In this document: one piece after another, positions 1-64,000 of the stretch
Layout: each line of letters begins with the position of its first letter
Numbering within the stretch: the first letter of the stretch is position 1
NCBI GenBank assembly: GCA_049437325.1
Contig: JBMTIM010000006.1
Span: forward strand, 3,453-67,452
DNA length: 64,000 nucleotides
DNA from: Acidimicrobiales bacterium
Lineage (GTDB): Bacteria > Actinomycetota > Acidimicrobiia > Acidimicrobiales > Aldehydirespiratoraceae
Reading direction: 5' to 3'
Notes under the pieces: generated by a model
Databases searched by the model: none
What the model saw: only the letters and a program-made list of their open reading frames with translations
Told to the model about the DNA's origin: nothing
Position numbers and translations under genes: made by a program

Positions 1-48
1 GCCTGAAACATCGTTCAGCGACCGCTCGCCCGGTCGTACACTCGAGGC

Positions 49-1155
49 ATGGCCAGTTCGTCCGGAACCCTCTTCCGCATCTCCACGTTCGGAGAGTCAC
101 ACGGCGGGGGCGTCGGTGTGGTGATCGACGGCTGCCCACCGCGGCTCGCGCTCGACGTCGGTGCCATCCAGGCCGATCTGGACAGACGGCGACCGGGTCA
201 GAGCCGCCTCGTCACCCAGCGTGACGAGGCCGATCAGGCCGAGATCCTGTCCGGCGTGTTCGACGGGTACACCACTGGCACACCGATTGCGATACTGGTT
301 CGCAACAGGGACCACAACAGCGGCGCGTATGAGCATCTGCGCGAGGTCTACCGACCGTCTCATGCCGACTACACCTACGACGCGAAATACGGGTTCCGGA
401 ACTGGACCGGGGGTGGTCGAGCGAGCGCCAGAGAGACCATCGGACGCGTTGCAGCCGCAGCCGTCGCCCGGCGCCTGCTTCGCGAGGTCGCCGGCGTAGA
501 GGTCTTGGCGTGGGTCGATCAAGTGGCAGACATCGACGCTGCCGTCGACGGCGACACGGTCACCATCGAGCAGATCGAAGCGGACCCCACCCGCTGCCCC
601 GACCCCCGTGCCGCAGCCGCCATGACCACGGCTATCGAGGACGCTCGCCGCAACGGTGACTCGCTCGGTGGTGTCGTTCGAGCGGTTGCACACCACGTTC
701 CGGCTGGCCTCGGGGAGCCCGTCTTCGACAAGCTCGACGCCGATCTCGCCGGCTCGCTGATGTCGCTCCCGGCGGCAAAGGGGGTGGAGATCGGAAGCGG
801 CTTCGCCGGTACTCGCATGACAGGGCTCGAACACAACGATCCGTTTGAGCCCGGACCAGACGGCTCCGTTCGTACCACCACCAACAACTCCGGTGGGATC
901 CAGGGCGGCATCAGCAACGGGGAAGCCATCACGGTTCGTGTGGCCTTCAAACCGACCGGCACCATCTCGAGTGAACAACAGACCGTCACCCGTGACGGCG
1001 AGGCCACGACACTCGCCGCCCGCGGCCGCCACGACCCGTGTGTGTTGCCTCGGGCCGTCCCGATGGTCGAAGCACACATGCTCCTGGTCCTTGCCGATCA
1101 TTGGCTGCGTCAGCGCGCCGTCGACGTGCTTCCTCCGCTGCCCTCGTTGCCGTAA
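49..1155 (+). CDS. aroC: chorismate synthase
   Basis: Full-length ORF. N-terminal [42 protein letters not shown] and GRHDPCV motifs are typical of AroC. Confidence 0.95.
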
Positions 1156-1162
1156 GGCCGAC

Positions 1163-2224
1163 TCAGACGAACGGCAGCGCGTGCACAGCCGCTGCGACAT
1201 CGGTCCCCCGAACGTCGATCGTCAGCGCTGTGGCTGCCTCGAGCGCCCGGTCGAGGAACGCAAGCGCAATGCCCTGTCCGAGCACAGGCGAAAAGTTTCC
1301 ACTGCTCACCATGCCGACCTCGACGCCGTCGAGTTTCACCAGTTGCCCAGCCCGAGGAGGGCGCCGACCCTCCACGAGAAGGCCATGGAGACGCTTACGC
1401 ACGCCGGCGGCCGTCTCCGCTTCGAGGGCCGACTTCCCCCGGAACTCGCCCTTGTCCATTCGGACGACCCAATCCAGACCGGCCTGTCCTGGGGTGATGC
1501 CAGGCCCGAGCTCATGACCGTGGAGGGGAAGGCCTGCTTCGAGACGGAGTGTGTCACGGGCGCCGAGTCCGGCCGGCTCGACGCCTGCGGCGAGGATGGC
1601 ATCCCAGACGTGCCGGGCTGCGGCGGCCGGCACTGCGATCTCGACGCCGTCCTCCCCGGTGTAACCGGTCCCAGCGGCGAGCACGTCGACGCCTGCGAGC
1701 GTGACAGAGCCCACGCAGAACCGACCGACGGTGTGCAAGGTCGGCGCAATGGCCTCGAGTCGAGCCCGAGCGTCCGGTCCTTGCACGGCCAACACCGCGC
1801 GCGACGTGGTCACGTCCTCCATGACCAGGTCTGCCGAGCCCAGCGCCTCGCTCACCCGATCGGTGTTCGACGCATTGGGCATGACATCGAAACGGTCGGT
1901 ATCGACCCACCACACGATGATGTCGTCCAAGACCGAACCATCGGCCGGATCGAGGAGATGGGTGTATTGGGCACGGCCCGGTCCGATCCGCGTGAGGTCG
2001 TTGGTGAACGCCCACTGGAGTGAGTCGAAGGCACCGGGACCGACCACGCGGAGCGTGCCGAGGTGTGAGACGTCGAACACGACAGCCGCGTTCCTGCAGG
2101 CCATGTGCTCTGCGAGTGTGCCCGAGTGGTACGCCAGGGGCATGCTCCAGCCCCCGAACGGCACCAGCTTGGCACCAGCCTCCACATGCGCGCTGTGAAG
2201 GGGTGAGCGCCGCTCAGGCGGCAT
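1163..2224 (-). CDS. gcvT: glycine cleavage system aminomethyltransferase (T protein)
   Basis: SPLHSAHVEAGAKLVPFGGWSMPLAY...VFDVSHLG N-terminus and overall length match GcvT. gcvH lies on the same strand nearby. Confidence 0.93.
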   Translation of the reverse strand: MPPERRSPLHSAHVEAGAKLVPFGGWSMPLAYHSGTLAEHMACRNAAVVFDVSHLGTLRVVGPGAFDSLQWAFTNDLTRIGPGRAQYTHLLDPADGSVLDDIIVWWVDTDRFDVMPNASNTDRVSEALGSADLVMEDVTTSRAVLAVQGPDARARLEAIAPTLHTVGRFCVGSVTLAGVDVLAAGTGYTGEDGVEIAVPAAAARHVWDAILAAGVEPAGLGARDTLRLEAGLPLHGHELGPGITPGQAGLDWVVRMDKGEFRGKSALEAETAAGVRKRLHGLLVEGRRPPRAGQLVKLDGVEVGMVSSGNFSPVLGQGIALAFLDRALEAATALTIDVRGTDVAAAVHALPFV

Positions 2225-2543
2225 CGGCGAGGACGAGCCCGTATTTGGTTCCGAGGGCCTCGATGTCGCGCCGGTAGAGCAGCTTCACGTTCACCTCAGG
2301 ATGCACGTCGGCCATCCGACGAACTTTGCGATTCTTCCTCGTGACGAGTGGCTGCCGCAGGGTGGTCAGCTCGACGTAGGTGTCGAAGTCAGGGAGGTAG
2401 AAGTCGGGCGTGAACGCCTCGACAACATTGCCGTCAGCATCGGTCTCGAGCACGAATGTCGTCGGCTCGTACTCGAACCGTACGCCGTAACCGGTCAGCA
2501 ACCCCGCAAGTTGGGCTTCCGACTCGTGCGCAAATGTTGCCAT
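2214..2543 (-). CDS. conserved hypothetical small protein (family not recognised)
   Basis: Uninterrupted 109-codon ORF with G/C-rich third positions. Its stop overlaps the gcvT start by 11 nt. The PDFYLPDFDTYVELT segment is vaguely PD-(D/E)xK-like. Confidence 0.5.
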   Translation of the reverse strand: MATFAHESEAQLAGLLTGYGVRFEYEPTTFVLETDADGNVVEAFTPDFYLPDFDTYVELTTLRQPLVTRKNRKVRRMADVHPEVNVKLLYRRDIEALGTKYGLVLADAA

Positions 2544-2552
2544 ACGCAGGTT

Positions 2553-3017
2553 TTAGTTCTCGCCAACCGCCCGTTGGGTGATGACCTGGTCCGCAATCTC
2601 GGGATAGAGCAACACGATGCGAGTGTCGACCTGTTCCTTGACCCCGGAGAGGGGCAGGACGTTGAGCACGCCCTGGCCGTTCTGCAGCAGATCGATGAGC
2701 TCTTCACCAGTGTTCACGAGCACCGAGTTGGAGCCATCGATCACGAGATTGGCCGATGCGACATCCTCCCCGAGCTGGTTTCGCATGTAGGCGAACACCT
2801 TTCGCACCTGCTCGAGACGGATGCCGGCATCGAGCAGACTCTTGATGACCTTCAACTCCAGAAGATCGCGATAGCTGTACTTGCGTCGACTCCCGCTCCC
2901 CGTCGCTTCGGCCATCGACGGCTTCACGAGATCGGTTCGCGCCCAGTAGTCGAGTTGCCGGTACGTGATATCGACGATCTCGGCTGTCCGCTTGCCGGAA
3001 AACCCCTGCTCGGTCAT
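2553..3017 (-). CDS. MerR family transcriptional regulator (Rv1830-like)
   Basis: N-terminal HTH KRTAEIVDITYRQLDYWARTDLVKPS. ATG at 3017 is preceded by GGGAG. The track ORF extends to a GTG at 3032. Confidence 0.85.
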   Translation of the reverse strand: MTEQGFSGKRTAEIVDITYRQLDYWARTDLVKPSMAEATGSGSRRKYSYRDLLELKVIKSLLDAGIRLEQVRKVFAYMRNQLGEDVASANLVIDGSNSVLVNTGEELIDLLQNGQGVLNVLPLSGVKEQVDTRIVLLYPEIADQVITQRAVGEN

Positions 3018-3040
3018 CTCTGACTCCCTCACTCAACCGA

Positions 3041-3062
3041 CATCGGCGAAATTACGCCGATG
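3041..3062. promoter_or_regulatory. perfect palindrome CATCGGCG-AAATTA-CGCCGATG upstream of the MerR gene (candidate operator)
   Basis: 8-bp perfect inverted arms with a 6-bp spacer, 24-45 nt upstream of the ATG at 3017. Confidence 0.4.
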
Positions 3063-3140
3063 TGACGGAGAAGACAATAGGGAATGTGGCGGCTGAAGGT
3101 CAACGACCATCCGCGCGAAGATTCGCGCGGAGCGCGCGAA

Positions 3141-3626
3141 TCAATCGGCGAAGTCGTCGGGCGAGATCGTGTCGAGGAAGTCCTTGAACTCCTCGACGAC
3201 CTCTTCGGGCTCGTCTGCCTCGGGCTCGTCGGTATAGCCGACCTCATCGACCACCTCGTCGGACGCGAAGATCGGCGTGCCGGTGCGAACAGCGAGTGCG
3301 ATCGCATCCGACGACCGACTCGACACCACCGTCCGTTGGCCCTCCCGGACCAGGTGGAGTTCGGCATAGAAGGTCTTGTCCCGCAGTTCGCTGAGCACGA
3401 CTCGATCCAAATCGACCGCAAGGGACTCGAGAAGGTCACGAATCAGATCATGGGTCATCGGACGCGGTGTGGCGACGCCGTCGAGCGCCAGCGCAATCGC
3501 CGTTGCCTCGGGCGCACCGATGAAGATCGGCACGGTACGACCTGCCCCCGAACGCTCCCGCAACAACACCATCGGCGCGTTGGCGGGCATCTCGACCCTG
3601 ACTCCGAGAAGCTCCATCTCCTGCAT
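3141..3626 (-). CDS. bifunctional nuclease family protein (DUF151, Rv1829-like)
   Basis: ELLGVRVEMPANAPMVLLRE...VPIFIGAPEATAIALAL...RPMTHDLIRDLL is the typical family pattern. It sits in the conserved position between two MerR genes. Confidence 0.85.
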   Translation of the reverse strand: MQEMELLGVRVEMPANAPMVLLRERSGAGRTVPIFIGAPEATAIALALDGVATPRPMTHDLIRDLLESLAVDLDRVVLSELRDKTFYAELHLVREGQRTVVSSRSSDAIALAVRTGTPIFASDEVVDEVGYTDEPEADEPEEVVEEFKDFLDTISPDDFAD

Positions 3627-3635
3627 GGATCCACC

Positions 3636-4193
3636 CTAGGCGCAGTAGAGGGCCTCCACGTACGCATCCGGATCCACGTTGAGCACCTCGAGGTCAGCAG
3701 CAGCCACACACCGTGCGTTGCGATAGCGGCCCTCGAAGTCCAGCCCATAGCCGATCACGAATCGATCCTCGATCTGCAGTCCGGTATGGCCGATCGCAAC
3801 CGGCACGACTCGGCGCGCCGGTCGATCGATGAGGGTGCACAGACTGAGCGACGCAGGCTTGCGGCGGGCGAACTCCCCGAGCAGAAACGCCGACGTCAGC
3901 CCCGTGTCGACGATGTCTTCCACGATGACCACCTGTCGACCCTCGAGGTTGGTCGACGCATCCATCACGAATCGAACACGACCAGTCCCGGGGGTGTAGG
4001 GGCTGAGCGACACGAAGTCGACGGTTGCCCGAATTGTCATGGCCCGCACGAGGTCGGCGAGAAAGGGAACGCTTCCTCGCAGCACCGCCACCAGAACAAC
4101 CCCGTCGTCGTATGCATCCGAGAGTTCGGCGGCCAACCGATCGACGACAGCACGCAGATCCGTCTCGTCGAGCAACACCTCGGGATGCTCCAT
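3636..4193 (-). CDS. hpt: hypoxanthine phosphoribosyltransferase
   Basis: The PRPP-binding motif VVIVEDIVDTGLT and FVIGYGLDFEGRYRN match Hpt. The internal ATG (MEHPEV) at 4193 sits 1 nt after the upstream gene's stop. The longer track ORF would overlap that gene. Confidence 0.9.
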   Translation of the reverse strand: MEHPEVLLDETDLRAVVDRLAAELSDAYDDGVVLVAVLRGSVPFLADLVRAMTIRATVDFVSLSPYTPGTGRVRFVMDASTNLEGRQVVIVEDIVDTGLTSAFLLGEFARRKPASLSLCTLIDRPARRVVPVAIGHTGLQIEDRFVIGYGLDFEGRYRNARCVAAADLEVLNVDPDAYVEALYCA

Positions 4194-4194
4194 G

Positions 4195-5007
4195 TCAGCG
4201 GTCGAACTCGAGCCCGAATGCCCGACGCACGAGCGACCGGTGGATCGCCTCTCCCTCCGCCACCAGACGAGCGAGTTCATCGCGAGCCCCAGCAGCGGCC
4301 GAGCCACCCTTGGTCAACGCCGCGCCGCGAAGCTGTTGCAGCATGCCGATCTCTCGATCGGCCGCGACCTTGTACATCCGAAGATGGCGGAGTTCCATGC
4401 CGCTCGCCCGGAGGGCCAACGCAGCTTTCACCACCAACAGCGCCTCGTGATCGAAAAGCGTCCCGTCATCGGTCCGATTCCCTTCGATGAGGCCCATCCG
4501 CTCGAGCTCGGCCACCATGCCGAGATCAGCTCCGGATGCGTCGGCCACGGCAGCAGCGGTGAGCTCGATCGATCCAAAACCACCCTCCGGGGTGTCGTTT
4601 GACGGAGAGTCGGACGACGACGGGTCAACGGTTTCCTGGGCCTCGGCCGACGGCGCGACGGCGTCGGCGAGATCCGGCTCGACCTCGCGTTCGGCAAACA
4701 GGGACGGTTCCGGCAGCGGAAGGCTGCCCGGCCGTTCGTCGATCTCGGCGATCGGGTCGAATCCCTCTTCGGCCACGCGCCGTTTGATCACTTTCAGTGG
4801 AAGGAAGTTGTCGCGCTGTTGCGTCAGAATCCACCGAAGCCGGTCGATGTCGCCCTGGTAGAACTTGCGGTAGCCCGACGGTGTCCGTTCCGGATCGATC
4901 AGACCCTGACTCTCGAGGAACCGGATCTTCGAAATGGTGACATCGGGGTGTTCCTCCTTCAGCAGGGAGAGCACCTCTCCGATCGAGTGATGCGGACCGT
5001 CGCTCAT
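4195..5007 (-). CDS. MerR family transcriptional regulator (Rv1828/FtsR-like)
   Basis: HSIGEVLSLLKEEHPDVTISKIRFLESQGLIDPERTPSGYRKFY HTH, plus a second MerR-like C-terminal domain. It lies in the syntenic position next to the FHA protein and gcvH. Confidence 0.85.
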   Translation of the reverse strand: MSDGPHHSIGEVLSLLKEEHPDVTISKIRFLESQGLIDPERTPSGYRKFYQGDIDRLRWILTQQRDNFLPLKVIKRRVAEEGFDPIAEIDERPGSLPLPEPSLFAEREVEPDLADAVAPSAEAQETVDPSSSDSPSNDTPEGGFGSIELTAAAVADASGADLGMVAELERMGLIEGNRTDDGTLFDHEALLVVKAALALRASGMELRHLRMYKVAADREIGMLQQLRGAALTKGGSAAAGARDELARLVAEGEAIHRSLVRRAFGLEFDR

Positions 5008-5018
5008 CGCGCCCTCCT

Positions 5019-5489
5019 TCAGACCTCGCCGGTGCCGTGAACGAACACGAGTTTGAACTTACCGACCTGCATCTCGTCGCCGTCGACGAGTTCAGCCCCC
5101 TCGGTCCGATCCCGGTTCACATACGTCCCGTTGAGGGAACCCACATCGCTCACCCAGTATCGAGCCCCGTCACGACGCACTTCGGCATGACGCCGAGAGA
5201 CCGTGATGTCGTCGAGGAAAATGTCGCTCGTCGGATGGCGGCCCACCGTAGTGACGTCTTGGTCGAGGGCATATCGGGCGCCTGACTTGGCCCCCTGGAC
5301 CACGACGAACAGCCCCTCGTGGGGGCCGAATGCAGATCGATCGATCCCTGCGAGAGCCGCCGGGTCGATGACCACGGCCGGCGTCTCGGTCGTGATCTCG
5401 TCGTGACGGAGATCGCTGCCGCACGACGGACAGAAAGTGGCACCCGCAGTGTTGGGGAGGCCACAGGCCGGACAGCCGCCGGGTGTCAT
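5019..5489 (-). CDS. FHA domain protein, GarA/OdhI-like, with N-terminal zinc ribbon
   Basis: CPACG...CPSCG zinc ribbon, an EITTETP Thr-rich segment, and an FHA core TVGRHPTSDIFLDDITVSRRHAEV...SLNGTYVN. The ATG at 5489 overlaps the gcvH stop (ATGA). Confidence 0.85.
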   Translation of the reverse strand: MTPGGCPACGLPNTAGATFCPSCGSDLRHDEITTETPAVVIDPAALAGIDRSAFGPHEGLFVVVQGAKSGARYALDQDVTTVGRHPTSDIFLDDITVSRRHAEVRRDGARYWVSDVGSLNGTYVNRDRTEGAELVDGDEMQVGKFKLVFVHGTGEV

Positions 5490-5869
5490 CAGCTCTCCGT
5501 CAGCGCCCGATACGCGGCCGCATCGAGAAGGCCATCGAGTTCCGAGGAATCGCTGACCGTGATCGTGCAGATCCAACCTTCGCCGTACGGGTCGCTGTTG
5601 AGTTTCTCGGGTTCGTCACCGAGATCGTCGTTCACCGATTCGATCATGCCGCTGACCGGGGCGTAGAGCTCGGACACCGACTTGGTCGACTCGACCTCAC
5701 CGAACGACCCACCGGCCGTCACTGCCGAACTCACTTCGGGCAGATCGACATAGACGACATCACCCAAGGCGTCCTGGGCGTAGTCGGTGATACCGACGGT
5801 CACCGTGTCACCGTCGACGCGGACCCACTCATGGTCCGAGGAGTAGCGCAATCCCTCAGGCGTATTCAT
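5489..5869 (-). CDS. gcvH: glycine cleavage system H protein
   Basis: LRYSSDHEWVRVDGD...GEVESTKSVSELYAPVSG contains the lipoyl-lysine motif ESTK. The start is taken at MNTPEG (5869). The upstream extension in the track is Arg/Ser-rich junk. Confidence 0.93.
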   Translation of the reverse strand: MNTPEGLRYSSDHEWVRVDGDTVTVGITDYAQDALGDVVYVDLPEVSSAVTAGGSFGEVESTKSVSELYAPVSGMIESVNDDLGDEPEKLNSDPYGEGWICTITVSDSSELDGLLDAAAYRALTES

Positions 5870-5906
5870 GCCCGCGAACCTAACGCATCGCAGACCGCTC
5901 GGCGGG

Positions 5907-6530
5907 TTACGCCTGCCGGTCGAGTCGGCCTTGGCGCAACGCCTCCCGGGCAAGCGGGACGTACTCGAATGCAGAGAGGTAGCTGTACACGAGCGATGGC
6001 ACGGCGAGGATCCAACCAGCAGTGTTGAACCAGCCGGCGGTGCTGTGCGTACTGGCACCGGCAAGCAGGAATGGAAACGCAAAGTACAGGCCGAACGTTG
6101 CGCACTTGCCCCACCAGGTGACATCGATGCGCCGCGCACCCATGGCACCGAGCAGGAGAGCTCCTACGGCCACGAGCACTTCTCGAAACAAGGTGACGAC
6201 GATCAGCCACCACGGCACTGCGCCGTCGAAGCCGATGGCGAGGATCGGGATGATCAACGACACGCGATCGGTCAACGGATCGATCACTTTGCCGAACTCG
6301 CTCACCACGTCGAATTTGCGAGCCCACCACCCGTCGACCCAGTCGGTTGCGCCGACACAGCCCCAGAGCCACGCTGCGGCCCACCGGTCCCCCTGATCGA
6401 GCAACAGCCAGAGGAACACGGGCACACAGGCGAGGCGGCCGAGCGAGATGAGGTTGGGGACCGTGAAAATCCTGTCCTCGAAGATGCCCACCTGCCGCTC
6501 GCGCGGGCCGTCGCCGGATTCCATGCTCAC
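5907..6530 (-). CDS. CDP-alcohol phosphatidyltransferase family protein (PgsA-like)
   Basis: DWVDGWWARKFDVVSEFGKVIDPLTDR matches the D(x)2DG(x)2AR...G(x)3D(x)3D signature. The protein has multiple TM segments. Confidence 0.85.
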   Translation of the reverse strand: MSMESGDGPRERQVGIFEDRIFTVPNLISLGRLACVPVFLWLLLDQGDRWAAAWLWGCVGATDWVDGWWARKFDVVSEFGKVIDPLTDRVSLIIPILAIGFDGAVPWWLIVVTLFREVLVAVGALLLGAMGARRIDVTWWGKCATFGLYFAFPFLLAGASTHSTAGWFNTAGWILAVPSLVYSYLSAFEYVPLAREALRQGRLDRQA

Positions 6531-6553
6531 GCCCTGCAGCCTACGATCCCCTC

Positions 6554-6952
6554 GTGCCCACCATCTTCACCCGCATCATCGACGGCGAGATCCCCGGTCG
6601 TTTCGTCTACTCCGACGACGTCTGCGTTGCCTTCATGGACGTCCGTCCACTCGCACCCGGACATGTGCTCGTCGTACCCCGAGCCGAGGTCGACCAGTGG
6701 ACCGATCTCGAAACCGACACGGTCGCCCATCTCATGACGGTCGCCCATCGCGTCGGCCAGGCGCAGCGCGACGTGCTTTCCCCCGCTCGGATCGGACTGA
6801 TGATCGCCGGGTTCGAAGTTCCGCACGTCCATGTGCACGTCGTGCCGATGAACGACATGGCCGACCTCGACTTCCGTCAGGCCGATCCGGCACCCGACCA
6901 GGTCGAGGTCGAACGCATCCACGCAGCACTGTGCGAGGCGCTGGCGCAGTGA
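6554..6952 (+). CDS. HIT family protein
   Basis: MPTIFTRIIDGEIPG N-terminus and the histidine triad HVHVHVVP. Confidence 0.9.
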   Translation: MPTIFTRIIDGEIPGRFVYSDDVCVAFMDVRPLAPGHVLVVPRAEVDQWTDLETDTVAHLMTVAHRVGQAQRDVLSPARIGLMIAGFEVPHVHVHVVPMNDMADLDFRQADPAPDQVEVERIHAALCEALAQ

Positions 6953-6953
6953 C

Positions 6954-7700
6954 TCACCCGTCGCTCATGGGGCTGGATTCCTCGATCAGCGACGAACGGT
7001 TGTTGCGGACGTTGTTCACGTCGGTCGAGACCGGATGCAGACGAATCAGTTCGGCCGGGGCCGGCACGAGAAACGACCGGAGGGCATCGACGTCGTGGTT
7101 GTCGCGATCGAGCCAGGTGTCCCAGACGTCGGGGGGCAGCATGACCGGCATTCGGTCATGGACCTCGGCCACCCTCTCGTTCGGTTCCCCGGTGATGATG
7201 GTGCAGCTGTAAAGCTCGAGTGGCTCGCCCGCCTCGTCGAGACTGTTGCGATCCTTCCAGACGTCCCAGACACCTGCGAACGCGAGCGGGGCACCGTCGA
7301 TCGAGGTCAGATACATCGGCTGCTTGCGTTTGTGACCCTCGACCTTCTTCCACTCGTAGAAGCCGTCGGCGGGGATGATGCAGCGCTTCTTCGCAAACGG
7401 TCGTTTGAAGGACTGCTTCTCGTGGATGGTCTCGGCGCGGGCATTGATCATCTTCGATCCGATCTTCGGATCCTTCGCCCAGAACGGCACCAATCCCCAG
7501 TGGAACCGTTCCAGCCGACGACCACCGTCCTGTTCGTAGACGGTGTACACGGCGTGCGTGGGAGCAACGTTGTAGTTGGCGGTCCACGCGCGCCCGGTCT
7601 GCTCGTCGGCACTACCCCCGTCCGATGCGAGCATCGACTCTGCGCCGAAGTACTGCGCCAGTTGATCGGGGGGTGTCGCAGAGACATACCGGCCGCACAT
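6954..7700 (-). CDS. SOS response-associated peptidase (SRAP/YedK family)
   Basis: N-terminal MCGRY (catalytic Cys2), WGLVPFWAK and NARAET motifs. Confidence 0.9.
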   Translation of the reverse strand: MCGRYVSATPPDQLAQYFGAESMLASDGGSADEQTGRAWTANYNVAPTHAVYTVYEQDGGRRLERFHWGLVPFWAKDPKIGSKMINARAETIHEKQSFKRPFAKKRCIIPADGFYEWKKVEGHKRKQPMYLTSIDGAPLAFAGVWDVWKDRNSLDEAGEPLELYSCTIITGEPNERVAEVHDRMPVMLPPDVWDTWLDRDNHDVDALRSFLVPAPAELIRLHPVSTDVNNVRNNRSSLIEESSPMSDG

Positions 7701-7710
7701 GCCAACCCCC

Positions 7711-8943
7711 CTACGGAAGCTCGCCGGTCAGCGTGCAGGTACCAGCCTTCCCAGCGCCGAGATCGAACAGCAGATCGTCACCCACCGCACCTCCGAAACG
7801 TGGAATCCGGACGTCGCTCCCGGGGTCGACGGCAATCGTCGAGCGCTGGCTCAGCACCTCGTAGTCATCGTCACTGTCGACGATGAGCTGGACACGAACA
7901 GCATCGGCGAAACCAGTGCCCCCCTCGGGCAGGTCGACCTGTCCGGCCGGAATGTCGAGCGCCAGCAGCAGTGCCGTCGGCCCGGCACACCCGACCGCCG
8001 GTTCACGTCCGACCGGATCGGTGCACGGCCCGTGCGTGACGGTGTCGAGCGGCCGCAGTCCCGACGTCACCACACTCGCTCGGAGGCAGGCCACATCGGC
8101 GAATCCGGTCGGTCCGACGATGACCACGTGGCCGGCACCTGCGAACTGGAACAGGGCCGCAACGAGCGAACCGGGCGGATAGGGAAAGGCGGCGAACGGG
8201 GGTGTCGTGACCCGATCCTCCACCGGACCAGCACCGCTGCGAACTGCAACGGTTTCGCTGAGTACCGTGGTCAACGCCGGTTCCGCAACGGGAGGACCAC
8301 CCTCGAGGGCGGCGACGGCCGCCGGTTCACCGGTCGTCTCGAACTGGAGCGCCCCTCGCTCCCGTGGCGGTTCGATACCGAACTCCTGGTATGCCCACCA
8401 GCCCCCGACGAGCACAACACCGGCCACGACCAGGCCAGTCACGCTCGCCACGATCCGTTGTCGCCGGCCGAGCACCAGGTTCTTCTCGACCTGTCGCTCG
8501 TCGAGTCGCTCTTGCAGCGTGAGCGGCCCGAATGCCTCGTCCCGGGCACCGCCGGCGATCAGCTCACGCCAGCGCATCTGCACATCGTCGGGCATGGCCA
8601 CCAGATGCGTCTCGAACAACTCGCCGACACCCTCTGAGTACAGCAGGAGCAGCCCGTTGCTTCGCACGTGCTCGACGGGGTCCTCCAGGTCGTAGTCGAG
8701 TTGGCGTTCTCCGGCGAGCAGATCGAAAAAACGTCGAGCAGCTGCGTCGGCTTCTGCGGCCGTGTACGACGTTCCGGCCGGCGCAACCGGCAGTCGAATC
8801 GGCCCGTCACCGGCGCGGAGAAACCCGGTGGTCACGACGAAACTGTCGGGCCGAATGTCCTCCGCCGTAGGAGGGGGCAACTGCTCGGGCAGTTCTCCGC
8901 CGTGCTCATCGGGAGCGGTGATGTCTGGGAGGTCGTGGCTCAC
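7711..8943 (-). CDS. hypothetical single-pass membrane protein
   Basis: 410-codon ORF with coding-like codon bias. It has one central TM (IVASVTGLVVAGVVLVGGWWAY). I recognise no family. Confidence 0.55.
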   Translation of the reverse strand: MSHDLPDITAPDEHGGELPEQLPPPTAEDIRPDSFVVTTGFLRAGDGPIRLPVAPAGTSYTAAEADAAARRFFDLLAGERQLDYDLEDPVEHVRSNGLLLLYSEGVGELFETHLVAMPDDVQMRWRELIAGGARDEAFGPLTLQERLDERQVEKNLVLGRRQRIVASVTGLVVAGVVLVGGWWAYQEFGIEPPRERGALQFETTGEPAAVAALEGGPPVAEPALTTVLSETVAVRSGAGPVEDRVTTPPFAAFPYPPGSLVAALFQFAGAGHVVIVGPTGFADVACLRASVVTSGLRPLDTVTHGPCTDPVGREPAVGCAGPTALLLALDIPAGQVDLPEGGTGFADAVRVQLIVDSDDDYEVLSQRSTIAVDPGSDVRIPRFGGAVGDDLLFDLGAGKAGTCTLTGELP

Positions 8944-9014
8944 GTTGTGCGGAGACTACGCCCAACGTCGCCAGCGCTGGTGGCGCTTGCTGCGGGTTCT
9001 GCGACAATCTGCGG

Positions 9015-11075
9015 GTGCACAACCTCGAATTCGTCCTGGCATCCGGATCTCCCCGCCGCAAGGAGCTTCTGGCCCGGCTCGACGTCCACCCAGTGGTGGA
9101 GCCCGCCGACATCGACGAGACCCCAGAGCCGGGAGAATCGGCCGTTGCCTACGTCGAGCGCCTCGCCCGCAACAAGGCGGCCTCGTCGGCAGCTCCAGGA
9201 CGCGTGGTGCTCGCAGCCGACACATCCGTCGTTCGCGATGGCGTCATCCTTGGCAAGCCGTCCGACGCTGTCGAGGCATCGTCGATGCTCCAGTCCCTTG
9301 CCAACCGTCGGCACGACGTCGTGACCGGTGTCGCCGTGGGCGTCACCAACGCCGAGGGAACCTCGGTCGTCCACTCCGCAGTCGAGGTGAGCACGGTCGA
9401 AATCGGCAACCTGCACGACGACCGGCTCGCGTGGTACGTGGCGACCGAGGAACCTGCCGACAAGGCGGGCGCCTACGGGCTCCAGGGAGCTGCAGGGCTC
9501 TTTGCCGACCGCGTCGATGGCAGTGTCACCAACATCATCGGTCTCCCGCTCCCCCTCGTCGACGACCTGTTCTCCCGCCACGATCTCGACCTCTTGGATT
9601 TCCGGAGTCGCCCAACGCCCGATCCGGTGCGAGCGATTGCCGAACTGGCACTCGACCATGTGACGAACCCACCGGGGGAAGCCGACCCGGTCATCGACTG
9701 GGGGTCACCGGAGGACCTGCTCGCTGACCTGGCCGCCACGATCGGCACCGAGTTCGCCACGCATGAGCCCGCAGCAGCGGCCGGTGACCTTGTCGCGGCG
9801 GCAGAGCGCGTCCTCGCTCGATCGGTCCACACAAACCACCCTCGCTTCATCAATCAGAACTACGCGGGAGCCGATCCCCTCGCTGTTGTGGGCGATTGGT
9901 TGGGAGCAGCCCTCAACACGGCGCACACGACCTACGAGATCGCACCCGTCTTCATGCTCATGGAGCGGGCGCTCCTCGACAAAATGGCTCGTCTCGTCGG
10001 ATGGAACCCGGATCCGGAGCAGCCGGCTGGACTCATGTGCGCAGGCGGCTCCATCGCCGGCATGCACGGACTCCAGTTGGCGCGGGCCGCCCGTGACCCA
10101 TCCTCGCTCGATCGGGGCCATGACGGGACACCGTTGCGACTGCTGGTCAGCGCCTCTGCCCACTACTCCACTGCGAAGATGGCAGCGGTCATGGGATTCG
10201 GCCGTGATGCGGTGCAGGCGATCGCAACCACGCCCGACGGCGCAATGGACATGGATGCCCTCGATGCTGCGCTGGCCGAAGGGCCGGAGGTGCTGGCGAT
10301 CGTTGCGACTGCCGGCACGACGGTGACGGGCGCCTTCGATCCGCTCGACGAGATTGCCACCCGCTGTGCCGAGCACGGCATCTGGATGCACGTCGACGGT
10401 GCGTTCGGATGCGCTGCGCTCTTCTCGCAGCGACAGCGGTGGCGTTGTGAGGGCATCGACAAGGCCGACTCCATCACCTGGAACCTTCACAAGATCGGTG
10501 GTGTCACCCAGCAGTGCTCTGTGCTCCTGGTGGCTGATCCGAGTCGACTCCATCCGACGTTCGCATCGGGTGCCGATTACCTGTTCCAGTCCGACAAGCT
10601 TTTCGGCAGGTACGACTCCGGCGACCAGAACATCCATTGCGGTCGACGCAACGACGTCTTGAAGGCGTGGTTGATGTGGAAGGGCCGCGGCGACGCCGGG
10701 ATGGCGCGCCGCATCGACCATGCGGTGGCGCTCGCCGACCACGTTCGGGCTCGACTCGAGGAGCGGGCCGACCTCGACGCCGTCGTGGCAGGTGACTTCG
10801 TCACGTCGACGTGTTTGTGGGTACCACCCGAGATGCGGCCCCTCGATCTGTCGTCGCTCACGACCGAGCAGCATGCGACGTTGCATGCGATCGCTCCCGC
10901 AGCCAAAGCGCTCATGCAGGCCCAGGGCGAAGCATTGATCGGCTACCAGCCGGTCCACGACATCAACTGCTTTCGACTGATCTTCATGAATCCCGACGTG
11001 TCCTTCGACGACGCCGACCGCCTCCTCGATCTGATCGCAGAGCACAGCGAGGCGGCTTGGCGCCTCGCCCGATGA
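9015..11075 (+). CDS. fusion protein: Maf-like nucleoside triphosphate pyrophosphatase (N-terminal) and group II PLP-dependent decarboxylase, GAD/CSAD-like (C-terminal)
   Basis: Residues ~1-195 are Maf-like: LASGSPRRKELL, AGAYGLQG, TNIIGLPL. Residues ~270-686 are decarboxylase-like: HPRFINQNYAG, TYEIAPVFMLME, DSITWNLHK (PLP lysine codon at 10491..10493), IHCGRRNDVLKAWLMW. There is no in-frame stop between the two parts. Confidence 0.85.
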   Translation: MHNLEFVLASGSPRRKELLARLDVHPVVEPADIDETPEPGESAVAYVERLARNKAASSAAPGRVVLAADTSVVRDGVILGKPSDAVEASSMLQSLANRRHDVVTGVAVGVTNAEGTSVVHSAVEVSTVEIGNLHDDRLAWYVATEEPADKAGAYGLQGAAGLFADRVDGSVTNIIGLPLPLVDDLFSRHDLDLLDFRSRPTPDPVRAIAELALDHVTNPPGEADPVIDWGSPEDLLADLAATIGTEFATHEPAAAAGDLVAAAERVLARSVHTNHPRFINQNYAGADPLAVVGDWLGAALNTAHTTYEIAPVFMLMERALLDKMARLVGWNPDPEQPAGLMCAGGSIAGMHGLQLARAARDPSSLDRGHDGTPLRLLVSASAHYSTAKMAAVMGFGRDAVQAIATTPDGAMDMDALDAALAEGPEVLAIVATAGTTVTGAFDPLDEIATRCAEHGIWMHVDGAFGCAALFSQRQRWRCEGIDKADSITWNLHKIGGVTQQCSVLLVADPSRLHPTFASGADYLFQSDKLFGRYDSGDQNIHCGRRNDVLKAWLMWKGRGDAGMARRIDHAVALADHVRARLEERADLDAVVAGDFVTSTCLWVPPEMRPLDLSSLTTEQHATLHAIAPAAKALMQAQGEALIGYQPVHDINCFRLIFMNPDVSFDDADRLLDLIAEHSEAAWRLAR

Positions 11076-11135
11076 AAACCAGAGGCGGCTTGGCGCCTCG
11101 CCCGATGAACACCCGAGGCGGCGTGGCGCCTCGCT
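11049..11135 (+). repeat. 33-bp tandem repeat (about 2.6 copies); each unit contains the hairpin GAGGCG-N6-CGCCTC
   Basis: The units are gaggcggcttggcgcctcgcccgatgaaaacca, gaggcggcttggcgcctcgcccgatgaacaccc and gaggcggcgtggcgcctcgc. Copy 1 encodes the last 8 codons plus the TGA of the upstream gene. Confidence 0.9.
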
Positions 11136-11163
11136 GGAGGCCGATATCTCTACCCTGTTCGGT

Positions 11164-12363
11164 GTGAGCGTTGCAGCCGATCGCCCGATGACGGCATCCG
11201 AGCCGGAGCCACCCGCCCGTCCAGGCGAGTTCGAGTCAGTCCGGATCGGATCGCTCGACGTGTGGCCACCGGTCGTCCTTGCGCCCATGGCCGGTGTCAC
11301 GAACGCCCCATTTCGCACGCTGTGCCGACGCTACGGCGCAGGGCTGTACGTCAATCAGATGATCACGGCCCGTGCGTTGGTCGAGCGACATCGCAAGAGT
11401 CTCGAACTGGCAGCGTTCGCCCCCGACGAGTCGCCCCGCTCGATCCAGCTCTACGGCACCGATCCGTATTCGATCGGTGAGGCGGCTCGGCTTCTCGTCG
11501 ACGGCCTGATCGACGGTGTACCGGTCGACCACATCGACATGAACTTCGGTTGCCCGATGAAAAAGGTCACTCGACACGGCGGCGGTGCGGCACTCCCCTG
11601 GAAACGGGAGCACTACCGCAAGATCGTGCGGGCTGCCGTGACGAACGCCGGACAGGTGCCGGTCACGGTGAAATTTCGAATTGGCATCGACAGCGAGTCG
11701 ATCACGTTCCTCGATGCAGGCAAGATCGCGGAGGACGAGGGCGCACAGGCTGTGGCGCTGCACGCTCGCACCGCCAACCAGCTCTATTCGGGTCACGCCG
11801 ACTGGAGCCGAATCTCCGAACTCAAAGAGGCGGTGACCTCGATCCCGGTGTTCGGCAACGGCGACATCTGGGAAGCCGACGACGCGCTCCGCATGATGCG
11901 CACCACCGGGTGCGACGGCGTGACCGTCGGCCGGGGGTGCCTCGGGCGGCCCTGGTTGTTCGGGGATCTCGCAGCGGTGTTCGAGGGCCGGCCCGTCCCA
12001 CCGCGACCCGATCTCGGCACCGTGCTCGACGGGATGGTCGAACACGCAGCACTGTTGTGCAACTGGATGGGCGAGGAACACGGCATTCGGGACTTCCGCA
12101 AGCACACCGGTTGGTACCTCAAAGGCTTTCCGGCCGGCGGCGAACTGCGCGCTCGTCTCAACCGCGTCGGCTCCCTCGACGAGATGCGCGACCTCGTTGG
12201 CGCGCTCGACCGCACCATCCCATTTCCCGACGGCGGCATGCGCATGGTGCGGGGCCATTCGGGCTCACCAAAAGCGGTTCATCTGCCCGACGGTTGGCTC
12301 GATGCCCGCGACGACGAGGTTGCGATGCCCAGGGGGGCCGAGCAACTGGTCAGTGGCGGCTGA
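11164..12363 (+). CDS. dus: tRNA-dihydrouridine synthase
   Basis: VLAPMAGVTNAPFRTLCRRYGAGLYVNQMI, DMNFGCP and ALHARTANQLYSGHADW are typical Dus motifs. Confidence 0.9.
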   Translation: MSVAADRPMTASEPEPPARPGEFESVRIGSLDVWPPVVLAPMAGVTNAPFRTLCRRYGAGLYVNQMITARALVERHRKSLELAAFAPDESPRSIQLYGTDPYSIGEAARLLVDGLIDGVPVDHIDMNFGCPMKKVTRHGGGAALPWKREHYRKIVRAAVTNAGQVPVTVKFRIGIDSESITFLDAGKIAEDEGAQAVALHARTANQLYSGHADWSRISELKEAVTSIPVFGNGDIWEADDALRMMRTTGCDGVTVGRGCLGRPWLFGDLAAVFEGRPVPPRPDLGTVLDGMVEHAALLCNWMGEEHGIRDFRKHTGWYLKGFPAGGELRARLNRVGSLDEMRDLVGALDRTIPFPDGGMRMVRGHSGSPKAVHLPDGWLDARDDEVAMPRGAEQLVSGG

Positions 12364-12381
12364 CCGACCGACGTTGGCCCT

Positions 12382-12948
12382 CTAGAAGTCGATGCCTTTC
12401 TTTGCCGCGATCCCGGCGTCGTAGGCGTGTTTGCGATTCTCGATCACGCTCACCGTGTCGGCGAGCTCGATCATCCAATCGGGCGCGTCGCGGCCGGTCA
12501 GAACGAGGGAGACGCGCGCCGGGCGGTTGCGAAACGTCTGCTCGACCTCAGCGGCGTCGAGCCAGCCCCAATTCAGTGGATAGGTGATCTCGTCGAAGAT
12601 CACCAGTCGGTGCTCGCCTGCGTCGACGAGAGACTTTCCGTGACGCCACGCTTCTTTCGCCTCGGCTTCGTCCTTGGTGAGGTCGTCGGAGTCCCAGGTG
12701 AATCCGTCACCCAGCGACCAGAAGTCGATACCGAGTTGCGGAGCCATGATCTGCTCACCGGTCACCCAGTCGTCGCTCTTGAGAAATTGCACGACCGCCA
12801 CGGGCCAGTTGCGTGCCCGCGCCCGCAGTGCCACCCCGAACGCAGCCGACGACTTTCCTTTCCCGTCACCGGTGTTGACGAGCACGAGACTGCTTGCAGT
12901 TCGAAGGCCGTCCGGCCGGGGGTCGTCTTGCAGCGGCACATCGGTCAT
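12382..12948 (-). CDS. cobO: cob(I)yrinic acid a,c-diamide adenosyltransferase
   Basis: P-loop NTGDGKGKSSAAFGVALRA, VVQFLKS and DEITYPLNWGWL match CobA/CobO/BtuR. It is the last gene of the riboswitch-led operon. Confidence 0.9.
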   Translation of the reverse strand: MTDVPLQDDPRPDGLRTASSLVLVNTGDGKGKSSAAFGVALRARARNWPVAVVQFLKSDDWVTGEQIMAPQLGIDFWSLGDGFTWDSDDLTKDEAEAKEAWRHGKSLVDAGEHRLVIFDEITYPLNWGWLDAAEVEQTFRNRPARVSLVLTGRDAPDWMIELADTVSVIENRKHAYDAGIAAKKGIDF

Positions 12949-13724
12949 CGTGGACTCCGATCGGGTGTGGCAGGGACGATCACCGGACCGTCGGGCTCGT
13001 CGATGATGCGAACGGTCGCTCCGAAGTGTTCGGCGATCACCTCGGCGGTCAGCACCTCAGCGGGTGCCCCCGACACGACGATACGCCCATCGGCGAGCAG
13101 TGCGATCCTGTCGCCGTAACGCGCCGCCAGTGTGAGGTCGTGCAGCGTTGCGATCACGGTCAGTCCTCGCTCACGACGAAGACCGTCGACCAGATCGAGA
13201 ACGTCTTGTTGATGGCCCAGGTCGAGAGCGGTCGTCGGCTCGTCGAGCAGCAGGATGTCGGCTTGCTGTGCGAGTGCTCGCGCCAGCACAACCCGCTGAC
13301 GTTCTCCACCAGACAACGATCGGACCTCCCGTTCGACAAAGCCCGCAAGATCCAGACGGTTCAGGACATCGATCGCAACCGCAACGTCGGTGTCGGTGTC
13401 ACGGCCGAAGACCCCACGGTGAGGCGTTCGGCCCAGCATCACGTAGTCGACGACGTACATTCCCGGTGGGATGACAGGAGACTGCGGCACGTAGGCGAGG
13501 ACGCGTGCGCGGTCTTGGGGTTTGTCGATGACAACGCCGCCGATCTCGATCCGACCCTCGTGGCCGATCGTGCCGAGCAGGGAACGAAGCAGCGTGGTCT
13601 TTCCCGACCCGTTGGGTCCGATGATGTTGATCCACTCGCCTTCTGCGATGTCGAGGTCGACCCCGTGCAGGATCGGGACGCCGCCGAGTGCGACGGACAG
13701 GGCGCCGGTGGTGATCGAGGGCAC
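12945..13724 (-). CDS. ABC transporter ATP-binding protein (iron-siderophore/cobalamin type, BtuD/FepC-like)
   Basis: Walker A GPNGSGKTT, signature LSGGERQR, Walker B ILLLDEPT. The GTG start at 13724 overlaps the permease stop. The track's 150-codon N-terminal extension is Arg/Gly junk overlapping the permease. Confidence 0.9.
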   Translation of the reverse strand: MPSITTGALSVALGGVPILHGVDLDIAEGEWINIIGPNGSGKTTLLRSLLGTIGHEGRIEIGGVVIDKPQDRARVLAYVPQSPVIPPGMYVVDYVMLGRTPHRGVFGRDTDTDVAVAIDVLNRLDLAGFVEREVRSLSGGERQRVVLARALAQQADILLLDEPTTALDLGHQQDVLDLVDGLRRERGLTVIATLHDLTLAARYGDRIALLADGRIVVSGAPAEVLTAEVIAEHFGATVRIIDEPDGPVIVPATPDRSPR

Positions 13725-14761
13725 TACCAGACCTCCCGGCGGCTCGTGCGCAGGACAACCACGAAGAACGGCGCGCCGAGGAAGGCGGTCACGACCCCGA
13801 TGGGCAGTTCTGCCGGCTCGACGAGCGTTCGGGCGGCGAGGTCTGCCAGCACCATGAAGGCCCCACCGAACAGGATCGAGAGCGGGATGAGGACCCGATA
13901 GCTCGTTCCGAACACGAGGCGCACGACGTGGGGAACGATGATCCCGACAAAGCCGATGAGGCCGCTGACCGACACGGCCGCAGCCGCACCCAGCGACGCT
14001 GCGACAACGACGTGGATCCGGACTCGACGTGGGTCGATCCCCAGCGCCTGCGCCTCTTCGTCCCCGACCGCCAAAATGTCGAGCGCCCGGCGGTAGCGCA
14101 GCATGACAGCGACCGCCACCACGAAGTACGGCAGCAACAGCATCGGCTCGGACCAGCCCGATGTCGCAACGCGACCGAGAATCCACGAATACACCTCACG
14201 GAAGGCATCGGAGTTGGCCTGCAGAACATATGTCTGGCAGGCGGTGAGAAAGCTCGCAACCGCAACCCCGGCAAGAACGAGTGACGCCGTGGAACGTCCG
14301 CCGATGTAACCCGCCCCATAGGACAACACGACGGCGAAGAGTGCACCGGCGAAGGCCGAAAGGGGAACCAGGTCGACCAAGCCCGAACCGTCACCGAGAT
14401 TCTGTGTGATGGCAATCGTTGCGCCGAGGCCGGCCCCAGCCGCGACACCGAGGAGATACGGGTCGACCAGCGGATTGCGAAAGGCACCCTGATATGCAGC
14501 GCCGCTGACCGACAGCGTCGCACCCACGAGGAGCCCGAGCACGACTCGAGGGAGCCGGACTTCTTGCACGATGGCTTCGTGGATACTGCTCAACCCGGAG
14601 TCGGCGCTGAGTCCGGGAATGGCATCGACCAGGGCGTAGAGCACGGCCCGGGGTGCGATGCCGACCGGACCGACGCCGAGACCGGCGACGACTGCGACGA
14701 CAAGCGCGGCGAACCCGGCCCCCAGCGCAGGGGCTCGAAGTCGGGTCGGCTCGATCGTCAT
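13724..14761 (-). CDS. FecCD-family ABC permease (BtuC-like)
   Basis: A polytopic membrane protein of about 345 aa, with the family-typical C-terminus PIGVVTAFLGAPFFVVVL. Confidence 0.9.
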   Translation of the reverse strand: MTIEPTRLRAPALGAGFAALVVAVVAGLGVGPVGIAPRAVLYALVDAIPGLSADSGLSSIHEAIVQEVRLPRVVLGLLVGATLSVSGAAYQGAFRNPLVDPYLLGVAAGAGLGATIAITQNLGDGSGLVDLVPLSAFAGALFAVVLSYGAGYIGGRSTASLVLAGVAVASFLTACQTYVLQANSDAFREVYSWILGRVATSGWSEPMLLLPYFVVAVAVMLRYRRALDILAVGDEEAQALGIDPRRVRIHVVVAASLGAAAAVSVSGLIGFVGIIVPHVVRLVFGTSYRVLIPLSILFGGAFMVLADLAARTLVEPAELPIGVVTAFLGAPFFVVVLRTSRREVW

Positions 14762-14765
14762 CAGC

Positions 14766-15644
14766 TCAGTCGGTGTGAGCCGACTCGACCGCAGCGGCTA
14801 TGGCCTCGACGAAGTCGACGAGACGCGGACCCCATCGGGAAACGACGTCGTCGTCGAGTTCGACCACGTTGCCGTTCTGTACCGCCGTGAGCTGGTCCCA
14901 GCCTGGCCGCGCTGCGACCGTTGCTGCGCTCTGCGCACAACATCGCGTGTCGGCAAGGAAGATCACGTCGGGGTCGGCGTCGAGGAGATACTCGTCACTG
15001 AGTTGGGGATAGCCGAAGGCGGCGCCGTCTGCGTCAGCCGCATCAGCGACATTGGTCAGCCCGAAGAGTGCATACACCGCGCCGATGAAGGTGGAGCTGG
15101 TGACGCTGTAGAGGGTGTTGTCGAGTTCGTGGTAGTAGGTCAGTGCCGACGACTGGGGGGCGTCGTCGACCAGGCCGTCGATGGCCGTCCGCATGGCGTC
15201 GACCACCACCGCCGCCTCGGGGGCGAATCCTGTCGCGTCGCCGACCAGTTGGATCTGGCTGTAGACCTCTTCGATCGCCGACGGCGCGGCGATGACCAGC
15301 ACCGACACGCCGGCGGCTTCCAGACCGCTGCGGAGGTCGTCGTTCCAGTCCATGACGACCAAGTCGGGCTCGAAGGAAAGGATTGCCTCGATGTTGGGGT
15401 CCCAACCCGAGAGATCGGTGAGTGGTGTTCCTTCCGGGTAGTAGGAGAACTCGTCGACGGCGACAACGAGATCGCCGGCTCCCACCGCGTAGAGCATCTC
15501 GGTGCCGGTCGGCGTGATGGACACGATTCGTTCAGCCGGCGCCGAATCGACCGCCATCTCGTCGGCCGGTTCGGCGTCGCCGCAGGCGGCGCCGAGAAGC
15601 GCCATGACAAGCAGCAGAGCCAGGGATGTGACCAATCTTTTCAC
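14766..15644 (-). CDS. ABC transporter periplasmic-type substrate-binding lipoprotein (BtuF/helical-backbone class)
   Basis: GTG at 15644 is preceded by AGGAGGA. The lipoprotein signal is VKRLVTSLALLLVMALLGAACG. It is the first gene after the cobalamin riboswitch. Confidence 0.85.
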   Translation of the reverse strand: MKRLVTSLALLLVMALLGAACGDAEPADEMAVDSAPAERIVSITPTGTEMLYAVGAGDLVVAVDEFSYYPEGTPLTDLSGWDPNIEAILSFEPDLVVMDWNDDLRSGLEAAGVSVLVIAAPSAIEEVYSQIQLVGDATGFAPEAAVVVDAMRTAIDGLVDDAPQSSALTYYHELDNTLYSVTSSTFIGAVYALFGLTNVADAADADGAAFGYPQLSDEYLLDADPDVIFLADTRCCAQSAATVAARPGWDQLTAVQNGNVVELDDDVVSRWGPRLVDFVEAIAAAVESAHTD

Positions 15645-15689
15645 GAGGGTTCCTCCTGTGGCTCGAGTCCGGCTGGCACGAGCGCTCGG

Positions 15690-15846
15690 AAACCCCGATC
15701 GCACGAGCCGTCCCTTTTCCTCGAGGGTCGGTTCGTCGTCCACTCCAGGCGACCGGACTCGTCCTACCCACCGAAGTGGACGGGCATCACCGTTGCGGGA
15801 CAGTTCCGGGATCTCACCGGATTCGCTGCATGTGAACGGGCGAAGC
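15690..15846 (-). promoter_or_regulatory. cobalamin (B12) riboswitch
   Basis: The minus-strand RNA reads AAUCCGGUGAGAUCCCGGAACUGUCCCGCAACGGUGA (15787..15823), then CCACUUCGGUGGG, then the B12-box-like GAGUCCGGUCGCCUGG (15745..15760). It lies upstream of a B12-type importer operon. Boundaries are approximate. Confidence 0.78.
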
Positions 15847-16902
15847 CTAGCGACCAAGAGCGTCGAGACGCTCGATCGCCTCGGCGACGATACGCCCGAT
15901 CAGTTCGTCGCAGCTCGGGAGGTCGTCGACGACGCCGACGCATTGACCGGTCGGGAGGATGCCGACATCGATCTGCCCGTCGACCATCGTCGCCCGAGTC
16001 AACATCGGCGCGTTGGCCGCCATCGCCAGCTGTGACCACGTCAGGCCCTGGCGCTTGCGCATCGCGAACCCCTCCTTGACCAGGTCACCCAACGCCGTGT
16101 CGGTCAGCTTGCGGAACCGGAGCGCATTGAGTGCAGCTCGCGGAAACCGCAGCAGCCCAGCCCGCTCGAGCGACTCGACCATCTCGGTGCGGACGACTCG
16201 CTGGGGGGCACCATCGATCGCCGTCGAAACGACGGTCCCGGTGACGGGAGTGGCGAGGTAGGCCTGCTTGACCGTGTCGGGAACCTCCGAATCTGCGGTC
16301 AGCAGGAACCGAGTACCCATCGCAATGCCATCAGCACCCCATGCCAGCGCTGCAGCAAGCCCACGACCGTCGTGAAAACCGCCGGCTGCGATGACGGGAA
16401 TCTCGACTGCATCGAGAATCTGCGGCAACAGCAACGAGGTGGGAACCGTGCCGGTGTGGCCACCGCCTTCCCCGCCCTGACAGAGCACTGCGTCGACACC
16501 CCACGCCGCCACTTTCTCGGCGTGCCGCCGGGCGCCGACGGTCGGGACCACCACCAGCCCGTGCTCCTTGAGTTTCGCGACCATGTCGGGGCGCGGCGCC
16601 TGCGCAAACGACGCAACTCGGACTTCGGCCCGGATGAGATGGTCGACCCGCTGATCGATGTCGACGGCATCGGTGCGCAGGTTGACCCCGAAGGGACATT
16701 CGGTGCGACGCTGCACGTCCTCGATCGCCGTAACCATCTCGTCGAAGGTCATCGTGGCAGCAGCGAGAATGCCGAGACCGCCAGCGTTGGCCGTGCCCAC
16801 CACGAGGGACGGACCCGCGACCCAGCCCATTCCGGTCTGCACGATCGGGAATCGAACGCCGAACAATTCGGTTGCACGGGTTTGGAGTCGTGGATCGACC
16901 AT
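15847..16902 (-). CDS. nitronate monooxygenase / NAD(P)H-dependent flavin oxidoreductase (NMO family)
   Basis: FPIVQTGMGWVAGPSLVVGTANAGGLGILAA and QGGEGGGHTG are NMO/2-nitropropane dioxygenase motifs. Confidence 0.88.
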   Translation of the reverse strand: MVDPRLQTRATELFGVRFPIVQTGMGWVAGPSLVVGTANAGGLGILAAATMTFDEMVTAIEDVQRRTECPFGVNLRTDAVDIDQRVDHLIRAEVRVASFAQAPRPDMVAKLKEHGLVVVPTVGARRHAEKVAAWGVDAVLCQGGEGGGHTGTVPTSLLLPQILDAVEIPVIAAGGFHDGRGLAAALAWGADGIAMGTRFLLTADSEVPDTVKQAYLATPVTGTVVSTAIDGAPQRVVRTEMVESLERAGLLRFPRAALNALRFRKLTDTALGDLVKEGFAMRKRQGLTWSQLAMAANAPMLTRATMVDGQIDVGILPTGQCVGVVDDLPSCDELIGRIVAEAIERLDALGR

Positions 16903-16995
16903 TCTCGAAGCCTAAGACCTAGGGTGGCGCAGACCCGAGTCGGTCCTGCAAACGCAACCGCGACGGCGAGCACACGAGAGGGGGTTGGAGAACCG

Positions 16996-18033
16996 ATGAC
17001 GAAACGGCTCACCGAGTTCAGTCATGGCGCTGGTTGAGGCTGCAAGCTCGCCCCGGGCGAGTTGGCGCAGGTCGTGCGCCGCCTCACTCCTCCGGATGCT
17101 CCGGACCTGCTCGTCGGCGCGGCGAGTGGCGACGACGCAGCGGTGTACCGCCTCTCGCCCGAGCGCGCCCTGGTGGTCACCGCCGACTTCATCACGCCGG
17201 TGGTCGACGACGCCAGGGCATGGGGTCGGGTGGCTGCCGCCAACGCAGTGTCCGACGTCTACGCCATGGGGGGCACGCCCCTGCTCGCCATCAACCTCGT
17301 GTGTTGGAACACCGAGGAACTTTCCAACGAACTTCTCGGAGATGTTCTTCTCGGCGGCCAAGACGTCGCCGATGCGTGTGGATTTCTTGTCGCCGGTGGC
17401 CACACCGTCGACGACCCAGAACCCAAATACGGCATGGCCGTGGTCGGCGAGGTCCATCCCGACCGTCTGCTCACCAACGCCGGGCTCGTCGCCGGTCAAT
17501 CGTTGATCCTGACGAAGCCACTGGGCATCGGCATCATCACCACGGCACAGAAGCGCAACGTGGTCGACGACGCAACCATTGCTGCTGCGATCGATTCCAT
17601 GAGCCGAACCAATGCCGAAGCCGCCGCACGCGCGGTTGCCGCCGGTGCCACCGGTGCCACCGATGTGACCGGTTTCGGACTCCTGGGGCACGCCGGACGG
17701 ATGGCCCAGGAATCGGAGGTGTCGCTCCGGATCGATGTCGGGTCGGTACCGGTGATCGACGGTGCCCGCGAGCTCGCAGCGGACGGCGTCGTACCTGGGG
17801 GCACGGGTCGCAACCTGGCATGGATCCTCGACACCGTCGAGATCGGCGAGGGTGTCACCGACCTCGACGTGACGATCCTCGGCGATGCGCAGACCAGCGG
17901 CGGTCTGCTGTTCGGGGTCGATCCTTCCCGCGCCGAAGGCGTCGTTGCCGAGCTGGAAGCAAGCGGTCACGTCGCAGCATGTATCGGAACCGTGACCGCC
18001 GGCAACGGGACCATGTTCCTAACTCGAGGCTGA
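16996..18033 (+). CDS. selD: selenide, water dikinase with in-frame UGA (selenocysteine) at 17035..17037
   Basis: ATG at 16996 gives MTKRLTEFSHGAG-[TGA]-GCKLAPGELAQVV. This aligns with the E. coli SelD N-terminus SHGAGCGCK, where that position is Cys17. The frame continues into the 17062..18033 ORF (DDAAVY..., AMGG, PurM-like fold). Confidence 0.85.
17042..17066 (+). promoter_or_regulatory. candidate SECIS hairpin for the selD UGA
   Basis: GCAAGCUCGCC-CCG-GGCGAGUUGGC forms a stem of 10 pairs in 11 positions, with one A/G mismatch. The stem starts 4 nt after the UGA and the apical loop lies about 15 nt downstream. Confidence 0.5.
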
Positions 18034-18089
18034 CACCGCACCCTGATCGGTGTGGGCGTGCGTGTGCGGACGGCAGCGTCAGTGCACGA

Positions 18090-18500
18090 TCAGCAGCAGT
18101 CTGCGCAGATTCCCCGATACACGAGCTCGGTCGACGTGATCGTCATGTCGCGGTGCTCGCCAGCCGGCAGGGCCGGCGCTTCGATGCCGAACGCGACATC
18201 GAAGACCGAACCACACCCGTCACACACGAGATGATGGTGAACCGGGGCAACGTTCGGGTCGTAGCGCTTCGACCGGCCATCGAGCGAGAGTTCGCGAAGC
18301 TCGCCCAATGCGGTGAGCTGTTGGAGCGTCGAATACACCGTGGCTCGGCTGATCTCGGGTAGCAGCACCCGCGCCTTGTCGAGCACCTCGTCGGCGGAAA
18401 GATGCACGTTTCGCCCCTCGAGGACCTGCGCGATCACGCGGCGTTGCGCCGTCAGGCGATAGCCGCGTGCTTGCAGGCGCTCGAGCAGCGGTGTGTCCAT
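18090..18500 (-). CDS. Fur family transcriptional regulator
   Basis: RLTAQRRVIAQVL winged helix, and HHHLVCDGCG...CADCC metal sites. The start is taken at MDTPLL (18500). The track ORF starts at a GTG at 18521. Confidence 0.85.
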   Translation of the reverse strand: MDTPLLERLQARGYRLTAQRRVIAQVLEGRNVHLSADEVLDKARVLLPEISRATVYSTLQQLTALGELRELSLDGRSKRYDPNVAPVHHHLVCDGCGSVFDVAFGIEAPALPAGEHRDMTITSTELVYRGICADCC

Positions 18501-18505
18501 GCCCT

Positions 18506-18520
18506 TGATCGTACCGATCA
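18506..18520. promoter_or_regulatory. palindrome TGATCG-TAC-CGATCA immediately upstream of the fur-family gene start
   Basis: Perfect 6-3-6 inverted repeat, read directly from the sequence. An operator function is inferred only. Confidence 0.3.
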
Positions 18521-18567
18521 CGATTTGGCAGGGCCAACACCCCCAGTGCCTGGCCTAGGGTTCCCCC

Positions 18568-19581
18568 ATGCGTGTTGCGATCACCGGAGCCACCGGCTTC
18601 ATCGGAGGTCACATCACGAGTCAGGCAATCCGATCTGGGCACGATGTTGTTGCCCTCATCCGCTCCCCGGCCAAATTGGCGGCATCGATGGCCTCACTCG
18701 ACGTCGAGATGCCCGACTACGTGGTGGGTGACATGACCGACAAGGCCTCGGTCGCTTCCCTGGTCGGCGGGGTCGATGCCGTCGTGCACGCCGCCGCGAT
18801 CGTGTCGCTCGCCCCCCGAGACGCGCAACGCGTGGTCGACCAGAACACGCTCGGTACCCAGTTGGTGCTTTCCGCCGCTGCCAATGCCGGACTCGATCCG
18901 ATCGTGCACCTTTCGAGCACGAGTGCGCTGTTCGAGCCCGGTGGAGAACCGATCCGAACCGACACCCCTCCGACGACGGCAACCTTCCCGTACGCACGGG
19001 CGAAAGCGCAGGCCGAGGCCATCGCCCGTGAGCTGCAGGCCGATGGTCGCAACGTTGCGATCGTCTACCCCGGCGGGGTGATCGGTCCACCGGCCGGCGA
19101 TGCCTTCGGCGAAGCCGGAACCGGCATCACCGGGTTCATCGCACCAGCACTGATGCCGACCCGACACGCCACCATGTCGTTCATCGATGTCAGAGATCTT
19201 GCCGCCCTCGTCGTCGCGCTGCTCGAGCCGAACCGAGGTGCGCGTCGCTTCGTGGCCACCGGTACGCACTGCGACATGACCGACCTCGCCGCCGTCTGCT
19301 CGACGCTCACCGGACGCACGTTTCGGGTGCCCCCGGTTCCCGCCGCAATGTTGCGCGGCTCGGGCATCGTGATGGATCGCATCCGCAGGGTCATCCCGTT
19401 TTCGTCCCCCCTCACCGAAGAGGGCATGACAACGATCACGCGTTGGACTGGTGCACATGACACCGACCTGACGCCCTTGGGCATCACGCTGCGACCGCTC
19501 GAGGTCACAATGGCCGACACGATGCGAGCCCTGCGCGACCGAGGGCACCTCAAAGACAGACACATCGGGCAGCTCGCCTGA
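18568..19581 (+). CDS. NAD-dependent epimerase/dehydratase family protein
   Basis: N-terminal Rossmann motif MRVAITGATGFIGGHI and extended-SDR length. Confidence 0.85.
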   Translation: MRVAITGATGFIGGHITSQAIRSGHDVVALIRSPAKLAASMASLDVEMPDYVVGDMTDKASVASLVGGVDAVVHAAAIVSLAPRDAQRVVDQNTLGTQLVLSAAANAGLDPIVHLSSTSALFEPGGEPIRTDTPPTTATFPYARAKAQAEAIARELQADGRNVAIVYPGGVIGPPAGDAFGEAGTGITGFIAPALMPTRHATMSFIDVRDLAALVVALLEPNRGARRFVATGTHCDMTDLAAVCSTLTGRTFRVPPVPAAMLRGSGIVMDRIRRVIPFSSPLTEEGMTTITRWTGAHDTDLTPLGITLRPLEVTMADTMRALRDRGHLKDRHIGQLA

Positions 19582-19597
19582 TCGACCGGGAGATCTC

Positions 19598-20371
19598 ATG
19601 GACCGCGACAAACTCGACTCGTTGCACGATTTGACCGGCCGAGTCGCCATCGTCACCGGTGGCACCCGAGGGATCGGCAGGGCGATCGCCGAAGGGTTCG
19701 GTCTCGCAGGCGCAACGATCGCCGTTGCCAGCCGGAAAGCCGACGCATGCGACGCCATGGTTGCGCACCTGGAGTCCATGGCGATCGACGCCATCGGCGT
19801 CCCGACGCACATGGCCGACCTCGATGACATCGACAACCTCGTCGCCCGAACCGTCGAGACCTACGGTGGTATCGACATCATCGTCAACGGTGCCGCCAAC
19901 GCACTGGCGCTCCCACTCGGGCATCTGACCGAGGAGGCATGGGCCAAGTCACTCGACACGAACGTTCGCGGCCCCGCATTCCTGGTCGAGAAGGCCCTAC
20001 CCCACCTCGAGGCTTCCGATCATGCTGCGGTGCTCAACATCATCTCGGTTGCTGCATTCGTGTTCAACCCGCACGGCGCGATGTATGCAGCGGGAAAGTC
20101 TGCGCTGCTGTCGATGACCCGTTCGATGGGAGCCGCGTTCGCAGAGAAGGGCATCCGGGTCAACGCGCTTGCGCCGGGGACGGTCATGACCGACATGGTG
20201 ATGAACAACACCCCCGAACGGGTCGAAGCGATGCAACGCGCCAACTACATGAACCGAGGTGCCGACCCCGACGAGATGGTCGGGCCTGCGCTCCTCCTGT
20301 GCTCCGATGCCGGCAGCTTCATCACCGGTCAGGTGATCACCGCCGATGGCGGACTCGCGCCACCGCGGTAG
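19598..20371 (+). CDS. SDR family oxidoreductase (FabG-like)
   Basis: VTGGTRGIGRAIA cofactor motif, the catalytic YAAGK, and PGTVMTDM. Confidence 0.9.
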   Translation: MDRDKLDSLHDLTGRVAIVTGGTRGIGRAIAEGFGLAGATIAVASRKADACDAMVAHLESMAIDAIGVPTHMADLDDIDNLVARTVETYGGIDIIVNGAANALALPLGHLTEEAWAKSLDTNVRGPAFLVEKALPHLEASDHAAVLNIISVAAFVFNPHGAMYAAGKSALLSMTRSMGAAFAEKGIRVNALAPGTVMTDMVMNNTPERVEAMQRANYMNRGADPDEMVGPALLLCSDAGSFITGQVITADGGLAPPR

Positions 20372-20380
20372 ACGTCGAGA

Positions 20381-20962
20381 TCAGTCGCCGAGCGAGTTCT
20401 TCGTCTGGGCAGTGATCCTGCGGATCAGCGGCTCGAAATGCTCGAGCGGAAACGTTTCGGCGTCCGGATCGAAGGCCTGCTGATCCCAGTCGTCGGTGAA
20501 CGTGGCGCACAACTGCCACCAAGGCTCCGACGAGTCGTATTTGGTGTGGCGCAAGTCGGTCGGTGCACCGAAGTGACCGTAGTAGTGCATGCCCTGGAAG
20601 GCTTGATGATTCCTGATCGCCAGATACACGTCCTCGCGAACGTACGGCTGAATCATCTCGGCCGAGATGGCCCCATGATTCGGAACCGAGATCGCCTTGC
20701 CGACATCGTGCATCAGCGCGCCGAAGATCATCTCGTCGTCGGCGCCCGCCTTCTCGGCCATGGTCGCGGTTTGCAGACAGTGGGTCAGTTGATCGGTGAT
20801 GAATCCGTCGCTGATCTCCGCCAGCGACTCGAGCAGCATGATCAGACGGTCGGCCACCCGCCCCTGGTTGGCAAAGGTGCGCTCACCGATATGGGCCCAC
20901 TGCTCGGCGGTGGACTCGTCCATTCGGGTGAAGCTCGCTGGGTTCGAATCGGTGACGGCCAT
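20381..20962 (-). CDS. HD domain protein, PhnZ/MIOX-like (putative diiron oxygenase family)
   Basis: ITDQLTHCLQTATMAEKAGADDEMIFGALMHDVGK has H..Q then HD exactly 24 residues later, followed by further His (NHG, RNHQ). The family assignment is from motif memory, not a search. Confidence 0.7.
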   Translation of the reverse strand: MAVTDSNPASFTRMDESTAEQWAHIGERTFANQGRVADRLIMLLESLAEISDGFITDQLTHCLQTATMAEKAGADDEMIFGALMHDVGKAISVPNHGAISAEMIQPYVREDVYLAIRNHQAFQGMHYYGHFGAPTDLRHTKYDSSEPWWQLCATFTDDWDQQAFDPDAETFPLEHFEPLIRRITAQTKNSLGD

Positions 20963-20996
20963 GCTTGGAGCGTAGTGGCCGTTCTAGGGTTCGGGC

Positions 20997-22142
20997 ATGA
21001 CGAGTTGTGACGTGGTGGTCGTTGGAGGCGGTATCGCCGGCGTATCGGCGGCAGCCCGGTTGGCTGCCGACGGCGCATCGGTCGTGCTTCTCGAAGCCGA
21101 GCCGACGCTCGCCTACCACACGACCGGCCGATCAGCGGCCCAGTACCTGGAGAACTACGGCAACGACACGGTCCGGCGACTCACGCTCGCCACCCGCGCC
21201 TTCCTCGAACCGTTTCTCGGGCCTCGGCCCTTGCTCCAAATCGGTCGCGAAGCCCGCGTCGACGACCTCCGGGCCCGCGTCGAGCACGCCGTCGAACTCG
21301 TACCGTCGACCGAGTTCGTCGACGGCGACACCGCCCGCGCGATCTTTCCCCTCCTCGCCCCCGACATCGCCGGAGGCCTGTACGAGCCCGACTCGCAAGA
21401 CATCGACGTCGCTGGTCTCCATCAGGAGTACGTGCGTTGGTTTCGCTCCGCCGGTGGAACGATCCTCGCCTCGTCACGAGTGGGGGCGCTGACACGGTCC
21501 GGTGGCCGTTGGCGGATCGAGGCTGGTGAGCACGGCCTCGAAACGGACATCGTCGTCAACGCAGCAGGAGCCTGGGGTGACCACCTCGCTGTCCTCGCCG
21601 GCGCGGAACCGCTCGGGCTTCATCCGCTCCGGCGCACCATCGCGATTGCCGCGATCCCTGATCGTCACGATCCGAACGACGTGAGCCGATGGCCGCTCAC
21701 ATCGTTCGAGCCGGACGAGGGCCCGATGGTCGGCTACTGCAAACCCGAGCCCGGTGGCCTCATGGTCTCGCCGGCCGACGAGACCCCGTCAGAACCATGC
21801 GATGCCAAACCCGAGGAGATCGATGTTGCCCTCGGTCTGCACAATCTGGGCGAGTACACGACGCTCGACGTGCATCACGTGCGTTCGACGTGGGCCGGGC
21901 TGCGAACCTTCACCGCCGACCGGACTCCGGTGAGTGGCTTCGATCCGGCCGTCGACGGGTTCTACTGGCTCGTCGGCCAGGGCGGATACGGGATCCACAC
22001 CTCCGACGCGCTCGCTCGGGCTGCAGCAGCCAACATCGGTGGGAGTGCATGGCCAACCCATCTGGCCGACGTCGGCCTTGTTGCGGCCGACCTTGCGGCC
22101 GATCGCCCCACGCTTGCCGGCCCGCTCGTCGAAGGCCACTGA
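20997..22142 (+). CDS. FAD-dependent oxidoreductase (DAO family)
   Basis: N-terminal dinucleotide fold CDVVVVGGGIAGVSAAARLA and the C-terminal GQGGYGI motif. Confidence 0.88.
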   Translation: MTSCDVVVVGGGIAGVSAAARLAADGASVVLLEAEPTLAYHTTGRSAAQYLENYGNDTVRRLTLATRAFLEPFLGPRPLLQIGREARVDDLRARVEHAVELVPSTEFVDGDTARAIFPLLAPDIAGGLYEPDSQDIDVAGLHQEYVRWFRSAGGTILASSRVGALTRSGGRWRIEAGEHGLETDIVVNAAGAWGDHLAVLAGAEPLGLHPLRRTIAIAAIPDRHDPNDVSRWPLTSFEPDEGPMVGYCKPEPGGLMVSPADETPSEPCDAKPEEIDVALGLHNLGEYTTLDVHHVRSTWAGLRTFTADRTPVSGFDPAVDGFYWLVGQGGYGIHTSDALARAAAANIGGSAWPTHLADVGLVAADLAADRPTLAGPLVEGH

Positions 22143-22383
22143 AGCCGCTCAGCGGAACGGCGTCACGAAGTCCGACGAACGCAGGTTGCCGGCAGGACCC
22201 GTCGCCGAGTGGGTCGACCCGACGACGGTTCCCGCCGCAGGCTCGACCGCCACAGGGCCACCTCCTCGGCGTGCTGCTCCCGGCGAGCGGGGCGCCAGCG
22301 CAAGGCGGCGGAACGGACGAGCCTCATCTAGGAGGAACACGTACCGGTGACGGCGCCATGACTGACGCAGCCACCGTGTAAAA

Positions 22384-23283
22384 GTGACAACGAAGAGCAC
22401 GTCGGGAACGGATGCACTGCCGCCAGTGCTCGAGTTCGTGGTAGGCCATGCCCCCATGGAGATCCATCGCCTGACCGGCGCGCTCGGAGCCGAAATCACC
22501 GGTGTCGACCTTGCCGATGCCCTGACTGACGAGACGGTCGCAGAGATTCGGGCGGCCTTCAACGAGCATCACGTGCTGTTCTTTCGCGGCCAGCACTGGA
22601 CGCCAGAGCAGCAGATCGCGTTCGGACAACGTTTTGGCGAGCTCGACACCCACCCGTTTGTCGAGGGCAACGAGGCGTACCCGGAGATCCTCGACGTCGT
22701 CACCGACCCCGACGATGTCGTCAACTTCGGCGGGGGTTGGCACACCGACGTGACCTTCCTCCCCGAGCCCGACCTCGGTTCCATCCTCTATGCCGTCGAG
22801 GTTCCCGAACACGGTGGCGACACCCTCTTCGCCAACCAGCACGCTGCCTACGATGCGATGAGTGACGGGTTCAAAGGCCTCCTCGACGGTCTCCACGCCA
22901 CCCACTCTGCGGGGCAGCAGTATCAGGAGGGCGGCTACTCGACCCGCTCCAAGCAGATGCGCACCAAGAACCCCGAGCTGGCTGCCGAGCATGTCGTCCA
23001 TCCGGTGATCCGTACCCACCCGGAGAACGGACGCAAAGCGTTGTACGTCAACCGGGCGTTCACGACCGGCATCGTCGGTCTGCACCCGCACGAGTCGACC
23101 GCGCTGCTTCGCATCCTCCACGAGCAGACCACCCGTGAGGCCTTCACCTGCCGATTTCGCTGGGAGCCTGGCTCGGTGGCCATGTGGGACAACCGCTCCG
23201 TGCAGCACTACGCGATGTTCGACTACGCCGGGAAGCGGCGACACATGCGCCGCGTGACCATCAAGGGCGACACGCCGGTCTGA
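22384..23283 (+). CDS. TauD/TfdA family Fe(II)/2-oxoglutarate dioxygenase
   Basis: GAEITGVDL, WHTDVTFLPEPDLGSILYAVEVPEHGGDTLFAN (HxD facial triad), WDNRSVQH. The start is uncertain: GTG 22384 or ATG 22456. Confidence 0.9.
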   Translation: MTTKSTSGTDALPPVLEFVVGHAPMEIHRLTGALGAEITGVDLADALTDETVAEIRAAFNEHHVLFFRGQHWTPEQQIAFGQRFGELDTHPFVEGNEAYPEILDVVTDPDDVVNFGGGWHTDVTFLPEPDLGSILYAVEVPEHGGDTLFANQHAAYDAMSDGFKGLLDGLHATHSAGQQYQEGGYSTRSKQMRTKNPELAAEHVVHPVIRTHPENGRKALYVNRAFTTGIVGLHPHESTALLRILHEQTTREAFTCRFRWEPGSVAMWDNRSVQHYAMFDYAGKRRHMRRVTIKGDTPV

Positions 23284-23307
23284 CCGAACGGGTCGCATGA
23301 GAACGCG

Positions 23308-24369
23308 TCACATCAGGTGGCGGGCGATGTCAGCCACCACAGCCTCTTTCTCCTCGATGGGTGGGAGGATGACGAGCTGATCGAGTCCGGCGGCGTCGAG
23401 TTCGGCGATGCGGCCGCGCACCTGGTCCGGGCTTCCGACAATGCAGGACGCGTCGATCAGTGCCGGGGTCACGAACCGTTCCTCCTCGGGGGTGACCCAA
23501 CAGTTGTGACCGAGGTGGGTGCGCAGGTGGCGGCGTTCTTCGGGTATCTCCTCCAGCGCAGCCGCATAGTCGTCCCAGATGTCGGCAACATGCTTCGGCA
23601 CCGGGCGACCGAGCTGGGTGACCTGCTCGTAGGTGTAGTGCAGCCCGGCAATCGCAAATGCGCCGGTCTGCTCTCGGACTCGTGGGCTTTCGAGTGTCTC
23701 TCCCGGCCGGAGCACGCATGTCGTCGTCAGGGTGGAGACCGGAAACGTCTCGCGGTCGATCGACCGACCGGCGTCGGCCGCTGCTGCCGCAAGCCCGGCT
23801 CTGACCCGTTCGATCGCCGCCGGCTGGGGCGGCGCCGACGTGATCAACCCATCTCCGTGCTTGGCCGCCAATCCCATCGCCCGGGGACCGAAGGCCGAAA
23901 CATGAATCGGAATCGGCGGATCGAAACGGACGAAGCCATCGTCGGGCATGACGTGACGCGCCGGTGCAGCACGGCCCCGAAACACGACGTCGGTCTCCTC
24001 CCCCGCCATCAACGCCCGCAGTGTGCCCAGATAGTCGTCGAACTCGGCGATCGGCATCGGCTTGTGACCCATGATCCGCATCGCCGTGTTGCCTGTCCCG
24101 ATCCCACAGAAGACCCGGCCGGGTGCGAGTTCGTTGATCGTGGCGTGGGCGGCTGCGGTGACGACCGCCGGCCGTGTCGGCGCCACCGCCACACCGGTGC
24201 CGATCTGCATCGAGGTTGTTCGCTCGGCTGCGAGCGCGAGCATGGCGTAGACGTCGGACCAGATCATCTGGCTGTCGGCCATCCAGCAATGGGTGAACCC
24301 GAGTCGCTCAGCAGTGACGACGTGACCGAGATCGCGGGGACGAGACGCGAGACAGATACCGAACTCCAT
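23308..24369 (-). CDS. LLM class flavin/F420-dependent oxidoreductase
   Basis: MEFGICL...ERLGFTHCWMADSQMIWSDVYAMLA...GIGTGNTAMRIMG is typical of luciferase-like monooxygenases. The start is taken at MEFGI. Confidence 0.85.
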   Translation of the reverse strand: MEFGICLASRPRDLGHVVTAERLGFTHCWMADSQMIWSDVYAMLALAAERTTSMQIGTGVAVAPTRPAVVTAAAHATINELAPGRVFCGIGTGNTAMRIMGHKPMPIAEFDDYLGTLRALMAGEETDVVFRGRAAPARHVMPDDGFVRFDPPIPIHVSAFGPRAMGLAAKHGDGLITSAPPQPAAIERVRAGLAAAAADAGRSIDRETFPVSTLTTTCVLRPGETLESPRVREQTGAFAIAGLHYTYEQVTQLGRPVPKHVADIWDDYAAALEEIPEERRHLRTHLGHNCWVTPEEERFVTPALIDASCIVGSPDQVRGRIAELDAAGLDQLVILPPIEEKEAVVADIARHLM

Positions 24370-24606
24370 CGCCAGAGCTTCCCACAGCCGGTCAGCTTCC
24401 ATCTCCTGCGTCGTCGGGCCTCCACACCCACGACGGCTTCGTGTGCCTGCGCCACTGCCGATACCGGTCGTCGGTGCGGACCTGCACGTACGTCTCCTGA
24501 CGACAGCGCGAGCGACTGCTACGGTCGGCGTCGTGAGACGCAGCGTGCTGGCGTTGGAGACGGCTCAGCGGTCCTCACAATGACAACGTTCCCAAGGAGC
24601 TATCAC

Positions 24607-24954
24607 GTGAAAAAAGCAATCATCACTGCGGCGCTCACCGCCGTCTCCCTCATCGCCCTGTCGTCGGTCGCGGCAGCAGCGCCACCCCACGATGTCTTCG
24701 AGGACAACAACAACACGTGGGCCTGCGAAGCTGAAGCTAACCCTGACCTGCCGCCGGACCACTGCATCAACACGCGTTCGAGTGGCACTGTCGGTTTGAT
24801 CATGGTGCTCGACGACGACCCGCGTTGGCCCGCCGAGAGTGTCAGCGGCGATCCCAAGTTCGCCAGTCGGCCTTGTCCCCACGATCCCAACGCTGACGGC
24901 ACGTGGTACCAGCCGGAGCTTGGAGCGCCCTGGGTCTGTCACCACAAGCCCTGA
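24607..24954 (+). CDS. small secreted Cys-containing protein (unknown function)
   Basis: GTG at 24607 lies 7 nt after AAGGAG. The signal peptide is VKKAIITAALTAVSLIALSSVAAAAP. The mature part has four Cys and coding-like codon bias. Confidence 0.55.
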   Translation: MKKAIITAALTAVSLIALSSVAAAAPPHDVFEDNNNTWACEAEANPDLPPDHCINTRSSGTVGLIMVLDDDPRWPAESVSGDPKFASRPCPHDPNADGTWYQPELGAPWVCHHKP

Positions 24955-25038
24955 GCCACCGCTGAGTCACAACCAACCGCCCCGATCGCATCGAGGGCGG
25001 AGCAGCGAACCTGACGGCCGGTGACCATGGGTCGAGCA

Positions 25039-25081
25039 GACTGCACTGGTTGGTTCTCTCTCAGAGCCAACCGGTGCAGTC
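25039..25081 (+). terminator. 15-bp stem hairpin downstream of the small secreted protein gene
   Basis: GACTGCACTGGTTGG-N13-CCAACCGGTGCAGTC. The single non-Watson-Crick position is G-U on the plus strand but C-A on the minus strand. There is no U tract. Confidence 0.4.
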
Positions 25082-25116
25082 TCGTGCCGTCCAAGCTGCG
25101 ACATCGCAGAAGCTGG

Positions 25117-25154
25117 TGAAAACGGCGAGAATCCCTGCCGGAGCAGGGATTCTC
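25117..25154 (-). terminator. intrinsic terminator downstream of tRNA-Pro
   Basis: GAGAATCCCTGC-NNNN-GCAGGGATTCTC is a perfect 12-bp stem. On the minus strand it is followed by GCCGUUUUC. Confidence 0.6.
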
Positions 25155-25159
25155 AGGGG

Positions 25160-25234
25160 TCGGGCTGAGAGGATTTGAACCTCCGACCTTCGGTCCCCCA
25201 GACCGACGCGCTAACCAAGCTGCGCCACAGCCCG
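25160..25234 (-). tRNA. tRNA-Pro (anticodon GGG)
   Basis: The reverse complement folds as a cloverleaf: acceptor CGGGCTG/CAGCCCG, D arm GCGC..GCGC, anticodon stem TCGGT/ACCGA with loop CTGGGGG, and T arm GGAGGTTCAAATCCTC. Confidence 0.9.
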
Positions 25235-25279
25235 TAAGGAGGTGAGGCTACCGGACGGCTCGGTTGGCTGACACCCCAC

Positions 25280-28066
25280 GTGCAACCGGGCGTGACAGAC
25301 GACCTCGGTCGTTGGCTCGTGCAGCGACGTGCGACCGGTAGCGTCATCGGCGTGCGCCGTTCCTTTTCCTCCGACGGGGCCTCTGCCGATCGCCCTCGCC
25401 TGATCACTCGCCCGGCACTCGCCGCCACACGGCGACCCCGGATGACGGTGATCGTCTGGCTCCTTCTGCTGGCGACCGGCGTCTACGCCTACACGACGGG
25501 CCTCGCTCGAGAGGGTTTCCCCCCGGTCAACCTTCCCATCGCCGTGGTCAACGCCCCCTACTTCGTCGACGACGAACGAATCGTCGACCAAGAGCTCGCA
25601 GTTCCCGTCTACGAGGCGTACGGCCATCTCGCCGGGGTCGAATCGGTTTCGACGTTCAGCCGACCCGATGGCTTTGCAGCCGTGTTCGAGTTCGACACAT
25701 CGCTTTCGTCGGCCGACGGTGTCGCACTCCTCGAAGCCGCCGATCCCCCATCGCTGCCTGGCGGCGTCGCACTGTCGATCGAAGCCATCGACGCCACGAA
25801 GTTCCTCGAAACCTACGACCTTGTCGTCACGGTGATCGGGCCAGCCACGGCAACCGCCGAGGCGCTCGAGGCGCAGGCTGCAATCGTGGCTGATGCTCTG
25901 GTCCCGCTCGAGACCGTCGAGGCGACCGAGGTCGTCGAACTCCTGACCGAGTCGATCGACCCGGTGACGGGTGCGCCGGTGATTCGCCGAACGGCGTACA
26001 CCCGCTACGCCGAACAGGGCAGCGCCGCCGGTACCGAATCGGTACTGGTCGGCGTGATCCGCAACATCGACACCGATGCCGATGTCCTCGACTTCTCCGA
26101 CGAGATCCAGAACCGTCTCGATGCCGGGCTCGATCTCGACCCCGACTACCGGGCGGTGATCGGCGCCGACTTCGCAAGCGACGTTCGTGCCCAGCTCACC
26201 AACCTCACCAGCAACCTTCTCGTCGGCCTCATCGCCGTCGCCATCGTCAGCTACCTGCTGATCGGTTGGCGTACTGCGCTGGTCACCGCCGTGTTCATGG
26301 CGACCGTGATGCTCGTCACGATGATCGGGCTCTGGCTGATCGGGTACTCGTTGAACACGATCACCTTCTTTGCGCTCGTGCTGACCCTGGGACTGCTCGT
26401 CGATGATGCGATCGTGATCAGCGAGTCGATCGATGCCAACCGTGACGACGGTGACCTCGACGATGCTGCGAGCCTCGGAATCGTTCGGCGTGCGCTCGAC
26501 CGGGTTGGGGCAGCATCGTTCGCCGGCACACTTTCGACCCTGACCGTCTTCGCCCCGATGGCCTTCGTCACCGGCCTTCTCGGCGAGTTCATCCGTCCCG
26601 TACCGATCACGGTCATGGTCACACTCGCACTGTCGTTCGTCCTCTCGGTCACGCTCATTCCGGCGCTCGGGCGCCTCTTCATCCTCGGTGGGCGTTCGCC
26701 GGGTCCTCTCGTCGGCGCGCAACGATTCGTGGGTCGCTCGTTGGCCCGCCTCGCCCGCTATCCGTCGGGCAACGGATGGCGAGGACGGGCGGTCGGTGCC
26801 GGGGTGTTCTTCGGCGCCATCGTGCTGATCGTGCTCGGTGTGGGGGCTGCGGGCAGGGTCGGTTTCAACATTTTCCCGCCCGCCAAGGACTCCAACCAAC
26901 TGCAGGTGAGTGTCGATTTCGACCCGGGAACGACCATCGATGATGCCCGGCTGATCCAAGCCGAGATCGACGAAATCGTCATCGAGGCACTCGGCGACGG
27001 CCTCGACCGCTACCAAGTGATCGAAGGCAACGCGCGGCGGGCGTTCGCGTTCGTCGAACTCACCCCGTTCAGCGATCGTGCAATCGCCTCACCCACGTAC
27101 GCCGAGCGGATCGAAGCAGCGACCGCCGACATCGAGGGGGCGCGCGTCGGATCCAACCCGGTCAGCAACGGACCACCTGCATCCGACTTCCCGTTCCGGG
27201 TCCAGATCATGTTCGAAGCGGGCCAGGAAACTGCAGCCCTCGAACTGGCCGACGAGATCGCTGCAACCCTGCCGGGAATGGCGCTCGACAAACCGACGGG
27301 CGATCGCACCATGGTCGGTACCACGTTCGTCGCATCCGCCGAGCAGGTGTGGCGCATCGACGGCGAACCGATGATCGAGGTACGCGCTCAGTTCGACACC
27401 GACGACACCACCGGCAACCTGACAGCAGCCGAGGCACTTCTTACCCAGCGGTATCCGGCCGATGCACTTCGGGCCCGGGGACTCGACGCCGGCGCGCTCG
27501 CCTTCGACTTCGGCCTCGAGTCGGACAACCAAGACGATTTCGCCGCACTCGGTATTGCGCTCGTCGCGGCGATCATCCTCACGATTGCGTTCCTCACGAT
27601 CCAGTTCCGCTCGTTGATCCAACCGCTTCTGGTGTTTCTCGCCGTGCCGTTCAGTTTCTTTGGCGTCTTCACCCTGCTCGAACGAACGGACAACCCGCTG
27701 AGCTTCTTCGTGATGGTCGGGTTCATCGCATTGATCGGCGTAGCCGTCAACAACACGATCCTGCTGGTCGATGCGGCCAACCAGGAACGGCGCGCCGGAT
27801 CGACCCCAGCCGAGGCGATCGGCACCGCAATCGAGCGGCGCTTCCGCCCGCTCCTCGTGACGACGGCGACGACCGTGGCCGGCCTGCTGCCGTTGGCACT
27901 CGCCGATCCCTTCTGGGAGTCGTTGTGTTTCGTGCTGATCGGCGGTCTGATCAGTTCGACCTTCTTGGTGCTCACCGCGTTCCCTGCGATGTATCTCGGC
28001 ATCGCTGCTGTGCGGTCACGGACCCGCAGACTGTTCGGCCGTCAAGATGCCTTCGCAGCTCGCTGA
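25280..28066 (+). CDS. RND superfamily efflux transporter permease (AcrB-like)
   Basis: There are 12 TM-like segments in two halves. GLLVDDAIVISESI and LIGVAVNNTILLVDAANQ are typical of AcrB/HAE proteins. The start is uncertain (GTG 25280 or a downstream GTG). Confidence 0.85.
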   Translation: MQPGVTDDLGRWLVQRRATGSVIGVRRSFSSDGASADRPRLITRPALAATRRPRMTVIVWLLLLATGVYAYTTGLAREGFPPVNLPIAVVNAPYFVDDERIVDQELAVPVYEAYGHLAGVESVSTFSRPDGFAAVFEFDTSLSSADGVALLEAADPPSLPGGVALSIEAIDATKFLETYDLVVTVIGPATATAEALEAQAAIVADALVPLETVEATEVVELLTESIDPVTGAPVIRRTAYTRYAEQGSAAGTESVLVGVIRNIDTDADVLDFSDEIQNRLDAGLDLDPDYRAVIGADFASDVRAQLTNLTSNLLVGLIAVAIVSYLLIGWRTALVTAVFMATVMLVTMIGLWLIGYSLNTITFFALVLTLGLLVDDAIVISESIDANRDDGDLDDAASLGIVRRALDRVGAASFAGTLSTLTVFAPMAFVTGLLGEFIRPVPITVMVTLALSFVLSVTLIPALGRLFILGGRSPGPLVGAQRFVGRSLARLARYPSGNGWRGRAVGAGVFFGAIVLIVLGVGAAGRVGFNIFPPAKDSNQLQVSVDFDPGTTIDDARLIQAEIDEIVIEALGDGLDRYQVIEGNARRAFAFVELTPFSDRAIASPTYAERIEAATADIEGARVGSNPVSNGPPASDFPFRVQIMFEAGQETAALELADEIAATLPGMALDKPTGDRTMVGTTFVASAEQVWRIDGEPMIEVRAQFDTDDTTGNLTAAEALLTQRYPADALRARGLDAGALAFDFGLESDNQDDFAALGIALVAAIILTIAFLTIQFRSLIQPLLVFLAVPFSFFGVFTLLERTDNPLSFFVMVGFIALIGVAVNNTILLVDAANQERRAGSTPAEAIGTAIERRFRPLLVTTATTVAGLLPLALADPFWESLCFVLIGGLISSTFLVLTAFPAMYLGIAAVRSRTRRLFGRQDAFAAR

Positions 28067-28078
28067 GGCACCACCGGG

Positions 28079-28297
28079 TCACAAGAGCAGCAGCACTCCC
28101 TCCACCGCTCGCCACAGCAGATAGGCACCAGCCGCCGCAACGCCGACCCAGAAGTGCCACGGCGTGGGCGGAATGTCGTGGGGTTGGTGACGAACCCCCG
28201 GCGTGCCCTCGAGCGGGTCACCACAATCGGGACACGTGCCATCGGAGCCGACCGACGTGGGCGTCCAGTTCTTCTCGCATGGCTCGCACCAGGGCAC
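28079..28297 (-). CDS. small zinc-ribbon membrane protein (hypothetical)
   Basis: MPWCEPCEKNW...CPDCG (CxxC x2) followed by one TM (WHFWVGVAAAGAYLLWRAV). Third codon positions are G/C-rich. Confidence 0.5.
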   Translation of the reverse strand: MPWCEPCEKNWTPTSVGSDGTCPDCGDPLEGTPGVRHQPHDIPPTPWHFWVGVAAAGAYLLWRAVEGVLLLL

Positions 28298-28371
28298 GGG
28301 GTGAGGTTACGAGCAGCGGGTCGGTTGTGCGTCGCCGAACGCCGGTGGATCGCTGCGTTGCGCCGAGCGTT

Positions 28372-29457
28372 TCAGTCCCGACGGACGACCATGATCGCTG
28401 TGTCGTCATCGATGACACCACCGGCATGATCCTTGGCGGCGTCGAGCAGCGCCTTGCAGAGCACATCAGGAGGTGCATTGAGTTCACGTTCGGCGGTCCT
28501 GATGATGCGATCCTCCCCGAACAGTGAGCCACCAGCACGAGCCTCGGCCAGGCCGTCGGTGTACATGACGACAAGGTCACCGGATTCCATAGGGATCTCG
28601 CGCGAGAAGTACTGGGCCTTCGGGTCGAGCATCAACAGCGGACCGGTGGACCGCAACGGCAACACACCGTCTTCCTGAAACAGGAAAAACGCAGGGTGGC
28701 CGGCCGATGCGTACCGAAGCGTGCCCGCCTCGGTGTCGAACACCACGACCGCACAGGAGATGAACTCTTCGTGGCGGTCACCGGCTGCGAGCTGTTCGTT
28801 GAGTTCCTCGAACGCCTGCGCAGGATCGCGGAACTGGCGAAGGAAGACTCGCAGCAGATACTTGGCCTGGAAGGCGGTGATCGACGATTCGATCCCGTGT
28901 CCGGCGACGTCGCCGATCACTGCGGCGACCCGGGAGGGCCCGACACGATGCACATCGAAGAAGTCGCCAGCCATGAGACCTGAGCCGGCTTGATAGACGC
29001 GGCCGATCTCGAAGCCGGCGAAGTCGGGAACCTCTTCCGGGGCAAGACGGGCGGCCCACGCCTTGGGGGCGAGCTGTTCCTGCTCGAGTGCCTCTCCGGC
29101 TCGACGTTCGAGATCCCATCGGTTGCGCGCCATCCGCGACTCACGAACCGACAGACGGGCCCACCACAGCGAGGCGAACGCCGGGATCGCCATGACGCCG
29201 AGGACGACGGCGACGTCGTTGCTGCCGACAAACGCCATGGCAGCCGCAACCGGTGTGAGCAGGGCGTACACGATTGCCGAATGGGCCTCCTTGCGGAACG
29301 CAGAGAACGCAAGGGAGTGAGCTTCGACATCTCGATTTTCGGCACCGTCGATCAGGCGAACGACACGAAACCGAAGCCGGGCCGATCGCACGTAGACGAG
29401 TGCCGCGAGGAGACAGACGACAGCGAGGCCGGTGAGAACGTACTGGGTGAAGGTCAC
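28372..29457 (-). CDS. PP2C/SpoIIE family serine phosphatase with N-terminal TM region
   Basis: Three N-terminal TM segments, then GDFFDV, GDVAGHGIESS, SAGHP and MYTDGLAEAR motifs. Confidence 0.85.
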   Translation of the reverse strand: MTFTQYVLTGLAVVCLLAALVYVRSARLRFRVVRLIDGAENRDVEAHSLAFSAFRKEAHSAIVYALLTPVAAAMAFVGSNDVAVVLGVMAIPAFASLWWARLSVRESRMARNRWDLERRAGEALEQEQLAPKAWAARLAPEEVPDFAGFEIGRVYQAGSGLMAGDFFDVHRVGPSRVAAVIGDVAGHGIESSITAFQAKYLLRVFLRQFRDPAQAFEELNEQLAAGDRHEEFISCAVVVFDTEAGTLRYASAGHPAFFLFQEDGVLPLRSTGPLLMLDPKAQYFSREIPMESGDLVVMYTDGLAEARAGGSLFGEDRIIRTAERELNAPPDVLCKALLDAAKDHAGGVIDDDTAIMVVRRD

Positions 29458-29504
29458 AGGGGTTCTCCTTCCGAGGAAGGTTCTCTCATCGTAGCGGCTG
29501 GGCG

Positions 29505-30812
29505 TTAGTCGTTGCGGCGACGCACCCGGAGCTTGATCGGCGTCGAACCGAGATCGAAATCTTCTCGAAGCTTTCGTTCCAGGTATCTGATGTAGGTCGG
29601 AGGCAGTTCACGATTCGCAAACAGCGTGAACGTCGGCGGGTCCGTTGCCCCCTGCGTGGCGTACAGCACTCGGGCACCGTGGGGCGCCGGCTGGGCCGAT
29701 TGGGCAGCACGAATCGATTTGTTGACGTCGCGGGTCGGTATCCGGGTTCGGTAGTCACCAACCGCCTGCTGAAGCTGTGGCCACAGTCGATTGACTCCCT
29801 TTCCCGACAGCGCCGACATCCGCAGTACAGGTGGACTCCCGAGAAAGCCGAGTTTTCGCTCGACGTCGCGTCCGACCTGCTCGCGCTGCTCGGTGTTGAG
29901 GAGCTCCCACTTGTTCAAGATGACAACGATCGGGCACCCGGCACCATCAACGCGTTCGGCGAGTCGCTGGTCCTGGTGGGTCACACCGATGGTCGCATCG
30001 ACCACCAGGAGCGCAACATCAGACTCGTCGACCGCCTTCAGCGCTCGCACCAGGGAGTAGTACTCGGTGTCCTCGTCGATCTTCGCCTTGCGTCGCATCC
30101 CGGCGGTGTCGACGAAGCGAATCGGCCCGGTCTCTGTCTCGACGATCGTGTCGATTGCGTCTCGAGTCGTGCCTGGACGGTCGTGGACGACAGCCCGTTC
30201 CTCCCCGATCAGGCGATTGAACAGCGTGGACTTTCCCACGTTGGGTCGTCCGACCAACGACACCGAGTAGAGCTCGGGATCGTCGAGCAGTGGGTTCTCG
30301 GGCTCGCTGTCGCTCCCCTCTGGGAGAAGCGAAATCAGATGGTCGAGCAGATCGCCGGTTCCCTTGCCGTGAAGAGCACTGACCGGAAACGGCTCACCGA
30401 GACCGAGGCCCATGAACTCCCAGATCGCGGCCGCGTGCCCGGCATCGTCGACCTTGTTTGCGACGACGATCACCGGCGACTCGCTTCGACGAAGGAGCAG
30501 CGCGACCCGTTCGTCCTCGGGGGTCACGCCGACCGTGGCGTCGACGACGAGCACCACGACCTCGGCGGCCCGCATCGCCTGTTCGGACTGGGCACTGACC
30601 TTGTCGTCGAGCGAGTCGCCATCGGCGATCCAGCCGCCGGTGTCGAGGAGGGTGAAGTAATGGCCCTGCCACTCGCCATCGACGGCCTTTCGATCTCGTG
30701 TGACACCAGGGCGTTCCTCGACGATCGCTTCTCGACGTCCGATGATGCGGTTCACCAGCGTGGACTTGCCGACGTTGGGACGACCGACGATGGCAACAAC
30801 GGGAAGATTCAT
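29505..30812 (-). CDS. der: ribosome biogenesis GTPase Der (EngA)
   Basis: Two tandem GTPase domains (GRPNVGKST twice, DTGG/DTAG, NKVD/NKWE) and a KH-like C-terminus. Confidence 0.95.
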   Translation of the reverse strand: MNLPVVAIVGRPNVGKSTLVNRIIGRREAIVEERPGVTRDRKAVDGEWQGHYFTLLDTGGWIADGDSLDDKVSAQSEQAMRAAEVVVLVVDATVGVTPEDERVALLLRRSESPVIVVANKVDDAGHAAAIWEFMGLGLGEPFPVSALHGKGTGDLLDHLISLLPEGSDSEPENPLLDDPELYSVSLVGRPNVGKSTLFNRLIGEERAVVHDRPGTTRDAIDTIVETETGPIRFVDTAGMRRKAKIDEDTEYYSLVRALKAVDESDVALLVVDATIGVTHQDQRLAERVDGAGCPIVVILNKWELLNTEQREQVGRDVERKLGFLGSPPVLRMSALSGKGVNRLWPQLQQAVGDYRTRIPTRDVNKSIRAAQSAQPAPHGARVLYATQGATDPPTFTLFANRELPPTYIRYLERKLREDFDLGSTPIKLRVRRRND

Positions 30813-32209
30813 GCTCGCTCCAATGCGGTGCGAAGCGCGGCACCGTCGGTCGAAATGACGTCGACCGGACGCGGAAGCTCGGCCACGCTCATGCCGTCGA
30901 GGAACACCCCACGGCTCAAGCAGACGTCGGGCAGAAGATAGCGGTGCCCCTCGGGTTCACCGGAGAGGACACGGGCGACATCCTCGCCCACCATCAGACC
31001 GGTCACGCCGATGTTGCCGCCGAAGAACTCGTTGGGCACCGGTATCACCCGCACATCGGAACGCCCGACCGAGGCGACGAGAGGGGCGATGACCGGAGCC
31101 CCCAGTGTGCCGGTGAGGATCCCGATCGGCGCATCTCGACGCACCGACAGTGCCACGGGTGTCGGCGCGACCGTGCCACTCGAAACAGCAAGGGCCGGCG
31201 AGCCCTGGCGCGGTGCTCGATACCCGTCGGCCGGCGCGCCGTCCACCCACGCAAAGAAGCCGGCCCTGGGACCTGTCGCCTCGGTGATGGTCGAATCGTG
31301 GAACTCGAGTTCGAGTGTGCGGGCCATGCCGATGCCGTCCTCGTGCATTGCGAACCCCTCGTACGTGTCGGCCGGAGGAAAGGGCCGACCCGCCATCAGG
31401 TAGTACTCGTCACCGGCGAAGACCATCCGCCTACCGATCGCCTCGAGAAAGTGTCCTTGCCACTCGACGACGAGTTCGACGACTCGGCGTGCCTCATCGA
31501 TGGTGTGCTCGCGCATGCGACGCTGGGACGAGAACCTCGAGATGCCGAGCGGAACGACAGCGACCGACGCAAGTTCCGGAAAGCGTTCGAGGACGCCGGC
31601 GAGCGTGTCGTCGAGCACGTCGCCGTCGTTGACCCCCGGGCACACGACGATTTGTCCGTGCACCTCGATGCCGTGGTCGAGCAGTGCTCGTAGCCAGCGC
31701 AAGGAGACGGCGCCTCGTCGATTCTGCAGGATGTCAGCCCGGATATCGGGGTCGGTGGCGTGGATCGAGACATTGAGCGGCGAGAGTCGTTCGGTGACGA
31801 CCCGCTCGAGATCCAGTTCGGTGAACCGCGTGAGCGTCGTGAAGTTGCCGTACAGGAACGAGAGGCGATAGTCGTCGTCTTTCAAGTAGAGCGATCGCCG
31901 CATGCCCTTCGGCAACTGATGGATGAAGCAGAACTCACAGTGGTTGTCGCAGGTCTGGACCTTGTCGAAGATCGCTGCGTGTACTTCGGCCCCCATCGGT
32001 TCGCCGAACTGCTTCTGCACGACCACGTCGAAGCGTTGCTCGTCGCGAATCACGACCAGCGGCACCTCTGCGTCATCGGTGAGGATCTGCCAACGGATCA
32101 CGTCACGAGGCACCTCGCCGTTGATTGCGAGGATCTCATCACCGGGCTCGAGGCCGGCCCGAGCTGCGGGTGAGTCGGGATCGATCGCCACCACGCGCGG
32201 ACTGCTCAC
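30809..32209 (-). CDS. PDZ plus DUF512 (radical-SAM-like) protein
   Basis: N-terminal PDZ (SPAARAGLEPGDEILAING), then CDNHCEFCFIHQ and YLKDDDYRLSFLYGNFTTLT. The 4-nt overlap with der is typical of the actinobacterial arrangement. Confidence 0.85.
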   Translation of the reverse strand: MSSPRVVAIDPDSPAARAGLEPGDEILAINGEVPRDVIRWQILTDDAEVPLVVIRDEQRFDVVVQKQFGEPMGAEVHAAIFDKVQTCDNHCEFCFIHQLPKGMRRSLYLKDDDYRLSFLYGNFTTLTRFTELDLERVVTERLSPLNVSIHATDPDIRADILQNRRGAVSLRWLRALLDHGIEVHGQIVVCPGVNDGDVLDDTLAGVLERFPELASVAVVPLGISRFSSQRRMREHTIDEARRVVELVVEWQGHFLEAIGRRMVFAGDEYYLMAGRPFPPADTYEGFAMHEDGIGMARTLELEFHDSTITEATGPRAGFFAWVDGAPADGYRAPRQGSPALAVSSGTVAPTPVALSVRRDAPIGILTGTLGAPVIAPLVASVGRSDVRVIPVPNEFFGGNIGVTGLMVGEDVARVLSGEPEGHRYLLPDVCLSRGVFLDGMSVAELPRPVDVISTDGAALRTALERA

Positions 32210-32289
32210 CCCCTAAGGCTAGCTCTCGAAGCGGCAACTATTCACACATCGTTAGCATTTTTCATAGCTTTTCATATACTCTTGCACCC
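32210..32289. promoter_or_regulatory. AT-rich divergent intergenic region with direct repeat TTTTCATA-GC-TTTTCATA
   Basis: The only clearly AT-rich stretch I noticed in the window. Repeats lie at 32258..32266 and 32269..32276, directly upstream of the ATG at 32290. A promoter or operator role is inferred. Confidence 0.3.
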
Positions 32290-33390
32290 ATGACCGACAG
32301 TCAGCACGCAACTGCAACGACCGTCACGATGGACGGTGGTCGGCTGATTGCCGTCTCCTCCGCCTACGGATCCGTCGACTGCGATCGACTCCGCAACGAG
32401 GCCGAGATTCTTCGGCAACTCGATCATCCGGGAGTCGTTCGCCTCGTCGATCACACCGAGGGTCCGCCCGCGCGTCTCCGCACGATCTTCGTCGGTCCAG
32501 AAACATGGCGCACCGAGCCACCCATCGACGAGGAGGTCGCTTCTTCGCTCTCCGCTGTGTGTGCAACGGTTGCCGACATCCACGACTTGGGCCTGACCCA
32601 CGGCGACCTTCGAGCCGAACATGTTCTCGTCGATCCCAATGGGACGCCCGTGCTGTGCGGTTTCGCTCGGGCAATGGCTGCCGACTCGACCACCATCGCC
32701 GCCGATGTCGAAGCACTGGTGTCGTTGGGCCGAGAACTCGCGCCGCGAGCAGGTGTTGAGCGAACTGCGATCGAGACCATCCTTGCCGCGCTCGAGGCAG
32801 GACGAGAGGACCTCCGGGGGACCATTCGCAGCCTCGACCAGCGCCGACTCCCGCCGGCGTCACCTGCTGGCTCGATCGATCAGCGCGCGATCGCCGCAGC
32901 CGGCGGCTGCCTCGCCGTGATGAGCATCGTTGCGCTGATCGCCGTAGTGGTGCTGCGTTCAACCGACAGCACGACGCCACCGCAGGCGATAGTCGAACCG
33001 AGCCCCGAACTCGTGGAAGATGCGTTCCCGACCACCATCGCGCCAGCAGCAGTCGTGTCGGCCGATCCCCCGACCGTCCCCCGTCCGGCGCCAAACGCCC
33101 TGGAACTTCGCCACGAAGGCCGACGCTACGCGCTCGGTCGGACCGGAGACATCGTCGTCGTGGGCGATTGGAACTGCGACGGTAGCCCGACACCCGCCCT
33201 TCTTCGACCAACGACTGGCGCGGTCGCCGTGTTCGGCCACTGGCCCGCAGCACGAGCAACGGTCGAACCTGTCGTCGCGACGGTCGTCACCGACGCAATC
33301 GATCTCGTCGTAACCGACCAGGAATGCCCGCTCCTCCGCGTCGTCACCTCGACCGGATCGCGCCTCATCACCCCTCCGGAGTCCTCATGA
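32290..33390 (+). CDS. membrane-anchored degenerate protein kinase-like protein (pseudokinase) with extracytoplasmic C-terminal domain
   Basis: NEAEILRQLDHPGVVRL (helix C region) and LTHGDLRAEHVLVD (HxD loop) are kinase-like. No VAIK lysine is seen, and DFG is replaced by CGF. There is one TM (AIAAAGGCLAVMSIVALIAVVVL) and a C-terminal GDWNCDG segment. Confidence 0.6.
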   Translation: MTDSQHATATTVTMDGGRLIAVSSAYGSVDCDRLRNEAEILRQLDHPGVVRLVDHTEGPPARLRTIFVGPETWRTEPPIDEEVASSLSAVCATVADIHDLGLTHGDLRAEHVLVDPNGTPVLCGFARAMAADSTTIAADVEALVSLGRELAPRAGVERTAIETILAALEAGREDLRGTIRSLDQRRLPPASPAGSIDQRAIAAAGGCLAVMSIVALIAVVVLRSTDSTTPPQAIVEPSPELVEDAFPTTIAPAAVVSADPPTVPRPAPNALELRHEGRRYALGRTGDIVVVGDWNCDGSPTPALLRPTTGAVAVFGHWPAARATVEPVVATVVTDAIDLVVTDQECPLLRVVTSTGSRLITPPESS

Positions 33391-34145
33391 ACCGCTCAGA
33401 ACCACTCGCTGTCCTCCTGCTTGCCATCGTCGCGCTGGCCGCCCTGGCGGCGATCCCGGCCCCACCACTCCCGAACACGTTCACCTCACCCACCACCGTG
33501 ATCGAGTGGTGGCAACACAACGGACCGGGGGCCGCCATCGCCCTGATCCGCCTCACCATGATGGTCGGATTCACCTATCTGGGAGCAATCGCCGGGCTCT
33601 TTGCGCTCGGCGGCATGCGCGGGCTGACCAGGTTCCGCCAGATAGCCCTTCTGGCCTGCTCACCAGGGCTTCGTCGTCGACTGTCGACCGCTGCACTCAC
33701 GCTCGCGATCGCAACAACCCCGGCAACAGCACATGCCAGGCCATCCGACGGTGACACCTCCACCATGCGCTCCGGACCCGGTACCGACTCGGTCGTACCT
33801 TCGACGTTGTTCGATCTCGAACCAATCCTGCTCACCGACCTCGGACCAGTGATGGTTACGCCGGCCACCGACGTCAGTCCCGAGGACGCGCTTCTCGAAC
33901 GCCGGATGACCCCGATCACCCCTGATGACAGCAAACGCGCTTCTTTCTGGGTCGTTCAACCCGGTGACAATCTCTGGACGATCGCCGAGAAGACCCTGGC
34001 GTCGACCGGCGCGACAACCAGCGTCGATGTGATCGCCACGTACTGGCGCCGCGTGATCGCCCTGAACGAGGCAATCCTGAACGCCAATCCGAATCTGATT
34101 CACGCAGGGCAGAGCATCGCCCTGCCACCGGTCACTCAGGACTGA
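33387..34145 (+). CDS. membrane protein with C-terminal LysM domain
   Basis: The ATG overlaps the upstream stop (ATGA). It has N-terminal TM segments and a C-terminal LysM pattern: VVQPGDNLWTIAEKTL...YWRRVIALN...NPNLIHAGQSIALP. Confidence 0.7.
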   Translation: MNRSEPLAVLLLAIVALAALAAIPAPPLPNTFTSPTTVIEWWQHNGPGAAIALIRLTMMVGFTYLGAIAGLFALGGMRGLTRFRQIALLACSPGLRRRLSTAALTLAIATTPATAHARPSDGDTSTMRSGPGTDSVVPSTLFDLEPILLTDLGPVMVTPATDVSPEDALLERRMTPITPDDSKRASFWVVQPGDNLWTIAEKTLASTGATTSVDVIATYWRRVIALNEAILNANPNLIHAGQSIALPPVTQD

Positions 34146-34672
34146 TAGGCCAGACCGAGCGCATCGACCCGCGGAATCGCTTCGTCCACCGAAGTACCGA
34201 GGATTGCGGCGAGCGCCTGCAGGTCTTGCGATCGGATGGTGAGTACCCGGCCGTTGAAATCCTGGCGCTGCACCTGGATCATCTCGAGAAAACGGTTGAG
34301 CATGTCGGCCTCGGGGCCAGACAACGCGTCGAGTCGGCTGAGATCGATCGTGATCGGACCGGCCTCCCGGCTCGAGGAACTCTCGGAGAGGTCGATCACC
34401 TCGGCATCCCCGGCCAGCACACCAAAGGACGGACCAACATCGGCTGGGAGGAGCTGATCGACCGGCACGCTGTAGAAGCGGGCGAGGCGCTGCAGGCGTG
34501 GCACCGAGATGGAACGCTCGCCGCGTTCATAGGCCCCGAGAACCGACGCTTTGAATTCCTGAACCGAGACCGCTTCGACCTCTTGCAGTGACAGCCGCTT
34601 TTGGCGACGGATAGCGCGCAGTCGTTCGCCAACACGCTTGCTGTACTCCTGGCTCATGTTGAGATCCGACAT
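34136..34672 (-). CDS. bldD: BldD-like XRE-family transcriptional regulator with c-di-GMP-binding signature
   Basis: The N-terminus MSQEYSKRVGERLRAIRRQKRLSLQEVE...GAYERGERSISVPRLQRLARFYSVPVDQLLP closely parallels the Streptomyces BldD DNA-binding domain. The C-terminal RQD-FNGRVLTI-RSQD is RxD-X8-RxxD (34223..34267). GGAGG lies upstream of the ATG at 34672. Confidence 0.75.
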   Translation of the reverse strand: MSDLNMSQEYSKRVGERLRAIRRQKRLSLQEVEAVSVQEFKASVLGAYERGERSISVPRLQRLARFYSVPVDQLLPADVGPSFGVLAGDAEVIDLSESSSSREAGPITIDLSRLDALSGPEADMLNRFLEMIQVQRQDFNGRVLTIRSQDLQALAAILGTSVDEAIPRVDALGLAYQS

Positions 34673-34735
34673 CTGACCTGCACCTCCGAACCGGCTGACT
34701 CCGAACAACGATGTCCCGGAGCCTGCCGACCACAC

Positions 34736-34779
34736 CACCCTCACGATTTGTGGGAGCACTGCTACGCACCGTGAGGGTG
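34736..34779. promoter_or_regulatory. 10-bp perfect inverted repeat CACCCTCACG-N24-CGTGAGGGTG between rsmE and bldD
   Basis: Read directly from the sequence. It lies 56 nt downstream of the rsmE stop and 64-107 nt upstream of the bldD start. It could be a terminator or an operator. Confidence 0.35.
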
Positions 34780-34834
34780 ACACTAGGCGACAGCACGCCG
34801 CCGTTCAATGATCTCCCACGAAGCGTGGCGGCTT

Positions 34835-35518
34835 TCACCGCTCTTGGTCACGCAGTGTGGCCAAGACGACCCCCGCCGCAATCGCAGCGGTCTCAGCCCG
34901 CAAGACAGCCGTCGACAGTCCGACAACTGGCAGGTCCACTGCGCGCTCAGCGTCGCTCCACCCTCCCTCGGGGCCGACGAGGACGGTGGGATGTGCCAAC
35001 GAGACTGCGCCACCACCCCGGTCGGCACGGGCAGCGCTCGGCAGCGCCGCAATCATCTCGAAGTCCACCACCGGGTGGATCGTTGGCAGCCAGGCACGAC
35101 GGCACTGCATCACCGCCTCGCGGGCGACTCGATCGAGCCGACTCTGGTTCTTCTCCGCCTTCGCTGCGTCCCAATGCACCACCGAGCGCTCGGCCCGAAA
35201 CGGGCGAATGTCGTCGATGCCCACTTCGACGAGCTTCTGCACGACCAACTCAGGGCGTCCCCCCTTGATCAAGGCGAACCCGACCGAGAGACGCGGGGAG
35301 GGGGCCGGGACCGATACGAGGTCGCCCACCGGTTCGATCATGCTCCCGAACCGGCATGGCCGCCATCGCCCCCGACCATCGCCGACCGTCAACGGGTCAC
35401 CATCGCGCAGCCGGAGGACGCGGGAGAGGTGGTGCCGATCGTGGGTGGACAAGGCAGGGTGCTCGACGTCCCCGACGAGCACATGGGGTCCGTGCTGTCC
35501 GTCGGGGGCGTGGCTCAT
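34835..35518 (-). CDS. rsmE: 16S rRNA (uracil1498-N3)-methyltransferase
   Basis: HHLSRVLRLRDGDPLTVGDGRG..., ALIKGGRPELVVQKLVEVGI and VGPEGGWS match RsmE. The start is at MSHAPDG. The track's 193-codon upstream extension overlaps dnaJ. Confidence 0.85.
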   Translation of the reverse strand: MSHAPDGQHGPHVLVGDVEHPALSTHDRHHLSRVLRLRDGDPLTVGDGRGRWRPCRFGSMIEPVGDLVSVPAPSPRLSVGFALIKGGRPELVVQKLVEVGIDDIRPFRAERSVVHWDAAKAEKNQSRLDRVAREAVMQCRRAWLPTIHPVVDFEMIAALPSAARADRGGGAVSLAHPTVLVGPEGGWSDAERAVDLPVVGLSTAVLRAETAAIAAGVVLATLRDQER

Positions 35519-35531
35519 CGCACCGACAGAC

Positions 35532-36635
35532 TCACGAGAACGCCGATTTGATTCGACCCAACAGGCTCTGGTCCGGTTCGGCGACAGCCTCACTGCGCTG
35601 CTCGGCGAACTCACGCAAGAGGGCCTCCTCCTCGTCGGTGAGTTTGTCGGGAACATCGATGAAGATGCGAACCCGAAGATCACCGCGACCTCGGCCCCGC
35701 ACGTGCGGCACCCCTCTGCCCCGCATTCGGAACTCGGTTCCCGATTCTGTCGAACGCGGAACGACCAGATCCTCGATGCCGTCGAGCGTCTCGTACTCGA
35801 TGTGAGCGCCGAGCACAGCCTGCGTGAACGGAATGTAGAAGTCGTGGACCAGGTCGTTTCCCTCACGGCGGAACCTCGGGTGAGGTCGAACTCGGACCTG
35901 TACATACAGGTCACCGTGGGCGCCGCCGCGGGGACCGGCAGCGCCGCGGCCCGAGAGTCGCAGCGTCGTCCCGTTGTCGACCCCGGGTGGGACCTCCACT
36001 GCGTAGGTCCGATCCTCGATCGTGCGCCCATTGGCATCGCAGGTCGTGCACGGGTCGTCGATGACCTGGCCCAGTCCACCGCAGCGCCCGCAGGCACTGG
36101 CCGTCACCATCTGACCCAGTACCGACTGTCGGACGCGGCGAACCTGGCCAGCCCCTCCGCACTCGCTGCACTGCGACGGAGCAGAACCCGCTTCTGCGCC
36201 AGAGCCGTCACAGTCCTCGCAGCGGACCGCAGTGCGAACCGTGACCTCGTGGTCGCCTCCGAACACCACTTCCTCGAGATCGAGGTCGACATGCGCTTCG
36301 AGATCTTCCCCTCGGGGCGGACCCGCGTGGCCCCGACCTGAACCGCCAAACGGTGAGCCACCCCCGAAGAACGCCTCGAAGATGTCACCGAGCCCACCAC
36401 CAAAGGGCTCTGCCGGAGGACCGTCGTCGCCGTAGCGGTCGTACATCGCGCGACGCTGCGGATCGCGGAGTACCTCGTAGGCGGCCCCGATCTGCTTGAA
36501 CGTCGCCTCAGCCTCCCCATCACCGGGATTGAGGTCGGGGTGGTGGGTCCGAGCCAACTTCTTGTAGGCACGCTTGATCTCGTCGTCGGTGGCGTCGCGC
36601 GAGACCCCCAAGGTCTCGTAGTGGTCGGTCGCCAT
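35532..36635 (-). CDS. dnaJ: molecular chaperone DnaJ
   Basis: J domain DHYETLGVSRDATDDEIKRAYKKLARTHHPD, a G/F region, and four CxxCxGxG zinc-finger repeats. Confidence 0.95.
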   Translation of the reverse strand: MATDHYETLGVSRDATDDEIKRAYKKLARTHHPDLNPGDGEAEATFKQIGAAYEVLRDPQRRAMYDRYGDDGPPAEPFGGGLGDIFEAFFGGGSPFGGSGRGHAGPPRGEDLEAHVDLDLEEVVFGGDHEVTVRTAVRCEDCDGSGAEAGSAPSQCSECGGAGQVRRVRQSVLGQMVTASACGRCGGLGQVIDDPCTTCDANGRTIEDRTYAVEVPPGVDNGTTLRLSGRGAAGPRGGAHGDLYVQVRVRPHPRFRREGNDLVHDFYIPFTQAVLGAHIEYETLDGIEDLVVPRSTESGTEFRMRGRGVPHVRGRGRGDLRVRIFIDVPDKLTDEEEALLREFAEQRSEAVAEPDQSLLGRIKSAFS

Positions 36636-37633
36636 CAGCCCTCGTTCAATTCGTGTTCGAGTCGCTTGCTCACCACGGCCACCGCCGACAGCGCCTGCGA
36701 GTAGTCCATTCTGGTCGGGCCCAGCACACCGATGGTGCCAGCGGCATCGCCTTCCACCACGAACGGGGCAATGACGAGCGAACAGTCGGTGAGTGGCTCG
36801 ACCCCGGTTTCGTTGCCGATCGCAACCCGCATCCCTCGATCGAGCACATTTCGGATGAGTGACACCACGACGATCTGCTCCTCGAGAATGGTGAGCACGT
36901 CGCGCACCTGATCGACGGCCTCGAACGCCCCGGCGAGCCGCGAAGCACCACCGACGTAGAGCTCGGCTCGACGTCCCGCTGCACTCAGAGCAGCAACTGC
37001 CGCGTCGAGCAGCGGGTCTGCGTCGGCCGACGCACCGATATCGGTGCCGCCGAGTTCGTGCAGCGTCTTGCCCTCGACCGCACGGGTGAGTCGGCGCCCG
37101 GCATCATCGACGATCGCTGCCGTGAGTTCGGTCTCCACCTCGACCGTGCGCTTCTCGATCACACCGTTGGACAACACAGCGACGACCATTGCGACATGGC
37201 TCGACAGATCGATGAGTTGCACGCTGCGGACCGTGGCCTGTTCGGCCGAAGGTCCGACGACGACCGCGGTCCAGTCGGTCAAACGGGTGAGGAGGTCACT
37301 CGTGCGCTCCATCATTGCTTCGATCTGCCCATGGGCCCCGTTGAAGAAGTCCCGAACCGCCTGTGGTTCGCTCGAGGTGACACCCGACTCGTCGTTGCGG
37401 AGCCGGTCGACGAAAAACCGATAGCCCTTGTCGGTCGGAATCCGGCCGGCCGATGTGTGGGGCTGGGCCAGGTACCCGGCCTCCTCGAGCGCTGCCATCT
37501 CGTTGCGCACCGTGGCAGACGAAACCTCGACACCGGGTGCCGTTGCGATCCGACCCGAACCAACAGGTTGAGCGGTCCCGATGTACTCCTGGACGACCGC
37601 CGACAAGATCGCTGCTTTGCGCTCGTCGAGCAT
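36635..37633 (-). CDS. hrcA: heat-inducible transcription repressor HrcA
   Basis: MLDERKAAILSAVVQEYIGTAQPVGSGRIA...SSATVRNEMAALEEAGYLAQPHTSAGRIPT matches HrcA. The gene lies immediately upstream of dnaJ. Confidence 0.93.
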   Translation of the reverse strand: MLDERKAAILSAVVQEYIGTAQPVGSGRIATAPGVEVSSATVRNEMAALEEAGYLAQPHTSAGRIPTDKGYRFFVDRLRNDESGVTSSEPQAVRDFFNGAHGQIEAMMERTSDLLTRLTDWTAVVVGPSAEQATVRSVQLIDLSSHVAMVVAVLSNGVIEKRTVEVETELTAAIVDDAGRRLTRAVEGKTLHELGGTDIGASADADPLLDAAVAALSAAGRRAELYVGGASRLAGAFEAVDQVRDVLTILEEQIVVVSLIRNVLDRGMRVAIGNETGVEPLTDCSLVIAPFVVEGDAAGTIGVLGPTRMDYSQALSAVAVVSKRLEHELNEG

Positions 37634-37841
37634 GTGCCCATTATCGCCGCCGGCCCTCTGCTTTGCGATCCGGGGCGGGACCAATTTCTCTGCCGGGGAC
37701 GACCGGCACCACTCACAAGAATGCAGCACCGAGTTCGGTTACCGTCGAGAGATGGGCACAGATGGTGGCGGGTTCTGACCGACCCTCACCCGGCCACAGG
37801 GAAGATTCCCATCCAGCGCAGTCCTGGAAACGCAGGAGTGA

Positions 37842-39626
37842 TCAGTCGTCGAGTTGCAGCGCAGAGATGAAGGCTTCTTGCGGAATATCGACCCGGCCGA
37901 TCGACTTCATCCGCTTCTTGCCCTCTTTCTGTTTGTTGAGCAGCTTGTTCTTGCGAGTGACGTCGCCGCCGTACAGCTTGGCGGTGACGTCTTTGCGGTA
38001 GGCCTTGACGTTGGTGCGGGCAATGATCTTGCCGCCGATGGCGGCCTGAATGGGAACCTCGAAGTTCTGGCGCGGAATCAATTCTTTGAGTTTGTCGGCC
38101 ATCTTCTTGCCGTAGTCGTACGCCTTGTCGTGGTGCACGATCGTGCTGAACGCATCGACGGGGTCGCCGTGAAGAAGGATGTCGACTTTGACCAGCTTGT
38201 CGACGGTGTACCCGTCTTGCTCGTAGTCGAGTGACGCGTAGCCCTGTGTGCGGCTCTTGAGCTGGTCGAAGAAGTCGATGACGACCTCGGCGAGCGGGAG
38301 GCGGTAGTGGAGTTCGACTCGTTCGGGTGACAAGTACTCCATCTTCACCATTTCGCCCCGGCGTGTCTGGCAGAGATCCATGACCGTCCCGGTGTACTCA
38401 GACGGCGTGAGAATGCTCGCTCTGAGGTACGGCTCGGCAATGGCAGTGATCTCCGCGGCCGGTGGCATCTCGGACGGGTTCGAGACCTCGATGGTGGTTC
38501 CGTCACCCCGCGTGATGTGGTACTCGACGGAGGGAGCGGTGGAGATCAACGAGAGGCCGAACTCGCGCTCGATGCGTTCGCGGACGATCTCCATGTGGAG
38601 CAGGCCGAGGAAACCGCAGCGGAAGCCGAAGCCGAGCGCACCCGACGTCTCGGGCTCGAACGTGAACGAACTGTCGTTGAGGCGCAGCTTCTCGAGCGCC
38701 TCGCGCAAGTCGGTGAATTCGTCACCGTCGATCGGGTACAAGCCCGAAAAGACCATCGGCTTGGGTTCCTGGTAGCCATCGAGAGGCTCCAGAGCACCGC
38801 CTTTGTCGGTGGTCACGGTTTCACCAGACTTGGCTTCCCCCACGTCCTTGATCCCGGCGATGAGGTACCCGGTCTCGCCGGGACCGAGCGCGTCGACCGG
38901 CACGTTGTCCGGTGTGCGCACACCGATCTCGTCGGGCTGGTGAGACGTCCCAGCCTGCATGAAGCGGAGCTTGTCCTTGGTCCGCATCACACCGTTGACC
39001 ACCCGGATCGACGACACGACGCCGCGGTACTGGTCGAAGTGCGAGTCGAAGATGAGCGCTTGGAGCGGCCCGTCGGGATCCCCCTCGGGTGGCGGCGTGA
39101 AGTCGACCACGGCATTCAGCAATTCGGCCACCCCCTCCCCCGTCTTGGCCGAGATGCGCAGAATGTCGTCGGCTGGGATGCCGAGCACGTTCTCGATCTC
39201 GGCGGCGTAGCGATCGGGTTCGGCCGCCGGCAGATCGATCTTGTTGAGGCAGGCGACGATCTCGAGATCGTTCTCCATCGCCAAATAGCAATTCGCCAGG
39301 GTCTGGGCCTCGATGCCCTGCGCTGCGTCGACCACGAGGATGACGCTCTCACAGGCGGCGAGCGATCGACTGACCTCATAGCCGAAGTCGACATGCCCAG
39401 GCGTGTCGATCAGGTTGACCACGTGGTCGTTCCAGTCGAGGCGGACCGACTGGAGCTTGATCGTGATCCCCCGCTCACGTTCCAAATCCATCGAATCGAG
39501 GTATTGGGCGCGCATGTCACGAGCCTCGACAGCCCCGGTCAACTCGAGCATGCGATCGGCGAGGGTGGACTTGCCATGATCGATATGGGCGATGATCGAC
39601 GTGTTGCGAATGCGTTCGAGTTCCAT
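37842..39626 (-). CDS. lepA: translation elongation factor 4
   Basis: [28 protein letters not shown], and the LepA-specific C-terminal domain. Confidence 0.97.
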
Positions 39627-39793
39627 GGGCTCCTTTGCGCCGCTGGCGCAGATGCTCTCCGTTGCGCCGTCGACGGTCAGGGGGGACAGCCCCCAAAGCT
39701 ACCGACGTTCGGGTGCGATCAGTGGCTGTGCCCCGATAGCCTTCGGACCTCGCGGATTCATCTGTCCGCTCCGTTGTTCTCAGGTAGGTAGTC

Positions 39794-40048
39794 GTGGCCA
39801 ACATCAAGTCGCAGATCAAGCGCAATCGTCAGACCGTGAAGCGAAACCTCGCCAACCGCAAGGTGCGAAGCGAGATTCACACACGTACCCGAGCTGCCAA
39901 TGCTGCCGTTGCCGAGGGAGCGGACAACGCCGAAGAACTCGTTCGCGCCGCGATCTCCCGCATCGACAAGGCCGCTGCGAACGGTGTCATGCACAAGAAC
40001 AAGGCTGCCCGCAAGAAGAGCCAGCTGGCCAAGCAGCTCAGCAGCTGA
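39794..40048 (+). CDS. rpsT: 30S ribosomal protein S20
   Basis: MANIKSQIKRNRQTVKRNLANR... is a basic 84-aa protein. It is divergent from lepA, as in many bacteria. Confidence 0.93.
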   Translation: MANIKSQIKRNRQTVKRNLANRKVRSEIHTRTRAANAAVAEGADNAEELVRAAISRIDKAAANGVMHKNKAARKKSQLAKQLSS

Positions 40049-40124
40049 CCCGGCAGCCGCAAGCGCCTTCGAGCACCTGATCTCCACCGCCGCCACCACA
40101 CATTCGTGGTGTCACCGCTGCGTC

Positions 40125-41159
40125 CTAGCGCCGGCTGAGGTTCGCCAAGCGAGCCACAAGCACTTCCATCACCAATTCGGGGGGCCAGTCTTTGGTTCCC
40201 CGTAGGTCGAGATCGGCCTCGGCGAGCAGTTCGATCGCTCGGGCGAGCTTCTCGGTGCCGAGCTTGCGACCCTGCTGCATCGCCTTCTTGGCCGGAAATG
40301 TCGATCCCTTCATTCCGAGCAGCTGAGCCGCGGCCTTTTCGTCGCGGACATCGGCACCATCGAGACGCAACATGTTGCTGTACCGCCGGTGCAGCACTGC
40401 CGTGAGCCTGAAGGCAGCGCCATTGCGATCGGTTGGTGACCCGGCAGAGGGAATCAGCCGGGGTAGCAGTTGCAGCGCAGCAGCGACGTCTCCCCTGTCG
40501 ATCGCATCGTCGAGCGCCCATGGAACCGTTGCGCCAGCCTCGCCGCCGAAGGTGACCACGTCGTCGACGCTGACCGTGGCGTCGGCACCGAGCGCTCCTT
40601 CGAGGGTTCGCACGAGGCCGACGACTCGGCTCCGATCCTCGCCCAGCAGTTCTTCGATCGCCGCAACCGCAGGTCGTTCGAACTGCAACGAGCTCGATCC
40701 GAGCTGGTCGCGCAACCAGTCCCCCGCTGCCTTGCCCTTGGGAGCAGCCGTCTGCTGGACCAGTGCGCCGGCGACCTCGGCTGCCTCTTTGATGGCCTTC
40801 GGAAGTGACGGCATCCGCTCGACCTTCGGATCGACACCCTTTTCCCACACCAGCACGAGGTCCGTCGTCTCGAGTGGCTCGGCCAGCAGATCGACGATCG
40901 GCAGATAGTCGTCTTTTTTCGAAAAACGGCTCAGGTGACGGCCGACCACCACCCGACGGTCGGTCAAGAACGGAGGCGTCCGAACGGCATCGAGCACCTT
41001 GGCGGGTTCGTAGCCCCCGCTGTCGTTTCGGTAATCGGCCTCGGTGAGCGTTTCGAGCATGAGGCTGCGGTCGCCGCTTCCCACCAGTTCGTCGACGGCC
41101 GCGATGACTGCCTCGCCGACAAGAACAGGATCGTCACCAATGATCAGTCGCAGGGCCAC
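40125..41159 (-). CDS. holA: DNA polymerase III subunit delta
   Basis: Length and pattern fit: N-terminal LIIGDDPVL..., C-terminal helical domain. It lies in the region downstream of comEC, which is the typical position. Confidence 0.8.
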   Translation of the reverse strand: MALRLIIGDDPVLVGEAVIAAVDELVGSGDRSLMLETLTEADYRNDSGGYEPAKVLDAVRTPPFLTDRRVVVGRHLSRFSKKDDYLPIVDLLAEPLETTDLVLVWEKGVDPKVERMPSLPKAIKEAAEVAGALVQQTAAPKGKAAGDWLRDQLGSSSLQFERPAVAAIEELLGEDRSRVVGLVRTLEGALGADATVSVDDVVTFGGEAGATVPWALDDAIDRGDVAAALQLLPRLIPSAGSPTDRNGAAFRLTAVLHRRYSNMLRLDGADVRDEKAAAQLLGMKGSTFPAKKAMQQGRKLGTEKLARAIELLAEADLDLRGTKDWPPELVMEVLVARLANLSRR

Positions 41160-41163
41160 GTGA

Positions 41164-42000
41164 TCAGTGTCGCCGATGCTGCAGCACAGCGCTCATCGTG
41201 TCGGCCAGACGACGGTTGCCCTTCACGTCGTGCGCACGCAGAATCCGGCAGCCGAGCGCGATCCCCAGGGCATGAGCACCGAAGGTGACCTCGCGTCGGT
41301 CGTCGACCTCGGTGCCCACAAGCTCACCGAGGAAGCCCTTGTTCGATGCAGAGAGAAAAACTGGAAAGCCGAGCGCAACCAGATCGTCGCTGTGGTGGAG
41401 CAACTCGGTCGACATCATCGGGGTTTTTCCCAAGTCGAGACCGGCATCGACCATGATCCGCTCACGAGCAACCCCGGCGGCTCGCGCCTGCTCCGCCCGC
41501 ACCCGCAGGAAGTCGGTGACCTCGCGGCGCACGTCGCCGTAGATCGGATGCGGATCGGGGATACGGGGGCCGATCCGAACGTGGGTCGCAACAACCGATG
41601 CACCATGGCGGACAGCCACAGGAAGGAAGTCTGGATCGGCAAACCCACTGATGTCGTTCCCGATGCACGCACCGGCCCGGCACGATTCGTCGAAGACCGA
41701 GGCGCGGAACGTGTCGACCGAGATCGGCAGGTCGAATCGGGACCGGAGCGCCTCGACTGCAGGGACGACTCGGTCCAACTCCTCTTGCACAGTGACTTCA
41801 GGACCGGGTCCGGCCTTCGAACCTCCGACGTCGAGGAAGTCCGCGCCCTCGTCGACGAGTTGCTCAGCCTTGGCGAGAAAGTCGTCGAACGCCCAGTACT
41901 GACCGCCGTCGTAGAAGGAATCCGGCGTGCGGTTGAGAATGCCCATCACGAGCGCCCGCGTCGTGATGTCGAACCGGGTGGTGCCGAGATCCACGAACAT
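41164..42000 (-). CDS. folP: dihydropteroate synthase family protein
   Basis: VMGILNRTPDSFYDGG, DFLDVGG and ISVDT match the pterin-binding DHPS fold. Confidence 0.88.
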   Translation of the reverse strand: MFVDLGTTRFDITTRALVMGILNRTPDSFYDGGQYWAFDDFLAKAEQLVDEGADFLDVGGSKAGPGPEVTVQEELDRVVPAVEALRSRFDLPISVDTFRASVFDESCRAGACIGNDISGFADPDFLPVAVRHGASVVATHVRIGPRIPDPHPIYGDVRREVTDFLRVRAEQARAAGVARERIMVDAGLDLGKTPMMSTELLHHSDDLVALGFPVFLSASNKGFLGELVGTEVDDRREVTFGAHALGIALGCRILRAHDVKGNRRLADTMSAVLQHRRH

Positions 42001-42027
42001 CGGCGCCGACCCTAGCGCTTGATCGAA

Positions 42028-43107
42028 TCAGCCGGAGGCTCCACCGAACAACGACATCGGGTCGTCGGCCCCGCCTCCGACAACTGCCCGCAGGTCTGAG
42101 TTGGCGGCACCAGCGAACGAGTCGAGATCGAGTTGAACACGAATCTCGGCGGAGGCCGAGGCCAGACCCTCGTCGATCGGAATGCCGGTGCCGTCGGCCA
42201 CACGGACCAGCCCAGAGAACGCGGCGACGGTTGCCGCTGCCTGCGCAGCGCCATCCATGCCGACGCTTGCGATCAGGGCCCGCCGTGACTCAGCGAGCGG
42301 AGCGCCCCGCACTGCGGCCTCGGCAAAGGCGAGAAGTTCGGCTCCGCCGGCGATTCCGCTCTCGGCTGGATCCCCCGAACCGATGGCCGTGTCGAGATCG
42401 ACCTCGACTTCCATCGCGTCACTGCTCGCACGGAGCAGCGTCGTATGGGCAGTCGTTCAATAGAAACATTCGTTCATCGCTGCCACCCTCGCTGCCACGA
42501 GTTCGACCTGCGGGCGCGACAACGGGGTGGTCCAGACGAGCTCGTCGAACCCTGCGGCCGAGTACATCGGACGCACGAGCGTGTAGAAGGTCGTGTTCGC
42601 GCTCGGTACCTGGCTCAGCGCACGAGCGACATTCGCAAATGGAAACGGTTCGAGCATCTTGACGTGGGCGCCGATGTCTCCGAGTCCGTCCGGGGTCAGG
42701 CGCGACGCCTCACCGGGTGTGGTCGCCGGGCTGATCGGTTCGACGTCGGCACCGACCGCGTCGGCGAAGAGACGCAAGGCAACGGCAACGGCGGTGGTAC
42801 CGACGAGCTCCACGTAGGGACCCTCTCCCAGTTCAGCGATCCGTTCGGCGGCCCACGCCGCATCGACGGATCCCGGCTCACATGCGATGCGATCGATGAC
42901 CGCGCACGCCGACCGCCCAAGGGTGCTGTTCGCAACGGGCAGATCGTGATTCCACGGTGCAACGTGGCGCTGTCGGCTCCGAGCATCGGCTCGCGCGACG
43001 ATCGAGCCGATTGCGTCGGCCTCGAACCACGTACCACTCCTGCCGAGCCGCGTTCGGGTCTCCTCGATTGCATCTGCGTAGTCGGACCCGACCGAGATCA
43101 TGGCCAT
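42028..43107 (-). CDS. AhpD/carboxymuconolactone-decarboxylase-family protein with in-frame UGA (selenocysteine) at 42457..42459
   Basis: Two same-frame ORFs are separated by a single TGA. Read-through gives ...VAAMNECFY-U-TTAHTTLL..., the family redox signature CxxC(x)3H with U in place of the second Cys. The ATG at 43107 is preceded by GGAGG. Confidence 0.7.
42420..42440 (-). promoter_or_regulatory. candidate SECIS hairpin for the AhpD-like UGA
   Basis: On the minus strand, CGCUGCUC-CGUGC-GAGCAGUG forms 8 pairs including one G-U. The stem starts 16 nt after the UGA and the GU-containing apical loop starts 24 nt after it. Confidence 0.45.
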
Positions 43108-44888
43108 GCCACCTCCTCGACCCCATCGTTGCACGGCGTCGTGCCGGCAGGACAGACGACCAAGCGCGCCTCGTCGCCTGGCTGCAGTCGCACGACAAGG
43201 CCAGCGAAACGTCGCACCGTGCCTCTCTGCACCGTCGATGCGCCAGGCACCCGATGCATGGGCGGTGCAAGAATCGTCTCGGTGCCATAGCGATCGACGA
43301 GGGAGACCACGGCGAACGCATCAGCGGCGTCTCCGTCGGTGGCAACAATGGCATCGACCCGTCGAACTCCCGCCTTCCGCACTCGTTCGACGACGTCGTC
43401 GGGCCGGTGCGGGTCGTCGAGCACCAGGACGGTGAACCCACCCGACACAATCGACGTCACCCCTGCTCCGACCAACGATCGGCCTTGGGGTGGCTCCGGG
43501 ACCGCTGCGATCGCAGCGCCGACAACCACACCGAGCGTCGCCAGTGCACACAGCCGACTCCGTCGGCCACCGCAGACGAGGCCGACCACGCCTCCTGCGG
43601 TGACGAGCAACGCCACGGGTCCCAGCATCGCGGCCGGTGCAAGTGCGGACCGGTGGGCCACCCAACGCACCCAGGTGACGAGTGCCTCCGTCGGCCAATG
43701 CACGAGCTCTGCCACCGGTCCGCCGGCAACGCCGGCGAGCAGCCCTGCCGTGCAACCCCACACCATGATCGGACCGGATGCGGGACCGGCCAGAAGGTTG
43801 GCCGGCAGGCTTGCCAGGGGCAGCGGGCCGAAGGTGAACACGAGGAGCGGCGACACCGCCAGTTGGGCTGCGATCGTTGTTGCGGCAGCGGTCCGGACGA
43901 ACGATGGACCCCGCAGCTGAGCAGCAAGCGGTTGCGAACACCAGACGATGCCCGCCGTGGCGGCAACCGACAGACGGAACGCGAGCACGTGGACGAGGAA
44001 GGGATCGATCACGACAAGGGTGGCAACGGCAACCGAGAGTCCGCGCCGCCCGTCGACCGGCGTGCCCATCGCGGCGGCCCCAAGGGCCACCCCTGCCATC
44101 GCAACGGCCCGCAAGACCGACGGTTCGAAGCGGGTGAGCAGCGCGAAGAATGCGAGCGCGCCGAACAGCACGACCAACCGAGAGCCGGGGCGAAAGCGGC
44201 CGACGAGCGGCATCAGCACCGCGATGACGAACGCAACGTTCTGACCCGAAACCACGAGGAGGTGACCGAGACCCGCCGCTCGGAAGTCGTCGGCGGTGAC
44301 CGCCGACTGGGCCCGATCATCACCGATCACCATTCCCAGAAAAATCGCGCGATCGTCGCGGTCGAGCTCCGCTGCGCCATCACCGAGCACGCGCCGCACC
44401 CGATTGGCCATCCGGGCGACAGGAGAGCCGGCTTGGGATCCGAAGATCGCGTCGACACTGATCGTTCCGACCTCGTGCCGCCACCGCGCCCACCCATCTC
44501 GGTCGGTGACGGGGCGGAATCGACCCGCGATCCGAAGTTGCTCACCGGCGAGTGCATCATCGAGGTGACTCGCCACTCGGCCATGCGCAGCAATCGACAC
44601 GCGGTGTCCGTCCCAGCGTGCACCAGCCCGCATCCCGGCAGCCCCGAACGGATGCGGATCGGATGTCAACGTCACCCACGTGTCGACCGGACCGGCGTCG
44701 GGCGGATCGAGGCCCGCAAGGGCCCGGCTACCGAGGAAGGAGCAGAGCACGGCCGCCGCCAGTGCGAACGCAAGCCAGGTGCGCCGGGTCAGCGCCACCA
44801 CCACTGCGATACCAACAACTGCGCCAGGCACCGGCCACATCGCCACCGCACCGACGGTGGCCCCGATCGCCACCGCATGCGCCCTCAC
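43098..44888 (-). CDS. comEC: ComEC/Rec2 family DNA internalisation protein
   Basis: Polytopic competence domain (GLGHLLVVSGQNVAF). It lies directly downstream of comEA with a 4-nt overlap. Confidence 0.85.
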   Translation of the reverse strand: MRAHAVAIGATVGAVAMWPVPGAVVGIAVVVALTRRTWLAFALAAAVLCSFLGSRALAGLDPPDAGPVDTWVTLTSDPHPFGAAGMRAGARWDGHRVSIAAHGRVASHLDDALAGEQLRIAGRFRPVTDRDGWARWRHEVGTISVDAIFGSQAGSPVARMANRVRRVLGDGAAELDRDDRAIFLGMVIGDDRAQSAVTADDFRAAGLGHLLVVSGQNVAFVIAVLMPLVGRFRPGSRLVVLFGALAFFALLTRFEPSVLRAVAMAGVALGAAAMGTPVDGRRGLSVAVATLVVIDPFLVHVLAFRLSVAATAGIVWCSQPLAAQLRGPSFVRTAAATTIAAQLAVSPLLVFTFGPLPLASLPANLLAGPASGPIMVWGCTAGLLAGVAGGPVAELVHWPTEALVTWVRWVAHRSALAPAAMLGPVALLVTAGGVVGLVCGGRRSRLCALATLGVVVGAAIAAVPEPPQGRSLVGAGVTSIVSGGFTVLVLDDPHRPDDVVERVRKAGVRRVDAIVATDGDAADAFAVVSLVDRYGTETILAPPMHRVPGASTVQRGTVRRFAGLVVRLQPGDEARLVVCPAGTTPCNDGVEEVAWP

Positions 44889-45568
44889 GGGCGGACAAGG
44901 TCACGAATGGCCTCGAGCTTCACCGGACCGATCCCGGCCACCTCGAGGAGATCTTCGACGGTGCGAAACGATCCCTCTCTGTCACGGTGTTCGACGATCG
45001 CTGCCGCAAGGGCCGGCCCGATTCCGGGGAGCGTCTCCAGTTGCGCGACGCTTGCTCGAGAAAGAACGATCAACCCGGTGGTGTTTCCGTCTGCGAAGGC
45101 GCCCGACGTGCCTGCCCCACCGGTCACCACATCCGGTGCCGCCTCACCGATCAGTGGGATCCAGATCCGCTGACCGTCCGCCACCTGCTGGGCCAGATTG
45201 ACCCGACTCCGATCGGCGTTGTTGCCCAAGCCGCCCGCTGCTTCGACGGCATCGATGACTCTGCTCCCGACCGTCACCTCATGGACCCCAGGTCGCACCA
45301 CAGCTCCGTCGACATGAACAACCACCACAGCTGGCCCAGAGGTGGTGGATGACGAGAGCGCAGGGACATCGGCGACCATCGGCAGCACCGTTTCGACCGG
45401 TGGTGGCGGTGGTCGAAGCGCCCACCATGCCCCAAGGCCGACGGCAAGCACGCCAACGGCCCCGATGGCAACACTCGCAGGCCGGAGCCCGAGGCGGTCG
45501 GCGAGCAGTACCGGCGCGCGACGCCACGAGAAGTCGTCGAATTCGAAATGGTCGTCAGCGTCCAACAC
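44885..45568 (-). CDS. comEA: ComEA family DNA-binding protein
   Basis: One N-terminal TM, a SLBB-like middle region, and C-terminal helix-hairpin-helix LETLPGIGPALAAAIVEHR...LLEVAGIGPVKLEAI. Confidence 0.85.
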   Translation of the reverse strand: MLDADDHFEFDDFSWRRAPVLLADRLGLRPASVAIGAVGVLAVGLGAWWALRPPPPPVETVLPMVADVPALSSSTTSGPAVVVVHVDGAVVRPGVHEVTVGSRVIDAVEAAGGLGNNADRSRVNLAQQVADGQRIWIPLIGEAAPDVVTGGAGTSGAFADGNTTGLIVLSRASVAQLETLPGIGPALAAAIVEHRDREGSFRTVEDLLEVAGIGPVKLEAIRDLVRP

Positions 45569-45641
45569 GCCCTCCGGTCAGCCGGGGCTGTGGGGGAAGT
45601 GAAGGGGCCGAGCAGCCTGATGCTCTCAGGCCATCAGACGG

Positions 45642-46343
45642 TCAGAACAGCGCAGCACTCAGTTTTCTGCGCCACTCGGCGGTACGCGGATCATCCGCCC
45701 CGAGGACTTCGAGCAGGTCGACGAACTTCTGTCGGTCGTCGTCATTGACCTTCACCGTCGCAAGAAGGGTCGTCAGGGTCGCGTCGATGTCGGTGACCGG
45801 CTCGCCGCTGGTGCGCGCCACAGCCCGCAGACGCCGGGTCTCGGGCGTCTCGGGAATCTTGTCGAGCAGGGCAAGGCCTTGGTCGACCTGACCTTCATCG
45901 ATCAGCGCTGCGGCGAGCGCGGTGAGGACGTCGGGATTGTCGGGCTCGAGTGCGTACGCAGCGTTGAGCGACTCGACATCACCGATCTCGAGCAGGCGCT
46001 CGACTTCGTTTTGTTCCACGGTCGGCAAGAGCTTCTCGACGAACTCGCGCACCTGCGCTTCACCTTGCGCCCCCATGAAGCCGTCGACGACCTGACCATC
46101 CTTCATGGCGTACACGGCCGGAATCGACTGGACTTGGAAAGCCTGCGCCACGCTCGGATTGGCATCGACGTCGACCTTTGCCAGTTCGACCTGGCCGTTC
46201 GTGTCACCGATCACCCTGTCGAGGATCGGGCCGAGCTGCTTGCACGGACCGCACCATTCAGCCCACAGATCGATCACGACAGGAACATGGTGTGACCGCT
46301 CGATCACGGCGGTCTCGAACGTTGCGTCGGTTACATCAGCCAT
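45642..46343 (-). CDS. thioredoxin-domain plus TPR protein (YbbN-like co-chaperone)
   Basis: VVIDLWAEWCGPCKQLGPIL thioredoxin motif with a helical TPR-like C-terminus. The start is taken at MADVTD. Confidence 0.85.
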   Translation of the reverse strand: MADVTDATFETAVIERSHHVPVVIDLWAEWCGPCKQLGPILDRVIGDTNGQVELAKVDVDANPSVAQAFQVQSIPAVYAMKDGQVVDGFMGAQGEAQVREFVEKLLPTVEQNEVERLLEIGDVESLNAAYALEPDNPDVLTALAAALIDEGQVDQGLALLDKIPETPETRRLRAVARTSGEPVTDIDATLTTLLATVKVNDDDRQKFVDLLEVLGADDPRTAEWRRKLSAALF

Positions 46344-46419
46344 GGTGTCACCCAAGGTATCGGCTGCCGGCCGATACCCGGCGGGCGCACCAACGGGATT
46401 GGGCGTACGCTCCCCCACG

Positions 46420-47298
46420 ATGTCGCGCCCCGTCACGCCCGATGAGTTGTACACCCTGTTGGCGACACCGTCGCTCGTTGATCCGGTCCTGTTGATTCAC
46501 CTCACCGGATGGATCGACGCCAGCGGCTGCGCAGCAGACGCACGAGATGCGATTCTCGATCAGATTGCGCCGACGCCCGTCGCTGGTTTCGAAACCGAGT
46601 GGCTCCTCGATCACCGGGCTCGTCGGCCGTTGATGCACATCGTCGAAGGAGTCACCACGGCACTCGACTGGCCGGAGATCAACCTCGTCAGCGGGCGCGA
46701 CAGCACCGGCAACGACCTGCTGTTCCTCCACGGCGCCGAGCCCGACCACAATTGGCGAGCGTTCTGCGACGCCGTCGTCGAGCTCGCCCGTCGATTCGGC
46801 GTTCGGCGGGTCATCGGCCTCGGCGCCTACCCGGCGTCGTCACCGCACACCCGACCGTCTCGCCTCTCGGCCACGGCATCCACACCGGAACTCGCCAAGC
46901 TCGGGTTTACTCCCGCCACCCTCGACGTGCCGGCCGGCATGCAGGCCGCGGTCGAATTCGCCCTTCATCGAGCGGGAATCCCGGCTGTCGGCCTCTGGGC
47001 CCAAGTGCCCCACTACCTCTCGGGAGCGAGCTACGCACCAGCGACGCAAGCATTGATCGAGGGGCTGGTCGTCGCAGGTGGCCTCGTCTTCGACAGCAGC
47101 GAACTTGCTGCGGAGGCGCTGGCCACTCGCACCCGCCTCGATGGCCTTGTCGCCGACGACGATCAGCACCGCACCATGCTGCGGGTGCTGGAGCGGCAAT
47201 ACGACAACGCTGCCGAAGTCGAAGCGTCGATCAGCGGTGACGATGTCGCAGCCGAGATCGCGGAATTTCTCCGGAACCAGGCCGACGACGACCGCTGA
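46420..47298 (+). CDS. PAC2 family protein
   Basis: VLLIHLTGWIDASG..., FLHGAEPDHNW and IGLGAYPAS are typical of the actinobacterial PAC2 (proteasome assembly chaperone-like) family. The start is taken at MSRPVT. Confidence 0.8.
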   Translation: MSRPVTPDELYTLLATPSLVDPVLLIHLTGWIDASGCAADARDAILDQIAPTPVAGFETEWLLDHRARRPLMHIVEGVTTALDWPEINLVSGRDSTGNDLLFLHGAEPDHNWRAFCDAVVELARRFGVRRVIGLGAYPASSPHTRPSRLSATASTPELAKLGFTPATLDVPAGMQAAVEFALHRAGIPAVGLWAQVPHYLSGASYAPATQALIEGLVVAGGLVFDSSELAAEALATRTRLDGLVADDDQHRTMLRVLERQYDNAAEVEASISGDDVAAEIAEFLRNQADDDR

Positions 47299-48874
47299 CC
47301 GTGCGGTTCAGCTCCCAGAGCATGCCCTGCCGGAACTCGATCACGAGCGTCGCCCCGAGCGGTGGGGTCGCGTCCGGTGCGAGGAGCACATGGGTGGTCC
47401 TCGGTGTTTGCTCGGTCACACTGCGATCGAACCCGACGTCCCACACCAACGCATTGGTGAGGCTTGCGGACACCCCGCCCACATCGACGAACAGTTCGCT
47501 GATGTCGGTGCTCGGATCGAGGCGCTCGTCGACTTCGCCCGAGACCGTGAACTCGTGCAGCTGCCGGAGCGTTTCGAGTCCGCTGTGGACCCCCCACAAC
47601 GACGCACCGACCAGAAGTAGCGCGGCCGCCTCGATCCGCCAACGACACAGTGCCCAGGCCGCCAGCCCGACGGCGATCGCCACCGCTGCTGCGGCTCCGG
47701 GCTCGAAGATGTCGCTGCCGTACGGCGCACCGCCGACCTCCACCCCCAACATCATCACCGGCGACCGAGCCGACGCCCAGGTGTCCCCCGGGCCGTTCCA
47801 CGCGGCAACGATCCCAGCCAGTGACGGCACACCGACGAGCAACAACGCCGCGCCTCTCCGGCTCAGTCGATGCAGTTGGGCGACGCCGACGGCAACGAAC
47901 ATGGGTGCCATCACTTCGACGTATCGCCCGTGGAGCCATTTGTCGGCCCGGGGAACGCCGGTCAGAAACCACGCTGCGACGACGAGAGCACCGAGACCCA
48001 CAGCCAGCACCGACCATCCCTTCGGTCGCGATCGGGCCAAGACCACGATGCCCCAGAGCGCAAGGCCGGTGCCGGCCAGCACGACATAGGTCAGCGCGCC
48101 GAGCCCGAGTTGCAGCATCTGGACCCCCTCCCCGAGACCACGACGAGAGGCCAGGTCGAGCGGGCCATAGATGCCGGGATGGTCGAAGGTGGCGGTTGCG
48201 AGTAAGCGACGGAACCACTCGACGCACCCCAGCCCGACCGCACCGGACGCCACCACTGCCGACATCACAGCCGTCCCCCGCCCCCGCACCGCCCACCCGC
48301 TGACCGCGATGACCACGACCGCCGACACCCCGAGCCGGGGATGCGCAGCGAACAGCAGCACTGCGGCTGCGGTCGCCGCCAGCGCAGACCGTCCTGACGA
48401 CGCCTCGAGGGCGTCGAACAATGCCACCATCACCAGCACGATCAGGAGCGAGAGGAGTCGCTCCGTCCACACGATCGATGCAGTGAGCAGTGCCGCCGGC
48501 AGCAGTGCACCGACAAGCGCAGCGACGAGTACCCGGCGAGGATCGATCTCGGGGAACAGGCGCCGCAGAAACGACGCAAGCGCCGGCACAGTGGCGGCAC
48601 CGGCCAGCGCGTTCACCAGACGTGCGAATGCGATCATCCCGTCGCCTTCGAGCCCCAGAAGCCATCCGGGTGCAAGCAGCAGCGGATACAGCGGGCCGTA
48701 CGGGGACTGTGCAGGCATCGGCGCACCGCCCTCACCGGCGATGGTACGACCCATTGCGAGATACGCGATGTCGTCGATCGTCAGCAGCGGTCCGGGCGGG
48801 GCGAGAGCGACCACAAGACCCGACACGAACACTGCGCTCGTCGCGCCCACCAGCCACCGGGTCCACGCCGACAT
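47231..48874 (-). CDS. polytopic membrane protein, GT-C-type glycosyltransferase-like
   Basis: More than 10 TM segments. The first loop has a DD motif (TIDDIAYLAMG), as in ArnT/PMT-like enzymes. The start is at MSAWTR, because the longer ORF would run into tRNA-Ala. Confidence 0.55.
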   Translation of the reverse strand: MSAWTRWLVGATSAVFVSGLVVALAPPGPLLTIDDIAYLAMGRTIAGEGGAPMPAQSPYGPLYPLLLAPGWLLGLEGDGMIAFARLVNALAGAATVPALASFLRRLFPEIDPRRVLVAALVGALLPAALLTASIVWTERLLSLLIVLVMVALFDALEASSGRSALAATAAAVLLFAAHPRLGVSAVVVIAVSGWAVRGRGTAVMSAVVASGAVGLGCVEWFRRLLATATFDHPGIYGPLDLASRRGLGEGVQMLQLGLGALTYVVLAGTGLALWGIVVLARSRPKGWSVLAVGLGALVVAAWFLTGVPRADKWLHGRYVEVMAPMFVAVGVAQLHRLSRRGAALLLVGVPSLAGIVAAWNGPGDTWASARSPVMMLGVEVGGAPYGSDIFEPGAAAAVAIAVGLAAWALCRWRIEAAALLLVGASLWGVHSGLETLRQLHEFTVSGEVDERLDPSTDISELFVDVGGVSASLTNALVWDVGFDRSVTEQTPRTTHVLLAPDATPPLGATLVIEFRQGMLWELNRTVSGRRRPGSGEIPRSRLRHRHR

Positions 48875-48945
48875 CGGCTCGACGTTAGGCCCGAATCGTA
48901 GGTGGATGCAGGAATCGCCGGTGCTACCATCGTGGGCCTCAACCC

Positions 48946-49018
48946 GGGGCATTAGCTCAGTTGGTAGAGCGCATCCATGGCATGGATGAGGTCAGGAGTT
49001 CAATTCTCCTATGCTCCA
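48946..49018 (+). tRNA. tRNA-Ala (anticodon GGC)
   Basis: GGGGCAT/ATGCTCC acceptor with the G3-U70 identity pair, anticodon stem CATCC/GGATG with loop ATGGCAT, and T arm AGGAGTTCAATTCTCCT. Confidence 0.92.
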
Positions 49019-49079
49019 CGCCGATCGAAACGGGGCCTCGTCGGAGGTCCCGTTTCTCGTTTCGTGGCAGGCTTGTCCG

Positions 49080-49940
49080 ATGGGCTCTCTGCCGATGATC
49101 ACGCCGCTCGCCGGTACGACCTTCGGGTCGACCGTCACGCAGATCGACGTCCGTGCCCTCGATCGAGACTCGTTCGCGAATCTCTACGCCACCTGGCTCG
49201 ACCGGGGTCTGTTGATCTTTCCCGGTCAGTTCCTCGACAACGCCGAACAGGACGAGTTCGCCCAGCGTTTCGGGGTGCTCGAGTTCGGGGCTGCTCCGCT
49301 CAGCAACGTTCGCAGCGACGGATCTGTGCGGCCGACCGACGGCTCCGACGACATGATGCAGGTCCTCATCGGCAACATGGGTTGGCATCAGGACTCGACG
49401 TACATGCCGGTCCAAGCCAAGGGAGCTGTGTTCTCCGCAGAGGTCGTGCCGGACACGGGCGGCGCAACCGGCTTCGCCGACACTGCCGCTGCCTATGCCA
49501 GCCTCGAGCAGGCCATCAAGGACCGAATCGCCGGCCTGCGGGCCCGACATTCGCTGTACCACTCGCAGGCCCAAGTAGGTCATGCGGGAACGTCGGCCCA
49601 ATACAGCGGCTACGGGTTCCACGACGGGCCAGTCTCGATTCGGCCGATCGTGAAACGTCATCCCGAGACAGGGAGCCGATCATTGACGATCGGCCGGCAT
49701 GCCTATGACATCGACGGTCTGGAAGCAGCCGAATCTGACGAACTGCTGGCGAGTCTCGTCGAGTTTGCGACCGAACCGAGGTACACCTACCACCACCAGT
49801 GGACTGCGGGTGACGTCGTCGTGTGGGACAACCGTCGACTCCTCCATCGGGCAACGCCCTGGCCCTTTGATCAACCTCGGGTGATGTGGCACACCAGGAT
49901 CGCCGGCGACCCCGTCACCGAGTCGGCAGACTCGGACTGA
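49080..49940 (+). CDS. TauD/TfdA family Fe(II)/2-oxoglutarate dioxygenase (second paralogue)
   Basis: GWHQDSTYMPVQAKGAVFSAEVVPDTGGATGFAD (HxD) and WDNRRLLHRA. The start is at MGSLPM, downstream of the tRNA. Confidence 0.85.
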   Translation: MGSLPMITPLAGTTFGSTVTQIDVRALDRDSFANLYATWLDRGLLIFPGQFLDNAEQDEFAQRFGVLEFGAAPLSNVRSDGSVRPTDGSDDMMQVLIGNMGWHQDSTYMPVQAKGAVFSAEVVPDTGGATGFADTAAAYASLEQAIKDRIAGLRARHSLYHSQAQVGHAGTSAQYSGYGFHDGPVSIRPIVKRHPETGSRSLTIGRHAYDIDGLEAAESDELLASLVEFATEPRYTYHHQWTAGDVVVWDNRRLLHRATPWPFDQPRVMWHTRIAGDPVTESADSD

Positions 49941-49990
49941 GCCGACCGAACCGAGCCGGCTCGCGACCCTCTCCGCTCCCCCCGGTGGTC

Positions 49991-50386
49991 CTATGCGGTT
50001 TCGGGTTGCGGCGTGAGGGGGCGCCACGGAACACGCGGCCGGTCGCCCCAGAGGCGCTCGAGTTGATAGAAGTCACGCTGCTCTTGCCGGAATACGTGCA
50101 CCACGAAGGGGCCGTAATCCATCAAAACCCACTCGCAAGACTCGGCGCCCTCGACTCGGATCGGTGACGGGCCACCGACCCGCCTGATCTCGAGCTCTAC
50201 TGCCTCGACGATGGCGGCAACCTGCCGAGCGTTCGATCCGCTCACCACGACGAAGTAGTCCGAGACCGAGAAGACATCGCCAACATCGATGATCACGGGG
50301 TCCGTCGCCTTCTTGCCATCAGCGACGGCCGCAGCATGCCGAACGAGATCGAGCAGGTCGTCAGGGTTCGTCACGGAGCCTTCCAA
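49991..50386 (-). CDS. rsfS: ribosome silencing factor
   Basis: DPVIIDVGDVFSVSDYFVVVSGSNARQVAAI and WVLMDYGPFVVHVF match RsfS. It lies downstream of nadD, as is usual. Confidence 0.9.
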   Translation of the reverse strand: MEGSVTNPDDLLDLVRHAAAVADGKKATDPVIIDVGDVFSVSDYFVVVSGSNARQVAAIVEAVELEIRRVGGPSPIRVEGAESCEWVLMDYGPFVVHVFRQEQRDFYQLERLWGDRPRVPWRPLTPQPETA

Positions 50387-51591
50387 TCGGTGCCGATCAC
50401 CACGGTGAGGTCCACAGGCTGATCCGGTTCGTCAGAGAACACAACCTGCGCTCCCAGTTCTGCCGCAAGGATCGCAGCGGCTTCCTCGGCATCGGCTCGG
50501 TGGTACGTGACGACCGAGGTGGCAACGCCGAACGTCGTCGCATTTCCGAGCACCCGAACCTCGCCGACATCGGCCACTGTCTCCAGAGCAGCGTCGCGAA
50601 CGGCACGATCGCCGGTCCCGTCGAGCAGTCGCAGCGTCGGTATGGGTGACCCAATCGGTGCAATTCGCAGCGGCACCATGCGATCAGTCAGATCGGCGAG
50701 CCATGCTCGGCCCCGCTCGTCGAGCGAGTAGACAGCCTCCTCGGCATCGCCAATCCCGGGGGCGACCGGCAGAATCTGCAGATCGGCTCGACCGCCGGCG
50801 AATCCCCGCAGGAATGGCGACAATCCGAAGTCGTGGGGCAGCGTCACCAACAGCGGGTCGTCTGCAGCAGCAATCACTGCGAGCCAACTGGTCCACAGAT
50901 CGAGCTGACGTTCGGTGCGATTCGCCTCGAACTCGGAGGGATTGCGCCAGCGGTAGAGTTCCGCTCCGGTGTCGCCACTCAGCTGCTGCCCGCCGGCTCG
51001 GAGGAACACCGTTTCGCGACCATCGCCATCGGCCTCGACCAGCGGATCGAGCAGGTTGATCGGAAGTGGTTCGCCGAGCGACAGGAGTTGCGCGAGTTCC
51101 GGGGTTTCGATGACATCGGTCTCGACGAAGCCGAAGCCGAACATCGTCCCGACATCGCGCTCGATTGCATCCATTCCTCCGGTTCGCCACCGTTGGGCGA
51201 AGGTTGGCCCGTCGATCCCGTCCGACGACACGTCGGCGCCCACCAACACGGCATGCCCACCGTTGTCGAGCAGGGTCGCCGCCAGCACCGTCAACCCCAC
51301 GAGCTCGCCGTCATCGAGATGAACGATGAGCATGGTGGGCGTGGGATCGACGAACACCTCGTAGCCCGGCTGGGTCGGATCGGTCACGATCTGGACAACC
51401 GTGCCGTCGGTGCTGTCGAGCACAGCTTTGGTGCCAGCTCGCCACAGCAGAAACACGCAAAGGCCGAGCGCAAGAATCACAACGGGAAAGACGAAACGGA
51501 AGAAGTGATTCGCCTTCGGTGCTGGCCGCCGACCACGCGGGGGTCCTGGCTCCTCGTATTCGTCGAGGGTGATGTGGTCGACGTTCGTCAC
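50371..51591 (-). CDS. membrane-anchored protein with LytR_C-like C-terminal domain
   Basis: One N-terminal TM. The C-terminal VRVLGNATTFGVATSVVTYHRADAEEAAAILAAELGA...TVVIGTDW resembles the LytR C-terminal domain. It lies between nadD and rsfS with overlapping junctions. Confidence 0.6.
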   Translation of the reverse strand: MTNVDHITLDEYEEPGPPRGRRPAPKANHFFRFVFPVVILALGLCVFLLWRAGTKAVLDSTDGTVVQIVTDPTQPGYEVFVDPTPTMLIVHLDDGELVGLTVLAATLLDNGGHAVLVGADVSSDGIDGPTFAQRWRTGGMDAIERDVGTMFGFGFVETDVIETPELAQLLSLGEPLPINLLDPLVEADGDGRETVFLRAGGQQLSGDTGAELYRWRNPSEFEANRTERQLDLWTSWLAVIAAADDPLLVTLPHDFGLSPFLRGFAGGRADLQILPVAPGIGDAEEAVYSLDERGRAWLADLTDRMVPLRIAPIGSPIPTLRLLDGTGDRAVRDAALETVADVGEVRVLGNATTFGVATSVVTYHRADAEEAAAILAAELGAQVVFSDEPDQPVDLTVVIGTDWKAP

Positions 51592-52289
51592 GAATCCACC
51601 GCACCGTAGAGATCCCGAGCCTCGATCAGGTCTGCGACTGCGCTCGGCACGAGTCCACGAATCGGTTCACCTGCGGCAGCTCGCCGTCGAAGGTCACTCG
51701 ACGACACGTCGATCGACGGTACCTCGACGACCAGATGTGGCCAGCCCGCAGGAGGACGACCACCCTCCCTACCACCTCGATCGACCACGACGATCACCGC
51801 TCGGTCCCGTACGTCTCCGGGTCGGCTCCATGTGTCCAGGCCCTCGGCAGCGTCGGAGCCGACGATCAGGAAGAGCTCGTCGCCAGGGTTCGCTGCTGCG
51901 AGATGGGCAAGCGTGTCGGCCATGTAGGAAGGGCCGCTTCGCTGGACCTCGAGATCGGACACTTCGACGCCGGACAATCCCGCAGCGGCAAGTTCGGTCA
52001 TGGCGAGGCGGTCGACGGCAGGGGTGACCGCGCTGTGGGAGCTCTTCTGCCACGGGTCACCGGCGACCATCAGCAGGACTCGGTCGAGCGCCAGCACATG
52101 CCTGACCTCCAAGGCAATAGCAAGGTGGCCGACATGGGGAGGATCGAACGTCCCGCCCAGGACACCGACCCGCTCGCCCGACCCATCAGCCACGGCGGTG
52201 AGTGTAGGCCTCCACGACTGCTCTTCGGAGGCGACCCAAAGGCGTACCGCTTGGCTGTCGGCTTCGGACCCCGACGTGACATAAGTCAC
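51588..52289 (-). CDS. nadD: nicotinate-nucleotide adenylyltransferase
   Basis: VGVLGGTFDPPHVGHL and SSSDLRRR motifs. The N-terminal about 35 residues of the ORF may not be translated. Confidence 0.88.
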   Translation of the reverse strand: MTYVTSGSEADSQAVRLWVASEEQSWRPTLTAVADGSGERVGVLGGTFDPPHVGHLAIALEVRHVLALDRVLLMVAGDPWQKSSHSAVTPAVDRLAMTELAAAGLSGVEVSDLEVQRSGPSYMADTLAHLAAANPGDELFLIVGSDAAEGLDTWSRPGDVRDRAVIVVVDRGGREGGRPPAGWPHLVVEVPSIDVSSSDLRRRAAAGEPIRGLVPSAVADLIEARDLYGAVDS

Positions 52290-52438
52290 GCAGTTGGTTC
52301 TTTACGCTTGCGTCACGATGTGCGCACAATACGTCGGTTGGACCGCAGAACAGCGCGCAGCGGGTGCGCCCACGGTACCGACTTCCCCCCCCCGAGAAAA
52401 TGGGCTCGCTTTGGTGTGTGCCCTTGGTTAGGAATGCC

Positions 52439-53443
52439 ATGAGTGACTCTGTTGGACAGTATTTGAACGAGATCGGTGCTGTGGCGCTGCTGAACGCCCA
52501 AGAAGAGCGTGAGCTCTCCCAGATCATCGAAAAAGGGTTCGAGGCCACCGCCCGCAAGGAAGCTGGCGAGAAGGGCCGCGACATCGACAAAGCCATTCGT
52601 GAGGCCGCCGCTGCGAAGGACCGGTTCATCCGGGCGAACCTTCGCCTCGTGGTAAGCGTTGCCCGTCGCTACCCACTGCCTCCGGGCATGGAACTGCTCG
52701 ACCTGATTCAGGAAGGCAACCTCGGCCTCGAGCACGCCGTCGACAAGTTCGACTGGCGCAAGGGGTTCAAGTTCTCGACCTACGCGACCTTCTGGATTCG
52801 CCAGGCCATCGGCCGTGCCCTCGATCAGAAGGCGTCGCTGGTTCGACTGCCCGGCGACCGCTCGGCCAGCCTTCGCGCTGCCCTGCGAGCCGTGTCCGGC
52901 GACGGCGACGAACTCGACGACGAACACGCTCGTCTGCACCGATTGACAACCCCGACCAGTCTCGATCGCACCATCGGCGACGATGATTCCAACGAACTGG
53001 TCGACCTTCTTCCCGACTCGAACCCTGGCCCTGAAGTCGAAGTCATGGCAAACGCCGAGATGGAAATGGTCACCGGCCTCCTCGACATTCTCGACCACCG
53101 CGCCAAGTACGCAGTCGAGCAACGATTTGGTCTCGGTGATGGCCGCAAGCGTTCGTACCGTGAGGTGGGCGAAGACCTCGGTGTCACGGCCGAAGCTGCC
53201 CGCCGCCTGGTCAAGCGAGCCATTCACTCGGTGCGCGAGCACGCATCTGCAATGGCCGACTCGGTCGACGCTGTCGCCTTAATTCTACAGCACGCTGAAC
53301 CGACGCCCTCGCCGTTGGCTAGGGCTTCGGCCGTTTTGTGCAGCTCGACGATGGCTCGAAGGCCCCAGAATCCGAACCGAGCACCCGGTATCCCGAAATC
53401 CGGTTGGCGAAGCTATCCACAGGCACCAGACTTGTTCCCATGA
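52439..53443 (+). CDS. RNA polymerase sigma-70 family factor (RpoD-related, no region 1.1)
   Basis: Region 1.2 is YLNEIGAVALLNAQEE. Region 2 is RLVVSVARRY...LIQEGNLGLEHAVDKFDWRKGFKFSTYATFWIRQAI. Region 4 is YREVGEDLGVTAEAARRL. The stop overlaps the start of the next gene (ATGA). Confidence 0.88.
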   Translation: MSDSVGQYLNEIGAVALLNAQEERELSQIIEKGFEATARKEAGEKGRDIDKAIREAAAAKDRFIRANLRLVVSVARRYPLPPGMELLDLIQEGNLGLEHAVDKFDWRKGFKFSTYATFWIRQAIGRALDQKASLVRLPGDRSASLRAALRAVSGDGDELDDEHARLHRLTTPTSLDRTIGDDDSNELVDLLPDSNPGPEVEVMANAEMEMVTGLLDILDHRAKYAVEQRFGLGDGRKRSYREVGEDLGVTAEAARRLVKRAIHSVREHASAMADSVDAVALILQHAEPTPSPLARASAVLCSSTMARRPQNPNRAPGIPKSGWRSYPQAPDLFP

Positions 53444-54786
53444 CAACGACCTGGACCCCCAGCACATGGCGTGACCGAGAAGCACGACATCAGCCTGAGT
53501 GGCCAGATGTCGGGGAACTCGATCAGGCCGAGAAGATCCTCGGCCAGATGCCGCCGCTGGTGTTCGCCGGCGAAGCCCGCGACCTCACCTCGCAGCTCGC
53601 CAAGGTCGCAGCCGGCGAAGCGTTCCTGCTGCAGGCCGGTGACTGTGCCGAGTCGTTCGACAGTTCCGCCGATTCCATCCGTGACAAGCTTCGCGTGATC
53701 CTGCAGATGGCTGTCGTCTTGACCTACTCGGGGGGTCTCCCGGTGGTGAAGGTCGGCCGTATCGCTGGCCAGTTCGCCAAACCACGCTCATCGGCGACCG
53801 AGACGCAGGGCGACACCGAGCTCCCGTCCTTCCTCGGCCAGATCGTGAACGACGTCGGGTTCACCGAGTCGGAGCGACGACCGGATGCGCAGCGCCTGCT
53901 CACTGCGTACAACCGGGCCGCCTCGACACTCAACCTCCTCCGAGCGTTCACGCGGGGTGGCTACGCCGACCTGAGCCAGATCAACACCTGGAATCGCGAG
54001 TTCGTCGCCTCCTCTCCTGCAGGTGAGCGGTACGCACAGATGGCCGACGAGATCGACCGAGCACTGCGCTTCATGCAGGCGTGCGGCATCGATGGAGAGA
54101 GCGTGCCTGCGATCCACGAGGTCGACTTCTTCACCAGCCACGAAGCTCTGCTGCTCAACTACGAACAAGCCCTCACTCGCCAGGACTCGCTCACCGGCGA
54201 CTGGTACGACTGCTCCGCCCACATGCTCTGGATCGGCGAGCGCACGAGACAGGTCGGTGGCGCTCACGTCGAGTTCCTGCGGGGCGTCAAGAATCCACTC
54301 GGATGCAAGGTCGGCCCGACAGCCACGCCAGACGACATCATCGGTATCTGTGAGACACTCAATCCCGATCGTGTCCCCGGCCGCCTCACCCTGATCACCC
54401 GCCAAGGGTCCGAGAACGTTCGCACGAATCTGCCTCCCTTGCTCGCAGCGGTGCGCGACTCGGGTCACCCTGTCGTATGGGCCTGCGACCCGATGCACGG
54501 CAACACCTACACCGCACCGAACGGTCGCAAGACCCGCCATTTCGACAGCGTGCTCGCAGAGATCTCGGGGTTCTTCGCAGCGCATCACCAAGAAGGCACC
54601 TGGCCAGGTGGAATCCACGTCGAACTGACCGGCGACAGCGTCACCGAATGTGTGGGGGGCAGCGACGGCATCGACGAGGAAGCACTCGATCAGGCGTACG
54701 AGACGATGTGCGACCCGCGACTCAACGGCCGCCAGAGTGTCGATCTTGCGTTCATGGTCGCCGACATGCTTCGCGGTCAGATCTGA
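53440..54786 (+). CDS. class II 3-deoxy-7-phosphoheptulonate (DAHP) synthase
   Basis: WTPSTWRDREARHQPEWPD, FLLQAGDCAESF, GRIAGQFAKPRS and DPMHGNT are class II (plant/Mycobacterium type) hallmarks. Confidence 0.93.
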   Translation: MTTTWTPSTWRDREARHQPEWPDVGELDQAEKILGQMPPLVFAGEARDLTSQLAKVAAGEAFLLQAGDCAESFDSSADSIRDKLRVILQMAVVLTYSGGLPVVKVGRIAGQFAKPRSSATETQGDTELPSFLGQIVNDVGFTESERRPDAQRLLTAYNRAASTLNLLRAFTRGGYADLSQINTWNREFVASSPAGERYAQMADEIDRALRFMQACGIDGESVPAIHEVDFFTSHEALLLNYEQALTRQDSLTGDWYDCSAHMLWIGERTRQVGGAHVEFLRGVKNPLGCKVGPTATPDDIIGICETLNPDRVPGRLTLITRQGSENVRTNLPPLLAAVRDSGHPVVWACDPMHGNTYTAPNGRKTRHFDSVLAEISGFFAAHHQEGTWPGGIHVELTGDSVTECVGGSDGIDEEALDQAYETMCDPRLNGRQSVDLAFMVADMLRGQI

Positions 54787-54878
54787 TCGATGAAAATCCC
54801 GACGCCGGTGCATCCAGCGTCTGGACTCCTTTCGTTGGGGGGGAAACACACCCCTTTATTCCCCGGAAGGAACTCCCG

Positions 54879-55943
54879 ATGCAATCCCCCCTGCTGCGTC
54901 TCGTAGCGTTGCTCCTCAGTTTCACTCTCCTCGCCGCTGCGTGTGGCGACGATGACCCGCTCGAAAGCTCCGACACCGGCGAAGAGTCATCCGACGAGGA
55001 AATGGCTGATGACGAAGGCCCTGGAACGATTGTCGATGTCGCCGTTGGTGCTGGAAGCTTCGACATCTTGGTCGCTGCGGTCATCGAAGCAGGACTCGCC
55101 GACACCCTCAGTAGTGACGGCCCCTTCACCGTCTTCGCTCCAACCGACGACGCATTCGTCGCCGCCCTAGATGCCCTCGGTTTGACCGCCGAAGAACTGC
55201 TTGCCAACCCAGCCCTCGCTGAAATTCTCACCTACCACGTCGTCGCCGGCGAAGTGGATGCCGCCACGGCGATCAGCCTCGACGGCCAGTCGGCCCCATC
55301 CGTCCAGGGTGAAGAGATTGCTATCTCGGTCGTCGACGGAAGCGTTGTCATCAACGACAGCGCCACCGTCGTCGCCGCTGACGTCGCCGCCAGCAACGGC
55401 ATCATCCACGTCATCGACGCCGTCATCCTTCCCCCGTCGATCGCTGAGGTCCTCCTCGGTGGCGATATGGAGGAAGAGGAAGAGGACGACATGGCAGAGG
55501 AAGAAGCCACGGAGGAGCCCGGAACTATCTACGAGCAAGCCGAAGCCGACAGCAGCCTCAAGACCTTCGTCGCTGCTGTTCAGGCCGCCGGACTGGTCGA
55601 GACGCTGAGCGGTGAGGGGCCCTTCACCGTCTTCGCCCCGACCGACGATGCGTTCGCCGCCGCCCTCGACGCCCTCGGCCTCACTGCCGAAGAACTTCTT
55701 GCCGATACCGACACCCTGACCGCCGTCCTCACGTACCACGTGATCGCAGGCGAGGTCGACGCCGCGACCGCCATCAGCCTCGACGGCCAGTCGGCTGCCA
55801 CGGTCAACGGTGCCGAAATCGCCATCTCCGTGGTCGACGGCAGCGTCGTCATCAACGACACCGCCACCGTCTTCTACGCTGACATCGCCGCCAGCAACGG
55901 CATCATCCACCTGATCGACGCCGTCCTCCTCCCGGCGTCCTGA
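54879..55943 (+). CDS. lipoprotein with two fasciclin (FAS1) domains
   Basis: Lipobox LLAAACG. Two copies of GPFTVFAPTDDAF...LTYHV(V/I)AGEV...NGIIH(V/L)IDAV(I/L)LP are separated by acidic linkers. Confidence 0.85.
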   Translation: MQSPLLRLVALLLSFTLLAAACGDDDPLESSDTGEESSDEEMADDEGPGTIVDVAVGAGSFDILVAAVIEAGLADTLSSDGPFTVFAPTDDAFVAALDALGLTAEELLANPALAEILTYHVVAGEVDAATAISLDGQSAPSVQGEEIAISVVDGSVVINDSATVVAADVAASNGIIHVIDAVILPPSIAEVLLGGDMEEEEEDDMAEEEATEEPGTIYEQAEADSSLKTFVAAVQAAGLVETLSGEGPFTVFAPTDDAFAAALDALGLTAEELLADTDTLTAVLTYHVIAGEVDAATAISLDGQSAATVNGAEIAISVVDGSVVINDTATVFYADIAASNGIIHLIDAVLLPAS

Positions 55944-56049
55944 AGCACTGATCGTTGACTGACATGATTTCGCCCGCCGGTACCGCTGCCGCCCGTCCCC
56001 TCCAAGGCCAGCCAGTGGACCGGCGGGCGCCAATCATGCGGAGTCAGAC

Positions 56050-56652
56050 ATGACCCTCACCGAAATCCGCCCACCGATAGCTCCAGAAGCTCGCTACAGT
56101 CGTCGTGTGACTGCAGCCCAGGCCCGGGTCGGGGATGATGTTGAGTCCGCCTTCGCACGCGGCGACGACAACGCCCTCCGCTTGGCCTACGAAGCCCACG
56201 GCCGGATGGTCTACGGCTTCTGTGCCCGCTCCCTCGATCCCGAGCGTGCGAAAGACGTCACCCAAGAGGTATTCGTCAGTGCGTGGAAGGCTCGCCACCG
56301 ATACGACCCAGCGAAAGGTCGACTTGGTGCCTGGATCATGGCCATCACCCGCAACCGGATCATCGACAACGTGCGATCCGAAAAGCGCCACAGTGACCGG
56401 CGGGCCGACGAGGACGCGATCGATCTCTCCACCGAATCCGAGGTCGACGCCACCAGCGACAAGATGCTGGTAGCCGCCGCCCTGCTCGAACTCCCTGAGC
56501 GTGCCCGAGAGGTCATCACGCTCGCCTACTTCCACGACCTCACCCATCCTCAAATTGCCGAACGCACCAACATTCCGCTCGGAACCGTGAAGAGTGACAT
56601 CCGGCGAGGACTGGCTCGGATTCGGCACCACCTGGAGAACCAGAATGACTGA
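56050..56652 (+). CDS. ECF (group IV) RNA polymerase sigma factor
   Basis: Region 2 is DVTQEVFVSAWKARHRYDP...LGAWIMAITRNRIID. Region 4 is LPERAREVITLAYFHDLTHPQIAERTNIPLGTVKSDIRRGL. Confidence 0.9.
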   Translation: MTLTEIRPPIAPEARYSRRVTAAQARVGDDVESAFARGDDNALRLAYEAHGRMVYGFCARSLDPERAKDVTQEVFVSAWKARHRYDPAKGRLGAWIMAITRNRIIDNVRSEKRHSDRRADEDAIDLSTESEVDATSDKMLVAAALLELPERAREVITLAYFHDLTHPQIAERTNIPLGTVKSDIRRGLARIRHHLENQND

Positions 56653-57319
56653 CGACGTTCTGCATCTGACCGATGACCACAGCCGCATCGAGGCGATCTT
56701 GCGGACGATGACCGACGAGGACCTCGAAGTGGACGCCCCGCCGACAGACCTGTGGCATGCAATCGAAGCGTCGGTGGGGGCGGAGCATCACGGTGCCGGC
56801 TTCACTCACGATGCCGATGACACCGTCATCGATGCCGCCGGGCGATTTCAGGTGCGGCCAACGATCCTTGTCGCAGCCGCAGCCGCACTGATCGTGTTGG
56901 TCGGCGTCTTCGTGACCGCTGCGATTTCCGAGAGCCCGGACTACGAGGTCGTCGGTGGCGCAGAGCTGCGCTGGGCCGAGGGGTTCGTGGATGACGGCGT
57001 CGATGCGACCGCCTGGGCGTCGGTGCTCGCCGACGGCGACGCCGACGCGATCCGGCTCGACGAGACAACACTCCCCGTTGCTCCCGACGGCGAAGATCTC
57101 GAGCTGTGGGTGATCGGCGTCGACAGTGCAGGCGAACTCACGATTCAAAGCGTCGGCGTGATCGACGACCCAACCGACGGGCGGGTCTACGAGGTTCCCG
57201 CAGCATTCGACCCTGCGTCGTTCGACACCGTGCTTGTCGACATCAGCTTCGAGCCTCGGGACGGCAATGCCGCCCACTCGGGAGCATCGATCGTGCGCGG
57301 GCCAGTTGTCGAGGCCTAG
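56645..57319 (+). CDS. anti-sigma factor (RskA-like, single TM)
   Basis: The start overlaps the ECF sigma stop. It has a central TM (ILVAAAAALIVLVGVFVTAAI) and an extracytoplasmic LELWVIG-type domain. Confidence 0.7.
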   Translation: MTDDVLHLTDDHSRIEAILRTMTDEDLEVDAPPTDLWHAIEASVGAEHHGAGFTHDADDTVIDAAGRFQVRPTILVAAAAALIVLVGVFVTAAISESPDYEVVGGAELRWAEGFVDDGVDATAWASVLADGDADAIRLDETTLPVAPDGEDLELWVIGVDSAGELTIQSVGVIDDPTDGRVYEVPAAFDPASFDTVLVDISFEPRDGNAAHSGASIVRGPVVEA

Positions 57320-58125
57320 GCCCCCGTTTCGATCATCTGCCAAACCGTCTTCGTGTAGGCCGGCGTGAAACCGAACCGGAGCAGGTTCCTCGCCGAGTCA
57401 CCACCCCGTCGGGCCAGCGATATCGCATAGCGACAGTCGTGTTCTTCTGCGTATCGGAGTCGCCAGCTGATCAGCGCTGCGTGGGCACCTCTCCGTCGCT
57501 CCTCGGGGCGAGTGGACATGCCGCCCAGCACAGCCACACCGTGCGATATGCGCAGCGTGGCGCAGGCGAGTGGTCGACCGTCCAGCGAGTCGCGAGCGAG
57601 CAGCAGACCAGGACGGTCGGTTTCGAATGCCGCTGCGCTGAACGCGTCGTTGGCAGCCTGTGCCGCCGCAGACGTGTGGCCCCACCCGACCGCCGAGGAG
57701 AGCTGCCAGATCGGAAGCTCCGCTTCGCCGATGAAGGCAATGTCGATACCAGGGATCGCCTCCGGTATCGATCCGAGACCGTGTGCCATGACAATCTGGT
57801 TGTCGTTCGGAAGCCAGCTGCGTTCACGCAGTGCGGTGACCGCATCGGTGCGGGTGGCATCGCAGAACTCGAATGCCGGTGTGACCCCGACCTGCGTGGC
57901 CCGATCGACGACTGCGTCGATGTCGTCGTGCGTGATCGGCTCGGTCAGACCGGCAGCCATCACCTGGTTGACGAACAGGCCGGGTCCTGCCAGAACCGCC
58001 CAGCCGTCTGCCACGCCGAACGTCGTGGATCCCCATGACGGGTCCCGTCCGGCGAGCACACTCACAAGATGCCGCTGAGCCTCGGCCCCCAGGCGTTCGA
58101 GTTCGACAACTTCCGCTGAACGCAC
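57316..58125 (-). CDS. GNAT family N-acetyltransferase
   Basis: The acetyl-CoA motif is VLGGMSTRPEERRRGAHAALISWRL in the C-terminal half. Confidence 0.75.
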   Translation of the reverse strand: MRSAEVVELERLGAEAQRHLVSVLAGRDPSWGSTTFGVADGWAVLAGPGLFVNQVMAAGLTEPITHDDIDAVVDRATQVGVTPAFEFCDATRTDAVTALRERSWLPNDNQIVMAHGLGSIPEAIPGIDIAFIGEAELPIWQLSSAVGWGHTSAAAQAANDAFSAAAFETDRPGLLLARDSLDGRPLACATLRISHGVAVLGGMSTRPEERRRGAHAALISWRLRYAEEHDCRYAISLARRGGDSARNLLRFGFTPAYTKTVWQMIETGA

Positions 58126-58126
58126 G

Positions 58127-59464
58127 TCAGAGGGTGAACATCATCTCCGACACGAGCGCGCCGGGCAGCCGCAGGCTCTCCATCGACCGGTGCTCGTACG
58201 TCGACGAATCCAGGATCGTCTCGGCCGTGTCGGTGAGACCTTCGAGCCGATCACCGAGGAGGTTGAAGGCAGAGTCGTCGAACCGCAACACCTCGATCGG
58301 TGCCACGATCTCGCCCTCCTCGACCCAGAAGGTACCGAATCGGGTCATGCCGGTTGTGCGACATGCAGTGCGATCCGAGAAGTTGAGGTACCACAAGTTG
58401 CCGATGTAGAGGCCCGAACCGAGTGCATCGAGCAGTCCGTCGGAGGGGAGGGACCCCGGGCTCATCGCGATGGCGAGCGGATACTCGTAGTCCTCGGCAC
58501 CGTTCGTGGCAACGCCGTACTCCTGGGCCGAGCGTGGCGATACGAGATGACTGTCGAAGGCGCCTCGCGTGATCAGCTGAACCGTGTCCGGTCGCCGAAA
58601 GCCAGCCCGCTGAAAGTCGGGCGCCACACCCCCGGCGATGTCCTCGACAATCGATACATCCGATGCAAAGGAGGCGCCCTCGGTCACCATCCGGAGCAGC
58701 GGTGTCTGACGGGTTTCGTGAGCCCGAAGCCCGAAGCCACCCCACGACAGCATGCCCATGAGCTCCTGCATTGCCGCAGGCGTGAGGTAGGCGCGGTACC
58801 CGCCAGGCGGAAGGTTCTTCGGTGGTCGACCGAGCGCCGCCAGTTCGCGTACCGACCAGTCGAGTTTCGAGCGAAAGGCCTGTTCGTCCCAGCCGGTGCC
58901 TGCGTATGCGTTCTTTGTGGCCTTGTCGCCTCGCAGGTGCAACGACCAGTCGAGATTGAACGTCGTCGCATCGAACCAGTTGCGCTGACCCATCGACGAC
59001 CCGAAGGCTTCAAAGGTGGAGCCGGCGGCGTAGATCCCGACGAAGTCATTTCCGGTCGCACCTGTCGCGACTGCATCGACGGCATCGGCCGCCGCAGGAA
59101 GTTCTCCCACAACCGAGCGCTCGGAGTCGATCCCGTCGGTTGCGAACAGGAGGTAGGGGTCTTCAGGCAACACGGCTCGTTGTGCCCGGAGATCGTCGAG
59201 CAACACTGCGACACGAGCCTGGTCGGTCGCGCCATGCCCGGTGAGGGTCACGGTTCCCTCTGCGTGGTTGCGACCGCTGATCAGATCGATGGTCAGCGAC
59301 CGCTGTTGCACACTCCCGGCCTGACGGACGACTGCGTGATTGAAGCGAACGAAATCGCTGTTCTCACCGCGCAACGACGCCAGCAGCACCTCGTCGGCGC
59401 GCAGGGTACCGGTTGCCCACGTGACGAGATCGTCGAACTGTTGGCGGGTGTCGTCGATGCTCAC
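58127..59464 (-). CDS. TldD/PmbA family metallopeptidase (PmbA/TldE-like)
   Basis: The family-typical C-terminus is GLYIGNLWYLNFSDR...TGMTRFGTFWVEEGEI. It is paired with tldD by a 4-nt overlap. Confidence 0.85.
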   Translation of the reverse strand: MSIDDTRQQFDDLVTWATGTLRADEVLLASLRGENSDFVRFNHAVVRQAGSVQQRSLTIDLISGRNHAEGTVTLTGHGATDQARVAVLLDDLRAQRAVLPEDPYLLFATDGIDSERSVVGELPAAADAVDAVATGATGNDFVGIYAAGSTFEAFGSSMGQRNWFDATTFNLDWSLHLRGDKATKNAYAGTGWDEQAFRSKLDWSVRELAALGRPPKNLPPGGYRAYLTPAAMQELMGMLSWGGFGLRAHETRQTPLLRMVTEGASFASDVSIVEDIAGGVAPDFQRAGFRRPDTVQLITRGAFDSHLVSPRSAQEYGVATNGAEDYEYPLAIAMSPGSLPSDGLLDALGSGLYIGNLWYLNFSDRTACRTTGMTRFGTFWVEEGEIVAPIEVLRFDDSAFNLLGDRLEGLTDTAETILDSSTYEHRSMESLRLPGALVSEMMFTL

Positions 59465-60897
59465 GCCACGCCTCCGAACACCTGCACGGCGCTGAACCGA
59501 CAGTGCGGGGCGGCATGACCGACACGGATCACTTGGTTGGGCTCACCCTTTCCACAATTGGGGGTTCCCATCGTGGTGAAATCGTCGGCCACCCCGGTCA
59601 GGTTCCGCCAAAACGTCGACGAGATTCCCCGGTAGTTCGGATTGCGGACGATTCCGGTGATCTCCCCGTTCTCGATCATCCGCCCGAGTTCACATCCGAA
59701 CTGGAACTTGTTGCGACTGTCGTCGATCGACCATGAGACATTGGTCTCCATCAGCACACCGTGCTCGACCCCGGCGATCAAGTCGTCGACGGTGGAGTCG
59801 CCGGGCTCGACGTTGAGGTTCGCCATACGATCGATGGGCGGTCGATTCCAGCTCGATGCCCTGCTGTTGGCGACCCCATCGAGTCCGGCCCGTACCTGCG
59901 AGATCGTCCCTCCCATGGGGCGCTGCAGGATGCCGTTCTCGATGAGGTACGTGCGTCGAGCCGGCGTGCCATCGTCGTCGTATCCATAGCTCGCCACCTC
60001 ACCGGCAACCGTCGGATCGAACGTGACGTTGAGCAACTCGGAGCCGTACTGGTAGCTGCCGAACATGTCGGGGGTGACAAAGCTCGTGCCGGCGTAATTG
60101 CGCTCGTCCCCGAGAATGCGATCGAGTTCGAGTGGGTGACCGATCGACTCGTGAATCTGGAGCACCATCTGATCAGGAGCGAGGATCAGATCCATGATGC
60201 CGGTCGGGCAATTCGGCGCATCGAGCAGCGCAACCGCCTCTTCCCCGATCCTGACGGGCGCATCGGCGAAGCCGTGCTCGGCCATCACCTCGAGACCGCC
60301 TTGGCCACCGAATGCGGCTCGGCCGTACGTCCGGGTCTGCGTGTTGGAACCGACGTTGGCGGTGGCATGGAGGTCGGGGAAGACCTGCCGAATGCGCTGC
60401 GCGACCCGTCCGCCGGCGTTGGTGACGAGGAGCGTCTCGACGTCGTACCGGATGATCGCGGCACCCCGGTCGACGATGCGTTCATCGACGTTCATCGCGG
60501 CGTCGGCGCGCGTCAGCATGGCGATCTGGTCGACCAGATCCATCGAGTCGAACGACTCCGCCACCGGCGTCTCGTAGTCCCCCACGGTATGGAGCAGCGG
60601 CGTCTGATCGACAACACTGCGTCCCGAGGTCGCTTGGGCCCAATCCGACGCCCGGTCGACCGCTGCCGCAAGGCCGGCATCGGTCAGATCACTCGTTGCC
60701 CCGTACCCGATGCCCCCGTTGCGCCACACCGTGAACATGACACCCTCGTCATGGGACGCTGCGGGAGGCTCGACCACCCCGTTCCGGACACCGAGTGTGG
60801 TGCTCTTCTCGACGACGTGTCGGGCACTCGCATAGTCGGCATCGGCAGGGAGCACCCTGCGCAGTCGGTCGTCGAGCCTGGTTTCCAGATCGGTCAT
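59461..60897 (-). CDS. tldD: TldD family metallopeptidase
   Basis: HESIGHPLE (HExxxH-type zinc site), GTSF, and the C-terminal NCGKG...RVG motif. Confidence 0.9.
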   Translation of the reverse strand: MTDLETRLDDRLRRVLPADADYASARHVVEKSTTLGVRNGVVEPPAASHDEGVMFTVWRNGGIGYGATSDLTDAGLAAAVDRASDWAQATSGRSVVDQTPLLHTVGDYETPVAESFDSMDLVDQIAMLTRADAAMNVDERIVDRGAAIIRYDVETLLVTNAGGRVAQRIRQVFPDLHATANVGSNTQTRTYGRAAFGGQGGLEVMAEHGFADAPVRIGEEAVALLDAPNCPTGIMDLILAPDQMVLQIHESIGHPLELDRILGDERNYAGTSFVTPDMFGSYQYGSELLNVTFDPTVAGEVASYGYDDDGTPARRTYLIENGILQRPMGGTISQVRAGLDGVANSRASSWNRPPIDRMANLNVEPGDSTVDDLIAGVEHGVLMETNVSWSIDDSRNKFQFGCELGRMIENGEITGIVRNPNYRGISSTFWRNLTGVADDFTTMGTPNCGKGEPNQVIRVGHAAPHCRFSAVQVFGGVA

Positions 60898-60981
60898 GCC
60901 GAGAGACTAGGCCTTCGACGGGTGGGGCCTGCCAGTCGCTTCGACACCCGTCGTTCCCGCCCGGTTCGACAGCGAACCCGA

Positions 60982-62478
60982 TCACGCCAGGTGGTCCACG
61001 AACCCCTCGAGTTGTCGCAGATTGCGAACCTCGAATGTGCCGTCGCAGTGCTGGGCGTATTCGCCAACGATCGAGTCACCCGTGTCCCAGTAGCTGTTCG
61101 GTTCCGGATTGAGCCAATGCACTGCACGCGCTTTGTCGCTCATCGCCTTGATGATCCAGCTCTCCGAGGCGTGATAGTTGTTTCGTGCGTCACCGAGAAT
61201 CATGATCGACGTGCGAGGTCCGATGTCGTTGCCGTACTTCTCCCAGAACACCTGGAGGGCGTGTCCATAGTCGGAGTGGCCGTCGACCCAGACCACGTCT
61301 GCTTCGGTGTTGACTCGGTGAACCGCTTCGTTGATGTCCTCGACCCCTTCGAACATGTGCGTGACCTCGTCGAGGCCATCGATGAAGACAAACGATCGGA
61401 CCTTCGAGAACTGGCCCGAGATGGCGTAGACGAGATGGAGCGTGAAGCGGGCAAACGCCGCAACCGATCCGGAGATGTCGGCGATCACGAAGATCTCGGG
61501 CTTGTGCGGTCGCGGGTTCCGAAACTTCGGCTCCGCCGGTACCCCGCCGTAGCTGAGGCTGGCACGTACCGTCCGTCGGAAATCGAGCGGCCCCTTCCGG
61601 CCATGCCGCCGCTTGCGTTGGAGGCGGGCCGCGAGCTTGCGAGTGAGCGGGTAGATGGCCTTGCGCAGCGACGCCATCTCCTCGCGAGACGCATGCATGA
61701 AGTCGACGTCTTCGGGGAGGGGCTTGCGCAGCGTCTTCGCCATCGCCTCGACGCCACGGTCGGCGACGAGACGACGACGGATCTCGGCCTCGATCTCCTT
61801 TTGCAGGCTGTCGATGCGTGACTGGTATTCGTCACGCTGAAGTCGCTGCTCGAAGTCCGATGGTACGTCGCCTTCCTCGTTCTGTTCCTGTTCGAGCAGT
61901 CGCTCGAGGACACCGTCGAGGTCGAGATTTCGCAGCGTCCGATACAGGTAGTAGGTGCCGCCGACAGGACGGCCGGGCTCCATCCCCGCGAAGCGTTTGA
62001 CCGCCTGACGAGCGACCCCTCGCATCATCTGCTGATCACCTCGCATGAGCGACTGATACAACATCTCGGCGAGCTCTTCGGGGGAGAGATTGTCGCCTCC
62101 GCCGCCCTGCTGATCACCACCCGCCTGTTCGCCCTGCTGCTCGTCGTCATCCATCTCCGGCAGTTCGATGGTGTCGTCGCCGATGGAGAACTCGTCACCG
62201 CGCAGCGAGAAGTAGACCTCGAAGACGGTTTCGAACGCCTTCCAGTGGTTGTGGTGCTTGACCAGTGTCGCCGCCAGGGCGTACTTGAACGTCTGTCGAT
62301 CGCCGAGGGGAACGTGTTTGACCGCCTCCATGGCGTCGAGATTCTCGGTGAGGCTCACCGGCAGTCCGGCAGCTCGTAGCTGCACGATGAACCCGTTGAG
62401 CAAGTCGAGGATCGGATCGCCGATCCCTTCCTGTGTCACCACAGCATCGTCGAACCCGGCACTCTCGGACACAGACAT
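60982..62478 (-). CDS. VWA domain protein (CoxE-like)
   Basis: The C-terminal von Willebrand A domain has the MIDAS motif VIADISGSV. The N-terminus has an acidic low-complexity insert. It lies directly downstream of a MoxR ATPase. Confidence 0.8.
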   Translation of the reverse strand: MSVSESAGFDDAVVTQEGIGDPILDLLNGFIVQLRAAGLPVSLTENLDAMEAVKHVPLGDRQTFKYALAATLVKHHNHWKAFETVFEVYFSLRGDEFSIGDDTIELPEMDDDEQQGEQAGGDQQGGGGDNLSPEELAEMLYQSLMRGDQQMMRGVARQAVKRFAGMEPGRPVGGTYYLYRTLRNLDLDGVLERLLEQEQNEEGDVPSDFEQRLQRDEYQSRIDSLQKEIEAEIRRRLVADRGVEAMAKTLRKPLPEDVDFMHASREEMASLRKAIYPLTRKLAARLQRKRRHGRKGPLDFRRTVRASLSYGGVPAEPKFRNPRPHKPEIFVIADISGSVAAFARFTLHLVYAISGQFSKVRSFVFIDGLDEVTHMFEGVEDINEAVHRVNTEADVVWVDGHSDYGHALQVFWEKYGNDIGPRTSIMILGDARNNYHASESWIIKAMSDKARAVHWLNPEPNSYWDTGDSIVGEYAQHCDGTFEVRNLRQLEGFVDHLA

Positions 62479-62491
62479 GGTCGATGACCGA

Positions 62492-63370
62492 TCAGGGGGA
62501 CACGCCGTCCGCAGTGGCGAGTTCTTTGATGGCCTTGTTGATGTCGCTCTGGTACTTCAAGAGGATGTTGATCGTCTGCGTTGCGGTCTGCTCATCGATT
62601 TTCTCGACCCCGAGCAGGACGAGCGTCTTTGCCCAATCGAGCGTCTCGGAGACACTCGGGTGCTTCTTGAGTTCGATCTGTCGAATCGATCGCACCACGC
62701 GCGCAACCTGGTCGGCGAGATTCTCGGTGATGTCCGGCACCTTGGTGAGCACGATCTCCTTCTCCCGCTCCAGGTCGGGGTAGTCGACGTGCAGGTAGAG
62801 GCAACGGCGCTTGAGCGCCTCAGAGAGCTCGCGGGTGTTGTTCGAGGTGAGGAACACCAGCGGGATCTGCTTCGCTTGGATCGTTCCGAGCTCAGGAATC
62901 GAGACCTGGTAGTCCGAGAGGATCTCGAGCAGGAGCGCCTCGGTTTCGACCTCGACGCGGTCGACCTCGTCGATGAGCAGCACAACCGGCTCGTCGGCGC
63001 TGATCGCCTCGAGGAGCGGACGGGTCAGAAGGAATTCATCACTGAAGATGTCGTCGCTGATGTCGTCCCACTCTTCGCCACCGGACTCGGCCTGGATGCG
63101 CAGGAGTTGCTTTTTGTAGTTCCACTCGTAGAGCGCCTTGGCTTCGTCGAGGCCCTCGTAGCACTGCAGGCGGATCAGGCGGGCCCCCGTGATCTCCGAG
63201 ACACTCTTCGCCAGCTGCGTCTTGCCGGTGCCGGCGGGACCCTCGACGAGGATCGGCTTCTCGAGTCGGTCGGCGAGATACACCACGCCGGCAATGCCGT
63301 CGTCGGACAGGTAGTCGACACCTGCGAGCTCATCTTTCAGGGACGCAACATCGGAGAAACGGTTCGACAT
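62492..63370 (-). CDS. MoxR-like AAA+ ATPase (CoxD-like)
   Basis: Walker A GPAGTGKT and Walker B LLIDEVDR. About 290 aa, typical of MoxR. Confidence 0.9.
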   Translation of the reverse strand: MSNRFSDVASLKDELAGVDYLSDDGIAGVVYLADRLEKPILVEGPAGTGKTQLAKSVSEITGARLIRLQCYEGLDEAKALYEWNYKKQLLRIQAESGGEEWDDISDDIFSDEFLLTRPLLEAISADEPVVLLIDEVDRVEVETEALLLEILSDYQVSIPELGTIQAKQIPLVFLTSNNTRELSEALKRRCLYLHVDYPDLEREKEIVLTKVPDITENLADQVARVVRSIRQIELKKHPSVSETLDWAKTLVLLGVEKIDEQTATQTINILLKYQSDINKAIKELATADGVSP

Positions 63371-63446
63371 GGCCGTCAGGTTAGCGGGCGTTAACCGGAG
63401 CCCCTTAGTCGATCCCGGCCGAACCGGGCTCGTTGTGCAACCGACG

Positions 63447-64000
63447 TCAGCGTCGAACCTGTCCGGTTCCCCGCACCACGAACTTCTCGGTTGTCAGTTG
63501 CTCCAACCCCATGGGTCCACGGGCATGCAACTTCTGGGTGGAAATGCCGATCTCGGCACCGAACCCGAACTCCTCACCATCGACGAACCGAGTCGACGCA
63601 TTGATGAGTACTGCGGCCGCATCGACCTCCCGAGCAAACCGGTCCGCCGCCCCGATGTCATTGGTGATGATCGCCTCGGAGTGGCCCGTGGACGTCTCGT
63701 TCACGTGGGCGATCGCTGCATCGAGATCGTCGACCACCTTCACGCTCATCTTCATGGCGAGGTACTCGGTGGCAAAGTCCTCGTCCGTCGCCTCGCCCAT
63801 CGCAACGAACGCCCGGGCCCGTTCGTCGCCGACCAGTTCGACCTCGCTCAGCGCACGAGCGGCCATCGGAAGAAACTCTGCGGCAATGGCGTGATGCACC
63901 ACGAGCGACTCGGCGGCGTTGCACACGCCGATGCGCTGCGTCTTCGCATTGACCGTGATGTCGACCGCCATTGCAAGATCGGCCGAAGCATCGACGTACA
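63447..64000 (-). CDS. proA: glutamate-5-semialdehyde dehydrogenase (gamma-glutamyl phosphate reductase), partial; continues beyond the window end
   Basis: [26 protein letters not shown] and [37 protein letters not shown] match ProA. The reading frame is open to position 64000. Confidence 0.9.

Follow-up and report, generated by a model that had tools for sequence, protein, structure and literature searches.

The window analysed here is a stretch of 64,000 nucleotides from an Acidimicrobiales bacterium. It contains a gene in which a Maf nucleotide pyrophosphatase domain and a CSAD/GAD-like, PLP-dependent decarboxylase are joined in one reading frame (Table 1). As a sequence-only reading of this stretch had proposed, the frame is uninterrupted from Maf through decarboxylase and both domains are complete. 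All the motifs quoted there (SGSPRR, AGAYGLQG and TNIIGLPL in the Maf part; HPRFINQ, TYEIAPVF, NLHK and IHCGRRND in the decarboxylase) are found in the translation, and the PLP lysine, K493, was correctly located. Coding periodicity (GC1 high, GC2 low, GC3 high) is continuous across the junction, which agrees with the earlier statement that neither a stop nor a change of frame separates the two parts. Upstream lies a divergently transcribed conserved gene, and downstream a gene for tRNA dihydrouridine synthase (dus). Rfam and tRNA scans gave no RNA feature near the fused gene.

Table 1. Features of the locus and their positions in the window.
Feature	Position	Strand	Remarks
Conserved gene, 410 aa	7711..8943	-	Divergently transcribed; marks the syntenic site; no Pfam match
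Fused maf-decarboxylase gene	9015..11075	+	GTG start; 686 aa; stop codon included; two Pfam domains
Maf domain, YhdE subfamily, residues 1-199	9015..9611	+	SGSPRR at 9042..9059; Asp69 at 9219..9221
Junction, residues ~191-205	9585..9629	+	Maf C-terminal tail ...DLLDFRSR directly joined to decarboxylase N-terminus PTPDPVRAIAEL...
Group II PLP decarboxylase, CSAD/GADL1/GAD-like, residues 200-686	9612..11072	+	Tyr283 at 9861..9863; Lys493 at 10491..10493
dus (tRNA dihydrouridine synthase)	11164..12363	+	Pfam Dus, E 3.1e-86; downstream of the fusion
TauD-family gene	22384..23283		284 bits, under the taurine dioxygenase cut-off of 313
TauD-family gene	49011..49940		137 bits

Two enzyme domains joined end to end

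The Maf half matches Pfam Maf (PF02545) over residues 6-186 (E 1.8e-51; 174.9 bits, cut-off 27), TIGR00172 (131 bits, cut-off 117.15) and the YhdE structure 4p0e in the PDB (E 3.7e-34). Maf proteins are recognized by an S-R-E-K-D-K signature (Ser10, Arg13, Glu33, Lys52, Asp70 and Lys82 in YhdE), and the YhdE subfamily by an R-T-Q motif (Arg12, Thr71, Gln153) in place of the W-Q-E of YceF (PMC3899018). In an alignment of 32 fusion proteins the residues of the signature (S10, R15, E35, K54, D69, K81) and of the R-T-Q motif (R14, T70, Q157) are invariant wherever the position is present. By homology, this half is predicted to hydrolyse dTTP, UTP, CTP and modified pyrimidine NTPs to NMP and PPi; YhdE-type Maf proteins favour the modified pyrimidine NTPs (PMC3899018). 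The N-terminal 199 residues thus share both motifs with E. coli YhdE and B. subtilis Maf (BSU28050), and align end to end with their structures 4p0e and 1ex2. Unlike these proteins, the one described here carries a 487-residue PLP decarboxylase covalently attached on the C-terminal side of the Maf domain. Only one protein that has a YhdE-like Maf at its N-terminus and, fused to it, a small-molecule enzyme domain of another kind has been described, human ASMTL (PMC3899018), whose structure 2p5x was matched in our structure search. However, the partner domain of ASMTL is O-methyltransferase-like, the protein belongs to another kingdom, and its origin is independent.

The C-terminal half matches Pfam Pyridoxal_deC (PF00282) over residues 256-600 (E 3.4e-66; 224 bits, cut-off 27), and its PDB matches are CSAD (2jis, E 8.6e-96), GAD67 (E 2.5e-91) and GADL1 (E 1.4e-88), with CSAD as the top match of Foldseek. 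The profile score, together with the PLP lysine, the stacking His, the Asp, the catalytic-loop Tyr and the carboxylate-binding Arg, places it among the group II PLP decarboxylases. The likeness to animal CSAD, GADL1 and GAD65/67 comprises these five residues and extends over the entire fold (E 1e-96 to 1e-87; 33-37% identity in Foldseek structural alignments), although the protein is bacterial and bears a Maf domain at its N-terminus. The catalytic residues H383, D461, K493, Y522 and R654 are invariant among the 32 fusion proteins. With the alignment to CSAD and GAD structures, D461 is assigned as the Asp to the pyridine nitrogen. The other four are the counterparts of H191, K305, Y335 and R466 in CSAD (bioRxiv 10.1101/2020.09.25.308866).

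A linker of about 70 residues had been assumed between the domains, and this assumption proved wrong. Alignments with stand-alone Maf relatives end at residue 195-199, those with stand-alone decarboxylase relatives start at about residue 200-208, and homology to CSAD/GAD structures begins at residue 197-221. The domains therefore adjoin almost end to end, and residues 200-255 already belong to the decarboxylase fold, as its N-terminal segment. In the AlphaFold2 model the join is ordered, with pLDDT 80-95 over residues 181-220 and helices at 179-188, 193-196 and 204-217. The alignment of the 32 fusion proteins has no gap at all between residues 170 and 270, and dN/dS values are 0.10-0.21 for Maf, 0.04-0.21 for the junction (residues 191-255) and 0.06-0.13 for the decarboxylase; purifying selection acts on the three alike. 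An internal translation start, which would yield a free decarboxylase and which the earlier reading had named among possible refutations, was looked for near the junction and rejected: the in-frame TTG and GTG codons at residues 194, 205 and 216 lack a properly spaced Shine-Dalgarno sequence.

Recurrence of the fusion and its unfused relatives

The full-length architecture is present in about 31 protein clusters with 57-100% identity. Thirteen GTDB species representatives (L007-L019) and 7 metagenome loci carry it, invariably at one chromosomal site between the conserved hypothetical gene and dus, and the frame is the same in independent assemblies from JGI, ENA, NCBI and Logan. The copy in L007, which comes from an independent MAG, is 97% identical. 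Orthologous loci do not, then, always encode two separate genes, an outcome that the sequence-only reading had named as contrary to a genuine fusion. The carriers form one clade of uncultured, mostly marine Acidimicrobiia. A second, independent Maf-decarboxylase fusion was not found among the best 150 of 1.84 billion cluster representatives, where the one fused representative is that of the query's own cluster. The literature searched contained no description of this combination, in line with the earlier remark that it is not known from characterised proteins, and databases label the fused proteins (684-736 aa) only as 'Maf family nucleotide pyrophosphatase'.

In fused loci whose sequence reaches that far, dus lies downstream of the fusion, and directly so in 11 of the 13 GTDB species; in the other two (L014 and L015) minus-strand genes are inserted in between. 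By eye, these inserts are PntA/PntB-like transhydrogenase genes and one hypothetical gene.

The same site exists in other states among relatives. At six loci (L025, L027, L029, L098-L100) maf and the decarboxylase gene are separate and in different frames between the same flanking genes. The maf stop overlaps the decarboxylase start there, as ATGA in L027 and L025 and as GTGA in L029, and this overlap of the unfused relatives is located exactly at the join of the fused proteins. Four loci (L090, L092, L096, L097) have maf and dus without the decarboxylase, and two (L005, L065) the decarboxylase without maf or dus. Records JAPOHW01, CAJQPN01 and CAZDEB01 are examples of the fused state, JAJRXC01 of separate neighbouring genes and OZ243946 of the decarboxylase alone. 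The gene for the 410-aa hypothetical protein stands upstream in all four states of the locus (A, B, C and E). Since maf and dus alone, the decarboxylase alone, or separate genes are found at one and the same site, the two functions are separable. Among 66 more distant loci, maf directly adjoins dus in 36, and the decarboxylase is found in 0 of those 36; dus, and not the decarboxylase, is the old conserved partner of maf. A literature search for a link between maf and dus did not find one.

In neighbour-joining trees built from Maf and from the hypothetical protein, which are crude and carry no support values, all the fused loci form one clade, and therefore a single fusion event accounts for them. 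As in Rosetta-stone fusions of overlapping operon neighbours, relatives have a separate gene for each of the two proteins, side by side at the orthologous locus. The 4-base stop-start overlap at the join is a further likeness, and the present case is a new instance with no difference in kind. Taken together, these data show a real and recurrent fusion of single origin, with conserved active sites, purifying selection and extant unfused states.

Substrate and stand-alone relatives of the decarboxylase

The selectivity triad of CSAD is Phe94, Ser114 and Tyr116, placed here via structure alignment. The window protein has Y283, A303 and T305 there, and the fusion clade has Y(F)/T(A)/A(T,S), with Y/T/A in most of its members. 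Neither Y/A/T nor Y/T/A equals the triad of CSAD (F/S/Y), GADL1 (Y/S/Y) or GAD (S/N/F). The strict CSAD triad is absent, the common feature being only an aromatic first position (Tyr283 in the window protein, Phe in most family members). With GADL1 the first position matches and the other two differ, and the GAD65/67 triad is replaced throughout, with Tyr283 for Ser and Ala/Thr for Asn/Phe. [quoted passage not shown] Scores remain below the NCBIfam equivalog cut-offs for the DABA decarboxylase RhbB (158, cut-off 900), the PLP-dependent aspartate decarboxylase PanP (129, cut-off 606) and the tyrosine decarboxylase MfnA (58, cut-off 299). From the closest solved structures, the aromatic first position and the context of stand-alone and more distant relatives (below), the substrate is probably an acidic amino acid with a short chain, either L-cysteate or cysteine sulfinate, which would give taurine or hypotaurine; decarboxylation of aspartate to beta-alanine is possibly an alternative reaction. 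The triad, unlike that of any characterised enzyme, and the lack of an NCBIfam equivalog count against this assignment.

In about 10 species, stand-alone relatives of the decarboxylase (47-53% identity) are clustered with genes for Xsc, Pta, TauA/TauC-like transporter components and a class III aminotransferase; the Xsc protein encoded beside the decarboxylase scores 1003.7 bits (cut-off 676.4). This Xsc/Pta/TauABC-like context suggests a route from cysteate or CSA via taurine to sulfoacetaldehyde. In more distant relatives the fusion partner is cysteine dioxygenase (CDO_I, P0257) or a PALP domain (P0133, P0136, P0250), and a bacterial CSAD is reported to lie beside cysteine dioxygenase (Agnello et al. 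2013, as cited in PMC8153620). The fused gene belongs to the same enzyme lineage as these prokaryotic taurine-pathway decarboxylases but, unlike them, is adjoined by maf, dus and housekeeping genes, with no CDO, Xsc or sulfonate transporter gene nearby. The sulfonate clusters thus belong to paralogous or orthologous stand-alone genes of about 50% identity and not to the fused gene, which counts against the proposed substrate. A literature search for a bacterial cysteate decarboxylase in Acidimicrobiia did not find one.

Two further observations concern relatives of the decarboxylase. In about 22 species a hisD-like gene and an aminotransferase gene adjoin the decarboxylase, and this aminotransferase is DegT-like and not HisC. 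A role of the hisD-like gene as sulfopropanediol or cysteinolate dehydrogenase was considered, and we make no such claim since its product reaches 413 bits with the HisD model (cut-off 243.8). One relative (P0121; 844 aa, 51% identity) has an N-terminal extension of 360 residues without Pfam domain, probably an over-called start.

Two TauD-family genes had also been noted in the window as perhaps related to the fusion. Both are present, and a relation is unsupported: they lie 11 and 38 kb off, and in L001 no TauD gene follows the fusion. Moreover, marine Acidimicrobiia have many tauD paralogues, with 16 in one MAG (bioRxiv 10.1101/2024.12.10.627767). The TauD genes were rejected as evidence of a link.

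Origin and meaning of the fusion

The account that we favour, and hold to be probable with some reserve, is that of a bifunctional protein which arose by a one-time fusion of coupled neighbours and whose halves work independently. The ancestor of one mostly marine clade of Acidimicrobiia would have had adjacent, translationally coupled maf and decarboxylase genes, and loss of the ATGA/GTGA stop-start overlap would, once, have brought them into one reading frame. The N-terminal half would be an intact YhdE-type Maf and the C-terminal half an intact decarboxylase of the CSAD/GADL1/GAD lineage. The two would act independently, with the fusion merely fixing their co-expression at 1:1 and becoming structurally entrenched after its fixation. 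In this account the activities of the two enzymes, the substrate and the lack of coupling are what we infer. Two points count against it. Translationally coupled adjacency is typical of functionally related genes, and the unfused state is coupled. Also, the conservation of the junction (no indel, low dN/dS, ordered model) exceeds what a neutral fusion needs, and the domains could interact functionally.

The sequence-only reading had seen in the fusion a hint of an unexplored functional link between nucleotides and amines. On that reading both activities would serve one pathway, and the fusion would channel or co-regulate them. We regard such true coupling as unlikely, although several observations agree with it: the translational coupling of the unfused genes, the gapless and ordered junction under purifying selection, the retention of the fusion down to 57% identity, and the preference of YhdE-type Maf for modified pyrimidine NTPs (PMC3899018) next to a gene for a tRNA-modifying enzyme. 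Three candidate links may be proposed. The decarboxylase product (taurine, hypotaurine or beta-alanine) may be used in uridine or tRNA modification, with Maf removing the free nucleotide form and dus as third member; pyrimidine NTP turnover by Maf and aspartate decarboxylation may both feed a beta-alanine/CoA pool; or there may be a general connection between Maf and PLP. For the last, further fusions of Maf with a PLP-binding protein, the YggS-like PF01168, are found (P0097 and P0103), and E. coli yggS shares an operon with the Maf-like NTPase rdgB. Against coupling, the site in close relatives holds maf and dus but no decarboxylase, or the decarboxylase but neither maf nor dus; more than 60 species have the decarboxylase, most of them with no adjoining maf; the search among the best 150 of the cluster representatives gave no second fusion; and minus-strand inserts part the decarboxylase from dus in two species. 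In addition, we know of no reaction that links the chemistries of Maf and the decarboxylase. The functional link is thus unsupported, given that same-site relatives keep the functions apart and that the old partner of maf is dus.

Alternatively, one half might be a non-catalytic or regulatory module. Maf, for example, might sense nucleotides or promote dimerisation and in this way gate the decarboxylase, while a second copy elsewhere in the genome would carry out the housekeeping role of Maf. Group II decarboxylases form obligate dimers, in which the N-terminal segment of each subunit packs against the other, so that an N-terminal appendage is well placed to influence dimer assembly, and the junction is ordered in the model. 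Yet all the catalytic and selectivity residues of Maf, among them the general base Asp69 and the metal ligand Glu35, are invariant, which a pure binding module would not need. The dN/dS of the Maf half is enzyme-like, and tblastn and an ORF survey gave no second maf within the 64-kb window. We therefore give this explanation only a slim chance.

A specific three-way link of maf, decarboxylase and dus, reflected in the fusion and in the coupled operon before it, appears to us very improbable. The decarboxylase would supply taurine, hypotaurine or beta-alanine for an undescribed bacterial uridine or tRNA modification, to which mitochondrial taurinomethyl-uridine would be the analogue, and Maf would clear the matching modified UTP in its free form, or dihydro-UTP. 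The general connection of Maf with PLP enzymes is a variant of the idea.

Finally, an artefact (a missed stop, a frameshift or a chimeric assembly joining separate genes) is effectively refuted: fused and unfused relatives differ by a one-base frame relation at the junction, so that a single-base assembly error could mimic the fusion in any one contig, and a 206-aa stand-alone Maf (P0173) that parts from the fused L016-type sequence just past the junction could be the opposite case, but the frame is the same in the four sources of assemblies, in the 13 species representatives and in the 7 further metagenome contigs, conservation at the junction holds at the amino-acid level (dN/dS well below 1), and codon periodicity is unbroken.

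If the favoured account of independent halves is true, the locus would be a clean and datable case of a 4-base operon overlap turned into a stable bifunctional protein, with four states still extant in relatives (maf-dus, maf-decarboxylase-dus, fused, and decarboxylase alone). It would also be a caution that domain fusion need not signal a functional link. Because the fused proteins are annotated as Maf only, a decarboxylase of the predicted taurine, hypotaurine or beta-alanine type is hidden from metabolic reconstructions of abundant marine Acidimicrobiia, which are already known for their heavy use of organosulfonates. The widespread adjacency of maf and dus suggests that YhdE-type Maf may clear dihydrouridine-derived nucleotides. 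This adjacency, and the Xsc/Pta/TauABC-like context of the stand-alone decarboxylase, may be more useful than the fusion itself.

Integrity of the fused gene and its junction

The window is about 65% G+C, and the product of the fused gene carries a Maf domain at residues 6-186 (Pfam, E 1.8e-51) and a Pyridoxal_deC domain at residues 256-600 (E 3.4e-66). Codon-position G+C periodicity is unbroken along the whole ORF, and the single-ORF Maf-decarboxylase fusion proposed by the sequence-only reading is borne out; the motifs it quoted are all found in the translation, with the PLP lysine K493 at 10491..10493, as it had placed it. Around the junction there is no credible internal start preceded by a ribosome-binding site. 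The N-terminal part passed the NCBIfam Maf subfamily model (131 bits, cut-off 117.15); its matches among solved structures were E. coli YhdE and B. subtilis Maf. Of the NCBIfam decarboxylase equivalogs the C-terminal part attained none (RhbB 158 vs 900, PanP 129 vs 606), and its top solved structures were human and mouse cysteine sulfinic acid decarboxylase (CSAD; E 8.6e-96 and 4e-95), followed by GAD67, GADL1 and GAD65. CSAD was again the top match with Foldseek against the PDB, where no solved chain contained both domains.

A linker of about 70 residues had been claimed between the two parts, but it is not real. Alignments to stand-alone Maf relatives end at residue 195-199, those to stand-alone decarboxylase relatives begin at residue ~200-208, and those to CSAD and GAD structures at 197-221. 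The domain homologies thus meet end to end, and the Maf tail (...DLLDFRSR) passes straight into the decarboxylase N-terminus (PTPDPVRAIAEL...). Residues 170-270 are gapless in an alignment with 31 fused homologues, and an AlphaFold2 model from homologue alignment A1 (mean pLDDT 84.9, pTM 0.75) gives residues 181-220 a pLDDT of 80-95, with predicted helices at 179-188, 193-196 and 204-217.

Residues H383, D461, K493, Y522 and R654 of the decarboxylase are all invariant in the fusion family; D461 corresponds to the Asp to the pyridine N of this fold. The other four are equivalent to H191, K305, Y335 and R466 of mouse CSAD (bioRxiv 10.1101/2020.09.25.308866). Also invariant are the Maf signature S-R-E-K-D-K (S10, R15, E35, K54, D69, K81) and the YhdE-specific R-T-Q (R14, T70, Q157), as defined by Tchigvintsev et al. 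(PMC3899018). Nei-Gojobori dN/dS in nine pairs of fused genes was 0.10-0.21 for Maf, 0.04-0.21 for residues 191-255 and 0.06-0.13 for the decarboxylase. Neither half is decaying.

Recurrence of the fusion

In a search of 5.8 billion proteins the full architecture was found in ~31 clusters at 90% identity, ranging from 100% down to 57% identity and drawn from JGI, ENA, NCBI and Logan assemblies. Those that have a public name bear no other label than "Maf family nucleotide pyrophosphatase" or "septum formation protein Maf". Six clusters start downstream of the SGSPRR motif, a gene-calling effect where checked (the ORF at locus L015 includes the motif). Among GTDB species representatives the fused form is present in 13 species, labelled Acidimicrobiales, Acidimicrobiaceae, Actinomycetota or 'Candidatus Microthrix' and including several Tara Oceans MAGs; the protein of one, L007, is 97% identical to ours. 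Metagenome contigs contributed 7 more fused loci. At 50% clustering all fused proteins fall into one representative, and among the 150 top-ranked hits out of 1.84 billion representatives there was no second Maf-decarboxylase fusion. This is a new domain architecture made from two well-known families and limited to one clade; our literature searches turned up no account of a Maf-decarboxylase protein. Human ASMTL is also a Maf fused to another enzyme, as are other eukaryotic proteins (PMC3899018), and bacterial CSAD-like decarboxylases are known among the works cited in PMC8153620.

Other Maf fusions occur too: P0097 and P0103 join Maf to PF01168 (YggS-type PLP-binding protein; Myxococcales and another metagenome), and P0089 and P0114 join an RDD domain to Maf (Planctomycetota and another MAG). 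A 206-aa stand-alone Maf, P0173, is 63% identical to the window Maf domain in alignment A2 (~64% in the representative search); it tracks the fused sequence of the L016 type to ...LDLLSFQTPII, then diverges and stops, reflecting either a lineage with a split fusion or a frameshift error in its contig.

Features of the window and arrangements at related loci (L numbers)
Feature	Location	Strand	Remarks
Conserved divergent gene	7711..8943	-	no Pfam domain; flanks fused gene
Fused maf-decarboxylase	9015..11075	+	GTG start at 9015, stop ends 11075; single ORF, 686 aa
dus (tRNA dihydrouridine synthase)	11164..12363		other flank of fused gene
cobO	12382..12948		downstream of riboswitch and transporter genes
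Substrate-binding gene	14766..15857		of Peripla_BP_2/FecCD/ABC transporter genes; adjoins riboswitch
Cobalamin riboswitch	15731..15873	-	33.8 bits, gathering score 31.5
TauD-family gene 1	22384..23283	+	284 bits, under taurine dioxygenase cut-off 313
Longest ORFs in 42000..45650	42957..45173; 43098..44888	+; -	overlapping on opposite strands
tRNA-Ala	48946..49019		
TauD-family gene 2	49011..49940	+	137 bits, far under the cut-off of 313
State A	L007-L019 (13 GTDB species); L087-L089, L091, L093-L095		maf-decarboxylase fused, then dus
State B	L025, L027, L029, L098-L100		separate maf (200 aa), decarboxylase, dus
State E	L090, L092, L096, L097		maf then directly dus, no decarboxylase
State C	L005, L065		decarboxylase alone, no maf or dus
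Xsc-type sulfonate clusters	L006 3613..15180 (same contig as L035); L031, L034, L039, L048, L051, L061, L069, L073		

Locus states and origin of the fusion

The fused gene is always found between the conserved divergent gene and dus, with SRAP and HIT genes further upstream. In state B the maf and decarboxylase frames differ, and the two genes share a stop-start overlap, ATGA (L027, L025) or GTGA (L029). Crude neighbour-joining trees give a coherent overall picture: the Maf and hypothetical-protein trees put all fused loci in one clade, with state E close to it and state B more basal, and the decarboxylase tree joins states A and C. The maf-dus pairing is seen in states A, B and E and also in 36 of 66 more distant metagenome maf loci (L101-L166), where the two genes are immediate neighbours on one strand (dus then maf in 32, maf then dus in 4; gaps <=165 bp); dus is absent from 14 with enough flank, and the other 16 have too little sequence to decide. 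A decarboxylase is present in none of the 66. The pairing, on which literature searches found no paper, suggests that YhdE-type Maf may clear dihydrouridine-derived nucleotides. In this picture, maf and dus are the old pair; the decarboxylase was inserted between them and came under translational coupling with maf. A change that merged the two frames then created the fusion once, and one or other component was lost in other lineages.

The protein is probably bifunctional, derived from fused, translationally coupled operon neighbours whose activities are independent. The suggestion that the fusion points to new linked chemistry is unsupported: because unfused states exist at the same site, the two functions are separable in close relatives, which argues against obligatory biochemical coupling. 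A real functional link between the two activities, favoured by the strongly conserved junction, ordered in the predicted model, and by translational coupling in the unfused state, is unlikely in view of this separability. A regulatory role for one half of the fused protein is more improbable still.

Two TauD-family genes, raised earlier as possibly related, are indeed present, but a link is not supported: they lie 11 and 38 kb from the fusion, no TauD gene was found downstream of another fused locus, and tauD is highly multiplied in marine Acidimicrobiia (16 copies in MAG I_MB219_1, our locus L021; bioRxiv 10.1101/2024.12.10.627767). They are uninformative on the fusion. The second gene must begin further downstream than its first possible start, which the tRNA-Ala overlaps. 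Elsewhere in the window, 42000..45650 has no ORF of normal codon-position G+C and no Rfam match, and its AT skew is unusually high (0.14-0.17). In related loci cobU, cobT and cobS accompany cobO.

Substrate of the decarboxylase half

CSAD Ser114 and Tyr116, that enzyme's selectivity positions besides Phe94 (an assignment consistent with the structure alignment), correspond to Ala and Thr in the window protein. Phe94 blocks glutamate in CSAD and is replaced by Ser in GAD and Tyr in GADL1 (bioRxiv 10.1101/2020.09.25.308866); its equivalent is Tyr283 here, and most members of the wider Acidimicrobiia family have Phe. The resulting triad as a whole is not known from any characterised enzyme. The immediate neighbours of the fused gene are housekeeping genes. 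In ~10 species a stand-alone relative (47-53% identity) is clustered with Xsc, sulfoacetaldehyde acetyltransferase (1003.7 bits, cut-off 676.4), together with phosphotransacetylase (Pta), TauA/TauC-like transporter genes, a class III aminotransferase and an iron alcohol dehydrogenase; at L006 the relative's gene shares an overlap with the permease gene at one end and with pta at the other. Among more distant relatives, P0257 fuses a cysteine dioxygenase (CDO_I) to a CSAD-like decarboxylase, and in P0133, P0136 and P0250 the partner of the decarboxylase is a PALP domain (cysteine/cysteate synthase-like); each has the look of a complete two-step taurine/hypotaurine module within a single protein.

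In ~22 loci (e.g. L022, L028, L032, L037, L042-L047; L006 1028..3480) a HisD-model gene (413 bits vs 243.8) adjoins the stand-alone decarboxylase; its partner aminotransferase is DegT-like, not HisC-like, and the pair may represent either a his operon or an amino-alcohol/sulfonate dehydrogenase.

Together, the residue at the Phe94 position and the relatives' Xsc clusters and fusions favour cysteate or cysteine sulfinate, both short acidic amino acids containing sulfur, as the probable substrate; the main alternative is aspartate, and glutamate is an unlikely one. The sulfonate clusters suggest a route in Acidimicrobiia from cysteate or cysteine sulfinate through taurine and sulfoacetaldehyde to acetyl-phosphate.

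Follow-up and report, generated by a model that had tools for sequence, protein, structure and literature searches.

A selD gene with an in-frame UGA and tandem downstream hairpins, predicted to be of the selenocysteine type, in an Acidimicrobiales bacterium

The selD locus and its reading frame

The window, a 64-kb stretch of DNA from an uncultured marine Acidimicrobiales bacterium, harbours a selD gene whose frame is crossed by a UGA codon shortly after the start. The following features define its 5′ region.

16996..18033, plus strand: full-length selD coding sequence, 345 sense codons and a stop, with the predicted selenocysteine (Sec) at codon 14 and the domains AIRS and AIRS_C
16987..16990, plus strand: GGAG Shine-Dalgarno motif, 5 nt 5′ of the ATG at 16996, read directly from the sequence
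17035..17037, plus strand: in-frame UGA, the predicted Sec codon, equivalent to Cys17 of Escherichia coli SelD
17074..17076, plus strand: GTG from which public gene callers begin (319-aa product); a false start, located within the second hairpin, HP2

A single frame extends from the ATG at 16996 through the TGA at 17035–17037 and is then free of stops up to the TGA at 18031–18033. The start region reads gaaccgATGacgaaacggctcaccgagttcagtcatggcgctggtTGAggctgcaag..., and the conceptual product consists of MTKRLTEFSHGAG before the UGA and GCKLAPGELAQVV... after it. The longest stop-free open reading frame begins at a TTG at 17062, 66 nt 3′ of the ATG. When the UGA is written as cysteine, the 345 residues score 371.2 bits on the NCBIfam equivalog model for selD, TIGR00476, whose cut-off is 125 bits, and 353 bits on NF002098 (cut-off 299); Pfam PF00586 (AIRS) and PF02769 (AIRS_C) both fall within the called portion. 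The TIGR00476 match places profile positions 1–310 on product residues 4–312, that is, it begins 5′ of the UGA. A phmmer search of the PDB aligns residues 4–338 with residues 7–339 of E. coli SelD (3U0O). In this alignment RLTEFSHGAG-U-GCK lies over RLTQYSHGAGCGCK, residues 7–20 of the E. coli protein, so that the UGA falls on Cys17 and the next lysine on Lys20. Both residues are required for catalysis by E. coli SelD.

The first-pass annotation of this DNA had identified the gene as selD, moved its start to the ATG 66 nt ahead of the called open reading frame and placed the UGA at the position of the catalytic cysteine. The identity is borne out by the TIGR00476 score, the AIRS/AIRS_C pair and the 3U0O alignment, the start by the frame and by a profile match that sets in at residue 4, and the position of the UGA by the 3U0O alignment. 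In all likelihood the gene is a Sec-type selD, encoding selenide, water dikinase, in which the UGA would be decoded as Sec by means of a downstream hairpin; the predicted activity is the synthesis of selenophosphate from selenide and ATP.

In public databases the gene appears in a shortened form. Calls of 319 aa starting at the GTG at 17074 are found in six assemblies of the same species, and all 120 best database entries (NCBI, JGI, ENA, Logan and Tara) are truncated, with lengths of 304–323 aa (∼319) and a coverage of 88–92%. The public calls omit 26 codons at the 5′ end and, with them, the catalytic Sec and Lys, so that a survey by domains would count SelD as present and overlook the organism's use of Sec.

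Conservation of the UGA codon and of the segment before it

With each species represented by a single genome, 80 related selD loci were retrieved; 28 of them carry TGA at the Sec codon and 52 TGC or TGT. Alternation between Sec and Cys codons at this position, claimed earlier from the sequence of the window, is thus a feature of its relatives, and no sense codon other than those for Cys occurs there in the 80 loci. The nearest relative is an Actinomycetota metagenome-assembled genome (MAG), JAPOHW01, whose SelD, on contig JAPOHW010000016.1, is 97% identical; the next sixteen are Acidimicrobiia/Acidimicrobiales MAGs, and TGA is present in all 17. The codon is also TGA in Gemmatimonadota, in two MAGs labelled 'delta proteobacterium', in a Myxococcaceae MAG, in a Gaiellales MAG and in other Actinomycetota. 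The TGC/TGT loci include Pseudonocardia, Streptomyces and Arthrobacter.

Six of six independent metagenome assemblies of the window's species have TGA at this codon, which excludes a sequencing error; in five of them the codon four places ahead of it differs synonymously (AGT>AGC). An alternative genetic code with UGA as Trp or Gly was rejected, as homologues have Cys at this position and the stop of selD is itself a TGA.

The Sec-type alignment comprises 28 sequences, namely 27 loci and the window. Over the nine codons that precede the UGA (LT-x-[FYL]-SHG-[AS]-G), variation amounts to 0.135, 0.115 and 0.353 at the first, second and third codon positions, whereas a non-coding control segment farther upstream varies by ∼0.6 at all three. 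Pairwise codon differences before the UGA are synonymous in 1431 cases versus 554 nonsynonymous ones, and most relatives have an in-frame start 11–19 codons before the UGA. By its pattern of substitution, the segment 5′ of the UGA evolves like coding sequence.

Two conserved hairpins downstream of the UGA

Two adjacent hairpins follow the codon.

17045..17063, plus strand: HP1, an 8-bp hairpin, AGCUCGCC-CCG-GGCGAGUU; conserved, not like a bacterial SECIS (bSECIS), and probably a spacer or the equivalent of a lower helix
17064..17080, plus strand: HP2, GGCGCA-GGUCG-UGCGCC, with its loop at 17070–17074, 32 nt from the UGA; the probable apical hairpin of a bSECIS

Across the 28-sequence alignment 89% of the cells of HP1 are paired and five of its eight pairs have changed on both sides; the corresponding values for HP2 are 97.6% and four of six pairs. 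The two hairpins together show 83% of cells paired, a proportion that falls to 34–42% when the 3′ partners are slid by 1–3 columns. Not one of 500 column shuffles reached any of the observed measures of pairing or covariation, and RNAalifold recovers HP1 and HP2 independently. When the single sequence is shuffled, the region does not stand out by its fold (z = −1.4), which is explained by the high GC content; the reality of the hairpins rests on the comparative data. A further helix that would close around both hairpins and the UGA, joining alignment columns 7–12 with 53–58, is just 60% paired and therefore lies outside the conserved element.

As the hairpins sit in coding sequence, Cys-type genes provide a better control, and Sec-type and Cys-type genes were compared over the same codons at equal GC (0.69). 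HP2 forms 5.86 of its 6 pairs in the Sec-type genes versus 2.96 in the Cys-type genes, and the local minimum free energy (MFE) is −21.6 versus −14.6 kcal/mol (Mann-Whitney p = 5.6e-9). HP1 already reaches 5.1 of 8 pairs in Cys-type genes because its outer pairs derive from conserved Lys-Leu and Glu-Leu codons. The protein also bears on HP2: a conserved Val codon opens with the invariant G-U of its loop, and the conservation of the loop is therefore not independent of protein constraint.

A covariance model was built from the Sec-type alignment, with one locus, L065, held out of training. This locus, a Sec-type selD from Myxococcaceae with the motif SHCAG-U-AAK, scores 55.7 bits, whereas its Cys-type sister from Corallococcus (L063) gives no match and all Cys-type loci score 35.5 bits or less. 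The model finds no second match in the 64-kb window. Rfam offers no match to the recoding region of selD at a threshold as loose as E ≤ 10, a result of little weight, since its coverage of bacterial SECIS elements is poor.

Which of the two hairpins is the likely SECIS

The published bSECIS consensus describes an apical loop of 3–9 nt on a stem of 4–16 bp, a G at loop position 1 or 2 (typically N1-G-[G/U]-N-N2, with N1 and N2 pairing), a distance of 16–37 nt between UGA and loop and an MFE of −7.5 kcal/mol or lower (PMC13188914). HP2 agrees with it on all four counts, having a 5-nt loop (GGUCG), a stem of 6–7 bp, a distance of 32 nt and an energy of −10.0 kcal/mol. Its loop takes the form N-G-U-N-N in 29 of 29 Sec-type loci, with N1 and N2 complementary in most; 25–27 of these loci fit the consensus, and 25 reach −7.5 kcal/mol. 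HP1 departs from the consensus on two counts, as its loop has no G and stands 15 nt from the UGA. HP2, and not HP1, is on these grounds the probable SelB-binding bSECIS.

The first-pass annotation had pointed to a strong hairpin at about 17042–17066 and proposed a SECIS prediction. The hairpin exists and is conserved, as HP1; the prediction favours its neighbour. That HP1 should nevertheless be the element bound by SelB is improbable. In favour of HP1 is its proximity: it begins 7 nt after the UGA, nearer than HP2, and the minimal SECIS element of E. coli begins 11 nt after its UGA (PMC8659212); it is also stable, at −10.9 kcal/mol, with compensatory changes in five of its eight pairs. On the other side, its loop is CCN, devoid of G, in 28 of 29 Sec-type loci and lies outside the range of 16–37 nt, and it is kept less well than HP2, reaching −7.5 kcal/mol in 17 of the 29 loci against 25, with the lower proportion of paired cells given above. 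Moreover, most of its pairs are already seen in Cys-type genes, and a G-U pentaloop resembling the loop of HP2 occurs in the other putative selenoprotein gene of the window.

A second gene with an in-frame UGA

That other gene encodes an AhpD-like protein with a CMD domain.

42028..42950 (upper coordinate approximate), minus strand: putative AhpD-like/CMD selenoprotein gene, motif NECFY-U-TTAH
42457..42459, minus strand: its in-frame UGA, in a CxxU motif
42420..42440, minus strand: hairpin after the UGA, 8 bp, loop CGUGC

The protein matches PF02627 (CMD) with 27.5 bits against a cut-off of 23, over the motif C-x-x-U-x-x-x-H. Its hairpin stands out from shuffled sequence (z = −3.08; 0 of 200 shuffles). 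Each of 17 metagenome relatives, at 31–99% identity, retains both TGA and hairpin, the latter with compensatory changes; the set consists of TGA-type genes only, although one of the search patterns presumed a Cys codon. Because this second conserved UGA gene has a hairpin of its own, the organism very probably decodes UGA as Sec. Conserved UGA codons at Cys-equivalent catalytic or redox sites, together with G-U pentaloop hairpins, in two unrelated genes are to be expected of a working SelB system and provide strong indirect evidence of Sec decoding.

The search for the selenocysteine machinery

The absence of selA, selB and selC from the 64 kb, remarked on earlier, holds in tRNA, tblastn and Pfam searches alike. 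The tRNA genes of the window are those for tRNA-Pro and tRNA-Ala only, with no tRNA-Sec, and at the gathering score Rfam recognizes nothing besides the tRNAs and a cobalamin riboswitch. Neither SelA nor SelB was found in the window by tblastn or by Pfam calls on most of the long open reading frames, and LepA is its sole EF-Tu-like GTPase. Public contigs of the same species yield no Pfam calls for SelA or SelB in the ∼10 kb beyond either end of the window.

The related loci fall into two groups. ARAGORN detects tRNA-Sec in none of 27 Sec-type loci and, as a control, in 10 of 10 Cys-type loci; tblastn finds no SelA or SelB in the Sec-type loci and both proteins in 30 Cys-type loci. Where 5 kb or more of flanking sequence is available on both sides, selA/selB lie near selD in 0 of 19 loci of the Sec type versus 29 of 42 of the Cys type (Fisher p = 1.2e-7, a value that ignores kinship among the loci).

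Wider searches were made with SelA. When seeded from a Pseudonocardia-like locus (L021), all 120 matches listed were Pseudonocardia relatives. At the level of representatives the search returned 2,119 clusters (E ≤ 1e-30), and no Acidimicrobiia are named among the 20 top representatives, which include Streptomyces, Gemmatimonadota and one 'Actinomycetota bacterium'. A profile of two candidate environmental SelA clusters matched the assemblies JBCKAI01 and JGI Ga0194117, neither of which belongs to the selD MAGs. SelA is present in Gemmatimonadota MAGs, and selA-selB operons unlinked from selD occur in other Actinobacteria. In the window's organism selA, selB and selC presumably reside elsewhere in the genome.

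Three further candidates for recoding proved unremarkable. A molybdopterin oxidoreductase of 744 aa just past the left end of the window was considered as an FdhA selenoprotein but contains neither an in-frame UGA nor a Sec site. An in-frame pair at 2214–3032 (minus strand) and the stop of TauD at 23281, both considered as sites of read-through, are ordinary adjacent genes.

Proposed decoding of the UGA and alternative readings

Translation would begin at the ATG at 16996. At the UGA (17035–17037), SelB carrying Sec-tRNA(Sec) would be tethered by HP2 (17064–17080), and Sec would be inserted where termination would otherwise occur. The residue would thereby be placed in the glycine-rich N-terminal loop SHGAG-U-GCK, three residues before the equivalent of Lys20. 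HP1 would occupy the space between the UGA and HP2, and probably behaves like the lower helix of the E. coli element, which melts when the ribosome arrives. The binding of SelB to HP2 and the role of HP1 are here inferred from the comparison of sequences. As SelD supplies the selenium donor for the charging of tRNA(Sec), a Sec-type SelD depends on its own product, an autocatalytic arrangement known for Sec-type SelD/SPS2.

A more elaborate reading assigns HP1 a function of its own. HP1 and HP2 would then form a two-part recoding element and the gene a self-contained feedback cassette responsive to selenium, perhaps spread horizontally. This is unlikely. The linkage contrast between Sec-type and Cys-type selD loci (0/19 versus 29/42) fits such an arrangement, and, if it were true, a two-part element would be common almost base for base to Acidimicrobiia, Gemmatimonadota, deltaproteobacterial and myxobacterial MAGs, in which HP1 might pause the ribosome or tune read-through to the supply of Sec-tRNA.

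It is very unlikely that read-through of the UGA inserts a residue other than Sec, for instance by a near-cognate Cys or Trp tRNA stimulated by the RNA structure, in an organism devoid of Sec machinery. Read-through of UGA by an amino acid other than Sec has been proposed at the same position for the insect protein SPS1 (hymenopteran SPS1-UGA) (PMC4561486), and none of the Sec-type loci has selA, selB or selC near selD. Such a reading is nonetheless hard to reconcile with HP2, which fits the consensus of SelB-type bSECIS elements, and with the AhpD-like gene, an unrelated gene whose conserved UGA stands at a CxxC-type redox site before a similar G-U pentaloop hairpin and which argues for general decoding of Sec. 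It would also leave the organism with a SelD that has neither Sec machinery nor a selenouridine synthase to serve, and we know of no use for SelD in that setting. Related lineages do possess the machinery, as reported for Actinomarinales (10.64898/2026.04.03.716425) and as indicated by SelA in the Gemmatimonadota MAGs.

The notion that the UGA is a true stop, with a functional truncated protein starting at the GTG at 17074 or the TTG at 17062 and the 13-codon frame before it serving as a leader or remaining untranslated, is almost certainly wrong: gene callers do treat the codon as a stop throughout the six assemblies and the 120 nearest entries, and Sec machinery was not located in the loci searched, but the truncated product would lack the entire glycine-rich loop with the equivalents of Cys17 and Lys20, the 5′ segment is conserved across phyla as in-frame protein with mostly synonymous changes and a SelD profile match from residue 4, and both internal starts fall within conserved hairpins. 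The preferred reading remains decoding of the UGA as Sec.

Relation to known selenoprotein systems

Sec-type SelD is already known to be common and long established: Haemophilus influenzae, Aquifex aeolicus and the marine SelD of the Global Ocean Sampling provide bacterial examples, and E. coli SelD is of the Cys type. The gene of the window shows no fundamental difference from these Sec-type proteins, sharing with them the family, the AIRS/AIRS_C pair, the SHGAG-[U/C]-GCK loop, a UGA followed by a hairpin in the coding region and an autocatalytic mode in which the enzyme needs its own product. Of the SelD genes in a reference set of prokaryotes, 19% are of the Sec type, always with Sec at the same position, and selenoprotein genes are described as 'usually misannotated' (PMC4561486). 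Among the selenoprotein families of the Global Ocean Sampling, SelD came second in abundance, with 357 Sec forms, and AhpD-like CxxU families (AhpD-like 1 and 2) were also prominent (PMC2398784); a 2026 review ranks SelD as the second most widespread selenoprotein family of prokaryotes (PMC13188914).

Sec-type SelD has likewise been reported in another order of the Acidimicrobiia. Actinomarinales possess selA, selB and selC together with a Sec-form SelD of 342–346 aa that starts with MRLT, and their sel machinery is scattered around the chromosome (10.64898/2026.04.03.716425). The SelD described here comes from the same taxonomic class as that of Actinomarina, with the Sec form and the M-R-L-T start in common, and dispersed sel genes are on record for Actinomarina. 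The two organisms belong to different orders and differ greatly in their genomes; that of Actinomarina is ∼1.1 Mb in size, and the window has a GC content of 65%. The Actinomarina preprint contains no description of a SECIS, Rfam models having failed there, whereas a two-hairpin element is defined here. With respect to Cys-type selD genes of actinomycetes, which are usually found beside selA, selB or selC, the selD of the window differs in being unlinked from them.

What is specific to the present case is thus the truncation of the database entries of a lineage, the conservation of tandem hairpins across several phyla and a selD unlinked from the sel genes. The current understanding of selenoprotein biology is unchanged; the result is a useful re-annotation, and its main value lies in the correction of gene calls in an abundant uncultured lineage. 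The organism is plentiful, for instance, in the samples behind the ENA assemblies ERZ27313226 and ERZ927693. The UGA-containing selD and the AhpD-like CxxU gene 25 kb away mark the organism as a probable Sec-decoding, selenium-dependent bacterium, a point of relevance to the ecology of trace elements in Actinomycetota of marine and estuarine waters. Truncated calls of this kind could be repaired automatically with the HP1/HP2 element as defined here and with the covariance model, which tells selD genes of the Sec type from those of the Cys type.

The core of the SECIS of E. coli fdhF, GCA-GGUC-UGC, is closely similar to that of HP2, GCA-GGUCG-UGC: both display a short stem of G and C pairs and a G-U at loop positions 2–3. 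The two elements differ in spacing, since the loop of HP2 is 32 nt from the UGA and that of fdhF ∼18 nt. They also differ in what lies between, which here is a separate conserved hairpin, HP1, rather than the lower half of one long helix, and HP2 has no evident bulged U equivalent to U17.

The AhpD-like gene resembles the marine AhpD-like families in its CMD/AhpD match over the CxxU motif and in the hairpin after its UGA (PMC2398784). Its product, at ∼300 aa and with one short CMD match, is longer than the members of those families.

Truncated selD starts and a Myxococcaceae sister pair

The start codons used for the truncated form of SelD both fall within the conserved hairpins that follow the selD UGA: 17062 lies in the 3' arm of HP1, the first of the two, and 17074 in the loop of HP2, the second and likely bSECIS element. 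These codons are the choices of ORF finders and gene callers, and the truncated form is the one found in all 120 of the 120 nearest public entries.

A sister pair is formed by a Myxococcaceae MAG (L065:10034) and Corallococcus praedator (L063), which share the rarer active-site loop SH-C-AG-[U/C]-AAK. The loop reads CxxU in the MAG, whereas it reads CxxC in C. praedator; HP2 is intact in the former, Sec-encoding gene and has been lost from the latter, Cys-encoding one.

Genomic linkage of selD

Inspection of the flanks of selD in the 80 related loci (L001-L080) placed the Sec-type gene beside selA, selB or tRNA-Sec in none of the 19 loci with adequate flanks and the Cys-type actinomycete gene near them in 29 of 42, both counts being made irrespective of phylogeny. 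The tRNA-SeC gene directly adjoins Cys-type selD in all 10 loci scanned. Operons of selA and selB lying apart from selD were observed in uncultured freshwater and other Actinobacteria (L111:760-3968 and L112:6001-9200), and thus dispersed sel genes exist elsewhere in the phylum.

At a Pseudonocardia-like Cys-type locus, a gene resembling NifS/cysteine desulfurase is located immediately 5' of selD (L021:8801-11074, minus strand) and is possibly a selenium-delivery partner; no counterpart was seen next to Sec-type selD.

A probable AhpD-like selenoprotein gene

The window also harbours an AhpD-like/CMD gene with an in-frame UGA, which ordinary gene calling breaks into two ORFs:

42028-42950 (upper coordinate approximate), minus strand: AhpD-like/CMD gene
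42457-42459, minus strand: UGA within the motif NECFY-U-TTAH
42420-42440, minus strand: strong hairpin after the UGA

Both the TGA and the hairpin are kept in 17 of 17 metagenome relatives.

Other features of the window

Four sizeable minus-strand ORFs of coding-like composition have no Pfam match, and a predicted fusion protein is encoded in every assembly of the species:

8922-11075, plus strand: fusion (686 aa) of Maf (nucleotide pyrophosphatase) and PLP-dependent decarboxylase domains
7711-8955, minus strand: ORF, 410 aa
47231-48991, minus strand: ORF, ~586 aa
50371-51666, minus strand: ORF, ~431 aa
52313-53278, minus strand: ORF, ~321 aa

A B12-type uptake operon has a cobalamin riboswitch on its upstream side:

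15731-15873, minus strand: cobalamin riboswitch (Rfam RF00174, 33.8 bits)
~12382-15899: operon for a periplasmic binding protein, FecCD permease, ABC ATPase and CobA/BtuR adenosyltransferase

The riboswitch slightly overlaps the 3' end of an NMO-family gene, which is divergent from selD.
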